Assembly (NCBI GenBank): GCA_965203555.1
Contig: CBDBCY010000004.1
Span: 1,088,001 to 1,152,000 of the forward strand
Origin: Acidimicrobiia bacterium
GTDB lineage: Bacteria > Actinomycetota > Acidimicrobiia > Spongiisociales > ZC4RG35
DNA length: 64,000 bases
Direction: 5' to 3'
Positions 1 to 64,000 of this stretch are shown here, one piece after another. The first letter of the stretch is position 1. Each line of letters opens with the position of its first letter. The translations under genes and the position numbers were made by a program. The notes beneath the pieces are model-generated. The model did not search any database. It worked only from the letters and a program-made list of their open reading frames with translations, and had not been told where the DNA came from.

Positions 1-351
1 AGCGGCGGGTACGTTCTCTACCTGACCGAAGGCCGACTCGTGTTCGAGTACTGCTACCTCGGAGACCGCCAGACCCTGGCCTCCGCCCCCGCCTCGGCCA
101 AACCCGGCACCACCGACCTGGCCTTCCGCTTCGAACGCACCGGCGACCACCGGGGCACCGGCCGGCTTGAGTCCGACGGCGAGGTGCTGAGCGAGCAGGA
201 CATGTTCGACATGGCCCGGGGCATGATCTCCTGGGGGTCGCTGAGCGTCGGCGCCGACACCCTCTCTCCGGTCAGCGACTCCTATGCGGGCGAGTTTCCC
301 TTCAGCGGGAACATCGAACTGGTCGAATTCGCCCTCGGCGACCGCGGGTGA
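1..351 (+). CDS. 3' end of a probable arylsulfatase (C-terminal beta-sandwich domain), partial
   Basis: Open from base 1. GGYVLYL...FEYCYLG and SVGADTLSPVSDSYAGEFPFSGNIELVEF resemble the C-termini of long arylsulfatases. Confidence 0.65.
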   Translation, partial: SGGYVLYLTEGRLVFEYCYLGDRQTLASAPASAKPGTTDLAFRFERTGDHRGTGRLESDGEVLSEQDMFDMARGMISWGSLSVGADTLSPVSDSYAGEFPFSGNIELVEFALGDRG

Positions 352-511
352 TCGCCAGGAGGATTTCGTGGGCCCGGTCGCGAATCAAGAGGACCCCGTG
401 GAGGTGGGCGCCGCCGGGTGCGGGTCCCGAAGGAAGACCAGCTTCTTCCCGGGGAGGAAGAAGCGAGACGGAAAACTCAGCACGAGTTCACCTTCTGACG
501 AAAGGAAGCAA

Positions 512-928
512 ATGCGAAAAGCGTTCGTGACGATGATGGTTGCCCTGGTGGCGCTGATACCCCTTGCGGCGTGTTCGAGCGACGCGGCGGTGGTGTCCAG
601 CAACATCTCCGAGGCGGCCGACAACTTCGAGATCCAGAGACGGATCGTGTTTCTCAACGGGATCACCGACACCTATCTGCTCTCCATCGAAGGGCTGTGC
701 TCCATCGAGGACCAGCAAATCCAACTGGAGGTCACCTGCCGGGTGGGTGAGGGTGAGTACCGAAAGCACTTCCTGGGCCTGTCCGACAACGTGACGTACT
801 TCGCCGAGCAGTTGGCGCCGGCCCGGGTGTCCGCCTACCACTACCGGGTCACATTCAAGCCGCAGGTGCTGTTGCCGGACATCGACTACCGAGCCGACGG
901 TACCGACGGGCCGAGAACACAACCATAG
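512..928 (+). CDS. Small lipoprotein of a phage-associated family (mycobacteriophage L5/D29 gp64-like)
   Basis: AAGGA RBS, ATG at 512, signal peptide with LAAC lipobox. Motifs AADNFEIQRRIVFLNGITD, KHFLGLSDNVTYF and HYRVTFKP are recalled as typical of this family. Confidence 0.7.
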   Translation: MRKAFVTMMVALVALIPLAACSSDAAVVSSNISEAADNFEIQRRIVFLNGITDTYLLSIEGLCSIEDQQIQLEVTCRVGEGEYRKHFLGLSDNVTYFAEQLAPARVSAYHYRVTFKPQVLLPDIDYRADGTDGPRTQP

Positions 929-1115
929 AAAGAGACAAGGACCGCCCCCCTGTGAGGCGAGGCCACATCCTCACCACGCGTTCCCCGTCGGAACCATCCA
1001 ACCGCCTTCCGACTCACTGGCGGCGGGGGTGGGCCCGAAGGTGGCCGGTGTTTTCGCGGGATAGGGATCGATTTCGCAGCTTGGGAGGGTTCCCACCCAT
1101 CCTCTCACCCAACCC

Positions 1116-2330
1116 ATGAGCCCGCTCCCCGACGACGCGGTGCTGGTGGCCGGGGTGGGCATGACCCCCTTCGTCGGGTTCCGGGACGACGCCGGCGTGC
1201 GGGACATGGTGGCCGAGGCCGCCCGGGCGGCTCTCTTCGATGCCGGGCTCAGGTCTCCCTCGCCGATCGACATGGGGATCGCCGCCTACGAGAGCGATCA
1301 CTTCAACCGCCAGATGAGCCTCGGCCAGGTCCTCCACGACACCGTGGGCCTGGCGGGGAAGCCGGTGGTCCGGGTGGAGGGAGGCGGCGCCACCGGAGCG
1401 CTCGCCATCCGCACCGCGGCGATGGCGCTCCGCTCCGGAGAGGCCCGCTCGGTCCTGGTGTTCGGCGGGGAGACCAACGGGCGCTCGGTCGACCGGGCCA
1501 CCGCCATCGAGATCCTCGCCCTCTCGGCTGACTTCGAATGGGAGACCCCGGTGTTCGGCACCTTCGCCGCTCCCTACGCACTGATGATCACCGAGCACAT
1601 GCGCCGCTACGGCACCACCGCCGAGCAGTTCGCGCAGATCGCGGTCAAGAACCGCCGCCTTGCCCTGGACAATCCTCTCGCCCACCGGGGCATGTCGATC
1701 ACGGTGGAGGACGTGCGCTCTTCGACGCCCCTCTCGGATCCCTACCGACTGTTCGACGCAAGCCTCCTGAGCGATGGAGCGGCGGCGGTGCTCCTCGCCA
1801 CTAAGGCCTGGGCCGAACGGCACTCCCCCACCTTCACCGAGCGCCCGCCGGTGGCGATCCTGGGGAGCGGATCGGCAACCGACCATCCCCGCCTCTCGGA
1901 CCGCACAGAGGAGATGTTTCCCCACTTTGAGGCCAAGCGGAAAGCCGCCGCCCAGGCCTACCGGGAGGCGGGCATCGATGATCCGGCCGGCCAGATCGAC
2001 CTCGCCGAGATCTACGACTCCTTCAGCGGAGCGGAGTTGCAGGCCTACGAGGACCTGGGGTTGTGCCCGGTCGGTCACGGGGGACGCTCCGCTTCGGAGG
2101 GACGCTTCGACCAGGGAGGGCAGGTGGTGGTGAACCCCTCGGGAGGCCTGATGGGACGTGGTTCGGCGGTGGGCGCCACCGGGATAGCCCAGGCGGTGGA
2201 GGTGGTCTCCCAGCTCCGCGGCGAGGTTGCCGGTGCCCGAGAAGTACCCGGCGCCCGCATCGGGATCACCGACACCCACGCCGGGGTGGGGTCGCTGTCC
2301 GTCGTGAACGTCTTCGGAAGGGCGGGCTGA
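1116..2330 (+). CDS. Thiolase-family (SCP-x-like) protein
   Basis: VEGGGATG (the usual catalytic Cys is replaced), KNR..A..NPLAH, SDGAAA, AEIYDSF, VNPSGGL. Confidence 0.9.
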   Translation: MSPLPDDAVLVAGVGMTPFVGFRDDAGVRDMVAEAARAALFDAGLRSPSPIDMGIAAYESDHFNRQMSLGQVLHDTVGLAGKPVVRVEGGGATGALAIRTAAMALRSGEARSVLVFGGETNGRSVDRATAIEILALSADFEWETPVFGTFAAPYALMITEHMRRYGTTAEQFAQIAVKNRRLALDNPLAHRGMSITVEDVRSSTPLSDPYRLFDASLLSDGAAAVLLATKAWAERHSPTFTERPPVAILGSGSATDHPRLSDRTEEMFPHFEAKRKAAAQAYREAGIDDPAGQIDLAEIYDSFSGAELQAYEDLGLCPVGHGGRSASEGRFDQGGQVVVNPSGGLMGRGSAVGATGIAQAVEVVSQLRGEVAGAREVPGARIGITDTHAGVGSLSVVNVFGRAG

Positions 2331-2806
2331 TGCGGGTGACGGGGACGGAACGGAGTGTCGGTCCCGGCGGCCGGGAGGTCTACCTGCTGGCCGTCGAGAT
2401 GGCCCAGCGCTATCGCCATGCGGTGGGGTCCTCCAGCCCCTTCTACCTGGGTCTGGAACAACGGGTCCTCCGCGCCACCCGCTGCCCCGGTTGCGGAGCA
2501 TCGTGGTTCCCTCCCCGCCGGTTCTGCGACGCTCACCTCACCGAGACCGCTTGGTATGATCTCCCCGGGACCGGAACGATCATGGCGGCGACCCGGGTGC
2601 ACAGCCCTCCGCCGTTCGGAGGGATCGAACCGCCCTATATCCTTGCTTCGATCCGCCTGGACGGGGTGGAGGGAGGCATCACCCACAGAGTGATCGGCGC
2701 CGAGACGCCCCGGAAAGGAACGGTGGTCACCGTGACATTCATAGACGAAGCTCCCGCCCATCCCCTCCTGGCATTCGCCTTCGCGGCCACCGGGGAGACA
2801 TCATGA
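2330..2806 (+). CDS. Zn-ribbon/OB-fold (DUF35) thiolase partner
   Basis: CPGC...FPPRRFC zinc ribbon, GTGTI and PPY motifs. TGATG coupling to the thiolase. Confidence 0.85.
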   Translation: MRVTGTERSVGPGGREVYLLAVEMAQRYRHAVGSSSPFYLGLEQRVLRATRCPGCGASWFPPRRFCDAHLTETAWYDLPGTGTIMAATRVHSPPPFGGIEPPYILASIRLDGVEGGITHRVIGAETPRKGTVVTVTFIDEAPAHPLLAFAFAATGETS

Positions 2807-3645
2807 GCCGCCCGGTAGGGATCGAGATCTTCTACTGGCTGGACAGCTGGTACGACGACCAGTCCTCGGTGTTCCACAAGGCCGCCGAGGCGGGCTACGA
2901 CGGGGTGGAGATGTCGTTCGTGGCCGGGACCGACGTGGGCGTGCGACAAATCGCCACCACCGCATCGTCCCTGGGACTGGATGTCCTGTGCAGCACCGGC
3001 CTCACCCCGGCCATGGACGTCTCGAGCCCCGATTCCGATATTCGCGCGGCGGGGATCTACCACCTGAAATGGTGTATCGATCAAGCCGCCGCTCTGGGAA
3101 GCCCGATCCTGGGAGGCGTCACCTACGCACCGTGGATGGGGTTCCCGGAAGGCGACCTGAGCGGTCACCGGCAACGATCCGCCGAGTCGCTGCACACGGT
3201 GGCCGAGTACGCCGCCTCGGTGGGAGTCGACCTTTGCCTGGAGGTGCTCAACCGCTTCGAGAGCTACATGTTCAACACGGTGTCGGACTGCCTGTCATTC
3301 ATCGACGTGGTGGGACATGACTCCGTCAAGGTGGAACTCGACACCTTCCACATGAACATGGAGGAAGACGATCTGGCCGGCGCGGTCCGCCAGGCGGCGG
3401 GACGGATCGGCCATGTCCAGGTGGCGGCCAACAACCGCCGCGCTCCCCAGTACGGCCACATCGACTGGGCGTCTTTCCGACGTGCCCTGGACGACGTCGG
3501 CTACGACGGCTGGGTGGTGTTCGAGACTTTCCCCAACTCCGCGGTCCAGACCGGCCGTGACACCTACGCCTGGCGGGATCTCTATGACGACCTGGACGGA
3601 GAGGCGTCCGGCGCCGCCGCCTTCATCCGAGAGCATCTGGCATGA
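2803..3645 (+). CDS. Sugar phosphate isomerase/epimerase (D-psicose/D-tagatose 3-epimerase family)
   Basis: GYDGVE, LEVLNRFE, LDTFHMNMEE, NNRRAP..GHIDW, GYDGWVVFE. Confidence 0.9.
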   Translation: MSRPVGIEIFYWLDSWYDDQSSVFHKAAEAGYDGVEMSFVAGTDVGVRQIATTASSLGLDVLCSTGLTPAMDVSSPDSDIRAAGIYHLKWCIDQAAALGSPILGGVTYAPWMGFPEGDLSGHRQRSAESLHTVAEYAASVGVDLCLEVLNRFESYMFNTVSDCLSFIDVVGHDSVKVELDTFHMNMEEDDLAGAVRQAAGRIGHVQVAANNRRAPQYGHIDWASFRRALDDVGYDGWVVFETFPNSAVQTGRDTYAWRDLYDDLDGEASGAAAFIREHLA

Positions 3646-4658
3646 GCGTCCGCACTCGTCTCTTTCTCAATGACCCCGCCCATGCGGTGGCGGAGATGCT
3701 GGAGGGCTACGCGGCCGCTCATTCCGACATCATCAGGTTGTCCGACGGGATGGTGGTCCGCGCCACGCCCAAGCCGGATGGTCACGTCGGGGTGGTGATC
3801 GGCAACGGCTCCGGTCACGAACCGGCCATGATCGGCTGGGTCGGAGAAGGCCTGTTCGACGTCAACGTGCCGGGCCCGATCTTCTCCTCGCCCGGTCCGG
3901 GAGGCATCCTCGAAGGCATCAAAGCCGCCGACCGGGGCGGAGGGGTGCTGCTGCTGGTCTCCAGCCACGCAGGCGACATTATGAACGCCGAGTTGGCCAT
4001 CGACGAGGCCGATGACGAGGGGATCGAAGACGTGGAGATGGTGATCCTCTACGACGACATCGCCTCCGCGCCCCCCGGCCGGATCACCGAGCGCCGGGGC
4101 GGAGCGGGGCTGTTCTTCGTGTGGAAGATCGTGGGCGCCCTAGCCGAGAGCGGCGCGTCTCTGACCGATTGCGTGAGGATCGCCAAGAAGGCACGGGACC
4201 GCACCCGCACTCTCTCCGCGGCGATGGGGACCGTCGCACACCCGGTCAGCGGCCAACCGCTGGGAGATCCCGGGGACACCTCGGTGGCAGTCGGCCTAGG
4301 AGTGCACGGAGAGGCGGGAACCCGCCTGGGTGAAGATGTACAGGCCGACCGGATCTCGGAGCTGATGATCCGCCGCCTCGTGGAGGATGCCGAACTCGAG
4401 GCCGGAGCGGAGGTGGCCCTTCTGCTCAACAACGGAGGCTCCCTGACCATCATGGAACTCTCGGTCCTCTACCGGGGAGCCCGCGCCGAACTGGAACGGC
4501 GCGGCATCAAGGTGGCCCGGTCATGGATCGGTCCCTACGCCACCACCCTCGACATGGCGGGATTCGCCTTCGCCATCTGCCACCTGGACGAAGAGCTGAC
4601 CGACCTCTACGACGCTCCCGCCCGAGGTGCCGGATTCGGAATGCCAGGACGCGGTTAA
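3642..4658 (+). CDS. dhaK: Dihydroxyacetone/sugar kinase subunit DhaK
   Basis: GSGHEPAMIGWVG, GDIMN, DDIAS, ERRGGAG, GLGVHGEAG, TTLDMAGF. Confidence 0.92.
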   Translation: MSVRTRLFLNDPAHAVAEMLEGYAAAHSDIIRLSDGMVVRATPKPDGHVGVVIGNGSGHEPAMIGWVGEGLFDVNVPGPIFSSPGPGGILEGIKAADRGGGVLLLVSSHAGDIMNAELAIDEADDEGIEDVEMVILYDDIASAPPGRITERRGGAGLFFVWKIVGALAESGASLTDCVRIAKKARDRTRTLSAAMGTVAHPVSGQPLGDPGDTSVAVGLGVHGEAGTRLGEDVQADRISELMIRRLVEDAELEAGAEVALLLNNGGSLTIMELSVLYRGARAELERRGIKVARSWIGPYATTLDMAGFAFAICHLDEELTDLYDAPARGAGFGMPGRG

Positions 4659-4810
4659 CTGCGAGGAACTCACCGCTCTGGAGGTCCTCGCCCAGGCGGT
4701 CCACCGCGAGCATTGAGGGGTTTCTCGTCCGCCGGCCCAAACCTACGGGTTGAGCGCCTTGCGGCTTTCGACAGGTGAATCGGGGTACCTGTCGGCATGC
4801 TCCTTTGGGG

Positions 4811-5101
4811 TCAGGCCGGAATCGAGTTCCGCCAACGTTCTGACAGTCCCAGATGGGCGGCCAAGCCGGCGAAGACGTCGGCTGTGTCCTGAAAGTAGTT
4901 GGAGTGGGTGACTTTGATAGCCTCTATCGAGTCAGCACCCAGCAGCACAACCTCCACTCGGGAGTTGCTCCGGTACTGCTCTTCCCGCTCACTGTATGCC
5001 TTAAGAGCCTGGGCGGTGTTGCGGAACTCTTCAAGGCTGACCAACGCCCTTGCGTCATGGTCAAACGTGAGCAGAAAGTCAATGGTCTTCCGCTTTGCCA
5101 C
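4811..5101 (-). CDS. Putative CapRel-type antitoxin (standalone)
   Basis: Overlaps the end of the SAS gene. FLLTFD...AYSERE...VEVVLLGADSIEAIKVTHSNYF resembles the C-terminal antitoxin region of fused CapRel (VVLVS...AYPNYF). Confidence 0.65.
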   Translation of the reverse strand: MAKRKTIDFLLTFDHDARALVSLEEFRNTAQALKAYSEREEQYRSNSRVEVVLLGADSIEAIKVTHSNYFQDTADVFAGLAAHLGLSERWRNSIPA

Positions 5102-5839
5102 TTTCTTCCTTCCCTCGCATTATGAGTCCGAATGCTGCCATCATAGCCAACTGGGTGAGAATATCCATGAGGTCTTCTGTGTAAGGCTGGCCAGGCTCTC
5201 GCATCGACAAGAGCGTCGACAATCTTCTGAGCTGTGCGTGTACCTCGTCTGGGCCGTCGCCGTTCTTAAAGTCTACGCCGGTTTGCTGGTCACATCTTCC
5301 ACCATTTTGGCCCAACTGTCTTGTTCTCGGGTGCGGAGCTGCACCTCGATTCGCCGGCCGTGGTACCTCGTATAGATGTGGATGGCCCGATAACCCGAGG
5401 TTTGAGGCGACACAATATAGTCCTTGATCTTGTCGGCCTGCTGGTTGCGCCTGAGGCTGTTCGCACAGAAGCGCTCCAAGACCCGTTGGACCTGTTCTTG
5501 GGTCTTGAGAACGGCCCGACAGCCTCCGATATCCTGCATGGTCGAGAGCTTCATCTCCGGGAGTCGTCGGAGTTTGTCCTCAATGGTGGGCAGCCTCTTG
5601 AGTCGCCGCGAGATGTCAAGATCGAAGCCCTCGGTAGTCAGGCATGATCGCAACCCCATGTACGCGGCGTGCAAAGGCTCAGCATGAGCAGACCGGTAGG
5701 CGTCCACAACTTCCCGAGCCTTGCGGACTTCCTCAGACGACGGCCCTTGCCCCAAGGTGATCTGTGCCCGGCGCAATGTCTCACCGGCGCGTGTTACGTT
5801 GCCCAACGATCCAAAGGGAGGGAGGTTTGTGTCGGCCAT
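5079..5839 (-). CDS. RelA/SpoT-domain small alarmone synthetase (CapRel-like toxSAS); one frameshift near 5285
   Basis: RRLKRLPTIEDKL, MQDIGGCRAV, KDYIVSPQTSGYRAIH, IEVQLRT..QDSWA. Continues in another frame as TGVDFKNGDG... Confidence 0.85.
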
Positions 5840-6261
5840 CTGATCGTGTCCCAAGCTAATCGCTTGTAGCGCCCTCCTGTCCGCTAGGCCGATCTCCCGT
5901 CTCCAAAGGAAGAGCATAACGGACTACCGCATCCTAACCAGACAAGACTCCTCAGATGACCCGAGGATCGGGCGACGTGACTCCTGCTCCGCGATAGCAT
6001 GAGAGGAAGAGACTTCGGTTTGGCAGACCAGCGAGTGGCCCGGGGTCCCGGACTCGATCCCACCGACGAGCCATCGGACGCCGGAGAGGTTCCCTTGGTG
6101 GCTCGGCAGGGCGGACGCCCACCGCTCAAGAGCCAAGGAGGAGGAAGCCGTCGAACGCCCTCTTGGTCTTTCACTGGCGATTATCCGACAGTGAGCCGCC
6201 TCCATACCAAGGTCAGCTGAGAAGACCGACCAAACATCGCCCACTACCGTTAGTCGCTGTG

Positions 6262-6900
6262 ATGGAGCCACGACTGGCCGAACGACTGATCCTTGCCGCC
6301 GCCGGGCGGGTGAGCGACCACCAGGACGAACTGTCCCGCCTGGACGCGGTGGCCGGCGACGGCGACCACGGCGTGAACATGGCCACAGCCCTGACCGAGG
6401 CAACCAGACGAATCACAGAGTCGTCTGACACCACTCCCGGCGACATCTTCCGGACCACCGGTCGCTCATTCCACGAAACCGTGGGCGGCGCCGCCGGAGC
6501 GCTGTTCGGAGCCTTCTTCGGCGCGGTCGGCGGCCAACTCAACCGATCGGCCGTCCCCGCTTCGGCAGCCGACCTGGTGGCCGGCATGGAGAAGGGACTG
6601 GCGCGGGTGATGCGGATCGGAAAAGTCAGCACCGGCGAAAAGACGATGGTCGACGCCCTGGCGCCTGCAGTGGACGACGCTCGAAACACATCGGGACAGG
6701 GAGCCTCGCTGTCCGGGGTGCTGGTCGCGGCCGCCCGCGCCGCCCGGCGGGGTGCTCGGTCCACCGCCTCCATGGAACCCCGCGCCGGGAGGGCCCGCTA
6801 CGCCCGGGAACGCAGCATTGGGACAGAGGACCCCGGCGCCTGTACCGTGGCTCTCATATTCGAAGCCTGGGCTGAGACCGCTACAGAGGAATCAACGTGA
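6262..6900 (+). CDS. dhaL: Dihydroxyacetone kinase subunit DhaL
   Basis: LSRLDAVAGDGDHGVNM, GGAAGALFG, GEKTMVDAL, GRARY, DPGA. Confidence 0.92.
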   Translation: MEPRLAERLILAAAGRVSDHQDELSRLDAVAGDGDHGVNMATALTEATRRITESSDTTPGDIFRTTGRSFHETVGGAAGALFGAFFGAVGGQLNRSAVPASAADLVAGMEKGLARVMRIGKVSTGEKTMVDALAPAVDDARNTSGQGASLSGVLVAAARAARRGARSTASMEPRAGRARYARERSIGTEDPGACTVALIFEAWAETATEEST

Positions 6901-8339
6901 AGAGTGACCGGCGGCTGAAAGTGGCATACGTGGGGGTGGCTTTCGGCACCTACTACGCGGACGAGCACAACCAGTACGGCCGGGCGATCGGGGGCTTGCA
7001 ACGCCTTTCAGACGAGATGGATTTCGACCTGGTGGCCATCGACAGCGGCGTTCCCGACATGGAGACCGCCCTCCGGGTGGCCGCCCGGCTGTCGGAGGAG
7101 CGAATCGACTTCCTGATGCTGCAGACCGCCGCCTGCGCCTCGGGCGAACTCCTGGAGCCCCTGGCGGAGGTAGCGCCGCGCCTGGGCATCTGGGCGACCC
7201 CCGAGCCGGTCCTGGAGGGGTCCATCCAACTCCACTCCCTGGTGTCCGCCAACCACTACGCCTCCATCATCCGCCGCTACCTGCGAGACCGAAAGATCCC
7301 CTACAAGTGGTTCTTCGGCCACATCGACGAGCCCGATACCGAACGCCGACTCCGGGTCACCATCCGTGCTCTGCAGGGCATCAAGACCATGGCGTCGGCT
7401 CGGATCGGGTGGATAGGCGGCATCTCCCCGGGCTTCTACAACATGCAATTCGACGAGGACTCCCTGCAGAGCCGGTTCGGCACCACCATCGGGACCCACT
7501 CGATCACAGACGTGGTGGACATCGCCCGCGCCATAGACGCCCACTCGGCCGGATCGGTCGTCCGGGCCGCAACCGATCTGGCCACCGAGGTCACCGCTTC
7601 CGAGCTGGGCATGGACCGAAACGCCCGGGTCTACCTGGCGCTCGGCGAACTGATCAAACGCGAGGGCTACGACGCCCTGGCGGTGCAGTGCTGGCCGACC
7701 TTCCAGGAGGAGTACCACATGGCTCCCTGCATGTCCTACAGCCTCCTCGGCTCCGAGGACGGCTTCGCGGTCTCCTGCGAGGGCGACGTCCCGGGAGCGG
7801 TCACCATGCTGCTGATGAACTCCATGTCACCGACCTTCGGCTCCTCCACCCTCCTGGACCTCACCGCACTCGACCAGGGCTCCGACGCCGCCCTGTTCTG
7901 GCACTGCGGGGTGACTCCCCGCCACTTCGGGGGCGACAACGGCATCCGGTGGGTGGAGCACGTCACCCTGGGTCGCAAGACCGACGTGAGCTACGGGGTC
8001 TCGGGTGACCTGATGTTCGCCCCCCAGCAGACCACCATCGCCTACACCGGCGACGAGTTCACCGAGATGTTCATCGCCACCGCCGACGTGGTCGACACCG
8101 GAAAGGCAGGCTTCCACGGGACCCGCGGCTGGTTCACCAACTTCCGGCTCAACGGAGAGCCGATTAATCTCGACGACCTGGTCAACACGGCGGTCGTCCA
8201 GGGACACGAGCACCACTACGCGGTGGCCCAGGGCGACCTCTCCTCGGAACTGGCCGAGGTGGCCGCCTGGCTGGGGATGCGGACCACCCGCCCCGTGCCC
8301 ATCAGGGATTACCTGCAGATAGACGGGCTGAACGCCTGA
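6897..8339 (+). CDS. L-fucose/D-arabinose isomerase-like protein
   Basis: DALAVQCWP, SCEGDVPGA, LFWHCG, EHHYAV. Confidence 0.8.
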   Translation: MKSDRRLKVAYVGVAFGTYYADEHNQYGRAIGGLQRLSDEMDFDLVAIDSGVPDMETALRVAARLSEERIDFLMLQTAACASGELLEPLAEVAPRLGIWATPEPVLEGSIQLHSLVSANHYASIIRRYLRDRKIPYKWFFGHIDEPDTERRLRVTIRALQGIKTMASARIGWIGGISPGFYNMQFDEDSLQSRFGTTIGTHSITDVVDIARAIDAHSAGSVVRAATDLATEVTASELGMDRNARVYLALGELIKREGYDALAVQCWPTFQEEYHMAPCMSYSLLGSEDGFAVSCEGDVPGAVTMLLMNSMSPTFGSSTLLDLTALDQGSDAALFWHCGVTPRHFGGDNGIRWVEHVTLGRKTDVSYGVSGDLMFAPQQTTIAYTGDEFTEMFIATADVVDTGKAGFHGTRGWFTNFRLNGEPINLDDLVNTAVVQGHEHHYAVAQGDLSSELAEVAAWLGMRTTRPVPIRDYLQIDGLNA

Positions 8340-8509
8340 TCGGAGGCAGATTCCATCAACAGTGGCTGTTGAACACACTGCGCAGGCGGTGTCCAGGGTC
8401 GCTGAATACCCTCGGGCCAACTCTCCGGTACCCTCGATGACTGTTTTGGATGGATCGCCCCACATCATTACATCCGACCGATGTTTGTCACCCTATTACA
8501 ATTCTGTGC

Positions 8510-8884
8510 ATGGGTGAGCGCGAAGATGGCAACTTGAAGGTGCTCGGTCGTTGTGTTGACACCGGCGAGACACTGATTGAGGCCGACGATCTAGCTGACC
8601 TGCTGGCGTTGGCGCACAACCCCCCCGACCCCGATTCGGTGGGACGACCGCCCACCATGAGAGAATCGGCCGATCTGGACGACGCCGCTGACAATCTCTT
8701 CCTGCACCTGACCGCCGAGGAACAGGCGCTCTACCTATCAGAGGTATCGGCGGAGGAGGCTGCCATGGACCTGGAGCGACTGACGCCTTCGCTCCGGGCG
8801 ATTGTGTTCGACCTGCTTCCCCAGGTTCAGAGACAAGCCGTCGTGCGTAACTGGGATCGCCACGGTAAGGTCCTGTCCGCTTGA
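8510..8884 (+). CDS. Hypothetical acidic protein, possible antitoxin
   Basis: ATG at 8510. Helical C-terminus with MgtE-N-like repeats. Its TGA overlaps the TTG start of a toxin-like ORF. Confidence 0.45.
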   Translation: MGEREDGNLKVLGRCVDTGETLIEADDLADLLALAHNPPDPDSVGRPPTMRESADLDDAADNLFLHLTAEEQALYLSEVSAEEAAMDLERLTPSLRAIVFDLLPQVQRQAVVRNWDRHGKVLSA

Positions 8885-9123
8885 GATTCGCCGGGTCGGC
8901 TTACGAACACGGCTACACGAAGGCGGATGTGACAATGGCTCTCAGGAAGAGGATGGGAGATCGAATTGATTAACCGCGTGACGGCAGCCGCACCGTGGTG
9001 GCACCCGATCTGAGCGGCAATCCCATAGTTGTAATCGTGAACATACACGAAAACATGGTGTACCACGTCTACCGCTACGAGAAATACGAAAAGGTGTTGT
9101 TCAGAGCGTTCAGGGACCGGTGA
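8881..9123 (+). pseudogene. Small RelE/BrnT-like toxin remnant with in-frame TAA at 8971
   Basis: Hand translation: MRFAGSAYEHGYTKADVTMAL...*...VVAPDLSGNPIVVIV...VYHVYRYEKY. Resembles actinobacterial 'SA.KHG...D...GPD..G..LEV...HAM' toxins. Confidence 0.45.
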
Positions 9124-9272
9124 GATGTGAAGACGGCTTCAGTATGCCGATGCTGCTGAGACAACCGTCACCAAGGGGTTGTTGCCTCGTTCGACAGCCC
9201 AACCCTCCGACCACCGCCGACATCCGTCGGCGGAATTCTCGAGGTCAGGAAGTGACCAATCCGAGAGAATCC

Positions 9273-9490
9273 ATGGAAGCGCCAAACACACCAACCGGTA
9301 CTGACCGGTCAGCCCGCCTCGCCACCGACACCGGACACTTCGCGGTCCTGGCCATCGACCATGTGAGGTCCTTCGCCGCCACCGTACGACCCTACGACCC
9401 CGACTCGAAGAGCACCGAGGACATCTGGGCGGCCAAACGCCCCTTGGCGGAGACCCTGTGCACTCACGCCTCAGCCAAGCTGGTGCACCG
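9273..9490 (+). pseudogene. Duplicated 5' fragment of the downstream aldolase
   Basis: TGHFAVLAIDHVRSFAATVRPYDP..STEDIW is nearly identical to the start of 9832..10713, then diverges. Confidence 0.85.
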
Positions 9491-9628
9491 ATATCCTCCA
9501 TCTCCAGTTCCGGGCATTTGGAATGACACACGTTATGGATCAGGAAACCGCCCGACCGGGCAGCTCTCAGATCAGTAGATTCTCACTGCTATTGTCCATT
9601 CCTGTCCCAGAGTTAGGGAGACACCCAT

Positions 9629-9814
9629 ATGGCCGCAGATAAGGATCAGGACCGAGAGGTAGTGCTCCGGGGCAAAAGCGAGAGCATGTCCGAACCAAAG
9701 CCTCTTCTCGACGATGCGTGGCCCCTCCACCGCACCGCGGTGTGGCCGGAGAGCCTGAGGCTCAGGCGTGAGGACCTCTATGAGGAATCGGGTGAGGACC
9801 TGATCCGACCCTGA
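9629..9814 (+). CDS. Small hypothetical protein, possible orphan antitoxin
   Basis: GGAG RBS. The C-terminal WPESLRLRREDLY resembles tails of VapB-like antitoxins. Confidence 0.35.
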   Translation: MAADKDQDREVVLRGKSESMSEPKPLLDDAWPLHRTAVWPESLRLRREDLYEESGEDLIRP

Positions 9815-9831
9815 CCCATCCCCTACGCTCT

Positions 9832-10713
9832 GTGGAACCATCCACCTCACCGCTCCGATCGGCCCGCTTGGACAGGGTAGCCACCGCCACCGGACACTTC
9901 GCAGTCCTGGCGATCGATCATGTCGCTTCCTTCGCCGCCACCGTGCGACCCGACGATCCCGGCTCGATGAGCACCGAGGACATCTGGAAGACCAAACTGC
10001 CGCTGATCGACGGGCTGGGTCCCCACGCCGGCGCGATGCTGATCGATCCGGGCTTTCTGCAAGGCTCCGGTTTCGAACGCTCCGAAGCCTTGTCCGAGAC
10101 CGGCCTGATCCTGGGCATCGAGGACGGCGACTACGCGGACGTGCTCACCGCTCCTCGTTTCCTTCCCGGTTGGAGCGTGGAGAGAGCCGCTCTACTGGGG
10201 GTGGACGCGGTCAAGATCTCGATGTTCTTCGAACCCGGCGGCGACACCTCTGCGGCACAGGCCTTCGTCACCGAGGTGGTCGACCAGTGCCGACAGCAAC
10301 ACATGCCCCTCTTCGCCGAGCCCCTGGCCCTGTACGAGCACCCGCATGAAAGAAGAGATGCGGTCCTGGAAGGCGTAAGGCTCTTCGGACCCCTGGGCGC
10401 CGATGTCCTCAAGCTCCAGTTCCCCGAACCGGCCGAGAACACCTCCCCCGACTCCTGGGCCGAGGCCTGCCGTGAGATCGACCGGCTCAGCCCCGTCCCC
10501 TGGGCCATCCTCTCCGAGGGCGGCGACTACCACCTGTTCCGCCGTCAGCTCGCCATCGCCTGCCGAGCCGGCGCCTCCGGTTTCCTGGGCGGGCGTGCGG
10601 TCTGGCGGGAGGCAGCCACCGGCGAGGCCAGCCTGGACGGAGCAAAGGCCCGGATCAGAGAGCTGAATTCAATCGCCGTGGCCGAGGGTGTAGATTGGAG
10701 AAGTCGAAAGTGA
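9832..10713 (+). CDS. Class I aldolase, tagatose-1,6-bisphosphate/sulfofructosephosphate aldolase (LacD) family
   Basis: LAIDH, DAVK, ADVLKLQFP (Schiff-base Lys), PWAILSEG, GASGFLGGRAVW. Confidence 0.85.
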   Translation: MEPSTSPLRSARLDRVATATGHFAVLAIDHVASFAATVRPDDPGSMSTEDIWKTKLPLIDGLGPHAGAMLIDPGFLQGSGFERSEALSETGLILGIEDGDYADVLTAPRFLPGWSVERAALLGVDAVKISMFFEPGGDTSAAQAFVTEVVDQCRQQHMPLFAEPLALYEHPHERRDAVLEGVRLFGPLGADVLKLQFPEPAENTSPDSWAEACREIDRLSPVPWAILSEGGDYHLFRRQLAIACRAGASGFLGGRAVWREAATGEASLDGAKARIRELNSIAVAEGVDWRSRK

Positions 10714-10729
10714 TCGAGAAAGGCATGGA

Positions 10730-11844
10730 ATGACCGTGTTTCCAAATGTGAGTGAGGACCGCCGTCAACAGATGTTCGCCGACCCCGACGGGCCCACCCG
10801 CGTCCTGATCGACACCGACACCAACAACGAGATCGACGACCAGTTCGCCATGGCCTGGGCGTTCCTGTCTCCCGAGCGGATCGAGGTGGAAGCCGTGGTG
10901 GCCGAGCCCTTCGGACACCTCCACTACCGCCAACGGGTGGTGGAGGCCGCCAACGCCCTCCGGGCGGGCCGCGAACCCGACTCGGACAACCTGATGGGAT
11001 ACTGGGCGCGCCACCTGATCTCCGAGGGGATCGACCCCGCCACCATGGACATGTGGGGCCCCGCCGAGGGCATGGAAAGCTCCTACGAGGAGATCAAGAC
11101 CGTGCTCGAAAAGATGGGCATCCCCTCCGACGGCCTGGCCTTCCGCGGAGCGCCTCAGTACATGCCGGCGCCCGACGTCCCCGTGGAGAGCGAAGGCGCG
11201 GAGAGAATCATCGAACTGGCCCTGGCGAACGACGAGCGCCCCCTGCACGTGGTGGCGATCGGATGCGTCACCAACGTCTCGTCGGCTCTTCTGATGGCGC
11301 CCGAGATCGCCACCAAGATGGTGGTGAGCTGGACCTCGGGCTTTCCCACCTGGACCGACTTTTCGAACCACACCTCTCTCAACCTGGTGCAGGACCCCCA
11401 CGCCTCGCGGCTCCTCTACGACGCAGGGGTCCCCCTGGTGTACCTGCCGGGCTTCTACATCGGCGCACAGCTGGTGATCTCCCTCCCCGAGATGGAAGCC
11501 TGGATCAGGGGAAAGGGCGAGATAGGCGACTACCTCTACCACCTGTACACCCACAACCCGATCCGCATCGACCGGGGCGTCGGGATGTTCCCCGGCCAGT
11601 CCTGGATAGTCTGGGACCTCATCAACATCGCCTGGCTGATCAACCGGCTCCTGGGTCCCCACCCGCACCGTGCAGACCCCCCGCCTGGACGACAGACCTG
11701 GTCTGGCAACAACGAGCGGGCGCGCCCACCATGCTGGAGGCGATCAGCATCGACCGGGACGCCATCTATCACGACCTGATCCACCAAGCTCGACCGACCA
11801 GGACGATATCCTCGGCGCCTACCGCACCGGGACCGCCGGGTTGA
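10730..11844 (+). CDS. Nucleoside hydrolase (frameshifts in the 3' part, about 11650-11800)
   Basis: VLIDTDTNNEIDDQFA, VVAIGCVTNV, NLVQDPHA, WIVWD. The C-terminus continues in another frame (PTMLEAISIDRDAIYHDL). Confidence 0.8.
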
Positions 11845-11865
11845 GGAGGAGAGTCCACACCACCG

Positions 11866-12919
11866 ATGAGAGCCGCGGTCCTGTCATCCCGAAGGGCGGA
11901 CTCGAGATCGAGGAGCGCCCGGTCCCAGAACCCGGACCCGACGAGGTGCTGGTCTCCCCCCGGCTGGTGGGCATATGCGGATCGGACCTCCACTACTACA
12001 AGGAGGGCCGCATCGGCGACTGGCAGGTCCTCGAACCACACGTCCTGGGACACGAGTTCGCAGGCGGTGGTGGAAGAGAGCCGGACCCGGACACCGAAAC
12101 CGTCCCCGAGTGGGAACGCCACGTGGCGGTGGAACCCATCCTCCCCTGCCGGAGCCTGTGAAACCTGCCAAACGCGGCATCTACAACCTCTGCCCGCAGT
12201 CATCTCCGCTTCACCGGATCTCCCCACACCGACGGAGCCCTCCAGGAGTCGGTGGTGGTCCCCTCCCACACCCTCCACCCCCTCCCCGACGACATGGCCT
12301 TCGAACTGGGAGCCCTGGTCGAGCCCACCTCCATCGCCGTCCACGCCGTCCGAAGGAGCCAACTGCGACCCGGAGAGACGGTGACCATCATCGGCGCCGG
12401 CCCGATCGGGCTCCTGATCCTCTCGGTCTGCCGCGTCCTATCGGTGCCGGAGCAATCCACATCACCGACATCGACCCCGGACGGCTAGCCGGATAGCCGA
12501 GACCCTGGGCGCCACCACCACTCTCGATGTCCGCGGGCATGGACCCACGACGAGATCCGCCGAATGCACCGACCCCCGGAGGAACCGACATAGCATTCGA
12601 GGCGGTGGGAAGCCCCGCAACCCTCGAGACCGCCATGCACCTGGCCCGCCCCAGCGGACGGGTGATCGCGGTGGGCGTCAACATCACAGAACGCATCGCA
12701 TTCAACATGATGCTCGCCCAGTCCAAGGAGACCACGGTCATCCCCATCTACCTGGGACGGGACGCTTTCGGAGAGGCGATCGAACTCCTGGCTTCGGGGC
12801 GGATCCGGGGAGACCGGCTGATCAGCCACCGCTTCCCCTTGGAACGGGCCACCGAAGCCATGGACACCGCGCTCGACGGCGGGGAGGCGGTCAAAGTGCT
12901 GATCGAAGTGAACGAGTGA
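11866..12919 (+). pseudogene. Zn-dependent polyol (sorbitol/iditol) dehydrogenase with several frameshifts
   Basis: Pieces in three frames: MRAAVL, GICGSDLHYY, LGHEF, GALVEP..AVHA, GAGPIGL, FEAVG, ISHRFPL...KVLI. Confidence 0.8.
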
Positions 12920-12934
12920 TCGCGCCGTGAAGCG

Positions 12935-13819
12935 ATGAACAGATTCCGCCTGTCGGAGAAGGGCGCCGAGCGTCTCAGCATCGGGTTCCTCCTCACCCCC
13001 GCCATCGCCGTCATCATCCTCCTCTTCCTGGGAGGCCTGGCCTCCGGCTTCCTGCGCAGTCTCAACTACTTCCCCCTGATCGGGCTGAACGACTTCAACC
13101 TCGACGCGTATGTCGCCATCTTCACCGACAACGGGTTCATCCAGAGCCTGGTGCTCACCTTCCACATCGCCTTCACCTCCACTCTCATCGCCAGCGTCCT
13201 GGCGGTGGCCTCCGCGCTGCTGCTCCGCCCGGCCTTCCGGGGAAAGCGCATCGTCCACTTCTTCTTCTCTCTCAACCTCACCATCCCGCACCTGGTGGGC
13301 GCCATCGGAGTCCTCTACCTCTTCCAGAACAGCGGACTGATCTCCCGCATCCTGACCGGGATGGACATCATCTCCAAGCCCGCCGACTTCCCGGCCATGG
13401 TGTTCGACCCGTGGGCGATCGGGATCATCATCCAGTACGTGTGGAAGGAGATCCCCTTCATCGGGGTGATCGTCCTCGCCATCCTGCTGTCGGTGGGAGA
13501 GGACTACGAGTCGGTGGCAAGATCCCTGGGAGCCAACCGCTGGCAGGCCTTCCGCCAGGTCACCCTGCCGCTCATCATGCCCGGGGTGGTCTCCGCGTCC
13601 GTCATCGTGTTCGCCTTCACCTTCGGCGCCTTCGAGATCCCCTACCTCCTGGGACGGACCTTCCCCGCCGCACTTCCCGTCCTGGCCTACCAGAGCTACA
13701 CCGACGTGGATCTGGCGGCGCGTCCCCAGGCCATGGCCATGGCGATGGTGATCGCCTTCATCTCCACGCTCCTGATCATGGCCTACATGAAGCTCTCGCG
13801 CGTCTACATCAGAGAATGA
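12935..13819 (+). CDS. ABC transporter permease (PotB/CysT-like)
   Basis: Six TM segments; EAA loop ESVARSLGANRWQAFRQVTLP. Confidence 0.92.
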   Translation: MNRFRLSEKGAERLSIGFLLTPAIAVIILLFLGGLASGFLRSLNYFPLIGLNDFNLDAYVAIFTDNGFIQSLVLTFHIAFTSTLIASVLAVASALLLRPAFRGKRIVHFFFSLNLTIPHLVGAIGVLYLFQNSGLISRILTGMDIISKPADFPAMVFDPWAIGIIIQYVWKEIPFIGVIVLAILLSVGEDYESVARSLGANRWQAFRQVTLPLIMPGVVSASVIVFAFTFGAFEIPYLLGRTFPAALPVLAYQSYTDVDLAARPQAMAMAMVIAFISTLLIMAYMKLSRVYIRE

Positions 13820-13832
13820 CAGTGGGACAACC

Positions 13833-14682
13833 ATGACCACCGCGCCCGCGCCCATGCCGCACTTCAACACCCGCTCGATCGGGCGGATCACCCTCCGCTG
13901 GGTGGGCATCACCGGCCTCCTCGCCTTCCTGGTGGCGCCCATGGTGCCCCTTTTCATCTGGTCGATCAGCTTCCGGTGGTTCTATCCCGAACATCCTCCC
14001 CAGCGAGTACTCCGCACGCGCCTGGGAACAGGTGATCTCGCCCACCAACAACGTGATCGGCGCCGCCTGGCAGACCACCCTGATCGCCCTGTTGGTGACC
14101 GTCCTCTCGGTCCTCTTCGGAGTCCCCGCCGGCCGCGCCCTGGGCCTCTACAACTTCCCCGGAAAGCGCATAGTCGAGATCATGATCCTCGCTCCCATCA
14201 TCGTCCCCGGCCTGGCGGTGGTGCTCGGCATCGACACCATGTTCATCCGCTACGGCCTGTCGGGGAACATCATCGGAGTCTCCCTGGTGCACCTGGTGCC
14301 CACCCTCCCCTACATGACGCTGGTGATGTCGGGGGTGTACGCCAACTACGACGTCGACTACGAACTCCAGGCGCGCTCTCTCGGCGCGGGACGCTGGGCC
14401 ACCCAGCGCTACGTGACCCTCCCGGCGGTCTTCCCCGGAGTGGTGGTGGGCGCCCTGTTCACCTTCCTGATCTCCTGGAGCCAGTACGTCCTCACCCTCC
14501 TGATCGGTGACGGACAGGTGGAGACCCTCCCCATCCTGTTGTTCAATTTCGCCCGCTCCGAACCCGCCATCGCCGGCGCGCTGAGCGTGGTCTTCATCCT
14601 GCCGGGCATACTGGTGCTGCTGCTCAGCTCCAAGTACCTGTCCGGCGACAGCGCCGCAGTAGGAGGTATCGGCAACATATGA
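13833..14682 (+). CDS. ABC transporter permease (PotC-like), one frameshift near 13990
   Basis: N-terminus in 13833 frame, remainder in 14032 frame; EAA loop QARSLGAGRWATQRYVTLP. Confidence 0.85.
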
Positions 14683-15755
14683 CCCAAGTGACACTCACCG
14701 GACTGACCAAGATCTTCGACCAGAAGAACCCTCCCGCGGTGGACAACCTGGACCTGGAGATCGAATCCGGAAAGCTCACCGCCCTCCTGGGACCCTCGGG
14801 ATGCGGCAAGACCACCACCATGAAGATGATCGCCGGCCTCCTCCGACCCACCTCGGGAGACATCCTATTCGACGGCGACTCCATCCTCAGCATCAAGCCC
14901 GAGGAACGCGGTGCGGTAATGGTGTTCCAGAACTACCTGCTGTTCCCCTACATGAACATCGCCGACAACATCGGCTTCGGCCTGAAGATGCGAAAAGTCA
15001 ACAAAAAAGAGATCAGATCCCGCGTCGAAGACATGCTCGACCTGGTCCAACTCCCCGGATTCGAGGACCGAAAGCCCAACCAACTCTCGGGAGGACAGCA
15101 GCAACGCATCGCCCTGGCCCGCGCGCTGATCGTCGAGCCAAACGTCCTCCTCTTGGACGAACCACTCTCCAACCTCGACGCACACCTCCGCGACGAGATG
15201 CGCGTCCTGATCAGAAGAATCCAGACCGAGATGGGGATCACCACAGTCTTCGTCACCCACGACCAGGAGGAGGCAGTCGTCCTGGCCGACAAGGTGGCGC
15301 TCTTATTCGACGGTCGCCTCCAGCAGTTCGACGGTCCCGACTCCTTCTACGAGACACCCAACACAGTCGAGATCGCCACCTTCTTCGGCGGCACCAACTT
15401 CATACCCGGCCGGTACCAAAACGGGCAGATCACCACCGCCATCGGCAAGTTCGCGGCGCCCCACTCACTGGTCCCCGACGGAGAGGCGATACTCAGCATC
15501 CGCCCCGAAGCGGTCGACCTGGGCGCGGCAGGGGAGAACAGCGTAGAAGGGACCGTCCTATCCCACGTCTACGCCGGACGCTACGCGCGCTTCCAGGTAC
15601 GGATCGGCGACACCGAGATCGAAGCGGTCACCGAACCCGGACAGGTCAAGTTGTTCGCCGACGGAGACAATATCCCGGTGAAGTTCGATCCCGAAAAGAT
15701 CTGGATCCTGGGACCCAACGCCGCAGAGCAACAGGCCGCCGATTCCACCGGATAG
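14679..15755 (+). CDS. ABC transporter ATP-binding protein (PotA-like, TOBE domain)
   Basis: GPSGCGKT, LSGGQQQR, LLLDEP, VTHDQEEA. Confidence 0.95.
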   Translation: MTQVTLTGLTKIFDQKNPPAVDNLDLEIESGKLTALLGPSGCGKTTTMKMIAGLLRPTSGDILFDGDSILSIKPEERGAVMVFQNYLLFPYMNIADNIGFGLKMRKVNKKEIRSRVEDMLDLVQLPGFEDRKPNQLSGGQQQRIALARALIVEPNVLLLDEPLSNLDAHLRDEMRVLIRRIQTEMGITTVFVTHDQEEAVVLADKVALLFDGRLQQFDGPDSFYETPNTVEIATFFGGTNFIPGRYQNGQITTAIGKFAAPHSLVPDGEAILSIRPEAVDLGAAGENSVEGTVLSHVYAGRYARFQVRIGDTEIEAVTEPGQVKLFADGDNIPVKFDPEKIWILGPNAAEQQAADSTG

Positions 15756-15759
15756 GCGG

Positions 15760-16983
15760 TTGACCCGCCCCGGCTCCGAAAACGGGTCCCCACCAATCGG
15801 ACACCAAACCCGATGGGGCCTGATCGCCGCCGGATGGTCGGTCTACGCCATCTACTACCTGGGCAGGGTCAACTTCTCGGTAGCGGTACCCGGACTCGAG
15901 GACGAAGCCGGCCTCGACGCCACCAGGATCGGCACCCTGGCAGCCGGATTCTTCTGGGTCTACTCCCTCTCCGCAGTACCTGTTGGGCGCCTAGCCGACC
16001 GGATCGGCGCACGCCTCCTGGTGGGGCTGGGCCTGGTGGGAAGCGGGCTGATGAACGTCCTGTTCATCCTGTTCATCGAGAACTTTGCGCTGTCGCTGGT
16101 CGTATGGTCGGCCAACGGGATCTTCCAGGCCATGGGATGGACGCCACTGATCGGCGCGGTGGGGCGCTGGGCATCCGACAGGGGCGCCGCTCGGGTGATC
16201 GCCTCCTTTGGCTCCTGCTTCGTCGCCGGGACCGCTCTCACCTTCGCCTTGGGGGGACTCATTATCGAACGTGGCGGAGTCGAAGCCGTGTTCATCGCCG
16301 CAGCCACCGTGCTGATACCGGTCGGCATCGCCTGGTGGATCGGGGTACGAGATCCGATCGAGACATCTTCTGAGGCCGAGCAACCCGGTGGCTCGACTGG
16401 ACAAGCACTCTGGCTCCTCCCCCCGGCAGCAGCCATCGGAGCCGCCTATGTTGCGCTGGTGGTCTGGACACCCGCCTACTTCGTCGAAGTTCACAACGAG
16501 GCGGTGGGCCGCTCCGGCTTGCTCGCTGCAGCCATGCCCGCTTTCGCCATCCTGGCCACAATCACTGTGGGGCGCTGGTTTCGAGACGCCATCGGACCGG
16601 GTTCCGCCCTGAAGGGCGGTCTGGTCCTGGGAGTCACCTCGGTTGCTCTAGGCATGGTTAGCCAGGCTGACGATCTCTTGGCGGGATTCGCCACAGTCGC
16701 CATCGCCACTGCGCTGGTAGGCGCGTCCTCCTCGATCGTCCTAGGCCTGTTCCCTAGGATGACATCACCCGAAGGCGTGGCACTGGTCAGCGGCATTTAC
16801 GCACTGGGCTTTAACCTGGGGGGCGGTGCAGGCTCACCGGTGGTGGGCAGGTTGGTGGATCAGGATGCCTGGGATGGGGTGTTCCTGTTCCTCGCCGGTG
16901 TGGTCCTGGTCGGTGCAATCTGGACGGTCGGCTGGTATGTCTGGGCCCGATCCCACATGCCGACAGAAAGGCTCGCCTCATGA
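15760..16983 (+). CDS. MFS transporter (OPA/ACS-like)
   Basis: YYLGRVNFS, GRLADRIGAR motif A, about 12 TM segments. Confidence 0.9.
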   Translation: MTRPGSENGSPPIGHQTRWGLIAAGWSVYAIYYLGRVNFSVAVPGLEDEAGLDATRIGTLAAGFFWVYSLSAVPVGRLADRIGARLLVGLGLVGSGLMNVLFILFIENFALSLVVWSANGIFQAMGWTPLIGAVGRWASDRGAARVIASFGSCFVAGTALTFALGGLIIERGGVEAVFIAAATVLIPVGIAWWIGVRDPIETSSEAEQPGGSTGQALWLLPPAAAIGAAYVALVVWTPAYFVEVHNEAVGRSGLLAAAMPAFAILATITVGRWFRDAIGPGSALKGGLVLGVTSVALGMVSQADDLLAGFATVAIATALVGASSSIVLGLFPRMTSPEGVALVSGIYALGFNLGGGAGSPVVGRLVDQDAWDGVFLFLAGVVLVGAIWTVGWYVWARSHMPTERLAS

Positions 16984-17768
16984 CCGATCGCCCTTCGAAG
17001 CACCGGGCGGTAATGGACCTCAGCCGTGAGGAGTGGCTGGATGCGCTGGGCATGGACGCCGCGGACATCCCGAAGGCTGTCATCATGGAAGGTTCCTGGT
17101 GGCGAGCGCAACGCACAGAGTGGCGTCTGAGCTACCTGGACGACGTGCGGGAACTCGCCTTTCCCGACATGTTCTACGGATTCTGGCAAGGGTCACCGGT
17201 TGTGTACTCCTGCGTCTACGGAGCACCCAGAGCTGTTGAATTGGCGCACCTGTTCGGAGTGCTGGGGACATCCCGGATGGTCATGATCGGCACGTGCGGC
17301 GCCCTGGATCCCGGATTGGCTACCGGCGACGTGGTCGTACCTTCGCAAGCGGTGGCTCGGGAAGGGGTTGCTCACCTTTACCAAGACGTGGCGGAAGACA
17401 CCGGAGTCGTCTTCTCCGACCCGGATCTCACCCGAAGGGGAAAGGCCGCCCTAGAGAACAGAGGAGTCAGGACTGCCGACTCCCTGCATCTGACATGGAG
17501 TTCCATCTTCGCTCAGAGCGGAGCCATGGTCGAGGAGTGGCGGGAAAGGGGCTACGGATCCGTGGACATGGAAGCCGCCACTCTCTTCGCCGTAGCGAGA
17601 CACTTCCAATTCGCCGCCACGGCTCTGCTGGTGGTGTGGGACCAACTAGCCGCCGACCGCAGCTTCCTCGACCCCCTCACCCCAACAGAACAAAGCCATC
17701 TTCATACAGCAAACGCGGCTGTTCATAAAGTTGCTCTAGAAATAGCAATCGACTCTGCTACCGATTGA
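16980..17768 (+). CDS. Nucleoside phosphorylase (PNP/UDP family 1)
   Basis: YGAPRA, IGTCGAL, GDVVVP..A...EG, VDMEAA. Confidence 0.85.
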   Translation: MTDRPSKHRAVMDLSREEWLDALGMDAADIPKAVIMEGSWWRAQRTEWRLSYLDDVRELAFPDMFYGFWQGSPVVYSCVYGAPRAVELAHLFGVLGTSRMVMIGTCGALDPGLATGDVVVPSQAVAREGVAHLYQDVAEDTGVVFSDPDLTRRGKAALENRGVRTADSLHLTWSSIFAQSGAMVEEWRERGYGSVDMEAATLFAVARHFQFAATALLVVWDQLAADRSFLDPLTPTEQSHLHTANAAVHKVALEIAIDSATD

Positions 17769-17906
17769 AGGCTGTAGGTGTGAACCACCCTCCAAGGCTT
17801 AGTGTCCACACTGCCGAGTATCTGGCAACCCCCAGCTGAAATCCGAAGGGGCTTATCTCCAGATGCGACCCAGGGTCTCTATCATTGTTAATATAAACTG
17901 TCCACA

Positions 17907-18875
17907 ATGTCCCATGACGCCTCTAATGGTCCCACACACGATGGCAATCTGGCAACATCCTCTGGCCGGTATGCACAACGTGCCCTTGCCTGCTACGCAC
18001 AAGGTGACTGGGAGGGCTTTGTTGTCAATGCCTGTACCGCCGTGGAGTTGCTAGCCAAAGCGGTTCTTGCAAAGGTAAATATTCTGCTGATAGCAGATTG
18101 TAGAGAGAAGAGCCTTTTAGAACTAGCGTTAAGCAATCCTAGACGAGGATTTCCAACTTCGGCCCGAACAATCGGCATCGGGGCGTGCCTCAGCCGCATC
18201 AACGCGATCGGAGTGAGGTTGGACTACCGGGACGAGGTGCTGGCTTTATCCAAGATGCGTAACAGTTTGCTACATAGTGGACATTATGACCCTGATGCTG
18301 TGGATGAATCTCTACTAAGGGTTTGGGTGAGTGCATTAGTCCAACTCGCTGATCACGGTCAATACGGCAGATCCATGATCTTCGGGGTTCACACGGAGTT
18401 TGCGGAAACCCAGATTAGCCAACACGAGGATGACTTAGCAGCTCTCCTGGCAAAGAAGATGGCGGCTGCCCAAAGTCGGTGGCGAGAGCTAGCTGATCTT
18501 GACTCGCTCAGCATCCCATTGATGCATGAAGTCCTACTAACCCAGCTTATTGCCGATAATTCCGTGGATCCAACCATCCAGTGTATGCCCTGCCCCGTCT
18601 GTGACATGCCAGCCGGTCTTTTCGGGGAATTTGAACCTGAGCCAGAATATGACAGGATCGACGGAGAAATGATGGCTGTTGGTGTTTATCACGAATACGT
18701 GCCGGAACAACTCTTCTGTCAAACCTGTCGGTTACACTTGGACTCACGGGAACTGGTAGAGCGATCTGGGGTGTTAGACAATTGGGAGGTCTCTGATGAT
18801 GATCGTGAGCGATGGGATAAGATAGTTGCTGAAGAGGAGCTTTGGAATGACAAGGAGTGGCGATTCGACTTCTAG
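17907..18875 (+). CDS. Hypothetical protein with HEPN-like N-terminus and Zn ribbon
   Basis: AVELLAKAVL and RNSLLH (RxxxxH); CPVC...CQTC. First lower-GC gene of the island. Confidence 0.55.
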   Translation: MSHDASNGPTHDGNLATSSGRYAQRALACYAQGDWEGFVVNACTAVELLAKAVLAKVNILLIADCREKSLLELALSNPRRGFPTSARTIGIGACLSRINAIGVRLDYRDEVLALSKMRNSLLHSGHYDPDAVDESLLRVWVSALVQLADHGQYGRSMIFGVHTEFAETQISQHEDDLAALLAKKMAAAQSRWRELADLDSLSIPLMHEVLLTQLIADNSVDPTIQCMPCPVCDMPAGLFGEFEPEPEYDRIDGEMMAVGVYHEYVPEQLFCQTCRLHLDSRELVERSGVLDNWEVSDDDRERWDKIVAEEELWNDKEWRFDF

Positions 18876-19257
18876 CCGGAGGACTGTTGAGCGGTGAGGA
18901 AGGATACTATTGTCAATGGCATGCAACCCCCGCAGATGCAATGGGATCCGCTTAACATCAGCCCTCATTGAGGCCTCCTGAATAGGCGACACAGTACCGC
19001 CCAACATCAGCGAGGCCTTAACCCCTGAACAAGGACCTCAACCATCCCCACTCCCCAACAATTCGCGAAGCCTCGATTCGCTAAGTCGCACAATCCACAC
19101 AGAGGTATGGTGAACACAGCGTCCGCTCCGAAGGACAGAACACCGGCTGAGGGACTAGGCGCTTTGCGAGTTCTTCGGATAGGAGTAAGGGGAGGCTGCG
19201 CGTTTCCATTACCGTCAGGCCCACCGCCGTCTCCAAGACCATCGACCGGACTGAGGC

Positions 19258-21471
19258 CTAAAAGGGATCCTCATAGTCGCTGTACCCACCCCGCATTTTC
19301 TCCCCTGCCGAATCCCTTCTTGCAAAGACACGACCTTCCCATTTTGCGCAAATCTCCTCGAAGTTCGGTACCTTCTCCTCTTCGACCCAACTCTTGTACA
19401 TCTGCGGATTGATGCTTTGCGGCACTGGATACGCTTCCCTAATGAGAGCTAACGAAGGGATTTGTATACATTGCCCTAGCACCAAAGCGGTACGAGAGGG
19501 TAAGGTAGGAAGCTGATCAAGAAGTTCCGAATAGATGTTAGGAACTATCGCACGAAAGTAGTGGAGATCTGCAGGGTTCTGCAATCGATGGACGATAAAA
19601 CTATTGCATTGCGCCAGAACCGTGCGTGAGAGTTCGCTGGGTCGTTGAGAGGCTATTACCAATCCCAATCCACACTTTCTGCCCTCTCTGGCAATGCGTT
19701 CAAATATCTCCTTTGAAATAGAATCTTCCTCTGCTCGGCCAGTTTCCCGTATATAATTGTGCGCTTCATCGAGGATCAGGACGACTGGATAATCTCCTCT
19801 CTCGACACCACTGATCGGATCAGAGAGTCGCTGCAGGAATTCGTGAATGAGCCGACCCAGAAGGGCTGTAACATTCTCAAGTGCTTCCGTAGCAAGAAGG
19901 CTCAAATCAACGATCACCACATTAGACCCGGATGATCCCTGCCGCTGCCGTTTGTAAAAGGGAAATACTTCCGGGGAAAGGGTGCAGGTGCCAATGCTGT
20001 GATCATTATCCCGAGAGCTAGCGCCGAGAATATCCCGCAAAAAGGTAGCCAAGGCATGCTCTACCTGTGGCCATTCGCTATCTGTCGGACCAAAGAGAAA
20101 GTCAAACCGGGAGTCTGCCAGGAGTCTATATATCCGCAATAGCATTGTAGAACAATAGTCTCGGGTTCGAGGGGAATAGGCCTCGCTGCTAGCGAGAGCA
20201 TCTTCGAGATACAGATCGCGAAAATCGCTCTTACTGAAGAATCTGGGGCTGTCCACAGAGGCGGCACCTCGGTGACCAGTCAACTGAGGAACACCCGCCA
20301 ACTCCATAATCAAGGATTGAGCCACTTGGTTCACTTCTTGTCTAAGAGCCATAGTCAACGGATCGTAATCGCGGTCGCTCCTCCTTCTCACCTTCTTTCG
20401 TAGCTCGTGGAGTGTCTCCACTACCTCCTCTTGCAATATTGTTGGGTAGTGACTAAGCAGTTCTCCAAGTGCACCGGCATTACCTGGGTCCTGTAGATAG
20501 GAAACAATCCCCTTGCACAATACGTCAATGGTGTTTCTTTCTTGCCATCGCCCCTCTCTTGCTGCAGTCATCATGCGTTGGCACTCTATCCGTAAGTCTT
20601 CTCTTAGTTTAACCCATGTTGGACTCTCTCCAGATTCCCGCGCGGCGGTGAGAGCTTCTAGCAACACTGGCTGCTGTACCCCCGGTGACGCTCGGAACAA
20701 CCGTACAAAGTCGTCGGCGTTCATGAACCAGTATGGTATCGCCAGTTTGTCAGATGCATCTGCGGCCGTGGGAATGTATAGAGTCTTATAGGACTCATGC
20801 ACATCTGTCCAAGAGCCTTGTGGACTCCGTCGTTGGAAAGCGGAACGGTATTCGCCGTGTGTGTCAAAAATAATAAACCTGGTTTGCTTGACTGCGGGCG
20901 TATGCAGAATTGCTTGTATGATCGAAGAGATAGTACAGGACTTTCCGGAGCCGGTGCTACCGAGAACAGCGGCATGCATGCCAAAGAAGGCATCTACGTC
21001 AATGTTGATTGCGTATTCCGGGAAGACAGCGGAGCGACCAATGGACAAATGAGAATCGCCTCCCAAGGGAAAGCCTGGTTCAATGGCTCTTTGGAATATC
21101 GCATCAAGATCCTGCTGTGTTGGCATGAGAACAGGAGAATCCAGCACAGGATGGCTGCTAATGCCTTGCTGATAGATTCCTTCTTCAACAACGCCAGTCA
21201 TTACTCCTCGTAGCATCTTCCTAGCGGACGGCAGGTGCACCGTATTGCCAGCAGCAGTAGCGCTTCCATCCTCCTTCACATAAAGGCGAGTAACAATAGC
21301 TACATTGCGATGTCCACCCACCGGAATGACGACATAGGAGTTTATATGCCCGGCATCCTTGGTCCCTTCAATCGTTGAACGAGTAAAACTCTTGAGATCG
21401 CTCTCTAGAGCTACCGTCACTTGTGCGGCATCTACGGCGACGACTCTACCGATCCTGTAATCATCCATCAT
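19258..21471 (-). CDS. herA: HerA/FtsK-family ATPase of a Sir2-HerA defence system
   Basis: HAS-barrel start IGRVVAV, GSTGSGKS, LILDEAH, IAREGRK, SQRPSEL. Confidence 0.92.
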   Translation of the reverse strand: MMDDYRIGRVVAVDAAQVTVALESDLKSFTRSTIEGTKDAGHINSYVVIPVGGHRNVAIVTRLYVKEDGSATAAGNTVHLPSARKMLRGVMTGVVEEGIYQQGISSHPVLDSPVLMPTQQDLDAIFQRAIEPGFPLGGDSHLSIGRSAVFPEYAINIDVDAFFGMHAAVLGSTGSGKSCTISSIIQAILHTPAVKQTRFIIFDTHGEYRSAFQRRSPQGSWTDVHESYKTLYIPTAADASDKLAIPYWFMNADDFVRLFRASPGVQQPVLLEALTAARESGESPTWVKLREDLRIECQRMMTAAREGRWQERNTIDVLCKGIVSYLQDPGNAGALGELLSHYPTILQEEVVETLHELRKKVRRRSDRDYDPLTMALRQEVNQVAQSLIMELAGVPQLTGHRGAASVDSPRFFSKSDFRDLYLEDALASSEAYSPRTRDYCSTMLLRIYRLLADSRFDFLFGPTDSEWPQVEHALATFLRDILGASSRDNDHSIGTCTLSPEVFPFYKRQRQGSSGSNVVIVDLSLLATEALENVTALLGRLIHEFLQRLSDPISGVERGDYPVVLILDEAHNYIRETGRAEEDSISKEIFERIAREGRKCGLGLVIASQRPSELSRTVLAQCNSFIVHRLQNPADLHYFRAIVPNIYSELLDQLPTLPSRTALVLGQCIQIPSLALIREAYPVPQSINPQMYKSWVEEEKVPNFEEICAKWEGRVFARRDSAGEKMRGGYSDYEDPF

Positions 21472-21485
21472 GGAAGCTGGCGTTT

Positions 21486-22889
21486 CTACTGCTTGTCTCT
21501 GGATAGCGCCATTTTGTTGTAAGTCTGGACGACCTTCAGGGAAAGCTCTTCTTCCCGCAAATTGGGTAGCAGTGTGTCAACAAACGCATCAAAATGCCCC
21601 AGTGTCCCGCTCACAATCCATACTCGCTCATCCTTTAGCTCTTCCAGACTCGCCACAAATTCGCTCCGAGGATTAGGATCTACCACAACCAAGGTGAAGC
21701 TTGGGATTGCCAAAGCTTGACGTATTTGCGCGTTAACATGTTCGTCCCCAAATCCGTAGCCTACAACCACCAGTGTTGATTGCGGTTGGGCAACAGCATT
21801 ACCAAACCTCCGAAACATCTCCGAGTAGGGCAACCCCAAAGACTGGCCATACTTCAGCGGTGATGGGTAGATAAGCACGTCTTTATCCTCTGTTGATTCA
21901 CCATATAGGGTCGCATAGAGTCCAAAAGGATTCAACCACGATGCCTCACAGCTGTGCCAATTAATGGACCCATGAAGCTTATACAGTTGTATTACCCTGT
22001 CATAGCGATGAACTCGCCCTTCAGTGGTCTGGGCGGGAAAGTAGAAGTCTATATCATAGGACTCTGGCCTGAACACGCGGCGTAGTGTTCCGACAAAGCC
22101 ATCCATCATAATCACTCCTTCAGCATCACCTGCTTGTTCAATGAGCGTATCATAATTGAGTGTAAACAGATGAGTGCGACGCAGATTGAGGGGTCGGGTC
22201 AGAAGCTTCCTTAGTAGCAAACGATGAGTGCGGAGACTACCCTCTTTAGCAGGCACCGGTAAATCAAGCAAACGCGTTAGAGTATCCTCAATAGTCCTGA
22301 TCAATGTTGCCAATACGCATTTGTTAATGTGGATGTATTCCTCATTGCACAAAACTAGAGTGTCCGTTGATGTGAGCATACTAGCCGACCATGTGTGCAG
22401 TAGGCTCAAGAGGTGTTCTAAATTCAACGGGATGGGCTCAACCGAAGTATCCGAGGATGGACACTCCGTGCTCCGCTCTTCAAATGACAAGTCCTGTCCA
22501 GTAAGAATGGAAGCTACCTTATAGAAGAGGTCAAGCCAATCCGGCATGGAATCAGACGACCGCGGCATCCCTGCTCTTTGAATCAGATGCTTTTCCAATG
22601 GCCAAGGTATTGCAGCAAGCGATACACCACCGGCATCAATGGAAGCCCCTGCGCCCAATAGAAAGGACACATTTTCGGTCTTTAGGATCGTGCCAAATCG
22701 AACACGCATCCGCTTGAGAGTGTTCTCAAGAGCTGCTTGGGCCACCGTTGCTTGGGCTTCGTCCTCTGGATCTAAGGGGTTGAGGGCGTCCAGAGCCTGG
22801 CTTATGATGTCATCCTTGCCTAGCAGGATCCGGGAATCAGTGTAAGGAAGTGCTGACTTGTGGTTCATTGTTTCGCCGCGCGGAGTCAT
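21486..22889 (-). CDS. SIR2-family NADase of a Sir2-HerA system
   Basis: LLGAGAS, TLNYD, KLHGS, GYGFGDEH; directly upstream of herA. Confidence 0.92.
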   Translation of the reverse strand: MTPRGETMNHKSALPYTDSRILLGKDDIISQALDALNPLDPEDEAQATVAQAALENTLKRMRVRFGTILKTENVSFLLGAGASIDAGGVSLAAIPWPLEKHLIQRAGMPRSSDSMPDWLDLFYKVASILTGQDLSFEERSTECPSSDTSVEPIPLNLEHLLSLLHTWSASMLTSTDTLVLCNEEYIHINKCVLATLIRTIEDTLTRLLDLPVPAKEGSLRTHRLLLRKLLTRPLNLRRTHLFTLNYDTLIEQAGDAEGVIMMDGFVGTLRRVFRPESYDIDFYFPAQTTEGRVHRYDRVIQLYKLHGSINWHSCEASWLNPFGLYATLYGESTEDKDVLIYPSPLKYGQSLGLPYSEMFRRFGNAVAQPQSTLVVVGYGFGDEHVNAQIRQALAIPSFTLVVVDPNPRSEFVASLEELKDERVWIVSGTLGHFDAFVDTLLPNLREEELSLKVVQTYNKMALSRDKQ

Positions 22890-23400
22890 AGGATTTCGTT
22901 ACGGAAGGATACCAATGGAGGTGATGAGGCAAGCGTATTTTGGGAATTTGGGATGTAAGTGGGGAGTGCCACTGGACGGCGCGCAGGTAGAATCAACCGA
23001 ATCGACGTCGCATGGCGGCGTGGTCACGGGTCTTTGATCTAATCGACACCCGATGGTACGGATACCTGAGCGAAAGTGTCGTGGAGAGCTGGACCCACTC
23101 CCATCTCATCCCGCCAAGAGAGCGGCACTTGTGTGAGGTGCTCGCCAAGGGGAACGCCAGGGTCACAGCGGAGGCTTAACCAGGTCGCGAATCCTTCCCG
23201 CACCGACTCAGCAGAACGGTGGCAACAGGGCAAACCCCACCCTCTCAGACCGACCAAGTCAAGGTATCACCCTTGTCAACCTCCCCCCTGGCAACATCAG
23301 GTGGAAGGGGGAAGTGCACCCTTTGGTTGGTCACGCCGAGATGAACGACAACGTGGTTAAGGTCACAAACGCAGAGAAATCTGAACCACTCCGAGTGTCC

Positions 23401-23448
23401 GGAGGTGCAGCCCTTGGGAGGTGCAGCCCTTGGGAGATCCAGCTTAGG
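23401..23448. repeat. 16-bp tandem repeat (2 exact copies + 1 degenerate)
   Basis: GGAGGTGCAGCCCTTG x2, then GGAGATCCAGCTTAGG, in the divergent sir2/SNF2 intergenic region. Confidence 0.8.
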
Positions 23449-23768
23449 GAAAGACAAGAAGAAACGTTAGCCGGAAGTCCGCTAGAGGGCTGTTCGGTTG
23501 ATGTTCGTTGGTAAGCGCGAGCGTCGGTAGCAGTGGGCGGCGATTCATTGATCACCGAGAAGGCGGGATGTTGTCTGAAACCCTGCGTAAGTGGGTTGTC
23601 AGTCAGAATGCGAGTGCCTTGCCAGATCCAGCGGGGCCATGCTCAGTTTTCGCCGATACTTGGTGGAGAGCAGACATTAGGGTTCATCGAGTCTCCCGAG
23701 CCAGCCTATGGATGTCACACCCGGTAGGTAATCTGGCAGGGGAACGCATCAGAGGAGGACCATCCCAA

Positions 23769-26700
23769 GTGCAGTTGGAAGACCTAGCGCCCGGAACGGT
23801 GGTGGATGGATTGGTTGTGGGCGAGCGGGCTACCGTGGTGGCGGTCGATTGGCATGGTGCGGGCACCGTCCAGGTGGTTTACCGAACGTTCCAAGGTGTC
23901 TCGGAGAGACTGCTCTCCCGGGCCGATGAGGCCCGTCTGTCGGTTGCCACCGAAGAGCGACCCTGGACGCTCGATGCGCCGGGGCACGCATTCAAGCTTG
24001 CCTCGGAGGCGCACCGCATCCAGCTGGCGCATCTGTTCGACCCCTACCTGGCTGTCCAGGGATCCAACATCGATCCTCTCCCGCACCAGATCGAGGCGGT
24101 ATATCAGGAGATGCTTCCCCGTCAGCCGCTCCGGTTCCTTCTGGCTGATGATCCGGGAGCAGGCAAAACGATCATGTCGGGACTCCTGATCCGAGAATTG
24201 GATATACGAGGAGACGCCGACCAGGTGCTAATCGTGGCTCCGGGATCGTTGGTGGAACAGTGGCAGGAGGAACTTCATCAGAGATTCCACCTCTCTTTCG
24301 ACATCTTCTCCCGTGACATGGTGGAGGCGGCTCGTACGGGCAATCCCTTCAAGGAACGCTCCCGCTTGATCGCTCGTCTAGATCAGTTGGCCAGAAACGA
24401 GGAACTGCAGGAACGGCTGAAGGCCTCAGAGTGGGACCTGGTGGTGGTCGATGAGGCTCACAAGATGTCTGCTCACCTCTATGGCCAAAAGCTGGAGAAG
24501 ACCAAACGCTATCGGGTGGGAGAGATCCTCAGGGCCATTACTCGCCACTTTCTGCTGCTTACCGCCACCCCGCACAACGGTAAGGAAGAAGAATTTCACC
24601 TTTTCCTGGCCCTACTGGACCCCGACCGATTCGAGGGACGGTTAAAGGGAGAGGCCATTCCCGATTACTCCGATGCTATGCGCCGCTACGTAAAGGAGAA
24701 ACTTCTCACCTTCGACGGTCGCCGCCTGTTCCCGGAGCGATTTGCTATCTCGGCCCAATACGAACTGTCGCTACCGGAGCAGGAGCTCTACGAGGCGGTC
24801 ACGTCCTATGTGCGGATAGGCATGAACCGGGCCAAGCAGATGGAAGAGGGTGGTGATCGCCGGCGGGGATTGGCCGTGGGCTTTGCTTTGGCCGCTCTGC
24901 AAAGAAGATTGGCCTCATCCCCACAAGCCATCCATAGGTCTCTAGAGCGCCGACGGGATCGCTTGAACAAGCGGCTCGATGAAATGAGAGACATCGCCGA
25001 GGGGAAAGCAGTTCCCAAAACCTCCACCAAGTCCGCAAAGCGAACGATCAACTTCGACGATTTCGACTTCGACGACTTCCGCGATGATGAGTTGGAGGAA
25101 ATCGAAGACGCAGTCATCGACCAGGAAACCGCCGCCCGCACTATCCCAGAACTGGAAATAGAAATCTCCCAGCTCGCAGACCTAGAGAAAAAGGCTGCCC
25201 GATTGCGGGGTTTGAAGACCGACCGCAAATGGGAAGAGCTCCGGTCAATCCTCCACTCCGAAGAGATGACCTCTGCCAATGGTGTGGCTCGCAAGATCAT
25301 CATCTTCACCGAACACCGGGACACGCTCGAGTACTTGGTGGCACGGATCGGAACTCTGATAGGACGCTCCGAGGCGGTGGGATGGATACACGGTGGGATG
25401 AAGCGACACGACCGCCGCCGAGTCCAGCATGCCTTCGTCAACGATCCCAATCTGCGAGTGCTGGTGGCAACCGACGCTGCCGGAGAGGGAGTGAACCTAC
25501 AACGAGCAAACCTGATGGTGAATTACGACCTCCCTTGGAATCCCAACCGTATCGAACAGCGTTTCGGTCGCATCCACCGGATCGGGCAGACGGAGGTTTG
25601 TTACCTGTGGAACCTGGTGGCACACGAAACGCGGGAAGGCGCGGTCTTCCATCGATTGTTCGAGAAGATCGAACAGCAACGGAAGGCGCTGGGCGGCCAG
25701 GTGTACGATGTGCTGGGTGACTCGATGATCGGGAAGTCCCTACGAGAGCTTCTGATCGAGGCGATCCGCTACGGGGACGATCCCAAAGTGAAAGCAAAGC
25801 GGGACGAAGTGATCGACGCCGATGTGGGCGAGCGCCTGCGGGACCTGGTGGAACACCAGCAACTCGCTGAGGGGTGGATGGGGATAGACAAACTGTCCGA
25901 CATTCGGGATGAGATGGAACGAGCCAGAGTCCGAAAGCTCCAGCCTGGATTCATCCAAGCCTTCTTCATCGACGCCTTTCGCTTGCTACGTGGACGGATC
26001 CCCGAACGGGAGAAGAACCGATTCCAGATCACCCGCGTACCCCAGGGGCTCCGGGCCGACCCCTTGACCACCGTAGCCCGGGAATACGAGAGAGTCACCT
26101 TCGAACCCAGCCTGGAGACCGTGGAGGGAAAACCACCCGCTGAAGTCTTGAGCCCTGGACATCCACTCCTGGATGTGGTCATAGGGGCGATCAGAGCACA
26201 GTACGGTCGCTTTTTGCAGACCGGCACGGTGCTGGTTGATCCCGACGACTCGGGTACTACACCACGGGTCGTGGTGTATCTGGAACATCGGATCACCGAT
26301 GGCAAACCCGAACGCAATGGTCGCCGTCCGGTGTCTCGACGATATCAGTACATAGAGATACCGAAAGATGGGAAGCCCACCAGCGCCGGGCAGGCACCCT
26401 ATCTGGACTACCGGCCTATCCGTGACGAAGAGCAGTCGATGATTAAGGCATTGGCTGAGGATGATTGGATCACGACCGCTCTGACGACCACCGCTCAGAG
26501 GTATGCCATAGAGCACCTGGCCCAAGTCCACTACCAGGAAGTTTCCCGCATCGTCACCACTCGGGTACAGAAGGTGAGAGCAGCGGTGAAGGAACGTTTG
26601 AAGAAAGAGATCCGCTACTGGGACGAACGGGTGTACGCCCTCAAGGAAAGGGAATTGGCTGGCAAATCGACCGGTGGGTTCACCTCCGGGCACGCTCGCA

Positions 26701-28929
26701 ATTTCGCCGACGATCTCGAGGCGCGCCTAGAGCGGCGCAATCGAGAACTCGACCAAGAACTTGATCTTTCCAACCTGGATCCACCGGTGGGTTTGGTGGT
26801 GTGGGGTGGTGAAATGCTGTGAAGTGCCTCTCTGACCTGGGAGAATAGCTGTTACCAAACACGGCTATTTGCCCTGGCAGAGGAGGCACTTCTTGTGAAA
26901 ATGATAACCAGGTTGGACAGGTTGGAGGTGAGGTTCGACGAGGGGTCGTTGGTCGCAGACGCGGGTCTGCTACTGGCCGGGAGTTTTTTGTCCCGGTTGG
27001 GTGTGGAACAGTTGGTGGACGACACCGTGAACATTCCCGGCAAACAGGGCGGCGCCCGTCCGGGCCGCAAGATACTGTCGTTGGTGGCGTCGATGCTGCT
27101 GGGCGGCACCCATATCGATCATGCCGATCGGCTGCGGTCTGCAGCCACCCGTAGGGTGCTGCCGTTTCGGGTGATGGCCCCTTTTCACGCTGGGAACGTT
27201 TCTTCGTTCTTTCACATGGGGTCATGTCTGCCAGTTGAACAAAGCCTTGGGACTGCTGCTGGCCCGGGTCTGGTCCCAGCCGGGCATCGGCCCGGGCGAC
27301 CGTCCGTTGATTATTGATGTGGACTCCACCATCTGCGAGGTTCACGGCAAGAAAAAGGAAGGCGCCGTCTACGGTCACACCGGTGTGTTGGGATACCATC
27401 CGCTGACGGCGATCGTGTCCGACACCGGCGAGATTGTTCATCATCGCCTGCGGAAAGGATCCTCGCAGAGAGGAAACACCCGGTTCATGGTGGAGACGGT
27501 CAACCGGGTGAGACGGGCCGGAGCGACCGGTACGATCACCGTCCGGGCGGACAAGGGCTTTTGGTCGGGTAAGACCGTGCAGAAACTGGAGTCCATGGGA
27601 GCGGAGTGGTTTATCGGTGTTCGACGATATCCCAACGTTAAACGTGCTATAGAGAACATAGACAAGGACGATTGGGTGGATATCGGCTACACCCCGGACG
27701 GTCAGGCGCAGGTGGCCGAGACCACTATCACCACCAAGATCGACAAAGAAGAACACACCCTGCGGGTGGTGGTCAGACGCACCCGCCTCACCGACCGCCA
27801 ACACCCCCCAGTTGCCGATCTGGTCCGACTGGCGACACCACGCGTTCGCCACCAGCAACCGTGTCCTCGAAGCGGTGGAAGCCGACAGTATGTACCGCCG
27901 TCATGCCTGTGTGGAACTGGGCATCCGCGACCTCAAACACCACGCCGGACTGGCCCACTGTCCATCAGGGCGGTTCTTCGCCAACGCCGCCTGGATGGCC
28001 GCCGCGGTGGCGGCTCACAACCTGTACCGGTGGATCAACCACCACACCGGCGCAACACCGAAGGGAAAGCTCACCTGCGGTCGCACGGTCCGCACCCGCC
28101 TTTTCAACCTGCCCGGAAGAATCGTCAACCACAGCCACAAACTCCTCCTGCGACTACCCACCCGCTGGCCATGGGCACACACCTACCACACCGCTCTCAA
28201 CAGCATCCGCACCCTGCCACAACTCTGCTGAACAACCCCGCCAGCAACCCAAACCCTCTATCAGGACTGCATCACCCCGGCTGCCGCATACCCCAAAAGC
28301 CCCCCACCGGACCGTTCCCACCCCGCAACCCCACCGACAGACCCCGACCACCGTCCAAAGAACAAAACCCGCCCGCCAAAACACCAAAAACAAGCCCGAT
28401 CACACCAACCACACCCACCCAAACCACCCGATCGGTGGATTGAGGTTCCAACCATCCGCCTGTGGTGGTTGGGGGTGCATTGATCATCCCACAGGGATTG
28501 CTCGAAGTTGAGAACCCGACGTTGCCCGTGAACCCGGACAGTCGGGAGGAGATCGACCGGCGAGCGGTAGCAGCAGTGATGGCTGCCGAGCGCCGTCTGA
28601 GCCGAGAGCCGACCGAGATGGAGCATCACAACCCCGGGTACGACATCGAAAGCAAATGCCCCGCCACAGGTGACCTGTACTTCATCGAGGTGAAAGGGCG
28701 GATCGAAGGAGCCGATGCCATAAGCGTCAAGTCTCGGCAGATCCGCCAAGGTCTCAACCATCCGCATCGGTTCATTTTGGCTGTCGTGCAGGTGCCATCC
28801 GACCCCGATCCTGAGCCAGTCGTGCGCTATGTGCGCCATCCATTCAAAGGTGTGACTATGCCCTTCAGCACATATTCGGTCAACCTTCCTCTGAAAGAAC
28901 TGCTAACTCGATCCACGGATCCATCATGA
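23769..28929 (+). pseudogene. SNF2-family helicase with C-terminal DUF3883 (NOV_C) nuclease domain, split by IS1380
   Basis: GGAGG RBS + GTG at 23769. LADDPGAGKT, DEAH, TATP, QRFGRIHRIGQ; C-terminal PGYDIES...FIEVKG. Removing the IS and one TTCCAA restores the frame ELDLSNHPPVVVGGALIIP. Confidence 0.92.
26774..28445 (+). mobile_element. IS1380-family element (transposase about 26896-28231, frameshifted twice)
   Basis: Terminal IRs CCTGGATCCACCG / CGGTGGATTGAGG; TSD TTCCAA at 26768-26773 and 28446-28451; IDVDST, GYHPL, VRADKGF, YRRHACVELGIRDLK, F.ANAAW. Confidence 0.92.
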
Positions 28930-29013
28930 CCCAGAGTCGACCGAAGGAGTGCTTGTTACCCTTCCATGGGGCCTATCCCATACCCTGCCCCGACATCCGT
29001 GCGAAGTTACACC

Positions 29014-31767
29014 ATGGCCTATAAGAAGAAGCTGATCGAGGTGGCGTTGCCGTTGCAGACCATCAGCAAAGAGGCGGCACGGGAGAAGTCAATTCGTCAT
29101 GGACACCCTTCTACCTTGCATCTGTGGTGGGCACGGCGCCCGCTGGCAGCGGCTCGTGCAGTGCTGTGGGCGTCGCTGGTAGATGACCCCTCGGCTCATC
29201 CCGGCCGATTTCCTACCGAACAGGATCAGTCGGATGAACGGAAGCGACTGTTCGAAACGCTCACAGACTTGGTGAAGTGGAAGAACACCAATAACGTCCA
29301 GGTGCTGTCCGCTGCGAAGGCCGAGATCCTGGCATCCTGTGACGGTGAGTTACCCAACATCCTGGACCCCTTCTGCGGGGGCGGGACTATTCCTTTGGAA
29401 GCGCAGCGGCTGGGATTGCCTGCCTATGGCGGGGATTTGAATCCGGTGGCGGTCTTGATCTCGAAGGCCATGGTAGAGATTCCACCCCGGTTTGCAGGAA
29501 TACCGCCGATCAACCCCGAAGCGGGGAACAGCATGGACGTTGGTTCTTGGGAAGGGGCACGAGGTCTGGCTGAAGACATTGTCTATTACGGCCGGTGGGT
29601 GCGAGACCAGGCTTTAAAGCGTATCGGACATCTCTACCCAAGAGCTCAGGTCCCCGAAGGTGTCGGAGGGCGGAGGGAGACTGTTATCGCCTGGATATGG
29701 GCTCGCACCGTCCAGTCCCCGGACCCGGCTTGGGACGGGCACGTGCCGCTTGTCGGCTCATGGGTATTGCGAAGGAGACCCGGGAAGCCGTGGGTATGGG
29801 TGAAGCCTTTGGTTGATCACGACACCCAAACCATCAGCTATCAAATCCGAGAGGGAGGCACACCTCCCAAAGGCACAGTAAAGCGGGCAGTTGGCACCTG
29901 CATAGCCACCGGGGCCACCATCCCAAATGCCTACATTAAAGAAGAGGGACAGGCAGGAAGGATGGGGCAACACCTGATAGCCGTGGTTTGTGAGGGACAT
30001 GACGGACGCCGGTACCTGCCACCAGAAAGCACTCCACATGTAGAAGTGCCTATACCGGAGTGGGAACCTAGGGGAAGGCTGGACGGCAAGGCAGGGGATC
30101 AAATGCCTCTCTATGGCTCCACTCATTGGAGACATCTGTTCACAGATCGTCAACTTGTCGCGCTGACCACCTTCTCGGATCTTCTGCTGGAGGTTCGATC
30201 ATCCATAGAGCAAGATGCGCGAAAGGCGGATCTCCCCGCAGACAACAGGCCCCTTCGACAGGGGGGTTCTGGAGCCAACGCCTATGGTGAAGCTCTTCTG
30301 ACCTTCCTGGCGTTTGCATTAGACCGATGCGCGGTTAGGTGGTCGGAATGCGTTCCATGGCATGCTGGCCGCGAAACCGTGGAACACGTGTTCGGGCGTC
30401 AGGCCATCGCAATGGTGTGGTACTTCCCGGAAGCCAACCCCTTCTCTTCCTCCACCGGCAACTGGTTGGGACAGCTCACTTGGATCGGCAAGGTGGTCGA
30501 GAACCTCCCGGCTCAAGGATTGGGGGAGGTGTTTCAGCAGGATGCCCGAGCACGGCTGAGTTCAGTTCCTAATCCGGTTGTGACCACCGATCCACCCTAT
30601 TACGACAACATCTGCTATGCCGATATCTCGGACTTCTTCTACGTGTGGCTTCGACACAACCTCCGCTCTATCTGGCCCGATGAGTTGTCCACCCTTGCTA
30701 CCCCCAAGGCGGAAGAACTGATTGCCAGTGCCTACCGCCACCAGAGCAAAACAGCAGCCGCGCACTTTTTCGAGTCTGGAATGAGGGAAGTCTTGGGAGA
30801 AGCCGCTCAGGTGCAGCATCCCGATTTTCCAGTCTCCATTTTCTACGCTTTCAAACAAGCAGAAACCAAAAAAGGCGAAACCGTCTCCACCGGATGGCAG
30901 ACGTTTCTCCAGGCACTCAACGACACAGGACTCAGAGTCTTGGCCACCTGGCCCATGCGCACAGAGATGACTTCCGGACTTAGGAGCCTGGCTTCCACGT
31001 TGGCATCATCAATCGTGATCGTATGCCGCCCTCGACCCGCCAATTCACCCCTGGCCACTCGTGGCGAGCTACTGGCGGCTCTCCGCTCTGAACTCCCTTC
31101 CGCTATGCGACTGTTACGAGAACAGGCTATTGCTCCTGTGGACATGGACCAATCCATGATCGGCCCGGGTATGGCAGTGTTTTCCCGTTACTCCCGGGTA
31201 CTAAATGCCGATGGAACCGCCATGTCGGTCCGTCAGGCCTTGGCTCTCATCGACCAGATAAAGGAAGAGACCCTCTCGGAGGAAGAGACCGAGTTCGACT
31301 ACGAGACCCGGTGGGCTCTCACATGGTATCGACAGTTTGGGGCAGACCTCGGCTCCTACGGAGACGCAGAGACCCTATCGAAAGCCAAGAACACCTCGGT
31401 GTCCAGCGTGGTCAGAGCCGGAATCGCCACTTCTGTGGCTGGTAAGGTGCAACTCGTCCCGCGCGCCGACCTTAACCCAAACTGGGATCCTAGGGCAGAT
31501 CCCAGCCCGAAGGTGTGGCAGGTTACTCAGCACCTTTTGGACCGCTTGGAGAGATCCGAGACCGAAGCCGCCGATCTTCTCCGTCAAGCCGGTTCGGGTA
31601 TGGGCGATCGAGCCCGGCAACTCGCCTATTTGCTCTATCAAACCGCGGATCGCCGGGGGTGGGCGCAAGAGAGAATCGTTTACAACATGCTGGTGACCGT
31701 CTGGCCGACTCTCGTTGACTTGGCTGCCCAGCCATCCCCCGGACAAGGCAGCCTCCTGGAAGCATGA
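29014..31767 (+). CDS. DUF1156 adenine-specific DNA methyltransferase
   Basis: KKLIEVALPL, LHLWWARRPLA, DPFCGGG (motif I), TDPPYYDN (motif IV). Confidence 0.92.
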   Translation: MAYKKKLIEVALPLQTISKEAAREKSIRHGHPSTLHLWWARRPLAAARAVLWASLVDDPSAHPGRFPTEQDQSDERKRLFETLTDLVKWKNTNNVQVLSAAKAEILASCDGELPNILDPFCGGGTIPLEAQRLGLPAYGGDLNPVAVLISKAMVEIPPRFAGIPPINPEAGNSMDVGSWEGARGLAEDIVYYGRWVRDQALKRIGHLYPRAQVPEGVGGRRETVIAWIWARTVQSPDPAWDGHVPLVGSWVLRRRPGKPWVWVKPLVDHDTQTISYQIREGGTPPKGTVKRAVGTCIATGATIPNAYIKEEGQAGRMGQHLIAVVCEGHDGRRYLPPESTPHVEVPIPEWEPRGRLDGKAGDQMPLYGSTHWRHLFTDRQLVALTTFSDLLLEVRSSIEQDARKADLPADNRPLRQGGSGANAYGEALLTFLAFALDRCAVRWSECVPWHAGRETVEHVFGRQAIAMVWYFPEANPFSSSTGNWLGQLTWIGKVVENLPAQGLGEVFQQDARARLSSVPNPVVTTDPPYYDNICYADISDFFYVWLRHNLRSIWPDELSTLATPKAEELIASAYRHQSKTAAAHFFESGMREVLGEAAQVQHPDFPVSIFYAFKQAETKKGETVSTGWQTFLQALNDTGLRVLATWPMRTEMTSGLRSLASTLASSIVIVCRPRPANSPLATRGELLAALRSELPSAMRLLREQAIAPVDMDQSMIGPGMAVFSRYSRVLNADGTAMSVRQALALIDQIKEETLSEEETEFDYETRWALTWYRQFGADLGSYGDAETLSKAKNTSVSSVVRAGIATSVAGKVQLVPRADLNPNWDPRADPSPKVWQVTQHLLDRLERSETEAADLLRQAGSGMGDRARQLAYLLYQTADRRGWAQERIVYNMLVTVWPTLVDLAAQPSPGQGSLLEA

Positions 31768-31775
31768 GATAGGAC

Positions 31776-34700
31776 ATGGCTCTTTCCAACCACGAACGTG
31801 TAGGACAGGCACTCACTCTGCTCCGCGACGGCATCAGTGTTGGGGTGGAGCGAGCCTGGCGGGAAATATACGGTCTTTCCTGGATGCAAAAGGTCAACAG
31901 CTTTTTGCATCAGCCGGATCACAGCCCCTCTGCCGACGACCTATCGTTTTTGCTTAAGGGTGTACAGGCCACCTGGAACCCTATCTTCGGCAAAGTCCTC
32001 CCCTACCAAACCCGCAACTATGTGTCCCTCTTGCGAGACGCCCGCAACAAATGGGCTCACAATCGCAAGTTCGGTTCAGACGAAACCATCCGCATCCTCG
32101 ACCAGTGCGAGGTAGTGCTCAAAGACTTCAAGGCACCCGAACAAGCCGAGCAGGTCCGGAGTCTGAAAAAAGCGTTGCAGAGACAGGTGTACGAGCAGGA
32201 AGGTCGCGACGAACGCAAACGGCTAATCAGTGTCTCGGATCTCACTAAGGGACAGCCTGCGGGTCAGTACCCGCCTTGGCGGGAGGTGGTGGCTCCCCAT
32301 CCCGATGTCCGGGAAGGCCGCTTCACCCAGGCCGAGTTCGCCGCCGACCTCTGGCAGGTGCTCAACGGACGGGCCGAAGAGGAGTATCAAGACCCGGCAG
32401 CCTTCTTTGCCCGCACCTTTATCACCGACGGTCTGGCGGATTTGATTCGCATCGCCGCCCAGCGTCTCTCGGGTCAGGGCGGAGAGCCGGTAGTGGAACT
32501 CCAAACCAGCTTCGGCGGTGGCAAGACCCACAGCCTGATCGCCCTTTACCACTTGGCGTCGGAGACCTCCACCCACAAACTGCCCGGAGTGGACGAATTA
32601 TTGATCCGTGAGAACCTGACCATCCCGAAGACGGTCAACCGGGCAGCATTTGTCGGTCAGGCTTTTTCGGCTTCCGATCCCGCTCCTAAACCGGACGGCA
32701 CGCCGGTGCGCACCCTGTGGGGAGAAATCGCTTGGCAACTTGGCGGCCCGGAGGCTTATGCCATCTTGGCTAAGGACGATCAAAACGCCACCAACCCCGG
32801 CGCCAAGCTGGTGGAGTTGTTCGAGAGATTCGGACCCGCCCTGGTTTTGATCGATGAATGGGTGGCCTACGCCCGCGACCTCCCGACCCGGACGGACGAG
32901 ACCCGAGTAGCTGGCGGGGACTTCGACACCCAGTTCACCTTTGCGCAGGCACTCACGGAAGCTGCCGCAGCCGCGAAGAACGCCTTGGTGCTGGTTTCCA
33001 TTCCCTCCTCGAACATGGAAGTGGGAGGAGAAAAAGGACAGCAGGCCCTGGAAAAGCTCAAGAATGTCGTGTCACGCCGAGCAACCGAGTGGCGGGCCGC
33101 CACCACGGACGAGTCTTTCGAGATCGTGCGCCGCCGTCTGTTCGAACCACTCCCCCACGGATCGGCCCGTAAACGTGACGCGGTCATCCGGGCCTATCAC
33201 GATCTGTACCGAAACCAGCCCGATCACTTTCCGCCCGAAACCCGTGAAACCTCCTACCGGAAACGGATGAAGGGATCCTATCCAATCCATCCGGAGCTAT
33301 TCGACCGGCTCTACGAGGACTGGTCAACTCTGGAACGTTTCCAACGGACCCGAGGAATGCTGCGACTGATGGCCGCGGTAATCGCCAGCCTATGGGAACA
33401 AGGTGATCCTTCACAAATGATCATGCCGGGCATCCTCCCAATGGAATCCGGAAGAGTGCTTCCGGAGATCACCAAATACCTTGAGGACCGCTGGGATCCG
33501 ATCATCCACACCGATGTGGACGGCCCCAACAGCTTGCCCCGCCGTATCGACAAGCGGGCCAGCAACCTGGGACGCTATCTCGCGACCCATAGGGTGGCCC
33601 GCACCACCTTCCTGGGCTCGGCGCCCAAGGCGGGAGATCGCCAGGGTATAGACGCCCGACGGATTGTCTTGGGATGCGCGCAACCCGGCGAACCGCCAGG
33701 GGCCTTCCATGACGCGCTGAGGCGGCTAGCCCGAGACGCGACTTATCTCTATAACCAGGACACACGGTACTGGTACGACACCAACCCCACTCTGACGCGG
33801 TTAGCACGCGATCGAGCTGCCGACTTCGACGGGACCTATACCGATCCTGAGATCCGAAAGAGGATTCAGAGCCTCGGCCGAGGTTCCTTCGGGGCGGTCC
33901 ATGTTTTCCCGGAGGGACCGGGAGATGTCCCTGACCACGACGACCGCGTACGGATGGTGATCCTCCCACCATCGGCTCCGCACAGCGTCAAAGGAGGAAC
34001 CGCCACCGAGGCGGTGGCCCAGGCCGAATCGATCCTCGCTCAGCGCCATGGCGGCCCCCGCATCAACCAGAACCTGTTGGTGTTCATGGCTGCCGAACAA
34101 GGCCGGGTGGATGAGTTGCGTGACGCGGTGCGGGCGTGGCTGGCCTGGAAATCGATCTACGAAGATAGGGATGCGACCCGGCTCAATCTGTCTCCTGCGG
34201 CGGTGGACCAGGTGAAAGAACGGCAGGCCGATGCCAACACCACAGTGGAGAACCGAATCAAGGAGACCTTCGTTCATGTTCTGACCCCCCGCAAACAAGC
34301 CGGGCAAAAGGATGTCGAGTGGCACCGCATGCCAGCCGGTGGAAGTCAGGACCTAATCCACCGAGCCGAGTCCAAGCTCCGCTCCGACGAGCAGCTAATC
34401 ACCTCCTACAGCGGCATCCGGGTCAAGATGGACTTAGAGCGTGGCCGCTTCCAACTGTGGGACGACGACTCCGACCACGTCGGGATCAAGAAACTGTGGA
34501 GCTACTACTGCCGGCACCTCTACATGCCCCGCCTGCTGGACTTCGGCGTACTTGCCCATGCGGTTTCCTCTGGCGTTTCCCTGATAACTTGGGAACAAGA
34601 CACTTTTGCCTTCGCCGAGGCATACGATCCCGACAAAGACCGCTATCTGGGTCTGAAGACAGCAGAGCATGTGGGAGTGGGAGACAGCCACACGGCAGTG

Positions 34701-35042
34701 ATTGTCAAAGCCGACCGGGCCCGACAGCAAATGGATGTAGACCAGGACCGCCCTGACACCAGTGACGATGACGACGATGACACCGGAACGACGGATCCTC
34801 CCAACGGCCCCAAGCCCCCCACCCGCTTCTACGGAAGAACCAAGCTCTCCCGGCTACGAGCAGTCCGGGACATGGGCGACATCATCAACGAGATCACCAC
34901 CCACCTAGAGTCCGCCGGCGACGACGTCACACTAATCGTCGAAATAAAAGCCGAATCGCCAGGATACGGCGAGTCCACAGTCCGCACCGTAAAAGAAAAC
35001 GCCCAACAGCTTGGCTTCGATGACTTCGGTTTCGAAAACTAG
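31776..35042 (+). CDS. Swt1-like HEPN + DUF499 AAA+ ATPase
   Basis: RNKWAH HEPN motif, PWREVVAPHPDV, EFAADL, QTSFGGGKTH, LIDEWVAY, YPIHPELF, FQRTRG. Confidence 0.9.
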   Translation: MALSNHERVGQALTLLRDGISVGVERAWREIYGLSWMQKVNSFLHQPDHSPSADDLSFLLKGVQATWNPIFGKVLPYQTRNYVSLLRDARNKWAHNRKFGSDETIRILDQCEVVLKDFKAPEQAEQVRSLKKALQRQVYEQEGRDERKRLISVSDLTKGQPAGQYPPWREVVAPHPDVREGRFTQAEFAADLWQVLNGRAEEEYQDPAAFFARTFITDGLADLIRIAAQRLSGQGGEPVVELQTSFGGGKTHSLIALYHLASETSTHKLPGVDELLIRENLTIPKTVNRAAFVGQAFSASDPAPKPDGTPVRTLWGEIAWQLGGPEAYAILAKDDQNATNPGAKLVELFERFGPALVLIDEWVAYARDLPTRTDETRVAGGDFDTQFTFAQALTEAAAAAKNALVLVSIPSSNMEVGGEKGQQALEKLKNVVSRRATEWRAATTDESFEIVRRRLFEPLPHGSARKRDAVIRAYHDLYRNQPDHFPPETRETSYRKRMKGSYPIHPELFDRLYEDWSTLERFQRTRGMLRLMAAVIASLWEQGDPSQMIMPGILPMESGRVLPEITKYLEDRWDPIIHTDVDGPNSLPRRIDKRASNLGRYLATHRVARTTFLGSAPKAGDRQGIDARRIVLGCAQPGEPPGAFHDALRRLARDATYLYNQDTRYWYDTNPTLTRLARDRAADFDGTYTDPEIRKRIQSLGRGSFGAVHVFPEGPGDVPDHDDRVRMVILPPSAPHSVKGGTATEAVAQAESILAQRHGGPRINQNLLVFMAAEQGRVDELRDAVRAWLAWKSIYEDRDATRLNLSPAAVDQVKERQADANTTVENRIKETFVHVLTPRKQAGQKDVEWHRMPAGGSQDLIHRAESKLRSDEQLITSYSGIRVKMDLERGRFQLWDDDSDHVGIKKLWSYYCRHLYMPRLLDFGVLAHAVSSGVSLITWEQDTFAFAEAYDPDKDRYLGLKTAEHVGVGDSHTAVIVKADRARQQMDVDQDRPDTSDDDDDDTGTTDPPNGPKPPTRFYGRTKLSRLRAVRDMGDIINEITTHLESAGDDVTLIVEIKAESPGYGESTVRTVKENAQQLGFDDFGFEN

Positions 35043-35510
35043 CTTCTGCCGTTGCCGAAATCAGGGAACCACCGCGGCGGCTACGTTCTCGATGGAGGCG
35101 GCGCTACCTGAGAAAACGCCCAAGTACCAGCGCCCAGACCTTGCGGCATGCGGATTGCCCACCGCTGTCCAACCTGCAGTGACGGGAGGCCTGGAGATGC
35201 TGATCGAAATGTCTGCCATTTTGACTCTGCACAGCCACCGTTCCATCCGTCACCCGCACCTCTTCGACTCAAACCAAACCAGGCCTAATCACGAAGTCCA
35301 TATGGAGGCCCTCGGACGGCGGAGCGTGCGAAGCCTCCCCGCTTCTTGTCACACCCACCTGGCACACTGGCCATGCCCGAGGTTGGCAACATTCATGGAC
35401 GCCAAATCCATCAATGATGCCTAAGGATCACATATAATTGAAGTGTTGACGGCATGAGAGCAGAAAACGCTCCACTTGGTTTTGTTCCAAGAATGTACGA
35501 GAGGAGATCT

Positions 35511-35930
35511 ATGTCCGGCTTTCTCACCGCAGACGCTGTTGCAGCTGTGTTAGCCTTCTTTCCTGAGCATAAATTCGAATCTACGTCGACGGAACTTCAG
35601 GCTGGCTTTCGAGAGATAGCATTGCAATATCCCGATTTGTTCGGTCAGATATCTTTTGGAAAAACTGGAGCATATGTCTGGTCCCCTACTATTGATGCTG
35701 CTCTGGACAGCCTTGCTGCTTCGCGTTTTTACAGCCGATACAACAAGGATTTGGTTACCTATGAACTCAACAGGACCAAGCTAAGGTCCTATTTTGATAA
35801 TTTTCTCTATGATCGCTTCCATGAAGCTGGTATCACTGTAGACATCATTCAAGAAGCATCTCGCGCTCTGATGGATATCCTTACCAATATCCATGCTTCA
35901 CCAGATCGAAAACGTCTATTAGTAACGTAG
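35511..35930 (+). CDS. Hypothetical protein, YwgA/Panacea(SocA)-like winged helix
   Basis: GAGGAG RBS. F..ISF...GAYVWSPTIDAALDSL resembles the F...GPxS..L..L signature. Ends 4 bp before the HD gene. Confidence 0.45.
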   Translation: MSGFLTADAVAAVLAFFPEHKFESTSTELQAGFREIALQYPDLFGQISFGKTGAYVWSPTIDAALDSLAASRFYSRYNKDLVTYELNRTKLRSYFDNFLYDRFHEAGITVDIIQEASRALMDILTNIHASPDRKRLLVT

Positions 35931-35934
35931 GCTC

Positions 35935-37425
35935 GTGGCTCCTAGGTGGACAGCAAAGATAGATGAGCTGGCCTTAAGCCTTTTTGGAGGCTGCTCGCAT
36001 TGGCCTAACAAGAAAATCGTACACGACTCGGTTTGGGGTACCCGCGCCTTTGAGGGTTGGGAGATGGCCATCATTGATCTACCGGTTCTACAGCGGCTTC
36101 GTAACATCCATCAAACATCCCTAGCTTACCTTACCTTTCCTACTGCCCTCCACACACGGTTTGATCACTCATTGGGCGTCTGCAGCGGGACAAAGGAGTT
36201 GGCGTCGAAAGTGCTTGGCCTTAACCCATGTAGCCCTCTATATAGGGAATTGAGCGCGGCTGCATTGCTTCATGACATCGGGCACGGACCCTTTTCTCAC
36301 CTGACAGAGGATTCTTACGCGGCAAAACCGGGCCTCTTTGCTGGTCTCATCTATTCTGCCGCGTCAGAACCGGAGGCACCCTATCCCAAAGGTTCACCTC
36401 ATGAAATAGTCGGGGCTCTCCTATTACGGGCTCCGGCAGCCAGGATCTTTTTCGAGCGACTACAAGATCGTTATGGTGTTGAAATCGATGTTGAGCAGAT
36501 CGGTGACATTATTGCGGGAAACAGAACTCGTCATACTCCCGAGGCTGCGAGTCTGGTGAACGGGCCTTTTGATGCGGACAAGATCGATTATCTTCGGCGA
36601 GACTCGGCTTTCTCGGGGGTTCCCATTGCTCTGGATTTCGATCGCTTAATGCATTCCTTACAAGTGCGAAGCGAGCATGAGCTCAAAGAAGTTGCTATCA
36701 ACATTCGGGGGGTTGTGGCCGCGGAACAGATTCTCTTTGGTAAAGCAACGCTCTTTTCAACGGTGTATCATCACCATAAGGTACGCGCCGCGGACTGCCT
36801 GTTCAAAGCCATCACTGAAAGGATGTTCAAAACCGGTCTAGGGATTGATGGTGGTCCGTTTGAGGATCCCGTCGACATGTTGCGCTTTGTCGATTCGGAC
36901 TTTACGAAGTGGATCGTTCGCAAGCCAAGCCGAGACGAAATACGCGACGATCGACTCCGTCACCTCCTGCACTTGTTGGCTAGGCGGGACCTGCCTGTCC
37001 GAGTCATGGAGATTTCAACTCGATCTCTTGAAGATGAAGGCCTTCAGGAACTCTTTAGATTTAGAGACCCGAAACCCGAGGAGGCTTACCGGGTATACGA
37101 ACAGGTGCTGGAACTTCGCAAGGCTATAGCAAAAGAAGTTCGGAGCAAAACAGGGGATACGACCCTGCATGAAGACGAGGTATGGGTAGATCTGCCGCGG
37201 GTGCCGGATCTGGGGGACGGCACACTGATCGACAAGTCCGGTGATTTGAAGAATTTAGCCGAAGTGTTCCCAACAAAGCAGTGGGTAGACTATTATAAAC
37301 TCCACCGATACAGTGGCTATGTGCTGGGGCCCAGAAGGCATCTGGAGTCAGTGAAAACAGCAACGGCAGGCGTGTTGCAGGATCGGGGGATCAAGCTCAA
37401 GAACGGTAGCACTGACCTGAGTTGA
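35935..37425 (+). CDS. HD-domain phosphohydrolase, SAMHD1/YwfO-like (dNTP triphosphohydrolase family)
   Basis: QRLRNIHQ, HTRFDHSLG, LLHDIGHGPFSH, HE, DADKIDYLRRD, VYHHHKVR. Confidence 0.9.
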   Translation: MAPRWTAKIDELALSLFGGCSHWPNKKIVHDSVWGTRAFEGWEMAIIDLPVLQRLRNIHQTSLAYLTFPTALHTRFDHSLGVCSGTKELASKVLGLNPCSPLYRELSAAALLHDIGHGPFSHLTEDSYAAKPGLFAGLIYSAASEPEAPYPKGSPHEIVGALLLRAPAARIFFERLQDRYGVEIDVEQIGDIIAGNRTRHTPEAASLVNGPFDADKIDYLRRDSAFSGVPIALDFDRLMHSLQVRSEHELKEVAINIRGVVAAEQILFGKATLFSTVYHHHKVRAADCLFKAITERMFKTGLGIDGGPFEDPVDMLRFVDSDFTKWIVRKPSRDEIRDDRLRHLLHLLARRDLPVRVMEISTRSLEDEGLQELFRFRDPKPEEAYRVYEQVLELRKAIAKEVRSKTGDTTLHEDEVWVDLPRVPDLGDGTLIDKSGDLKNLAEVFPTKQWVDYYKLHRYSGYVLGPRRHLESVKTATAGVLQDRGIKLKNGSTDLS

Positions 37426-37574
37426 CCTGCTGGTGACGTCGCCCGCTATCCAGAGGCAAAGTTCCGAAAACTGGGACATGGGAAATGAGTCGGGAGGTTA
37501 CGAATCCGTGGGATGCGAGTTGTTCCCAAATCGGGGACCTACCTGACAGATCGGCTTCGGCCAAGATTTGCTTC

Positions 37575-38495
37575 TCAAGGTGCTGGGTGAAGTTGGTTGG
37601 ATGATTGTGGCGAAATGGTGCGGTGCCGTCGCTGCCAAACGGGATTGTTGAGAAGATGCGCAGCTGAGTCGGGATTGATGTGAGGGGAGAAGACCATTAG
37701 TTCCGTGCCACGGTGCGCACGCCCTGCGCTGTGCCGTAGGCTAAACCGAAGTATCTCACTGTTGGGATAGAGATCGCTCCCAACGCGGGGATCACAGTCG
37801 TAGCTGACGATCCAGCGGCGGAATGTCGTCGCGAGCGCGCGCGAGAGTTGCTCGTGCTTGACGTATGTCATGGTGTCGAGGTAGAGATCGGTCGACTTTG
37901 TCAAGTAGGGCGGGTCAGCATACACGAAACCAGTGCGTGCATGGCGGGGAGCGAGGCTTACGAGTAAGTCGACCGCGTCGCCGTTGTGGACTGTGATGCG
38001 GTCTGCAAGGCGAGCGATTTGGCGCAGGCGGCGGAGCAGGTCCGTCTTGTTGAACCGGCAGTCGATCTTGTAGGGGCCGTCCTGTTTGAGGCCTCCGATC
38101 GGACGTGCTCGCAGGATGCCTGAGTGGTTGGTGCGGTTGAGGAAGAACGCTGCGAAGCCTAAGGCAATGGTGTCGGTAGGGTCGGAGTGTCTTAGAGCAT
38201 GAGCTTGTTCGTGCCAGGTTTCTATTGTCACTTGGCATCCGTCGATGAGGCCTTTGAATTCGTCGGAGTATTGAAGCGCCGCCTTCCAAAACGCCGCTAT
38301 AGCGGGGTCGGCATCACCGATGATCGCATGGTCAACATCACCGCTGCGTAGCAAACCCAAAGCGATCGCCGCACCTCCGGCGAATGGCTCGATGTACGTG
38401 GATCCCAGCGGTGCGTTGCGTAACACGATCTCCCGTACGAACCGTAGGAGAAGGCCCTTTCCTCCTGGGTACCGCAGGGGGCTGAGATGTTTCAC
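37575..38495 (-). CDS. Dam/D12-class N6-adenine DNA methyltransferase
   Basis: SPLRYPGGK, YIEPFAGG, FFLNRTN.SG, YADPPY. Confidence 0.92.
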   Translation of the reverse strand: MKHLSPLRYPGGKGLLLRFVREIVLRNAPLGSTYIEPFAGGAAIALGLLRSGDVDHAIIGDADPAIAAFWKAALQYSDEFKGLIDGCQVTIETWHEQAHALRHSDPTDTIALGFAAFFLNRTNHSGILRARPIGGLKQDGPYKIDCRFNKTDLLRRLRQIARLADRITVHNGDAVDLLVSLAPRHARTGFVYADPPYLTKSTDLYLDTMTYVKHEQLSRALATTFRRWIVSYDCDPRVGSDLYPNSEILRFSLRHSAGRAHRGTELMVFSPHINPDSAAHLLNNPVWQRRHRTISPQSSNQLHPAP

Positions 38496-39919
38496 GTACT
38501 GCTAGGTTGCTGCCCGCTGAGGTCCGAGCAGATCCTTTCAAGTAGCGGCCTATAGGCGAGGGCGATGCTATCAAGGTCGGATTTTCCTGGCGCGGCGTTA
38601 ACGTTATGCACATACTGGTGGAGGTTCGGCACCGAGATTATGCTGTACCTCTCCTTTAGCTTGGTGCGTAGCGGCTGGAAGTCAGCGTCATTTTTAGGAA
38701 TGCCGAGCATCCTCATGGCTGTATGAATCCTCGTTGGGAGTTTCGTGTTCATCCCCGGCGTGCTGCCTTTAAGATGGAGATACTCGGTCACGGTCAGTTC
38801 GATGATCGCCCTCAGCAGGACGGCGATTGCATTCGGGTACCTATCGGGATTGAGCTGGCGGACCTCCGCCATGATGCGCTGTATCCGTGGATGGAGCGGC
38901 TTAACATCAATGTTGGCGAAGGGATGATCTGGCTTTGGAGACCGCCTTCTTGTCTTAGTTTTATCAGCGTCCGCAGGGCCCGCGCCCGCAGAACCGGCTG
39001 GTTTTTCCGTGGCACTGTCTTCGGTATTGCTGTCTGAGCCGCTCTTGCGTTCATCGTTTCCTGGATCAGGATCCCCGTAGGTGTCGTCCTGAAGCAGTTT
39101 CGTGACGTAGGCGGTGCGATCGGGTTTGTGCTTGAGCTGCGTGACTGTTGTATCGCCAGCCAGGTCCGCAATGATTCTCAGTAGCCGGCGAATGACGGCA
39201 CTCTCATCGTCGTTGAGAGCAACTGTGCCAGACTGGAAATCGAAGCCGATGAGATGCCTGACATCGGGGTCTCCGGCGAGGCGGCCAAGGTTGGTGACGC
39301 TGTTGCTTTCTACGGTGTCAAGATTGGTGTGCGCTGGATCGTCAGGTTCAAGTCGAGGTCGAATCCAGTCGAGCACCCTGATTGCGCTGGCCGTATGCCC
39401 GCGTGCAGATGGGCTGGGGTTGAATCGGTATTTGGCTGCCGATGACCACGGGATGGATCCAATACCCGACATCTGGCCACCGTGGGATCTATCCAGCCAA
39501 ATGCGTGCTTCGTCTCGGTTTGCTACGACAGCACACATAACGGCGCTGGGATGGCTTCCCGGCTCGGCAATAACTCTAGTGAATTCAGCAGAGTGCAGTT
39601 CGGCGGGGAGCAGCCTGGGATCGGTCAGGATCTGCATCGCTACCAGGCGTCGGTTGCCATCGAGAACTGTGTACCGCCCTTCTGGTCCCGGGGTGACGAT
39701 AAGGAGTAGTGCAGGGCTGACACCGATGTCGTGGATATCGACCGCCAGTCGGACTATCTTGTCGCGCTGGTCCGCTATGAGTCTCTGCAGCGCCGTTCTC
39801 TGGTCGGGAACTGAACCGTGGCGAGGGTTCTCGCAATCAAGATCCAGGTTGGCTATTGGGATTTCTTGGCGCAGCACGTTTGACCCGGTCATGGATGTTG
39901 GGCAGTTTAGCCGATACAA
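38492..39919 (-). CDS. ParB/Srx-like N-terminal domain + HEPN-like C-terminal domain
   Basis: LDLDCENPR, VLDGNRRL; C-terminal AIAVLLRAIIELTV...LHQYVHN. GTGA overlap with the MTase. Confidence 0.7.
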   Translation of the reverse strand: MYRLNCPTSMTGSNVLRQEIPIANLDLDCENPRHGSVPDQRTALQRLIADQRDKIVRLAVDIHDIGVSPALLLIVTPGPEGRYTVLDGNRRLVAMQILTDPRLLPAELHSAEFTRVIAEPGSHPSAVMCAVVANRDEARIWLDRSHGGQMSGIGSIPWSSAAKYRFNPSPSARGHTASAIRVLDWIRPRLEPDDPAHTNLDTVESNSVTNLGRLAGDPDVRHLIGFDFQSGTVALNDDESAVIRRLLRIIADLAGDTTVTQLKHKPDRTAYVTKLLQDDTYGDPDPGNDERKSGSDSNTEDSATEKPAGSAGAGPADADKTKTRRRSPKPDHPFANIDVKPLHPRIQRIMAEVRQLNPDRYPNAIAVLLRAIIELTVTEYLHLKGSTPGMNTKLPTRIHTAMRMLGIPKNDADFQPLRTKLKERYSIISVPNLHQYVHNVNAAPGKSDLDSIALAYRPLLERICSDLSGQQPSST

Positions 39920-40020
39920 CAGGGGTATGAATCAGATATTCCTTTGCAAACGAGGTCCATATCTAGGCGGTCCCTGTCTCTGGCTGGAGTTGTACGATAA
40001 TTGGGCTGATGAGTGGTCTT

Positions 40021-42812
40021 ATGGCAGCAGCGCAGACGATATCGGGGTTTGACGACCGTCGTCAACGCTGTCTAAAGGCCGTCACGACAATGTTAGACTT
40101 CTCACCCGACGATCTGAACCCTTCAATGGATTGGAACAGTTTCATGGTCGATGCATTCCTGCAGAAGCGGCCCTTTTGTCTCTATCTCGAACCAGCATTT
40201 ACCGAGTATCACCGTCACCTGGTAAGCATCTACCAGGACGACCTTGCCCTATTTGCCTCCGATTTTGCCTCCTGCGATCATGACATCTGACAAGCGATCG
40301 AGACTGCTGAACGAGTCGCCGGAGAGATTGAAGAGACTGATTTGGAAGGGCAAACACCGTACGACGCGGTCACCCGTTACCTGAATCAGTGGTACCTGCG
40401 CATTGTTGAGCGGTCTTTTGACAGCCTGCTCGGCTTAGCGGCTTATCGGCTCCTAGTGGTGCGTCGCGGTTTTGGTTTGGTGGAGGGCTGCGCGTCCTCG
40501 TTGGACTTTGGTGATGATTTCTTGTGCGGTTTTGTGCCAGATGAAGGGTTTGGGGTTTTGGTTCCAGTGGTCGGTCCAGGTGTTGATCGCTTCGATGAGC
40601 TGTCCGACGCTTCGGAAGCTGTCCCGGCGTAGCCGTTTTTGGGTGAGTTCCCGGAACCATCTTTCGACCAGGTTCAGCCACGACGCCGAAGTGGGCGTGT
40701 AATGGGTGTGCCAGCGGTCCCGACGGCGGGGATGCTCCAGCCAGCGGGTGACGTTGGCATGCTTGTGAGCGGCGTAGTTGTCGATCACCAGATGCACGTC
40801 CAGATCGGATGGGACATGACGTTCGATCAGTCTCAAAAAGCCCAAAAACTCCTGGTGACGATGTCTGGGTCGACAATCGGCGATGATCTTCCCCGTGGCG
40901 GTGTCCAACGCCGCGAACAAAGTGGTGGTGCCGTTGCGTTTGTAGTCATGGGTCATGGTCCCCGCCCGCCCGGGTTTCAGCGGCAGGGACCTCTGGGAGC
41001 GTTCCAGCGCCTGGATCTGGGACTTTTCGTCCACGCACAACACCACCGCCCGTTCGGGCGGATTCATGTACAAACCCACCACGTCCACCAACTTCTCCTC
41101 AAAACGAGGATCATTGGACAACTTGAACGTCTCGATCTTCCACGGTTGCAGTCCCCGCGCTTTCCAGATACGAGCCACGGTGTCCTTTCCCACCCCAAAA
41201 CGGGCCGCCATCGTCCTGGTCGACCAATGCGTCGACCCGTCCGCCGGGCGGGTACCCAACGTGTCCGAAACGATCTGTTCCACCACCTCCTGGCTGATCA
41301 CCGGGGGACGGCCCCGACCCGGACGGATCACCCCCACCCCGTCAACACCGTCCTCGGAGAAACGTTTCCGCCAAGCCCGGACCGTGTTCGACGACACCCC
41401 CACCCTCCGGGCGGTCTCCTCGTTGGCCACACCATCAGCAGCCAACAACAGGCCCCTGGCCTGGCGAACCCGCCGAAACGGCAACGATTCCGACCTCGCT
41501 ATCTGTTCCAACGCAGCACGCTGCTCAACCGACATCTCCAACGGGGGCGCAATAAAAACAGGCATACCACAACATTAACCCACTCAACTACAAAACCGAC
41601 GCACCACTAGCGAATGAGGGCAAGCAGCTACCGGTGAGACCCCAGCAGATACTGGAGGCGCTAACAGCCCGAGGTTGGCACTGCGTTGGATGGTTTCATG
41701 AACCCATCGTGCGGAATGGCATCGCCCACGACTTCCAGTTCATACAAGAGACCGTGGTGTCACCTCCATCTGTTGTCTATACGGATCTCAAGGGCAACTC
41801 CGCAATCCTTTCCATGTTTGATTTGGCGAACGAGGTGAAAGGCATTGTCGATGAATGTCTCGCCTACGCGTTTGCACTTCGACTCTTCCTCCTCGAACAC
41901 CGAAACGATCCACACATCCGGCAGGTTGGTTCTAATCCGGCCAATCGCAGCCTCCGTACATTGGGCTTTCCTGCTTTTACATCAACCCGCTCACTGGTTG
42001 TGGAATCTGTCCACACCGAAGTTGTGAACGACAAGATGCAGATACGAATCGAGTGTCGCGATTACACGCGTGCCGATGTGGAGTGTCTTGCCGAAATGGT
42101 CGCTCTCCTGGCTTCAGCGCACACCTGGTTTCCTGACGGCGAACGTTTCTTCATTGGCCTTAGATCTAAGAACCCGATCGGTTTCGCCTGCGTAGACGGC
42201 ATTGCTCTCAGCCGTTGGAAACGGGGCGACTTGACCGACGAGTCCTTCTTGGGTTCCTTCGATCCCATACTGATATGGCCAAGACGTAAACTACTCGGGC
42301 AGCTGCGAGCCAAACTGGTTCGAGCCATACCTGTGGGACTGGCCGCAGGGCGGGAAGCATTTCAAGAAGCTACCGCCGAGTTGCCCTTCAGGTTGCCAAG
42401 GCAAGTCAAGGTACTGTCGCTCAAGGACAACTCTATAGGCGTCGCCCGCAGGTACGGAGGGGATTTCTTAGTAAATGTGGATGACCACGAAGGTGTGAGG
42501 GCGCTTCTACATCCACTCATGGGGTGGATCAAGAAGCAGCGAATCCATCACTCCCCTCAGAGCAAAGAGCACTGGGGAAAGGCACCTCCTGTCTACATGC
42601 TTGGCTTCCTCTATTCACGGAACAAACGGCCACGCGACCGCGGCGTCTCTTCAACTTCGGAGTTCTACATAGGTCGGTTCGAGTGGCGAAGCCCTGAAGC
42701 AGACCTAGGCACATTGCCTCTGCCTGTTGGAGACGGTGAGGATCTGGGCCAAGGTCTCAAATACGAGCCCTCTTTGGCATGGCCTCCTCCAGACCGCTTT
42801 ATTCCTCGCTAA
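40021..42812 (+). pseudogene. Hypothetical HEPN-motif protein (about 545 aa) broken by an in-frame TGA (40288) and IS630
   Basis: ORFs 40009, 40342 and 41634 join in one frame once the IS and one CTAG are removed (...AAYRLLANEGKQLPVRPQQ...). Contains VRNGIAH. Confidence 0.75.
40453..41610 (-). mobile_element. IS630-family element, intact transposase 40453..41565
   Basis: Ends CTAGTGGTGCGTCG / CGACGCACCACTAG with CTAG at both junctions; [36 protein letters not shown]. Confidence 0.95.
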
Positions 42813-42947
42813 AGTCCGCGGGGGACGGAAGGATAGTGGGAAGAGCGCGAGTCAGGCGAGCTTGCGCGCCAGGTAGTGGACGACAATGGCCGGGTACGCG
42901 TATCGGAAGGTTGGTCTCCCGGGGGTGTGAGATAGAAGTTGGATTGG

Positions 42948-43296
42948 CTATGCGGTCGGATCGACCAAGCGCCCTACGAACAGAAGGGCACCGGTTTCAG
43001 GGTGGACGATGGTCCAGAGGAAGGGGCGGTCGGCGATAACCGTAAGGTCGGCCCTTGGCGGGGCTGACTCGTCGAAAGCCATGGCTGTAGCCGCGGCCGC
43101 TTCGGTGCCTTTCTCGTCGACGATCACATGGAGGGCAGCAGTGATCATGAGTTGCGGTGCGATGTTCTCAAATGGCGCTCCGGCGCAGAACCCCAGTGGG
43201 CAGAGCCACTCGAACAGGTCAGTGGACGGCAGGGTCTGTTCCCCCTTGGGCATGGTGAGATCGACATAGCCCTGCTGGGCAGTGGCTCCCAGTCCG
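42948..43296 (-). pseudogene. Serpin 3' fragment (copy 1)
   Basis: DEKGTEAAAATAMAF...ADRPFLWTIVH...LLFVGR; 5' part missing. Confidence 0.85.
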
Positions 43297-43423
43297 GGAC
43301 CGCAACCACCCAATAGTCGCCCCGTAGTGGAGACGCGCGATGGTACTGACAGGACGGGAAATGATGCGGTAACCCCGCCGGTGGGTCACTAAAATCGGTC
43401 GTGGAACACACGAAAGCGACCCC

Positions 43424-43668
43424 ATGAAGACCGAAAACGATGTGGGTGCCTTGATAGCGGCACTAGCACTAACCCTCGATCAACACTTCCCAATTTCCTT
43501 CGCGACTTCGAACAAAACGCTGGCCGCGCGTTCGATCACATGAACGACTTACACACACACCGCGGCGGCGAAGGATATGTCGGTGATGGGCTTTCCGCCG
43601 CCGGGGAAATAGCCCGTCTAGTGCTTGCGGAGGACCTGAACAACGGATACCGACGCGGTGAACGCTAA
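43424..43668 (+). CDS. Small hypothetical protein (one frameshift near 43492)
   Basis: MKTENDVGALIAALALTLDQHF / FLRDFEQNAGRAFDHM...GER*; TAATG coupling to the next ORF. Confidence 0.4.
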
Positions 43669-43901
43669 TGAGCCGCACCGACATCCGCGAAGCGGCACAC
43701 GCCGAAATCGTATCCGACTTGTCGACCCTTGTAAGCGACACGGCTTCGGCTCTCAAGGCCGGTTCCTACAAAATCAATAGATACGGCGACCTTTTTATCA
43801 CGGCCGGTGGTCAACAAGGCAACGATCTCCGTGCGATTCTTGATAAGTGCGGCAAACTAGCCGACCAGATTGAAGACATCCAAGGCATCTTCCCCGACTG
43901 A
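43668..43901 (+). CDS. Small hypothetical protein
   Basis: 77 aa, translationally coupled, amphipathic helices. Confidence 0.45.
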   Translation: MSRTDIREAAHAEIVSDLSTLVSDTASALKAGSYKINRYGDLFITAGGQQGNDLRAILDKCGKLADQIEDIQGIFPD

Positions 43902-43954
43902 CACATTCGCGATTCTCTCCACCACGGGCGGCCAACTTATGGGGTGGGTTGGCC

Positions 43955-44274
43955 CCGTGACTCCTCGCAGTGCCGCCACGATAACCGCCGGGATCGAATC
44001 GAAGGCTTCGATCATGATGCGGCCCGCCTCACCCACCTCCCTCGGATCGACGCCGTCCCCCACTCCCGAGCAGAACCAGGGCGACCACCGACGAGAACGC
44101 CCAGCCCCTTCCCCGAACCACCACAACCTTCGTCGACGACCGGTCGGCCACCTCTCCAGCCGCCCCTGTCAGAGCGTTGAGAGTGGCCATGCCGAGCCAG
44201 TTGAGAGTGCGTGGCCGCTCGATGGTGATCAGAGCCCGGTCGTCGCAGGGATAAACGATGGAGACTTCTGTCAT
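43955..44274 (-). pseudogene. Enoyl-CoA hydratase N-terminal remnant
   Basis: ALITIERPRTLN...VVVVRGRGWAFS, then frameshifted PAVIVAALRG. Confidence 0.65.
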
Positions 44275-44429
44275 ATCGTGCCGAGGGCACCGTAGACCCT
44301 CCAAGAGTGGACAGGGCGACCACCGAACACAGACCGGAGATCAAGGCACCATCCCAGCCCCTCGCATCCATCGGTTCCGGGAAAGGAGTCTGTCTTTGTG
44401 GGATCCGGTAGGTGCCCGGGTCCGGCTAG

Positions 44430-45464
44430 CTATTCGGTCGGATCGACCAAGCGTCCTATGAACAGCAGCGCGCCGGATTCGGGGTGGACGATGGCCCAGA
44501 GGAAGGGACGGTCGGCGACCACCGTGAGATCGGCTTGTGACGGTGTTGACTCGTCGAAAGCCATGGCGGTGGCTGCGGCTGCTTCGGTGCCTTTCTCGTC
44601 GACGATCACCTTGGCGCCGTGGAGGGCGGCGGTGATGAAGATACCCGGGGCGATGCCGTCGAAAGGCGCTCCGGCGCAGAATCCCTGAGGGCAGAGCCAC
44701 TCGAACAGGTCGGTGGGCGGCAGGGTCAGTTCCCACCTGGGCATGGTGAGATCGACATAGCCCTCTTGAGCAAAGGCTCCCAGTCCCGCCAGGTCCTGTG
44801 GGTTGAGCGATTCCTCGACCGCGTCCAGCCCGGCGGGGTCGTGGGGCACGATCAACCACATCGCCAACCGGCCACCCTCATAGGGAAGCTCCACCGCGTC
44901 GGCGCCTTCGAGTCGGACGAAGCGCCGATGCACCGGTTCGCGGTCGCGCATGAACGGCACCGTCACCACCCGGCGGTCACCGGTGGTGAACCGGCCATCG
45001 GCGGTCAAGTCGGGGAGGAAAGGCTCCAACCAGTCGGCCTTCAGATACACCGCGTTCACCAGGACCAGTTCCTGGCCTTGGACAACCTGCTCGGTGACGA
45101 TTGTGGGAATGAGTTCCCGAGTGGCATCCGATATCCATTCGTTGATGGTCTCTGCCGCTGTAGCGCCATCGTCGAGGTCGACCGGGTGGATCGCCGCTCC
45201 GTAGTGGGAAGCGGCGGTCTCCAAGAACGCGGGCAACGGAGAGAACTCGTCGTCGGGAAAGAGACGGTTGGCCACCTCCAAGGTGGTCGGTTCCACCGAA
45301 GCCTCCGCCAGGATCAGATCGACCGCATTGGCCGCAGCATGGAGATCGGCCTCGGGGAACCAGAAGATCTCATCAAGCACCGCCCCCGTGTCTTCGGATG
45401 CGCCGGCACGGATGAGACTGAAGGCCAGACCGAGGCTCACCGGGCTCGAGACCGCGTTGCCCAA
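44430..45464 (-). CDS. Serpin (copy 2), N-terminally truncated by an IS1634 fragment
   Basis: GNAVSSPVSL, INEWISDAT, LVNAVYLKADW, ELPYEG, DEKGTEAAAAT hinge, ADRPF. An in-frame stop lies 13 codons upstream of the TTG, so helix A and signal peptide are absent. Confidence 0.85.
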   Translation of the reverse strand: MGNAVSSPVSLGLAFSLIRAGASEDTGAVLDEIFWFPEADLHAAANAVDLILAEASVEPTTLEVANRLFPDDEFSPLPAFLETAASHYGAAIHPVDLDDGATAAETINEWISDATRELIPTIVTEQVVQGQELVLVNAVYLKADWLEPFLPDLTADGRFTTGDRRVVTVPFMRDREPVHRRFVRLEGADAVELPYEGGRLAMWLIVPHDPAGLDAVEESLNPQDLAGLGAFAQEGYVDLTMPRWELTLPPTDLFEWLCPQGFCAGAPFDGIAPGIFITAALHGAKVIVDEKGTEAAAATAMAFDESTPSQADLTVVADRPFLWAIVHPESGALLFIGRLVDPTE

Positions 45465-46038
45465 CCAGGCCGACTGGTCCGCGCCGTCGCTTGACCAGTA
45501 CTACCGTGCCCTCAACGCCGTAGCCGATGTCAAACAGGAGACCGAGGAGCATCTGTATCAACGGCTGTGCGATTTGACGAACCTCGGGCTGCGACTGGTG
45601 TGCTATGACCTGACATCCCACCCTGTTTCGAAGGTTCCACCCGACCCTCCGACGCGTTTTCGTCGCGAGTGTTCGGGTACTCTCGGGACTATCGCCCGGA
45701 CCGGCCCCGGATAGTGATCGGTCTGTTGTGCACGACCGACGGGATCCCTATAGCCCATCACGTGTTCGCAGGGAACACCAACGACGCGTCCACCCTATCG
45801 GAGGTGTTGAACGGTCTGGCCAAACGGTTCGCGGTGGGCTCGATCTGTGTGGTAGCGGACCGACGCACCCCCCTACAAACCCGGGCACTCACCGCCATCG
45901 GAGTCGACACCCGCACCTGGGACAAAGCCACCATCACCCAACCCTAAAGAGGGTCCGAACCCCCCAATGTAGTGGAAACACCATCCACGCGCACACCCCC
46001 TGACCAGGCAAAACACCAAACCACCCGCCAAATTCGGG
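45465..46038 (+). mobile_element. IS1634-family remnant (5' end lost, large internal deletion)
   Basis: YYRALNAV..., VCYDLTS, FGYSRD.RPDRP, GNTND, VVADR joined directly to the C-terminal RALTAIGVDT; ends AATTCGGG. Confidence 0.8.
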
Positions 46039-46198
46039 TCTGAAAGACAAGGGAATCGGTGAGGCTACCGATAGGATTTGAGAATGGCGGGTTTGGTCCT
46101 TGGCACATGCGGCCGGGGACGGTTCACCGAAGCGGCAGCTTTGCTGATGACCTACCTCTACAGAACGAATAAACAACGACTCCGAAAGGATTCACACC

Positions 46199-46507
46199 AT
46201 GAATACTACCCAGTTAGTGGAGTGCGAGCCGTGTCGCGGTTCCGGCTTCGTCGAAGCGCCCATCCTCCTCGACACCCCCAGGAACGTTTATGCGGAGCTA
46301 CTAGCAACCAAAGCCACAACCATTGAGGAGGCAGCCCGGCAAGTGCCAGGCTCCGAGGAAGCGGTGAAACGTATCCGCAAATGCGATGCAACCCCTGGGT
46401 TCTCCCACACCTCTCGATGGAGAGTGTGCGCCCATGAACAGGCCCAGCTTTCCCGAGTCCCAATAGTCTCGGCGAGTGATCCACTCCACGGGGTGCTATA
46501 CGGATGA
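46199..46507 (+). CDS. Hypothetical protein with CxxCxGxG motif
   Basis: AAGGA RBS; CEPCRGSG. Confidence 0.55.
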   Translation: MNTTQLVECEPCRGSGFVEAPILLDTPRNVYAELLATKATTIEEAARQVPGSEEAVKRIRKCDATPGFSHTSRWRVCAHEQAQLSRVPIVSASDPLHGVLYG

Positions 46508-46674
46508 TGCTCCTCTGGAAAATCCTGGCTCAGCGAATCTTCCTATTCCTCGTGCTCTTGGGGACGCCGTTGCTGATAGTGCACTGGGCAGAATCCGTGC
46601 TGGCCGTGCCCCTCATCGGGTTCACGGTCCTACTGCACCAAGAAGCCAGAATCCGGATTCGCACAACAACCAAG
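46504..46674 (+). CDS. Small membrane protein abutting the IS630 copy 2 insertion
   Basis: ATGA coupling, two hydrophobic segments. Confidence 0.45.
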
Positions 46675-47830
46675 TGGTCCGTCGTGTTTTTGGTTTGATG
46701 AGTTAAGGTTGGGGTATGCCTGTGATTATTGCGCCCCCGTTGGAGATGTCGGTTGCTCAGCGTTCTGCGTTGGAACAGATAGCGAGGTCGGAATCGTTGC
46801 CGTTTCGGCGGGTTCGCCAGGCCAGGGGCCTGTTGTTGGCTGCTGATGGTGTGGCCAACGAGGAGACCGCCCGGAGGGTGGGAGTGTCGTCGAACACGGT
46901 CCGGGCTTGGCGGAAACGTTTCACCGAGGACGGTGTTGAAGGGGGTGGGGGTGATCCGTCCGGGTCGGGGACGTCCCCCGGTGATCAGCCAGGAGGTGGT
47001 GGAACAGATAGTTTCGGACACGTTGGGTACCCGCCCGGCGGACGGGTCGACGCATTGGTCGACCAGGACGATTGCGGCCCGTCACGAGGTGGGAAAGGAC
47101 ACCGTGGCCCGTATCTGGAAAGCGCGGGGACTGCAACCCTGGCGAACCGAGACGTTCAAGCTGCTCTGATGATCCTCGTTTTGAGGAGAAGTTGGTGGAC
47201 GTGGTGGGTTTGTACATGAACCCGCCCGAACGGGCGGTGGTGTTGTGCGTGGACGAAAAGTCCCAGATCCAGGCGCTGGAACGCTCCCAGAAGTCCCTGC
47301 CGCTGAAACCCGGACGGGCGGGAACCATGACCCATGACTACAAACGCAACGGCACCACCACTTTGTTCGCGGCGTTAGACACCGCCACGGGGAAGATCAT
47401 CGCCGATTATCGACCCAGACATCGTCACCAGGAGTTTTTGGGCTTTTTGAGACTGATCGAACGTCATGTCCCCTCCGATCTGGACGTTCATCTGGTGATC
47501 GACAACTACGCCGCTCACAAGCATGCCAACGTCACCCGCTGGCTGCAGGCCCCCCGCCGTCGGGACCGCTGGCACACCCATTACACGCCCACTTCGGCGT
47601 CGTGGCTGAACCTGGTCGAAAGATGGTTCCGGGAACTCACCCAAAAACAGATACGCCGGGACAGCTTCCGAAGCGTCGGACAACTCATCAAAGCGATCAA
47701 CACCTGGACCGACCACTGGAACCAAAACCCCAAACCCTTCATCTGGCACAAAACCGCACAAGAAATCGTCACCAAAGTACAACGAGGACGCGCAACCCTC
47801 CACCAAACCAAAACCGCGACACACCACTAG
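46671..47830 (+). mobile_element. IS630-family element copy 2 (transposase frameshifted)
   Basis: Near-identical to 40453..41610 in opposite orientation; left end CAAGTGGTCCGTCG (degenerate), right end CGACACACCACTAG. Confidence 0.92.
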
Positions 47831-48122
47831 CCTCTGATAAGCCGCTCAAACAGCCTCGTCCCAGGGAGGAACCCATGGCAGTACATGCCCTAGCAAGTCA
47901 AATCGTGCGGGCTCAGAGATGGATATACCTCGGTGATCGGAGGAGAATCCTGTCGCACCTCACCATGAGGTCTGTTCAATACTCGCCTCAAAGAAGTGGC
48001 CTCCGCCGTTTGGGATCGGATGATGTGTTGAGCGGAGGCTATGCCCGAGAGGTTTCAACCTCGCCCGGCAGGGCTGTGAACAGGTTCGGACGTCCCACGC
48101 AGTGCCGTTCGGAGGGTAGAGG

Positions 48123-50378
48123 ATGACTTACGATCTCTTGGAGGCACAGTCGTTCTGGGACTGTGTTGACTCGTTGCGCCGCGACGACGGCTATAAAGCA
48201 GCCCTCGTGGATTGTATCACTGAATTGCGTAGGCAGCCATTTCGGAATACAAAGTTGAAGACTCATGATATTGGCACTTCGAGTAACGGTAAGAAGCTAT
48301 TCGCTTCGGATGTGGGAGGCAGGCGTAGTGATCGAAGGGTGGTGTGGCAGCGGTTTAACAAGACGATCGTCCTTCTTTTGTACGGGACCCACAAAATCTA
48401 TGACCGAGCTAAACGGATGTCGATTGAGTTCGATCCTGAAACAGGGCAACACACAGTCTACGAGCGGGCTCCAGACTCAGGGACCAAGCAACTATATGCA
48501 AAACAGCGGGAGAGAATTGGCAAGCTGTTCATGGCATGGACCGACCGAGAGTTGGCATCTCTAGGACTGCCGAAACCTGTGATTGCTCACCTCCGGATGA
48601 TCAACTCCGACGACGAGTTTCTTGCAATGGAGCACGAACTCGGTCCTTACTTTGAGACCGCTTTCGACTTGATCACGACAGGGCATCCGCTCAAGCAACC
48701 GGCAGACGGTCATGACCTTGATCCTGTCGAAGCAAGGGAACCACCGGTGACCAATGAGGATCGTGAGATAGAACGCCACCTAACGGATGACCAGAAGAGG
48801 ATCTCGTTTACTCGAGTCGAGCCAGAGTTTCTTGCCGATGTTATGGGGAAACCGATTGAGGACTGGATGATCTTCCTTCATCCAGACCAGCGGTCTGCGA
48901 TCCAGCGCCACTATGCGGGGCCGGCAAGGGTGCGCGGGTCGGCCGGCACGGGGAAGACGGTGGTGGGACTTCATAGGGCAGTGTGGCTAGCCAAACGGAA
49001 CCAAGCCCTGAGACAGGAGCAGAGAGATCAGCTGATGCCCGCCAATAAGGTGATACGGCCAGTCCTATTCACCACGTTCATCAAAACGCTGACGCCCGTA
49101 TGCGAAGCACTGTACATGCGGCTCCCGGCAGCACCTGCTGGCGAGGTGCATTTCATGAACGTGGATCGTTTGGCTCGCAAGGTGTGCCTGATGTCCGGTG
49201 AACGTGTGAGTGTCGACTGGGGACAAGTAGGGGAGGCCTTCGCTACAGCCTTCGCTAGGGTGGCGGGCCCCGGCACGCCACTGGCCCGTAGCGGATTTAC
49301 CGAACGGTACCTTCGCGAAGAGATAACGGTAGTCATTAAGGGTCGAGCAATCGACTCCATCGACGAGTATCTCCGCATCGCTCGGACTGGGAGGCGAGTC
49401 CCGATGGGTCAGAATCTTAGAACCCAGGTTTGGAAACTCCGAGAAGCCTGGGATGAAGAGATGGCGAGGCGAGGCGTCGTCGACTTCCCGGATGTAATCG
49501 TGAGGGCACTCCATTGTGCGCGGCAACTCGACGAACCGCTCTATTCAGCGGTCATCGTCGACGAAGCTCAAGACATTACGATGGCCCGTCTCCTGTTCCT
49601 TAGGGCACTAGTAAACGCTCCCCACCCGGACAGAGACCGGCAGAACGGGCTTCTCATTCTTGGAGACGGCGCTCAGCGTATTTATCCCGGCGGTTACACC
49701 CTGCGCCAAGCGGGCATCGAAGTCCGGGGCCGGACGACCACTCTTGCCGTCAACTACCGCAACACCGATGAGATCCTAAACGCCGCCATGGCAGTGGCTG
49801 GGGACAGTCATGTCCAGGACATCGGCGAAGAGTTTCGACGGGGTGATGAACCGGCGGATGTCTCCAGGCAAGGGCCTCGTCCATTGCTCGTCAGGGCATC
49901 AGGAATCGACCAGCAGTTGGAAGAGATCGTTAGCCGCATCGTTGAGATCACAAGAACAGACAAAGACATCGGACCCGGCGATATAGCGGTTCTCGTGCCG
50001 ACGAATAATCTGGTGAACACGGTGTGTACAGGAATCTCGCGAGCCGGGCTCGCAGTGCAGAAGCTCGAAAATTATAACGGAAAGCCAAACCATCTAGTCA
50101 AAGTGGGGACGTTCCACCGAGGAAAGGGACTGGAGTTCAAAGTTGTATTCCTCCCACACCTCAACAGAGGCTACTTCCCGAGGAAACCTAAGGAAAACCA
50201 GTCGATCGAGGAGGCTGCTGAGGCGCGGGAACTGGAGATCTCCCAACTGTTCGTTGCCATGACGCGGGCTAGAGACATACTGATCCTCCTCTATGACGAC
50301 CAGCCCAGTGAAGCACTCGTCTATGTGGTGGACCATTTTGATCGACAGGAACAGATGAAGGGACAACGGCGGGATTGA
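48123..50378 (+). CDS. RelE/YafQ-like domain fused to a UvrD (SF1) helicase
   Basis: N-terminal about 95 aa RelE-like (RVVW...LLLYGTH..Y); FLHPDQ, GSAGTGKT, VDEAQD, GDGAQRIY, NYRN, HRGKGLEF, VAMTRAR. Confidence 0.85.
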   Translation: MTYDLLEAQSFWDCVDSLRRDDGYKAALVDCITELRRQPFRNTKLKTHDIGTSSNGKKLFASDVGGRRSDRRVVWQRFNKTIVLLLYGTHKIYDRAKRMSIEFDPETGQHTVYERAPDSGTKQLYAKQRERIGKLFMAWTDRELASLGLPKPVIAHLRMINSDDEFLAMEHELGPYFETAFDLITTGHPLKQPADGHDLDPVEAREPPVTNEDREIERHLTDDQKRISFTRVEPEFLADVMGKPIEDWMIFLHPDQRSAIQRHYAGPARVRGSAGTGKTVVGLHRAVWLAKRNQALRQEQRDQLMPANKVIRPVLFTTFIKTLTPVCEALYMRLPAAPAGEVHFMNVDRLARKVCLMSGERVSVDWGQVGEAFATAFARVAGPGTPLARSGFTERYLREEITVVIKGRAIDSIDEYLRIARTGRRVPMGQNLRTQVWKLREAWDEEMARRGVVDFPDVIVRALHCARQLDEPLYSAVIVDEAQDITMARLLFLRALVNAPHPDRDRQNGLLILGDGAQRIYPGGYTLRQAGIEVRGRTTTLAVNYRNTDEILNAAMAVAGDSHVQDIGEEFRRGDEPADVSRQGPRPLLVRASGIDQQLEEIVSRIVEITRTDKDIGPGDIAVLVPTNNLVNTVCTGISRAGLAVQKLENYNGKPNHLVKVGTFHRGKGLEFKVVFLPHLNRGYFPRKPKENQSIEEAAEARELEISQLFVAMTRARDILILLYDDQPSEALVYVVDHFDRQEQMKGQRRD

Positions 50379-50558
50379 CCGATCTCCGCCATTTGGGCAG
50401 ATGCCGTAGATTTCTTCATTCGGCAGTGAGAGTCACCAAGGCTGTTCCAATCAGATGACAGCTGTAGGCGATCAACGAAGGTAGCCAGAGCCGATCACTG
50501 AGTCACCCGGCACACGACTTAGGCGCCGCCGTTGTAACATTGCCCCACCTGGGGGTCG

Positions 50559-53500
50559 TCATCGGGCCCAGAGCCAGTCGAGATCTGAGAAGGCGAGTGC
50601 TCGATTGAAGTTCTGGATGTTGTCGCGGACGTTGAGTATGAGGCATCGGTCATCGCCACCGTTCTTCGGTCCTCTGAGACCTCTGCCGATCATTTGAAAG
50701 TAGAGATTCGGGCTGTACACCGGCCGGGCCACAATGATGGCGCGGGTCTTTGGCGCGTCGAATCCTTCGGTGAATACGCCGTAGTTGACCAGCACCTGGA
50801 GGTTGCCATCACGAAACTCCTGAACGATTCGCCGGCGAGTTGCCGACTCAGTTGCTCCGCTTACCGCTCTTGCAGCGGTTCCTTTCCTATTGAGGAGTGC
50901 TGCAACGGTCTGAGCGTGTTCCACCGATGTTGCGAAGATGAGTGTGGGCCACTCCGGTCGAACGTGCTTCTCATAGGCCCCGATGATGCGTTTGGTGCGT
51001 TCGGCGTCGCTTGCGATACGGTTTTCGGCGCTTTGCGGGAGCCACACTTGAGCGAGCCGTCGTGCTAGTTCCCCTGATCCCCGCCGGAATCTTGACATTA
51101 CTTCCAGTTCTTCTGTGGTGAGTTGGAGGGTGCTGCCTGGGATGGTCTCGTGGTCAACCTGAGCGAGAACTTGCATGGTTTGTAACTCCGTGACCACGAC
51201 TTGAGGATCGCTGTCGTTGAATGCTCCAGTATCAAGACGTCTGTTGCCGTACCGGCGAGTGAGCCTGGCTGTCTCTGGCACATCGCGTCCTCGATACGGT
51301 GTCGCCGTTAGTCCGAGGAGGAACGGCTCGTCCGCTTCTTGATACCGGGTTAGGCCGATCTCCTCCATCACCGAGGTTGAGGTCGGCGCCAGTGACCGGT
51401 GCGCCTCGTCAAAGACCACAAGCTTGAAGTCCTTCAAGAATCGGTATTGACGGCTCTGGCTGGATAGCCTGGCATTGAGAGTCTGGACCGTGGCAACGAT
51501 TACGTGTTGGTGGTCCGTTGGCAATGGACTGCTCTGCCCGCCCCAGAATCGGGAGATGCGAAGCTGCTGTGCCTCGGCACCTACGCTCGCCCACACCTGC
51601 CGCCAGGCCTCCACCGCTTGCTCGCACAATTCATCGCGGTCCGCCACCCAAAGAACACCTCCGCGAAATCTGTCCTCCCGGATAGCCTCAACAATTGCCT
51701 GGACTGCGACCCGGGTTTTTCCGGATCCTGTCGGCAGGCTGATCATTCCACGCCCGTTTGCGCTTGCACCGCGGTTGTTGCCCAGCATGGCACGAACGTT
51801 GTTGGCAATTGTGCTCTGGTAGCTGTGCAGCTCCGGGAGATAGGGAGGGCCATTGATCTCTAGGTATGGGGAACGGCGCCTGTTTCGTTCTCCGGCCCAC
51901 TCGCTGGAGAACCCGAGGGAGCGCACAAAATCCACTGCCCTTGCCGACGCAGCCCACTGCACAGGTGGGTCGAGGTGACTTAGAACCTGTCTGTATTGCC
52001 TGAGGGCATCAGTATGGTAGGTCGCAATCGCGGCTTCCGCTATGTCTATCCCCGTTAGTATGTCACCGTCGATTTCCAACACTCTTATGAGCGAGCGAGG
52101 GAGCCCCCTGCGTAGGTACTCCTCGCCCACTGCGGCCAGGAGGCGTTCCGCATCTGTAGACAGTTGCCGTATGGCCTTGCGCCGCTCCTCGACTTCACCG
52201 GGCGTGCGGCGTTGCAAAATGGCCTCCATTTCCTGGTCGGTCACTCCAAGCTCCATTTCCTGGATGACCAGCCTCAGGGCTTCACCCTGATTATCTTCAA
52301 TGTTGTTCGCCAGGTAGACGTTGGGCACCTGGAAGATGGTGGGGCGCTCCTGGCCAGCTACGAGGATGCGCTCACACAGCACCAAGTGACTTGATCTGCG
52401 ACGAGGGGGAAGGTACTCCTTCAATCCGGGCCAGGCATCGGTTAGTGGGATGGGATCCTGTTCACCAAGAATCTCCGGCATCGGATCCGACAGGTCAAAG
52501 AGTGCCTTAATTCGGTCAGCGGAAGGATGCTGTAGCAGTGCCAACAAGGCCGACGCGTTCACTGGATGCTGCCCGAGAGCATCGGCGAAGGGCACGATGT
52601 CACCATAGACCCGAAGTCGACCATGCATCCGCAGCATGTGAGCAGTGAGTGATTGGAATGGGATTTTGGGGTACGAGTCCCGGTTTTGACCCTTGTGCCA
52701 CATGAGCCACGGTTTGTATAACGCGTCCGTTCTCAACGCAGCGTCGGTGTAAAGCGCCCTGGCTTCATCGGAAAGCAGAGTAAGGACGTTCACCGGACCT
52801 ACACCGGTGCTCGACGTGAATCCCAGGTATCCCTTTCGCGGGTTTTTGTGCGGCACTCGTTGCCGATACAGCTTCGCACAGAGTTGCTCATAGTGTCCGT
52901 AGCCTGGTTCGTGCGATAGGCAGTGCTGTTCTTGCGGCTTGTCTGATACGCCCAGAAGCCGAAGCAACGCCTCATCTCTCTCATGGAACTCCGTGTCCAC
53001 GGCAACCTCGGTGTCGCGGCTACCGTCGTCGGGAACGATGGCACCAGGCATCAACACGGAGTGCAGGGGACGCCACTCGCCAGCTTTGGTTCGAACACGA
53101 ATGCTTGTGTTCCAACCGCCATGCTCCTCTATGACGTTGTGAGCATTCTGGACCCCTATTTTGCGAGAGGCCGCCCAGAATCTTCGATTGAGGGTGCCAT
53201 CTGCCTTGCCGGGGAGTCCCATTACTTCCGCGGCGACTTGTCTGAAAAGGCTCTCTCGCGACGGAGTCCTCAGCCCCAGTTCTCTCAACGCTGCCAGTGT
53301 CTTGCGGTCCGAAACCAAATCCGGATGGACGTAGGAACGGCGGTCTTCAAGTGTATTGACCACTAACTCGTTAGGCAGGAAGAGGGAGACAGGATCGGCA
53401 GACCGCCAACTGTTGTCCGCCGTCAGCACGATGTTCCCCAAAGCAGACTTCGTTCGAATCTCCTCGGGGATGAGAACGGCGGTTTGGATCGCTGCCATGG

Positions 53501-55043
53501 ATGCCTGGACCTTCTCAGATTGTTCGGAGTTTTCTACAAGCGACTCCAACCATTGTGCGATAGTTGCTCTATCGATTCCCCAGAACCGTCCCCGCGGTTC
53601 GCCATCGGGATCAGAGAGCCGATCCACTGCTGCAATCCTGTTACGGGTCAAAGCGCTGTGGTGAACCCAATCGGCAGGGCGGCCCGGGTGAGATGTCCAC
53701 CGCTTGAAAGCGGCTTCATTCTTTTGTGTCCTCGGGGTCAGTTGCCTCGGCGGAAGAGAAATCTCCTGGGCAACGCGTAATTGTCCATCCTGGTCGGGAA
53801 CAATCTCACTTCGGTAAAGACGCCTGAACAGATGTTTGCGGAGTCGGGCGGCCTGAGCGGGATCTCCCCACTCCCGTCGGCGGGGCAAAGCGTCCAGATG
53901 CCGAGCTGGGTCGACTGCAGTCGCCAGTTCCGGCAAGGCCTCGGCGATCATGTCAGCAGCGGCCTCGATCAACTCATTGTTGTACGGTCCTGGCAATAGG
54001 TTCTGACGATCCTCGTTGGTCTTCCAAGGCGCATTCAAGATGCCCGCCACGAGACTCGCGGTCTTGGTTGGAAAGAACGCCCAGAACATACCGGGAAGAT
54101 CGAGACGGTCAACTGGTGCGGCCCACCACATTGGCACAGCGAGGCGGTCGTCTCCGGGCCTACGGTCTGCGCGAGCTCTGGCAGATAAGCGATGTGTGCG
54201 CCGCAGGAGTTTCCACTGGCTGATCGCATCACCATCGGCGAGAAGGTATTCTTCTCCAACCCGCTGCACCTCCAGCGGACGGTTGATCTCAGACGAGTTG
54301 CTTGTCAATATGAGACGTCCAACATGAGAAGCAAACAGGAGAAACTCCGCCGGGAACTCTCGCATCTGCTGAGCGAGATCATCGTGCCCTCCTGGCAGAA
54401 GGGGTAGCCGGACTATGTTCGCCGCCCAACTCATAAGATCCTGAAGGACTTCGTCCCCCTCCCAACAATCGGCAGGGTCGATGGGCTCGGCGAGACGCAG
54501 GACAGGGTAGTCAGGAACTCCGGGCACTATCCTCTCGATGCGCTTCCGCGAGGCATGGCCATCGAATCGGAAGGAACCGGACCGGCTGAAGAACTCCGGC
54601 TTATCGCTCACACCGAGAACAGACTTGAATCCGAGGCCGAAAGTGCCGATCTGACCAGTGCCCCGTTTAGGAGACAAGCGGGAGAACATCAGTGATGTGA
54701 CACCCTCCTGATCAATCGGTTCTCCGTTGTCGGCGCAATAGAGGCTGGTTGCTGTCAGCCGAATCTCGATGCGCCCACCATCCCGCTTTGGAGGTCGGCC
54801 AGCCTGCTCGGCGGTATTAGCAGCCGGCCAGAGCGCATCAGCCCCATTCTGCACCAGTTCAAAGAGTTGGCGGTGTTGGTAGCCGCCGACCGCTGTGTCC
54901 TGTTCAATGCTTATGTGCTCCGCCACCAGATGCGGCTGCTCGGCATAAGCAGCAAGGTACCCCGCACAAACCTTGGCGATGTATCTGCCCAAGGCCCCGT
55001 CTGGCCCGGCCCACTTGTCCCGCATCAAGACTCTAAGACTCAC
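50559..55043 (-). CDS. Sacsin-like GHKL/HSP90 ATPase fused to an SF2 (DEAH/ResIII-like) helicase
   Basis: LFELVQNGADA, DNG, IGTFGLGFKSV; LPTGSGKT, DEAH, GLTAT, EGFDAP, QMIGRGLR. Confidence 0.88.
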   Translation of the reverse strand: MSLRVLMRDKWAGPDGALGRYIAKVCAGYLAAYAEQPHLVAEHISIEQDTAVGGYQHRQLFELVQNGADALWPAANTAEQAGRPPKRDGGRIEIRLTATSLYCADNGEPIDQEGVTSLMFSRLSPKRGTGQIGTFGLGFKSVLGVSDKPEFFSRSGSFRFDGHASRKRIERIVPGVPDYPVLRLAEPIDPADCWEGDEVLQDLMSWAANIVRLPLLPGGHDDLAQQMREFPAEFLLFASHVGRLILTSNSSEINRPLEVQRVGEEYLLADGDAISQWKLLRRTHRLSARARADRRPGDDRLAVPMWWAAPVDRLDLPGMFWAFFPTKTASLVAGILNAPWKTNEDRQNLLPGPYNNELIEAAADMIAEALPELATAVDPARHLDALPRRREWGDPAQAARLRKHLFRRLYRSEIVPDQDGQLRVAQEISLPPRQLTPRTQKNEAAFKRWTSHPGRPADWVHHSALTRNRIAAVDRLSDPDGEPRGRFWGIDRATIAQWLESLVENSEQSEKVQASMAAIQTAVLIPEEIRTKSALGNIVLTADNSWRSADPVSLFLPNELVVNTLEDRRSYVHPDLVSDRKTLAALRELGLRTPSRESLFRQVAAEVMGLPGKADGTLNRRFWAASRKIGVQNAHNVIEEHGGWNTSIRVRTKAGEWRPLHSVLMPGAIVPDDGSRDTEVAVDTEFHERDEALLRLLGVSDKPQEQHCLSHEPGYGHYEQLCAKLYRQRVPHKNPRKGYLGFTSSTGVGPVNVLTLLSDEARALYTDAALRTDALYKPWLMWHKGQNRDSYPKIPFQSLTAHMLRMHGRLRVYGDIVPFADALGQHPVNASALLALLQHPSADRIKALFDLSDPMPEILGEQDPIPLTDAWPGLKEYLPPRRRSSHLVLCERILVAGQERPTIFQVPNVYLANNIEDNQGEALRLVIQEMELGVTDQEMEAILQRRTPGEVEERRKAIRQLSTDAERLLAAVGEEYLRRGLPRSLIRVLEIDGDILTGIDIAEAAIATYHTDALRQYRQVLSHLDPPVQWAASARAVDFVRSLGFSSEWAGERNRRRSPYLEINGPPYLPELHSYQSTIANNVRAMLGNNRGASANGRGMISLPTGSGKTRVAVQAIVEAIREDRFRGGVLWVADRDELCEQAVEAWRQVWASVGAEAQQLRISRFWGGQSSPLPTDHQHVIVATVQTLNARLSSQSRQYRFLKDFKLVVFDEAHRSLAPTSTSVMEEIGLTRYQEADEPFLLGLTATPYRGRDVPETARLTRRYGNRRLDTGAFNDSDPQVVVTELQTMQVLAQVDHETIPGSTLQLTTEELEVMSRFRRGSGELARRLAQVWLPQSAENRIASDAERTKRIIGAYEKHVRPEWPTLIFATSVEHAQTVAALLNRKGTAARAVSGATESATRRRIVQEFRDGNLQVLVNYGVFTEGFDAPKTRAIIVARPVYSPNLYFQMIGRGLRGPKNGGDDRCLILNVRDNIQNFNRALAFSDLDWLWAR

Positions 55044-55434
55044 AGGGGTTGATGGCGATCCCGCAGAACCTGGCCGGTAGGTCCCTGCGGAGGGTGATCA
55101 CGTCTCAATGGAGACACTCCAGTTACCAGCAGTATGACCTACGAGTAGGCGAATATTCACTGAGGGACAATATAGCGTGTCTATCTGGTGATTTATGAGG
55201 GACACTCTCCTGAGGAATGGATGAATATGAACGGCATTTGGTGAGGGGACCACTGACCAACGCTCAGGTCAGGCCTCGCCCCTGGGTGGTCGATGGGCAC
55301 AGGGGATGGAAAGGGGGCGCGAAGTCTGCATGGTGATCTTCTCTCGAACCGGGTTTCCTGCTCCTCAACGTCGAGGTGGGCCGGCCCGGTAGGCAGATCT
55401 CAGACGGCGTGGCCCATCCGCGTGAAGCGAGGGA

Positions 55435-57888
55435 TTACTGGAAGGCTTCTACGATGGCCAGCAACCGATCGGCCTGGTCTTTGATCCATACGGCGGCTTC
55501 CGGCCAGGCGTCTTGGTCGTCTCGATCCCATGCCCTGCTCACCGAGAGGCTCCTCCCGTCCTCGCTCTCGGATGCCTCATTCCCTTCCAGTTCCTGGTCG
55601 TACATGGACTCACGGATAGTTCGGGAGTATTGGAGCATTCGCTGGGCTCGGCCACGGGTCTTGGAAGGAGGAGCCCTGAGATACAGACCGATCGACTGGC
55701 TCTTCAGACTGACACCGAGCATGTCGCCCAACTCGTTCAACTTCGGCGTCCAGATTATCCAGCTGCGCCACCCGTCACGCTGGCCATACAGGCCTCCCGT
55801 CTCTGCTTTCAGGCGTCTCCAGAATGCCTTCCTCATGTCCGGTGTTTGCTGAAACTCCACCTCGACCAGTATTCCACATCGCTCACCCATCTCTCGACAG
55901 GCGGCGGCGCTAGCAGAGAAATCACCCCGGTAGGGATACAGAACGTAGGAATCGTGGCCGGGTACCGCTCGCATCGTAAGGGTTCCGGCCTTGCTGCCTG
56001 GTGGATACTGGCTGGCTAGTTGCAGGTTCGACGAGACTGCCTCCCCACGTAAACGCTCCGGGCTGTCAGGGTCGTGGCTGAGTAGCGCTCCGGCGACGTT
56101 CAACACCATTTGACTCGCATACCCCTCCTCTTGCCAGTCGCCTCCTCCCATACGCCATCGCATCCTCCACTTGTTGCCCGATGGTGTCTGCGGGCTCGCA
56201 TCAGGGTCGGACCATGGCCAGAGCGTCAGCGCCCGGTCTGCCAGCTCCTCGGCCCGCCGCTCCAGTACCGCTTCATCCCAAGCGTCCTCGTCGGCGATAT
56301 GCCTAGTCAGCAGCACGCCGCTGCGCTCCATGATCGCGCGCTTTTCAGCGAAGGGCTTTGCCCCCATTTCCGCGTTCACCCCGCTCAAGGTGAGGTTGGC
56401 GAGTTGGTGGCAGTAGGACTTGTGTATCCGCTCCGCTTCCTCTCCCAACTCCGACCTCCACTCATCGGTCAGTTTTCGAGGCATCACATGCTCAACCGTC
56501 AGATCTCTTCGAGCGGGAGCATCGCCCCTCTGCTCCGATTCCATCATGGCACACAAGACCGCCTTCGTGGCACGAGTTGCGCCTCCGCCATACGCCTTTC
56601 GAGTTCGGATCCCCGCCCGAACCATTTCATCGTCGGGAACTTCCACGCGCTGATTGCGTAGCCTTCGTATCCGTTCCAGCCAGAACTCGGCCGGATCTTC
56701 TCCACTGCTCGGACCGGACCGTCGGCGGGCAAGCTCGGCGAATGCTTTGTTCATCCCAGCCATCGGGCGGTCTGATAACCAAAAACGCGTAATCCAGGTC
56801 CCGATCCCCGCGAGTGCCTTGGTCAGAGTTGCCTCCGTCCACTTAACCTCGACTGCCGTAGCGGCTTCATGGAGCAGGCGCAGAGTCAGGGGCCGATGGG
56901 TATCAAAGCCCATGTACCGCAAATGACGAAGCTCCTCTTCCACACCCTGGTCCCGATGCTCCCTTGCACCTATCAGGACACCGTAATGTGCAGCAAGGTC
57001 GGCCAGATCGGCTATGAGCGCCCGTCGATCCTCTCCGCTGCCGCTCCGCACGGCCCACCGCCGCAGATCCTCGTAGGCCCGATTGACACCTCGCAACTCA
57101 CCGGTCTTCCACCGCAGGAAGTCGCGGAGGAAGATGTCGATCGGATCGGTCGAGTGCTCGGCATTCAACGAGGCTTCTATCCGCTTCCAATAGTGATCGT
57201 GAAGTTCCTGCTGTTCCGCATCCTCCAAACCCATGAGCAGCCAATTCTTGAGCTTCTCGCTCTCGGTGAGGGGCCGCCCCGTGGCATTCAGGCTCTCGAA
57301 TATCTGTTGAGGATCGTCATGGTCCCCAAGGCCGATACTTACCACTCGAAGTCGTTCCAGTCCCTTCAGAAGCAATCCGATGTCATTGCGTTGGACCAGC
57401 CTTCGAGCGATCCTCCAAGCCTGGGCAACCGCGCCCGGACCGCTCGGGTCACCGTCGAGGCCCGACCGGTACTCATCCTCATCACCGTCCTGCAGCCGTA
57501 GTTTGCGGAACCGGTCAGGACTCTTCCCAGGATTCGTAAGGCGATCGTCCATAATCGTCCGCCCGGTCCAAGCTCCGCATTGCCCGTCGGGACCAAGTTC
57601 TCTAGCTATGCAGGCGAGCAGGATACTGACTGTGGTGAGCCTCTGCTGCCCGTCCACGACACGATGGACCATCACCGGCTGCACAGCCCGTGACTCCGGG
57701 AAAGTCAGGAGCGTGCCTCCATAATGAGCCGGCTCAGAACTCAACTTCGACTGTGACACGGCCAAGAGGTCATCCACCAGCCTTTCGATGTCGGGCTGAC
57801 CCCAGCAATAGCGTCGCTGCCAGCGCGGCACTACGTATTGCACCTGTGAGTTGAACAACTCCAAGAAAGCGATGTGTCTTGTGTCCAT
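55435..57888 (-). CDS. gmrSD: GmrSD-family type IV restriction enzyme (DUF262 + DUF1524 HNH) with a C-terminal extension
   Basis: VPRWQRRYCW, VDGQQRLTT, IFESLNATG, TVEHVMP...LANLTL..N; about 250 extra C-terminal residues (DUF4268-like end). Confidence 0.88.
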   Translation of the reverse strand: MDTRHIAFLELFNSQVQYVVPRWQRRYCWGQPDIERLVDDLLAVSQSKLSSEPAHYGGTLLTFPESRAVQPVMVHRVVDGQQRLTTVSILLACIARELGPDGQCGAWTGRTIMDDRLTNPGKSPDRFRKLRLQDGDEDEYRSGLDGDPSGPGAVAQAWRIARRLVQRNDIGLLLKGLERLRVVSIGLGDHDDPQQIFESLNATGRPLTESEKLKNWLLMGLEDAEQQELHDHYWKRIEASLNAEHSTDPIDIFLRDFLRWKTGELRGVNRAYEDLRRWAVRSGSGEDRRALIADLADLAAHYGVLIGAREHRDQGVEEELRHLRYMGFDTHRPLTLRLLHEAATAVEVKWTEATLTKALAGIGTWITRFWLSDRPMAGMNKAFAELARRRSGPSSGEDPAEFWLERIRRLRNQRVEVPDDEMVRAGIRTRKAYGGGATRATKAVLCAMMESEQRGDAPARRDLTVEHVMPRKLTDEWRSELGEEAERIHKSYCHQLANLTLSGVNAEMGAKPFAEKRAIMERSGVLLTRHIADEDAWDEAVLERRAEELADRALTLWPWSDPDASPQTPSGNKWRMRWRMGGGDWQEEGYASQMVLNVAGALLSHDPDSPERLRGEAVSSNLQLASQYPPGSKAGTLTMRAVPGHDSYVLYPYRGDFSASAAACREMGERCGILVEVEFQQTPDMRKAFWRRLKAETGGLYGQRDGWRSWIIWTPKLNELGDMLGVSLKSQSIGLYLRAPPSKTRGRAQRMLQYSRTIRESMYDQELEGNEASESEDGRSLSVSRAWDRDDQDAWPEAAVWIKDQADRLLAIVEAFQ

Positions 57889-58368
57889 GGGGATGCCTAG
57901 TTGGACGGTCAGCTACCGTTGGTCCGAAACCTGATACGGCAGGCTACAGAATATAACAAACCGTCTCGCCGTCCGGTCCGACTGCGCCAACCAGGCGAAC
58001 ATCCTTCCACTCCCGGACCCCCGGCCCTTGACCTCTCCCTCTTCTTACCTAAATCGCTTCCCCACGTGGAACTGCTTGATATTTGCGAAGGTGGCAGAAT
58101 TCTCTGGCTTTTTCAGGTGACCTGCAGGGTGCAGGACTGAGAACCGTAGGGACGGTTTCCCGCCGCTTCTCCCCTCCAGTGAGGCAAGTCCCCACCTTAC
58201 ACTGTTTGGCGTGAGGCTTAATACCTACCATGGCGGTTTCTCCAAGGGTCCCACTTGTCCTGGGAATACCGAGATTGCCGGTTAGTCAAGTACCAGAACC
58301 GCTTATACTCATGGCTAGTTGGCCGGGACCCCAAGAAAGGAGTCATTCTTCAAGGCTTGGGCGTGAAG

Positions 58369-58469
58369 TGGTGCCCGGAGTGGGACTCGAACCCACACGG
58401 TATGCAGGGCATTCTGCAGGGACCTCAGCATTGCCAGTGCTTAGCGTCTGCCATTTCCGCCACCCGGGC
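58369..58469 (-). tRNA. Atypical 101-nt class II tRNA: Leu-type body, GGC (Ala) anticodon, CCA encoded
   Basis: Minus strand: GCCCGGG TG GCG GAAATGGCAGA CGC T AAGCA CTGGCAA TGCTG [29-nt variable arm] GTGGG TTCGAGT CCCAC TCCGGGC ACCA. Confidence 0.8.
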
Positions 58470-58476
58470 AATCATT

Positions 58477-58504
58477 ATGGGCCACCCTGAGTGGGGTGGC
58501 CCAT
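58477..58504. promoter_or_regulatory. Perfect 11-bp inverted repeat in the tRNA leader
   Basis: ATGGGCCACCC-TGAGTG-GGGTGGCCCAT, 7 nt upstream of the tRNA 5' end. Confidence 0.6.
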
Positions 58505-58542
58505 GCCTCCATTTGGGACCAGAAAACCCAGTGTAGCGGGGT

Positions 58543-58571
58543 AACTTACACGGTTGCTATTTCGAGGGCAA
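58543..58571 (-). promoter_or_regulatory. Candidate sigma70-type promoter for the tRNA
   Basis: Minus strand TTGCCC-N17-TAAGTT, about 70 nt upstream of the tRNA. Confidence 0.5.
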
Positions 58572-58827
58572 CTGCCGTGGCGTTTTCTTTACCTGAAGAT
58601 AGAGATCGGCGCAGGTTGGCGCGCCTTGGCGAAAAGCAGGGTCAGTCCAAGACTACCAGGGTGATGACGACATCGCGAGCGCCCACGCGACCTTGCCCCT
58701 GGCAGGTTTGCGGTCCGCTTTATGGAGCCAACCATCACCCTGACTAGCCACTTTGCAATCTCTGGCATAAAGAGATCCATGCCTTATAATGGTTCTCGTC
58801 GCATTTCAGTGTGGACAGGAGAAAGAG

Positions 58828-59382
58828 ATGGTTTCATCAGGAGATCGCCAGGTTCCTTTCTGGAAGTCCCCCGTATCATGTCTTGCCCTAGTGGTTGGGT
58901 TAGTAGCATCAATGATCGGCTTAGTCAGTAGAGACTGGGGTTTGTGGTTCATTCCTTTGTACTGGTTGATTCCGTTGTGTCTACTCCCAGGTTTTTTTCG
59001 TTGGTGTGCGTCTTTTATGGAGAATCGCTCTCCGACAGTGATCACCACGGCGGCCTTCGTAGGAGGTGCTGCTTTGATTGGCATTACCTCTCTCAGTTCT
59101 GTTCCTGATACCGCTCTAGGTGACTTTGTCGCTGAGTGGAACCTGTTCGATTATCTTTTCAGATTCAGGCTTTCCGTAATGATCTTGACAATGGCACTTG
59201 CAGTTTGGACTCTGTTGAGTAGCTTCATTTACGAAATAACTAACACAAGGAGAGGTCCTATCCGCGCAGTAGCTGCTACTCTTAGCTTCACATCCATCAT
59301 GCAGTTGCCCGTATTTTTCGTCTTTACAGCACACCAGACAATACAAATTATTCGTCTTACGATCGATGTTGGCGGTCAATAA
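58828..59382 (+). CDS. Hypothetical membrane protein
   Basis: AGGAG RBS; about five hydrophobic segments; low GC. Confidence 0.7.
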   Translation: MVSSGDRQVPFWKSPVSCLALVVGLVASMIGLVSRDWGLWFIPLYWLIPLCLLPGFFRWCASFMENRSPTVITTAAFVGGAALIGITSLSSVPDTALGDFVAEWNLFDYLFRFRLSVMILTMALAVWTLLSSFIYEITNTRRGPIRAVAATLSFTSIMQLPVFFVFTAHQTIQIIRLTIDVGGQ

Positions 59383-59649
59383 GTAATGAATCCTTGGGCT
59401 AACTGAATCGCTCTGGGTACATTAATCCCTCCGAAAAACACAGGGCGACTCCGTTATCAACAGACGGACGGGTCCGTCTTCGATTCGTCAGATGCAGAGA
59501 TGTTGTTATCATTCTGCCACTGAGTAAGAGGGTGCGCGGGTAGGGACATCGCGATTGTCGCCCTCCAGCGCTCTGGACCAGGTCTGTTCCGCAAAATACC
59601 TGGTCAACATCATGAACCGTCAAACCCCCACAGAGTACGTTTTGGCAGG

Positions 59650-60228
59650 TCAGCACCTACCCGCGCGGCCTCTAAGTCGGCGTATTCCTACCAGAGTCAC
59701 GGCAACAGCCACCTTGAGTAAGGGCTTGGGTGTGCCACCCGTGGCGCCGTTTGGCTCCATGACATATCGCCAATCCACAAAGTTATCGTTGGCGATGCTT
59801 AAGATGCGTTCTACTGTTTCTGTCTCCGCATAATGGCTCCAATAGTCAGGCAGAGCCTCTAGTTGATGCTGTATCTTGTCTTGATTTACGGAACATAGCC
59901 TTCTGAACAGGTCAGAAAGCTTATGCACCTGCGGCGGCTTTGTTTGGGGCTTCGTTAGTGCAATGAGCGTCTTAATAGCCCTTTCTGTAATAAAACTGGT
60001 CACCACGACACAAGTGGTAGCTATTCCTAACTCTGTAAGTGCCTCTTTCTCACCCGCGATACGGATTTGCATGAGCGGCTCATGAGCCTGGATAAGAAGA
60101 CGGGCCGCCTCTATCTCTCCACAGAGCGATTTCAAGGCCAATGGTATATTCCATGATGCGTTCGCGCTTGGGCCACCCAGGTACACCGGCCCAGAAACTG
60201 CTTGCAAAACCGTTTGCTCCATGATCAT
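59650..60228 (-). CDS. HEPN-like domain protein
   Basis: AAGGAG RBS; TERAIKTL...HKLSDLF...FVDWRY pattern. Confidence 0.65.
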   Translation of the reverse strand: MIMEQTVLQAVSGPVYLGGPSANASWNIPLALKSLCGEIEAARLLIQAHEPLMQIRIAGEKEALTELGIATTCVVVTSFITERAIKTLIALTKPQTKPPQVHKLSDLFRRLCSVNQDKIQHQLEALPDYWSHYAETETVERILSIANDNFVDWRYVMEPNGATGGTPKPLLKVAVAVTLVGIRRLRGRAGRC

Positions 60229-60701
60229 GAGGATTGCTCCTTACTAGGCGAGATCCTGGAGATCCACATTCCTGTTAGACCACCTCATCTCAACCCATTG
60301 GTTGATGATATCCCTTTGATCGCGGAGGCTGCTCAGCTATGACTTTGATTGCATTCTCCAGTAAACGCAGGCGATGGAGAATAGTCGTCGTCGGTTTCTC
60401 GAAGGGGTAGGTGTGCAGCGGATGGAGAGGCAGACCGCCCCCCGAACCTCACCAGCATCGTCTTCATCGCCGAATTGGCCGAGCAGCGTGTTTTCGCCCA
60501 ACCATCATAGCCGAGCGGAGACGCCGAGGAAATCCTCCACGACGCCTGCTCACGCGTTCCAAAGTTAAGTGGAGCGGCACAGCATTGTCCGACGGTACTA
60601 CACCCACTTGTCGGCGTTTAGCCCTTACCAGATGCGTGTTACGACCTCGGCCCGCCACTCTCCCCGCGTTCGAGTCCTCTGCTCGTCCCAATCGCTCTCC
60701 T

Positions 60702-61607
60702 GAAAACCATGGCGGTGGCTGCGGCCGCTTCGGTGCCTTTCTCGTCGACGATCACCTTGGCGCCGTGGAGAGCGGCCGTGATCACGATCGGGGGGCAATG
60801 TTCTCAAAAGGCGCTCTGGCGCAGAACCCCCGAGGGCAGAGCCACTCTACAGGTCGGTGGGCGGCAGGGTCTGTTCCACTTGGGCATGGTGAGATCGACA
60901 TAGCCCTGCTGGGAAATGACTCCCAGTCCGGCCAGGTCCTGTGAATTGAGGGACTCCTCGACTGCGGCCAAGCCGCCGGGGTCGTGGGGCACGATCAGCC
61001 ACATGGCCAACCGGCCACCCTGGTAGGCAAGCTCGACCGCGTCGGCGCGGTCGAGTCGGACGTAGCGACGATGCACCGGTTCGCGGTCGTGCATGAACGG
61101 CACTGTCACCACGCCCTGGTCGCCGGTGGTGAACCGGCCATCGGTGGTCAACTCGGGGAGGAACGGCTCGATCCAGTCGGCCTTCAGGTACACCGTGTTC
61201 ACCAGGACCAGTTCCTGGCGTACCACCACCTGCTCGGTGACGATGGTGGGAATGAGTTCCCGGGTGGCGTCCGATATCCATTCGTTGATGGCCTCAGCCG
61301 CGGGTGCGCCTACATCGAGGTCGACCGGATGGGCCGCCGCTCCGTAATGGGACCCAGCGGTCTCTAGGAACGCGGGCAGTGGAGAGAACTCGTCGTCGGG
61401 AAAGAGACGGTTGGCCACCTCCAGGGTGGTCGGTTCCACCGAGGCCTCCGCCAGCATCAGATCGACCGCATTGGCCGCAGGATGGAGATCGACCTCAGGG
61501 AATCCGAAGATCTCATCCAGCACCGCCCCCGTGTCTCCGGATGCGCCGGCACGGCTGAGACTGAAGGCCAGACCGAGGCTCACCGGGCTAGAGACCGCGT
61601 TGCCCAA
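60702..61607 (-). pseudogene. Serpin copy 3 (frameshifted; truncated within the reactive centre loop)
   Basis: Close paralogue of 44430..45464; homology stops just after EAAAATAM. Confidence 0.85.
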
Positions 61608-62450
61608 CCAGGCCGACTGGTCGGCGCCGTCGCTTGACCAGTACTACCGGGCCCTGAACGCCGTGGCCGACGTCAAACCGGAGACCGAGGAGCATCCGGT
61701 GTCGACGGTTGTGCGATTTGACCAATCTCAACCTGCGCTTGGTGTGTTATGACCTGACGTCCACCTATTTCGAAGGTTCCACCCGACCCTCCCAGCGTTT
61801 TCCGTCGCGAGTGTTCGGGTACTCGCGGGACCATCGCCCGGACCGACCCCAGATCGTGATCGGTCTGTTATGCACACAGGATGGGATCCCCATAGCCCAT
61901 CACGTGTTCGCAGGAAACACCAACGACGCGTCCACCCTATCGGAGGTGTTGGGTGATCTGGCCAAACGGTTCGCGGTAGGCCGGATCTGCGTGGTAGCAG
62001 ACCGAGGTCTGATATCGGGCGCCAACCTGGAAACAGTCGCCCAGGCCGGGTTCGATCATCTGTTGGCCACCAGGCTACGCCGCGACTCGATCACTGCCCA
62101 AGCGTTGGCCGCTGTTGACCGGGACACGGTATGGGTCGAGTTGCCCCAACCCGGCAACAGAGCCACAGATATCGTCCTTGAGGACGGGACCCGCACTGTG
62201 GTGGTCGAGCCCGACGCCCGTTGGCTGCGGGACACCCATCGCACCGCCGAGATCGTCCAAACAGCCGAAGCGCAGTTGTTAGCGCTGGAACGCCGCGTCC
62301 GCGCGGGTGGGGTCAAAGACCCCGCCCAGATCGGCAGAGCCGCCCAACGAATCCTCAACACCGGGCGGGTCGCCCGGTTGTTCGATCTGGAGATCGGACC
62401 AGGCCGTTTTCTCTACCACTACAACGAAGACAACCATGCCTACGAAAAGC
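61608..62450 (+). mobile_element. IS1634-family transposase fragment, interrupted by ISL3
   Basis: VCYDLTSTYFEG, GYSRDHRPDRPQ, VVADRGLIS; same junction with the serpin as at 45465. Confidence 0.85.
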
Positions 62451-62575
62451 GGCCCTGCGCGTTTTTTTGGGATTGGTGGTCTGGCTGGTGGGTGGTGGGG
62501 TTCATGTTAGGAGGAGTGCTCGGGCGGCGTAGTTGTGGTGGTTGGTGAAGCCGTGGGCGGTGCGTCGGAGGGTTT
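62451..62575 (-). mobile_element. 3' end of an ISL3-family element, itself interrupted by IS110
   Basis: Minus-strand QTLRRTAHGFTNHHNYAARALLLT* (ISL3 C-terminal signature); GGCCCTGCGCG terminus. Confidence 0.75.
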
Positions 62576-64000
62576 GATGCTCCTATGTTTGTCAAATTGG
62601 GGTTTGGGGGGTGGTGAGCCAGTGTTGGTATTGGGTGGCGAGTTGGTGGTTGTGGTAGAGGCCTCGTTCGAGTTGTGAGAGGCGGTTTGGGTGGGTTTGG
62701 AGGGCTATGGCGGCGCGAGCCAGAGTTGTTTGGGTTTTTTGGCGTAGGCAGCGTAGATCGCTGCCGTTGGGTGTTTGGTTCGGGTTGGTCAGCAGTCGGT
62801 AGACCTGGCGGGCGATGTAGCGTTTCAGGCAGCGGATGATCTCTTTGCGGGTTTTGCCTTCGGCTTGTCGCCGTTGGGCGTATTCGATGGTGCGGGGGTC
62901 GGTGCGTAGCCGTACTGTGGCTATACGCCAGAGGGCGTTGTTGGCTTGGCGGTCGCCGCCGCGGTTGAGTCGGTGACGCACTATGCGTCCCGACGACGCT
63001 TGGACGGGGCTTGCGCCGCAGAGAGCGGCGAAAGACGCTTCTGTGCGCATGCGGTGGGGGTTGTCCCCGGCGGTGACCAGCAGCGCGGCGGCGGTTTCGG
63101 GGCCGATCCCACCGGCAGCCAGCAGCGCCGGGTTGGCCCGGGCGCAGAGCTGTTTGATTTCGGTGTCGAGTTGTTGGATCTCCCAGGTAAGTGCTTGGTA
63201 TCGGCGGGCCAACAGACGCAACGCTTTCTTGGCATAGGCGATATTGGTCCGGTTCGCGCCGGGACGATAGGCGGCGCAGACCTTCACCCGGGCTTTCGGG
63301 GAAAGGCTCCCGAGTTGGTGTTTGACCTGGTCGGGAGCGGTGACCACCAGAGCGTGCAGCTGGTTGATGGTCTGGGTGCGGGCCTTGGCGGCCGAACGGC
63401 GGACCACCCGAAGCATCCTGATCGCTTCGACTGGTCCGTCGCCGCTTTTGGGTGTCCCGGTGGCCTGTCCGCTCAAAACAGCCCGGGCCGCGGCCTGAGC
63501 GTCGGTGGCGTCGGTCTTGCCGAACCGGCGGCGCAGTTGACGGTTGGGACGGTTCACTTCCACTACCTCGACACCGATTCTCACCAGGTAGCGGGTCAGG
63601 CCGGCGCCGTAGCTGCCGGTGCCCTCTATTCCGACCTGGGCAACGTTGCCGTGTGACCCCAGCCAGTTGCCCAGTTGTTCATAACCGGCTGTGTCGGTTC
63701 CGAACGATGCCGTGCCCAACACCCGACCGGTGGTATCCACCACCGCCGCCACATGAACATCGCGGTGGGTGTCCACCCCACCGAACACATCAACCCGATC
63801 TGACATTCGTCTCTTCTCCTCATTTAGAATCGGTTCTGTTCTCCCTGACCCGAAAAGGCGGTGGACGGACCACTCAAGTGGCAAGAGCAAGGCTCCTATC
63901 AGGTCACAGCCGCCCTGTCGGGAGAGCGCCGCCCCCAGGCCGGAAGCAGGCCGACAAATCAAACCAAAGGCACAAACAGGCCAGGTTAGGTTGGAGTCAG
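62576..64000 (-). mobile_element. IS110-family element (left end beyond the window); recombinase 62592..63806 with C-terminal HTH extension
   Basis: GVDTH, GIEGTGSYG, KTDATDA (DEDD), PVQASSG (catalytic Ser), HRLNRGGDRQAN; right end TTGACAAACATAGGAGCATC. Confidence 0.92.
63850..64000 (-). ncRNA. Candidate IS110 bridge RNA (partial)
   Basis: Non-coding end upstream of the recombinase, with 8-nt matches to the element's right end (ATAGGAGC) and to the insertion junction (GGTTTGAT). Confidence 0.7.

Follow-up and report, generated by a model that had tools for sequence, protein, structure and literature searches.

The window analysed here, 64,000 nucleotides of DNA from an Acidimicrobiia bacterium, carries an intact tRNA gene, X, in which a leucine-tRNA body is combined with an alanine anticodon. 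Comparisons of sequence across genomes and viral contigs indicate that X, itself intact, represents a rare and recurrent kind of bacterial tRNA that carries a non-leucine anticodon on a leucine-tRNA chassis. The family, with its Ala, Ser and Val anticodons, is apparently new to the literature: within the main article texts searched, no bacterial leucine-bodied tRNA with an alanine, serine or valine anticodon is described.

X lies on the minus strand at 58369..58469, as delimited by the Rfam model RF00005 and by direct reading of the sequence. Nucleotide 1 is at 58469, A73 at 58372 and the encoded CCA at 58371-58369, which gives 98 nt to A73 and 101 nt including the CCA. The 7-bp acceptor stem (GCCCGGG/UCCGGGC) includes G7.U66, and its pair 3:70 is C-G, the alanine mark G3:U70 being absent. 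The D-arm reads GCGG-AAAUGGCAG-ACGC, a motif that all four bona fide Leu tRNAs of this genome share, and is of the leucine type (motif GCGGAAnUGGnAGACGC), with a 3-bp stem followed by G13.A22, A14, A15 and G18G19. The anticodon stem (AAGCA/UGCUG) consists of four base pairs and an A27.G43 mismatch. It closes the loop C32-U33-G34-G35-C36-A37-A38 (58431..58437, minus strand; Rfam match and sequence reading), whose anticodon, GGC at 58435-58433, would read GCC and GCU and is neither of the leucine types NAG or YAA. The loop flanks C-U...A-A match those of the genome's own Leu(UAA) loop, CUUAAAA. The variable region (58397..58425, minus strand; sequence reading and fold) is 29 nt long and is laid out as GG(U)-ccc-UGCAG-aaugcc-CUGCA-u-(A)CC-GU; its GG/CC base is followed by an internal loop and then by the 5-bp helix UGCAG/CUGCA, which a 6-nt loop closes. 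The T-arm is GUGGG-UUCGAGU-CCCAC and the discriminator is A73. X thus has 7/5 geometry and the class II cloverleaf with long variable arm of the tRNA-Leu class, and not the class I form with the short variable loop of tRNA-Ala. The features listed in the initial annotation (7/5 cloverleaf, CCA, leucine-type D-arm, A73 and 29-nt variable arm) can all be read in the sequence, as can the anticodon GGC and the C-G pair at 3:70; the annotation had omitted the strand, which is minus.

With RF00005, X reaches 44.5 bits against a gathering score of 29, the match running over model positions 1-71. X is the bottom scorer among the 45 tRNA-model matches in the genome. At this site Rfam matched the tRNA model only, with no group I intron or other RNA family. 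ARAGORN, which had been proposed as a check, called no tRNA anywhere in the window and missed X, while the Rfam model recovered it. The minimum-free-energy fold of X is the cloverleaf, and its stability does not exceed that of shuffled sequences (z -0.37); structure alone is therefore not the evidence. The anticodon stem of only four pairs, the lowest tRNA score of the genome and a cloverleaf no stabler than shuffles all count against a decoding role.

The wider family was collected with the seed pattern AGACGC-N6-YUGGCR-N(10-40)-GGUUCRANUCC, run on genome_contigs and viral_contigs. It matched 35 loci in the former and nine in the latter, of which 15 and three (one doubtful), respectively, are tRNA-grade, that is, have a 6-7-bp acceptor at the correct spacing, a T-stem with at least four of five pairs and discriminator A, none of which is imposed by the pattern. 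Leucine-bodied GGC tRNAs occur in Gammaproteobacteria, Paracoccaceae, Gemmatimonadota, Dehalococcoidia, Obscuribacterales and viral contigs. All 21 delimited family tRNAs (20 loci) exceed the Rfam tRNA threshold, with 39.4-58.3 bits; ARAGORN labels the copies of normal length 'tRNA-Ala' and skips the long-arm copies. The seed pattern fixes GGC, the D-arm hexamer and the T-loop, so that their conservation among the seeds is by construction, and the anticodon spectrum therefore rests on only nine paralogues found without reference to the anticodon. Eight of these are further non-Leu genes on the Leu chassis from an anticodon-free re-scan of 15 genomes, and BLAST added a copy with CAC; their anticodons are CGC (five), GGA (two), GGC (one) and CAC (one). 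The family as a whole thus carries GGC and CGC (Ala), GGA (Ser) and CAC (Val), some paralogues standing in tandem, and CGC recurs on the Leu chassis in three phyla. Every aligned family member has the leucine-type D-arm and A73. The AlaRS mark G3.U70, annotated as lacking in X, is absent from all 19 aligned members as well, none of which has G3:U70 or a G:U at 4:69. A canonical class I tRNA-Ala(GGC) is present in four of the five carrier genomes tested and in X's own genome (C4:2594688-2594762). LeuRS gave one strong match per genome in all five genomes tested, with no second LeuRS.

Within the family, X falls into a long-arm subgroup, whose 15 genes are spread over seven genomes and comprise nine GGC, three CGC, two GGA and one CAC anticodon. 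The variable region of these genes is 26-31 nt long and bears the UGCAG/CUGCA helix on a GG/CC base. In the six aligned gammaproteobacterial copies the helix is co-located, five having the same sequence and one (L044) a single change; in the Paracoccaceae copy (L034) the helix is GCUG/CAGC. The variable arm measures 29 nt in X versus 14-18 nt in the ordinary Leu tRNAs measured, and the matched string is 64-70 nt in long-arm copies versus about 49-55 nt in ordinary Leu tRNAs (23 counted). Anticodon-free re-scans of the 15 genomes found no Leu anticodon on a long-arm body. The long-arm pattern is also absent from 400 other genomes of the order of one carrier (G424). An anticodon-blind variable-arm pattern had no match in viral_contigs and six in metagenome_contigs, which are chance matches in GC-rich coding DNA without T-loop or acceptor pairing; these two scans carry no weight for or against. 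An alignment of X with seven other long-arm members shows 95.8% of cells paired and a two-sided change in nine of 27 pairs, including four of the five in the anticodon stem; none of 500 shuffles equals this, and slid controls are 32-47% paired. The homologue search suggested in the initial annotation, for a conserved GGC and covarying stems, has in this way returned a multi-phylum set with alanine anticodons and compensatory stem changes. A variable arm of 29-31 nt and a hairpin near the RNase P site are unusual in working tRNAs, and could be the sign of a non-decoding RNA just as well.

The hairpin in question precedes X at 58477..58504 (minus strand; sequence and fold). It has a perfect 11-bp stem, AUGGGCCACCC/GGGUGGCCCAU, in which 58504-58494 pairs with 58487-58477 around a 6-nt loop, and its 3' end lies 7 nt ahead of nucleotide 1. 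This leader hairpin, already annotated, is kept in position across the subgroup: in 11 of the 11 long-arm copies of 98-100 nt, X among them, a GC-rich perfect hairpin of 7-12 bp stops 4-9 nt before +1. At least four unrelated stem sequences occur among these 11 copies at the same position, and L034, at 95 nt, is without the hairpin. Among the 14 ordinary Leu tRNAs compared, a stem of at least 7 bp stands at the leader position in only two. A likeness seen by eye between the leaders of X and another copy (L020) was not recovered by sensitive BLASTN, which limits the homology of X to other copies to the tRNA itself. Further upstream, the annotated promoter candidate TTGCCC-N17-TAAGTT is present as a string (58543..58571, minus strand; TTGCCC at 58571-58566 and TAAGTT at 58548-58543), but it is only a weak candidate for a part of the unit: the sigma-70 consensus scan neither called it nor marked any other promoter-like site on that strand.

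With respect to origin, the core of X shows identities of 0.94, 0.92 and 0.90 to Leu(UAA) tRNAs from its own lineage, compared with 0.80 to Leu(GAG) and 0.75-0.78 to other long-arm copies. These identities indicate that the core derives from the lineage's own Leu(UAA) type. The middle part of X has no match in 400 other genomes of its class, and the leucine-bodied GGC/CGC pattern is likewise absent from those 400, which leaves X as one in 401; 40 closer relatives have only ordinary Leu tRNAs, with a best full-length match of 73%. As X is a singleton among its relatives, purifying selection on X itself is not demonstrable. The shared UGCAG/CUGCA helix and the host-like core point to conflicting origins. 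The string CU-GAG-GU, annotated as a relic of a Leu(GAG) loop, sits at the junction of anticodon stem and variable arm and is absent from all seven other aligned long-arm members, and is therefore read as coincidence. The fallback built on it, that X is a decayed or remodelled tRNA-Leu(GAG) or a two-conformation RNA, is not supported, as the GAG-like string is peculiar to X and the core is nearer to Leu(UAA). Two other candidates were rejected: X as the genome's missing Leu(UAG) with an insertion, which is contradicted by a core of UAA type and by the lack of any fold with a UAG loop, and a 12-nt tandem duplication in the variable arm (CCCUGCA twice), whose copies are the two strands of the hairpin.

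The annotated defence-island setting is borne out by Pfam and PADLOC matches of the neighbours. The next gene on the same strand, 481 nt downstream of X, encodes an 817-aa GmrSD-type (type IV restriction-like) defence enzyme (55435..57888, minus strand; Pfam GmrSD_N 6.9e-25 and GmrSD_C 2.3e-20, PADLOC Orf5 1e-97 and HEC-06 5e-48). Further along the same strand lies a gene whose 1494-aa product is of a defence type, TmtA-like in its N-terminal part and a ResIII/DEAD helicase in its C-terminal part (50559..55043, minus strand; Pfam, and PADLOC TmtA 2.4e-42 and PbeA 3.7e-23). Divergent from X is a 197-aa ORF of unassigned family from the ORF list (58789..59382, plus strand), with a promoter-like site just ahead of it in the promoter scan (58762-58790, plus strand) and no match in Pfam, PADLOC or NCBIfam. 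The ORFs at 59650-60228 (minus) and 60411-60944 (plus) gave nothing significant in the libraries scanned (among Pfam, PADLOC and NCBIfam), nor did three small minus-strand ORFs near X in PADLOC and/or NCBIfam; the sole match in this group is that of 59399-59656 to PADLOC PDC-M47B (E 0.003). No partner protein is common to the 12-kb neighbourhood of X and the other loci, the lone BLASTP match at E<=0.01 being between spurious ORFs over the tRNAs themselves, and no synthetase domain or synthetase-like gene lies near X or the family loci examined. A defence-gene neighbourhood recurs in the family, in about two independent contexts; some gammaproteobacterial copies stand between core-type genes (Lhr, FtsJ-like methyltransferase) and restriction-modification genes. 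The island around X is IS-rich, and five complete same-genus genomes match the window from 44 to 64 kb only in IS elements and one repeat. X is located in strain-specific island DNA.

Bacterial LeuRS reads A73 and D-loop and tertiary features and ignores the anticodon, and for this reason the host's single LeuRS would be expected to leucylate X, once transcribed together with its structured leader and matured by RNase P. At the ribosome, leucylated X would compete with the canonical tRNA-Ala(GGC), its G34 reading GCC and GCU, and a low, probably regulated level of Ala-to-Leu substitution would be expected throughout the proteome. The simplest reading of the leader hairpin and the oversized variable arm is that they are conserved devices that would limit or gate the amount of mature, active tRNA. 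Judged from its sequence, we hold the chance that X is such a low-level Ala-to-Leu decoder to be about even. GCC and GCU make up 6.1% of codons, and since GCC is the commonest codon of all, at 4.8%, efficient insertion of leucine should be very harmful. A possible gain to the cell or the island is stress diversification, an addiction or abortive-infection module, or interference with invaders.

The alternative that survives best is that X is a tRNA-shaped RNA that does not decode, a serious possibility to which we give a minority weight. Such an RNA could act as a cutting signal for RNase P and RNase Z that defines or stabilizes the ends of neighbouring transcripts, the leader hairpin capping the upstream 3' end, or it could serve as decoy, sensor or regulator towards proteins that bind tRNA, for example the nucleases with which defence systems cut tRNAs. 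The hairpin just upstream of the RNase P site in all 11 long-arm copies of 98-100 nt fits a non-decoding role, as do a stretch of roughly 100 nt that is conserved downstream of the gammaproteobacterial copies and, in one carrier genome, a tandem array that repeats about every 260 nt. However, the upstream gene is divergent in three loci (L036, L044 and L017), so that there is no co-oriented message to cap, and the next same-strand gene at X begins 481 nt past the tRNA and not at its 3' end. Also in favour of such a role, the oversized variable arm, with a helix of constant sequence in most copies, suggests a protein-binding site; X adjoins defence genes, and defence nucleases that cut class II tRNAs exist, as Septu cuts the variable loop of tRNA-Tyr (PMC13096335). 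Against it stands the anticodon arm, which is canonical, with a 7-nt loop, U33, A37 and a covarying 5-bp stem, and which holds only a few triplets, all legal sense anticodons with G34 or C34, where an RNA kept for its shape alone should drift; CGC, in addition, recurs in three phyla.

It is improbable, in our estimate, that the long-arm genes serve defence islands as mobile 'toxic tRNA' modules, in which the abortive-infection or addiction effector would be a tRNA and not a protein. Under this hypothesis they would be stored as inactive precursors, their maturation or use held back by the hairpin beside the RNase P site and by the enlarged variable arm, until phage attack or island loss released them for leucylation by the host LeuRS; leucine would then flood the commonest Ala, Val and Ser codons.

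X could also be charged with alanine or another non-leucine amino acid in the absence of G3:U70 and thus be a legitimate spare alanine tRNA, which we think distinctly improbable. Faithful decoding would remove the problem of toxicity, and the anticodons are mostly those of alanine, both in the long-arm set, with 12 of 15, and in the GGC+CGC pairs also found in Gemmatimonadota (G833) and Obscuribacterales (G837). This reading conflicts with the lack of G3:U70 or a G:U at 4:69 in any of the 19 aligned members and with the leucine-type D-arm and A73 in all of them. A hidden alanine identity also leaves the Ser (GGA) and Val (CAC) anticodons on the same chassis unexplained, and no extra synthetase-like gene is found nearby.

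There is similarly only a slim chance that X is a dying, island-borne duplicate of a Leu tRNA with a scrambled middle and an accidental GGC loop. Its isolation among relatives, the lowest Rfam tRNA score of the genome, the A27.G43 mismatch, the failure of ARAGORN, the IS-rich island and the lack of a called promoter are all consistent with decay. In a dying gene, however, all arms should decay, whereas the acceptor, D-arm, T-arm, A73 and CCA of X are intact and its altered middle retains an anticodon arm of the right size and a clean variable-arm hairpin. Moreover, a non-leucine anticodon, the UGCAG/CUGCA extension and the leader hairpin all recur in distant genomes, and the GAG-like string is not common to the other long-arm members.

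tRNA genes are classic insertion sites of islands, and X, whose 3' end faces the island, might be an att-site tRNA at the island junction, a by-product of recombination into a tRNA-Leu gene; the gammaproteobacterial copies that lie between core-type and restriction-modification genes would suit such a history. We consider this very unlikely, as, other tRNAs aside, no fragment of X above 15 nt recurs in the genome, the three matches to tyrosine recombinases, the one recombinase family searched, all fall in other places (709 kb and 2.52 Mb on C4, and contig C1), none of five complete same-genus genomes has an empty site with X, and recombination does not explain a new anticodon. Barely credible, finally, is the reading of X's odd middle as faulty assembly of an ordinary Leu tRNA gene: the annotation mentions indel errors in the assembly, and the contigs of run X2 break inside the tRNA (none spans 58400-58499, and its short pieces at 58365-58399 are T-arms of other organisms' tRNAs; run X3 contributes no sequence here), but a 5602-nt contig of run X1, which may come from the window's own source sample and so is not independent, reproduces 57900-58900 with no differences, the extra 12-16 nt form a clean hairpin found in unrelated assemblies too, and a normal anticodon would require several substitutions and not an indel.

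Natural tRNAs in which body and anticodon are mismatched are rare test cases for the rigidity of the genetic code. Bacterial tRNA genes were called uniform in a 2014 review (PMC4033280), and a 2024 review presents tRNA-ProX as an example of a devoted tRNA/synthetase pair for mistranslation (PMC11415595). The tRNAs described here appear to form a second bacterial class, on a leucine chassis, which spans at least six bacterial lineages (host classes or phyla) as well as viral contigs, would need no dedicated synthetase and would target very common codons. What is new in the long-arm subgroup is that it has conserved accessory structures of its own, namely the extended variable arm and the hairpin in the leader. 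Should these tRNAs prove to be charged and to take part in translation, they would be a bacterial counterpart of the nev-tRNAs and a natural system for tolerated or programmed Ala/Ser/Val-to-Leu ambiguity; if they do not decode, they would be tRNA-shaped RNAs of a new kind, with a regulatory or processing function and a link to mobile DNA. In genome annotation, ARAGORN's skipping of the long-arm copies and its alanine label on those of normal length both mislead.

The nev-tRNAs of nematodes have class II bodies with Gly or Ile anticodons and are leucylated (2012, PMC3333845; 2015, PMC4300185; review PMC4033280). Like X, they join a Leu-like class II body to the anticodon of a class I amino acid, and they are described as leucylated because LeuRS ignores the anticodon, as weakly expressed and as present in multiple gene copies. 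Their charging is established, whereas that of X is a prediction, and they are eukaryotic and confined to nematodes, which makes bacterial X an analogue and not a member. Their anticodons, Gly(CCC) and Ile(UAU), are reported to read mostly rare codons, in contrast to the targets of the X family, GCC, GCG, GUG and UCC, which include the commonest codon of a GC-rich genome; they have neither the leader hairpin nor the UGCAG/CUGCA arm extension, and X has both. The tRNA-ProX species of Streptomyces and Kitasatospora (ProA, ProN and ProT), described together with ProRSx (PMC11415595), are, as X is, natural bacterial mismatches of body and anticodon with a patchy distribution, and one of them targets alanine codons. 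According to the same account their body is of the class I proline type, with A33 and A34, unlike the class II Leu body with U33 and G34 of X, and are co-encoded with a dedicated synthetase, where the X family has one LeuRS in five of five genomes and no synthetase-like neighbour. The allo-tRNAs (Mukai et al. 2017, PMC5389517), which on expression in E. coli act as toxic missense suppressors, resemble the X family in being bacterial or phage-borne, with a long variable arm and a range of 'wrong' anticodons, and some are reported to be polycistronic and possibly linked to toxin-antitoxin systems. They differ in their serine identity (G73 or U73), 8/4 or 9/3 geometry and Sec-like D-arm, compared with the 7/5 geometry, A73 and Leu D-arm of X, and that paper mentions neither tRNALeu, LeuRS nor GGC. 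The design of X, a Leu body with an Ala anticodon, is shared by synthetic, eukaryotic variants engineered in yeast (Davey-Young et al. 2024, PMC11028032). That study reports no anticodon position to be a major LeuRS identity element, which lends experimental backing to the initial annotation's premise that LeuRS ignores the anticodon, and finds the GGC variant to be without significant growth defect, whereas AGC, CGC and UGC variants have one. Closest to X in sequence is the tRNA-Leu(UAA) of its own lineage (C4:735106-735190, and L002 from the same genus), whose acceptor, D and T arms are 90-94% identical to those of X and whose loop has the same flanks, C32-U33...A37-A38. The two differ in the anticodon (UAA versus GGC), in an unrelated anticodon stem and in the length of the variable region (15-18 nt versus 29 nt), and X alone has the leader hairpin, the encoded CCA and the location in an island.

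The tRNA gene X occupies the minus strand at 58469–58372 (nucleotide 1 to A73) and is followed by an encoded CCA at 58371–58369. It matches the Rfam tRNA model end to end with 44.5 bits (gathering score 29), the lowest of the 45 tRNA-model matches in the genome, and ARAGORN finds no tRNA anywhere in the window. Read from the sequence, the acceptor stem has 7 bp, with C3–G70 and G7·U66, and the D-arm GCGG-AAAUGGCAG-ACGC is of leucine type, its motif being identical in the four genuine Leu tRNAs of the genome. The anticodon stem, A27·G43 plus four pairs, presents the loop C-U-GGC-A-A (58437–58431, minus strand). The variable region of 29 nt contains the helix UGCAG/CUGCA, the T-arm is standard and the discriminator is A73. 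The cloverleaf is the minimum-free-energy fold, with an energy ordinary for its composition (z = –0.37). The cloverleaf, D-arm, GGC loop, variable arm and A73 listed in the initial annotation can thus all be read off the sequence, and the 11-bp leader hairpin noted there is a perfect stem at 58504–58477 on the minus strand, ending 7 nt 5′ of nucleotide 1. The initial observation is confirmed except on two points: the promoter string TTGCCC-N17-TAAGTT is present upstream but weak and is not called by a consensus promoter scan, and the supposed relic GAG loop 3′ of the anticodon is judged a coincidental string.

Relatives were sought in genome_contigs (one genome per species) and in viral contigs with a pattern that constrained three elements only: the hexamer of the Leu D-arm, a suitably spaced YU-GGC-R loop and the T-loop. 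This pattern matched 35 genomic and 9 viral loci. Features that it does not impose, namely a correctly spaced acceptor stem of 6–7 bp, four or five T-stem pairs out of five and A as the discriminator, are present in 15 of the 35 genomic and 3 of the 9 viral matches; one of these three viral genes, L049, has a poor anticodon stem. Family genes of normal length (84–86 nt) occur in six Gemmatimonadota genomes, one Obscuribacterales and one Dehalococcoidia, and long ones (95–100 nt) in Gammaproteobacteria MAGs and one Paracoccaceae MAG. ARAGORN misses all six gammaproteobacterial long copies, as it does X. The 21 delimited family tRNAs (20 loci) all exceed the Rfam tRNA threshold, with 39.4–58.3 bits, and the score of X is therefore typical for the family. 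In the same pattern frame, the genuine Leu anticodon CAG is found on more than 115 viral contigs, compared to nine for GGC and two for CGC.

The other matches are Gln tRNAs in a shifted register, chance matches and two Streptomyces class I tRNAs. The latter, tRNA-like genes of ~79 nt with a UU-GGC-AA loop, lie at L025 7795–7838 (Streptomyces kutzneri), where ARAGORN calls Ala(ggc), and L046 6391–6434 (S. virginiae); they have U33 and G34, whereas the published tRNA-ProA has A33 and A34 with anticodon AGC. Two adjacent tRNA-like 3′ modules that matched the GGC pattern in a Planctomycetota MAG (L014 3992–4055) have a T-arm, ends in GCCA and a 26-nt insert; they are without a proper Leu core and share 0.51–0.53 identity with X.

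GGC, AGACGC and the T-loop were set by the search, so that their constancy among the seeds is uninformative. With the anticodon left unconstrained, we scanned the own genome and 14 carrier genomes (15 in all) again. This revealed CGC genes on the same Leu chassis in five genomes (G424, G829, G830, G833, G837), GGA genes in G829 and G831, and one additional GGC gene in G829; a Leu anticodon on the long-arm body was not seen in these 15 genomes. Over the matched stretch, the Obscuribacterales CGC gene (G837:C219:60205–60249) does not differ from one of the viral CGC genes (L082 7042–7117); this tRNA has a variable region of only ~9 nt and a terminator-like hairpin upstream. The gammaproteobacterial MAG G829 holds five long-arm copies, GGA, three GGC and CGC, on contigs C163, C235, C236, C290 and C363. 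In G831, BLAST reveals three long-arm tRNAs, GGC, GGA and CAC, in a tandem array with a period of ~260 nt (L079, G831:C207, 1–1940; also L021), with one and the same 11-bp hairpin in front of each. The CAC copy has a 2-nt T-loop deletion, adjoins a scaffold gap and falls under the Rfam threshold. By our count, the long-arm subgroup comprises 15 genes in seven genomes: nine GGC, three CGC, two GGA and one CAC.

Members of this subgroup share further marks. The variable region is 26–31 nt in every one, and strings matched by the same pattern are 64–70 nt, compared to ~49–55 nt in ordinary Leu tRNAs (n = 23). In most, a GG/CC base carries the helix UGCAG/CUGCA, which has one mismatch in L044 and is replaced by GCUG/CAGC in the Paracoccaceae copy. 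A perfect, GC-rich leader stem of 7–12 bp precedes 11 of 11 copies of 98–100 nt, X included, ending 4–9 nt 5′ of nucleotide 1 and built from at least four unrelated sequences. The hairpin is absent from the 95-nt Paracoccaceae copy, and normal-length GGC/CGC genes are mostly without it; among 14 ordinary Leu tRNAs from these data, only two form a stem of at least 7 bp at this position. Pair counting on an alignment of X and seven long members, using the cloverleaf with the variable-arm helix, gave 95.8% of cells paired, and both sides have changed in 9 of 27 pairs, including four of the five anticodon-stem pairs. None of 500 shuffles reached any of five measures, and slid controls pair at only 32–47%. 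The structure of the long-arm tRNAs is under selection. The homologue test for a conserved GGC with covarying stems, proposed at the outset, is passed by a family spanning several lineages.

The acceptor, D and T arms of X are 0.94 identical to those of the same-genus Leu(UAA) L002, 0.92 to L008, and 0.90 to both L010 and the Leu(UAA) of the own genome, compared to only 0.75–0.78 for the other long-arm copies; L010 belongs to a genome flagged as unpublished, and the likeness to Leu(UAA) holds without it. The loop flanks C-U...A-A are also those of Leu(UAA). From this core identity and these flanks, X resembles a Leu(UAA) chassis of local origin to which the three family marks have been added. 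Similarly, the variable arm of the CGC gene in G833 is exactly that of the same genome's Leu(CAG). The gammaproteobacterial copies share a block from the hairpin through ~100 nt beyond the tRNA, and their BLAST homology to X is restricted to the tRNA (65–72% identity). Neither the middle part of X nor any Leu-bodied GGC/CGC gene was found in 400 other genomes of its class, and the long-arm type was absent from 400 other genomes of the order of G424. A host-like core with a helix sequence and a leader hairpin common to distant copies could have arisen if modules were transferred, if Leu genes of the host acted through gene conversion, or if the copies converged on a shared partner.

X lies in a region of reduced G+C (0.50–0.61 from ~18 kb to at least 62 kb, except one 2-kb bin at 44–46 kb with 0.64), compared to 0.62 for the genome and 0.65–0.67 for the left flank. 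This low-GC island also contains a match to the actinobacterial small RNA Ms_IGR-7 (26775–26894, minus strand; 48.3 bits, gathering score 45). Against five complete same-genus genomes, 44–64 kb matches only at IS elements and a ~125-bp repeat, which places X in strain-specific DNA. The repeat, between two transposase genes at 62451–62576, has many copies in same-genus genomes (80–93% identity) and could be MITE-like or the end of an IS. Upstream of X are small unannotated ORFs, two transposase genes and a serpin-domain ORF of 267 aa (60804–61607, minus strand) that covers only profile positions 21–267 of 370 and, beside transposases, is probably a truncated gene. Downstream on the same strand follow genes for a GmrSD-type enzyme (55435–57888) and a TmtA-like/helicase protein of 1494 aa (50559–55043). 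No protein family was found in common between this neighborhood and the other loci. At L036, L044, L017 and L024, all gammaproteobacterial, the tRNA adjoins N6-methylase/Eco57I-like/Type ISP specificity-domain genes; these loci are mutually homologous and were counted as about one event. Other neighbors are genes for an Lhr helicase (L020), an rlmE-like FtsJ methyltransferase (L024) and an IS1 transposase (L034), with Ser/Thr kinases beside Gemmatimonadota copies. Together with X, this makes about two independent cases, a suggestive link to defense.

Bacterial LeuRS recognizes A73 and D-loop/tertiary features. A LeuRS search of five genomes gave a single strong match in each, plus a weak one (20–30 bits, frame of ~870–940 aa) that is presumably a different class I synthetase. 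A canonical class I tRNA-Ala(GGC) was found in the own genome and four of five carriers tested; the fifth, the fragmented MAG G424, gave no match to the exact pattern. Our best-supported proposal, which we rate as evenly balanced, is that X is leucylated by the host LeuRS and decodes GCC/GCU as leucine. After maturation, X would be charged by the single LeuRS and would compete with the normal tRNA-Ala(GGC) for GCC and GCU. Among the 674,956 codons of ORFs with 400 aa or more, GCC is the commonest (4.79%) and GCU adds 1.31%; X would therefore have to be weakly active or gated. Obvious candidates for such control are the conserved leader hairpin, which lies next to the RNase P site, and the oversized arm. 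In yeast, a study (PMC11028032) reports that the anticodon is no identity element for LeuRS, that tRNA-Leu with Ala anticodons reduces growth to 35–67% of wild type, and that the defect with GGC is not significant. The earlier reading of X as a leucylated mistranslator is partly supported, with charging, decoding and a defense role as proposals.

The own genome's set by ARAGORN includes Leu CAA, GAG, UAA and CAG and Ala GGC, UGC and CGC. ARAGORN found no tRNA-Leu(UAG), although CUA accounts for 0.28% of the codons of long ORFs; as the assembly is 95% complete, this gene may just be missing from it. At G000:C4:628250–628327 and C4:1485674–1485744, ARAGORN calls a tRNA-His (anticodon AUG) and a second tRNA-Trp(CCA), the latter of 71 nt; neither position is among the 45 Rfam tRNA matches of the genome.

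The main rival, rather unlikely in our estimate, is that X is a tRNA-shaped RNA serving as a processing or stability signal, decoy or regulator. The anticodon arm, fully canonical and covarying, and the small, recurrent and legal set of anticodons argue against a role for shape only. It is improbable that X holds a hidden alanine identity, and equally improbable that it is a decaying gene. Still less probable is an att junction: the three tyrosine-recombinase matches in the genome all lie away from X and no partial copy of X was found elsewhere in it, and X is therefore not read as an integration junction. An assembly error is scarcely credible. One public run, possibly the source sample, has a 5602-nt contig identical to 57900–58900 (0 differences); the contigs of a second public run break within the tRNA.

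None of the article texts and abstracts searched describes bacterial tRNAs that combine a leucine body with an Ala, Ser or Val anticodon. The nearest analogues are the nematode nev-tRNAs, to whose lineage X does not belong, and tRNA-ProX/ProRSx of Streptomyces and Ser-identity allo-tRNAs, whose defining features X lacks. By analogy, X may work like nev-tRNAs, tRNA-ProX and allo-tRNAs while being a member of none, its function as a leucine-inserting tRNA being proposed.
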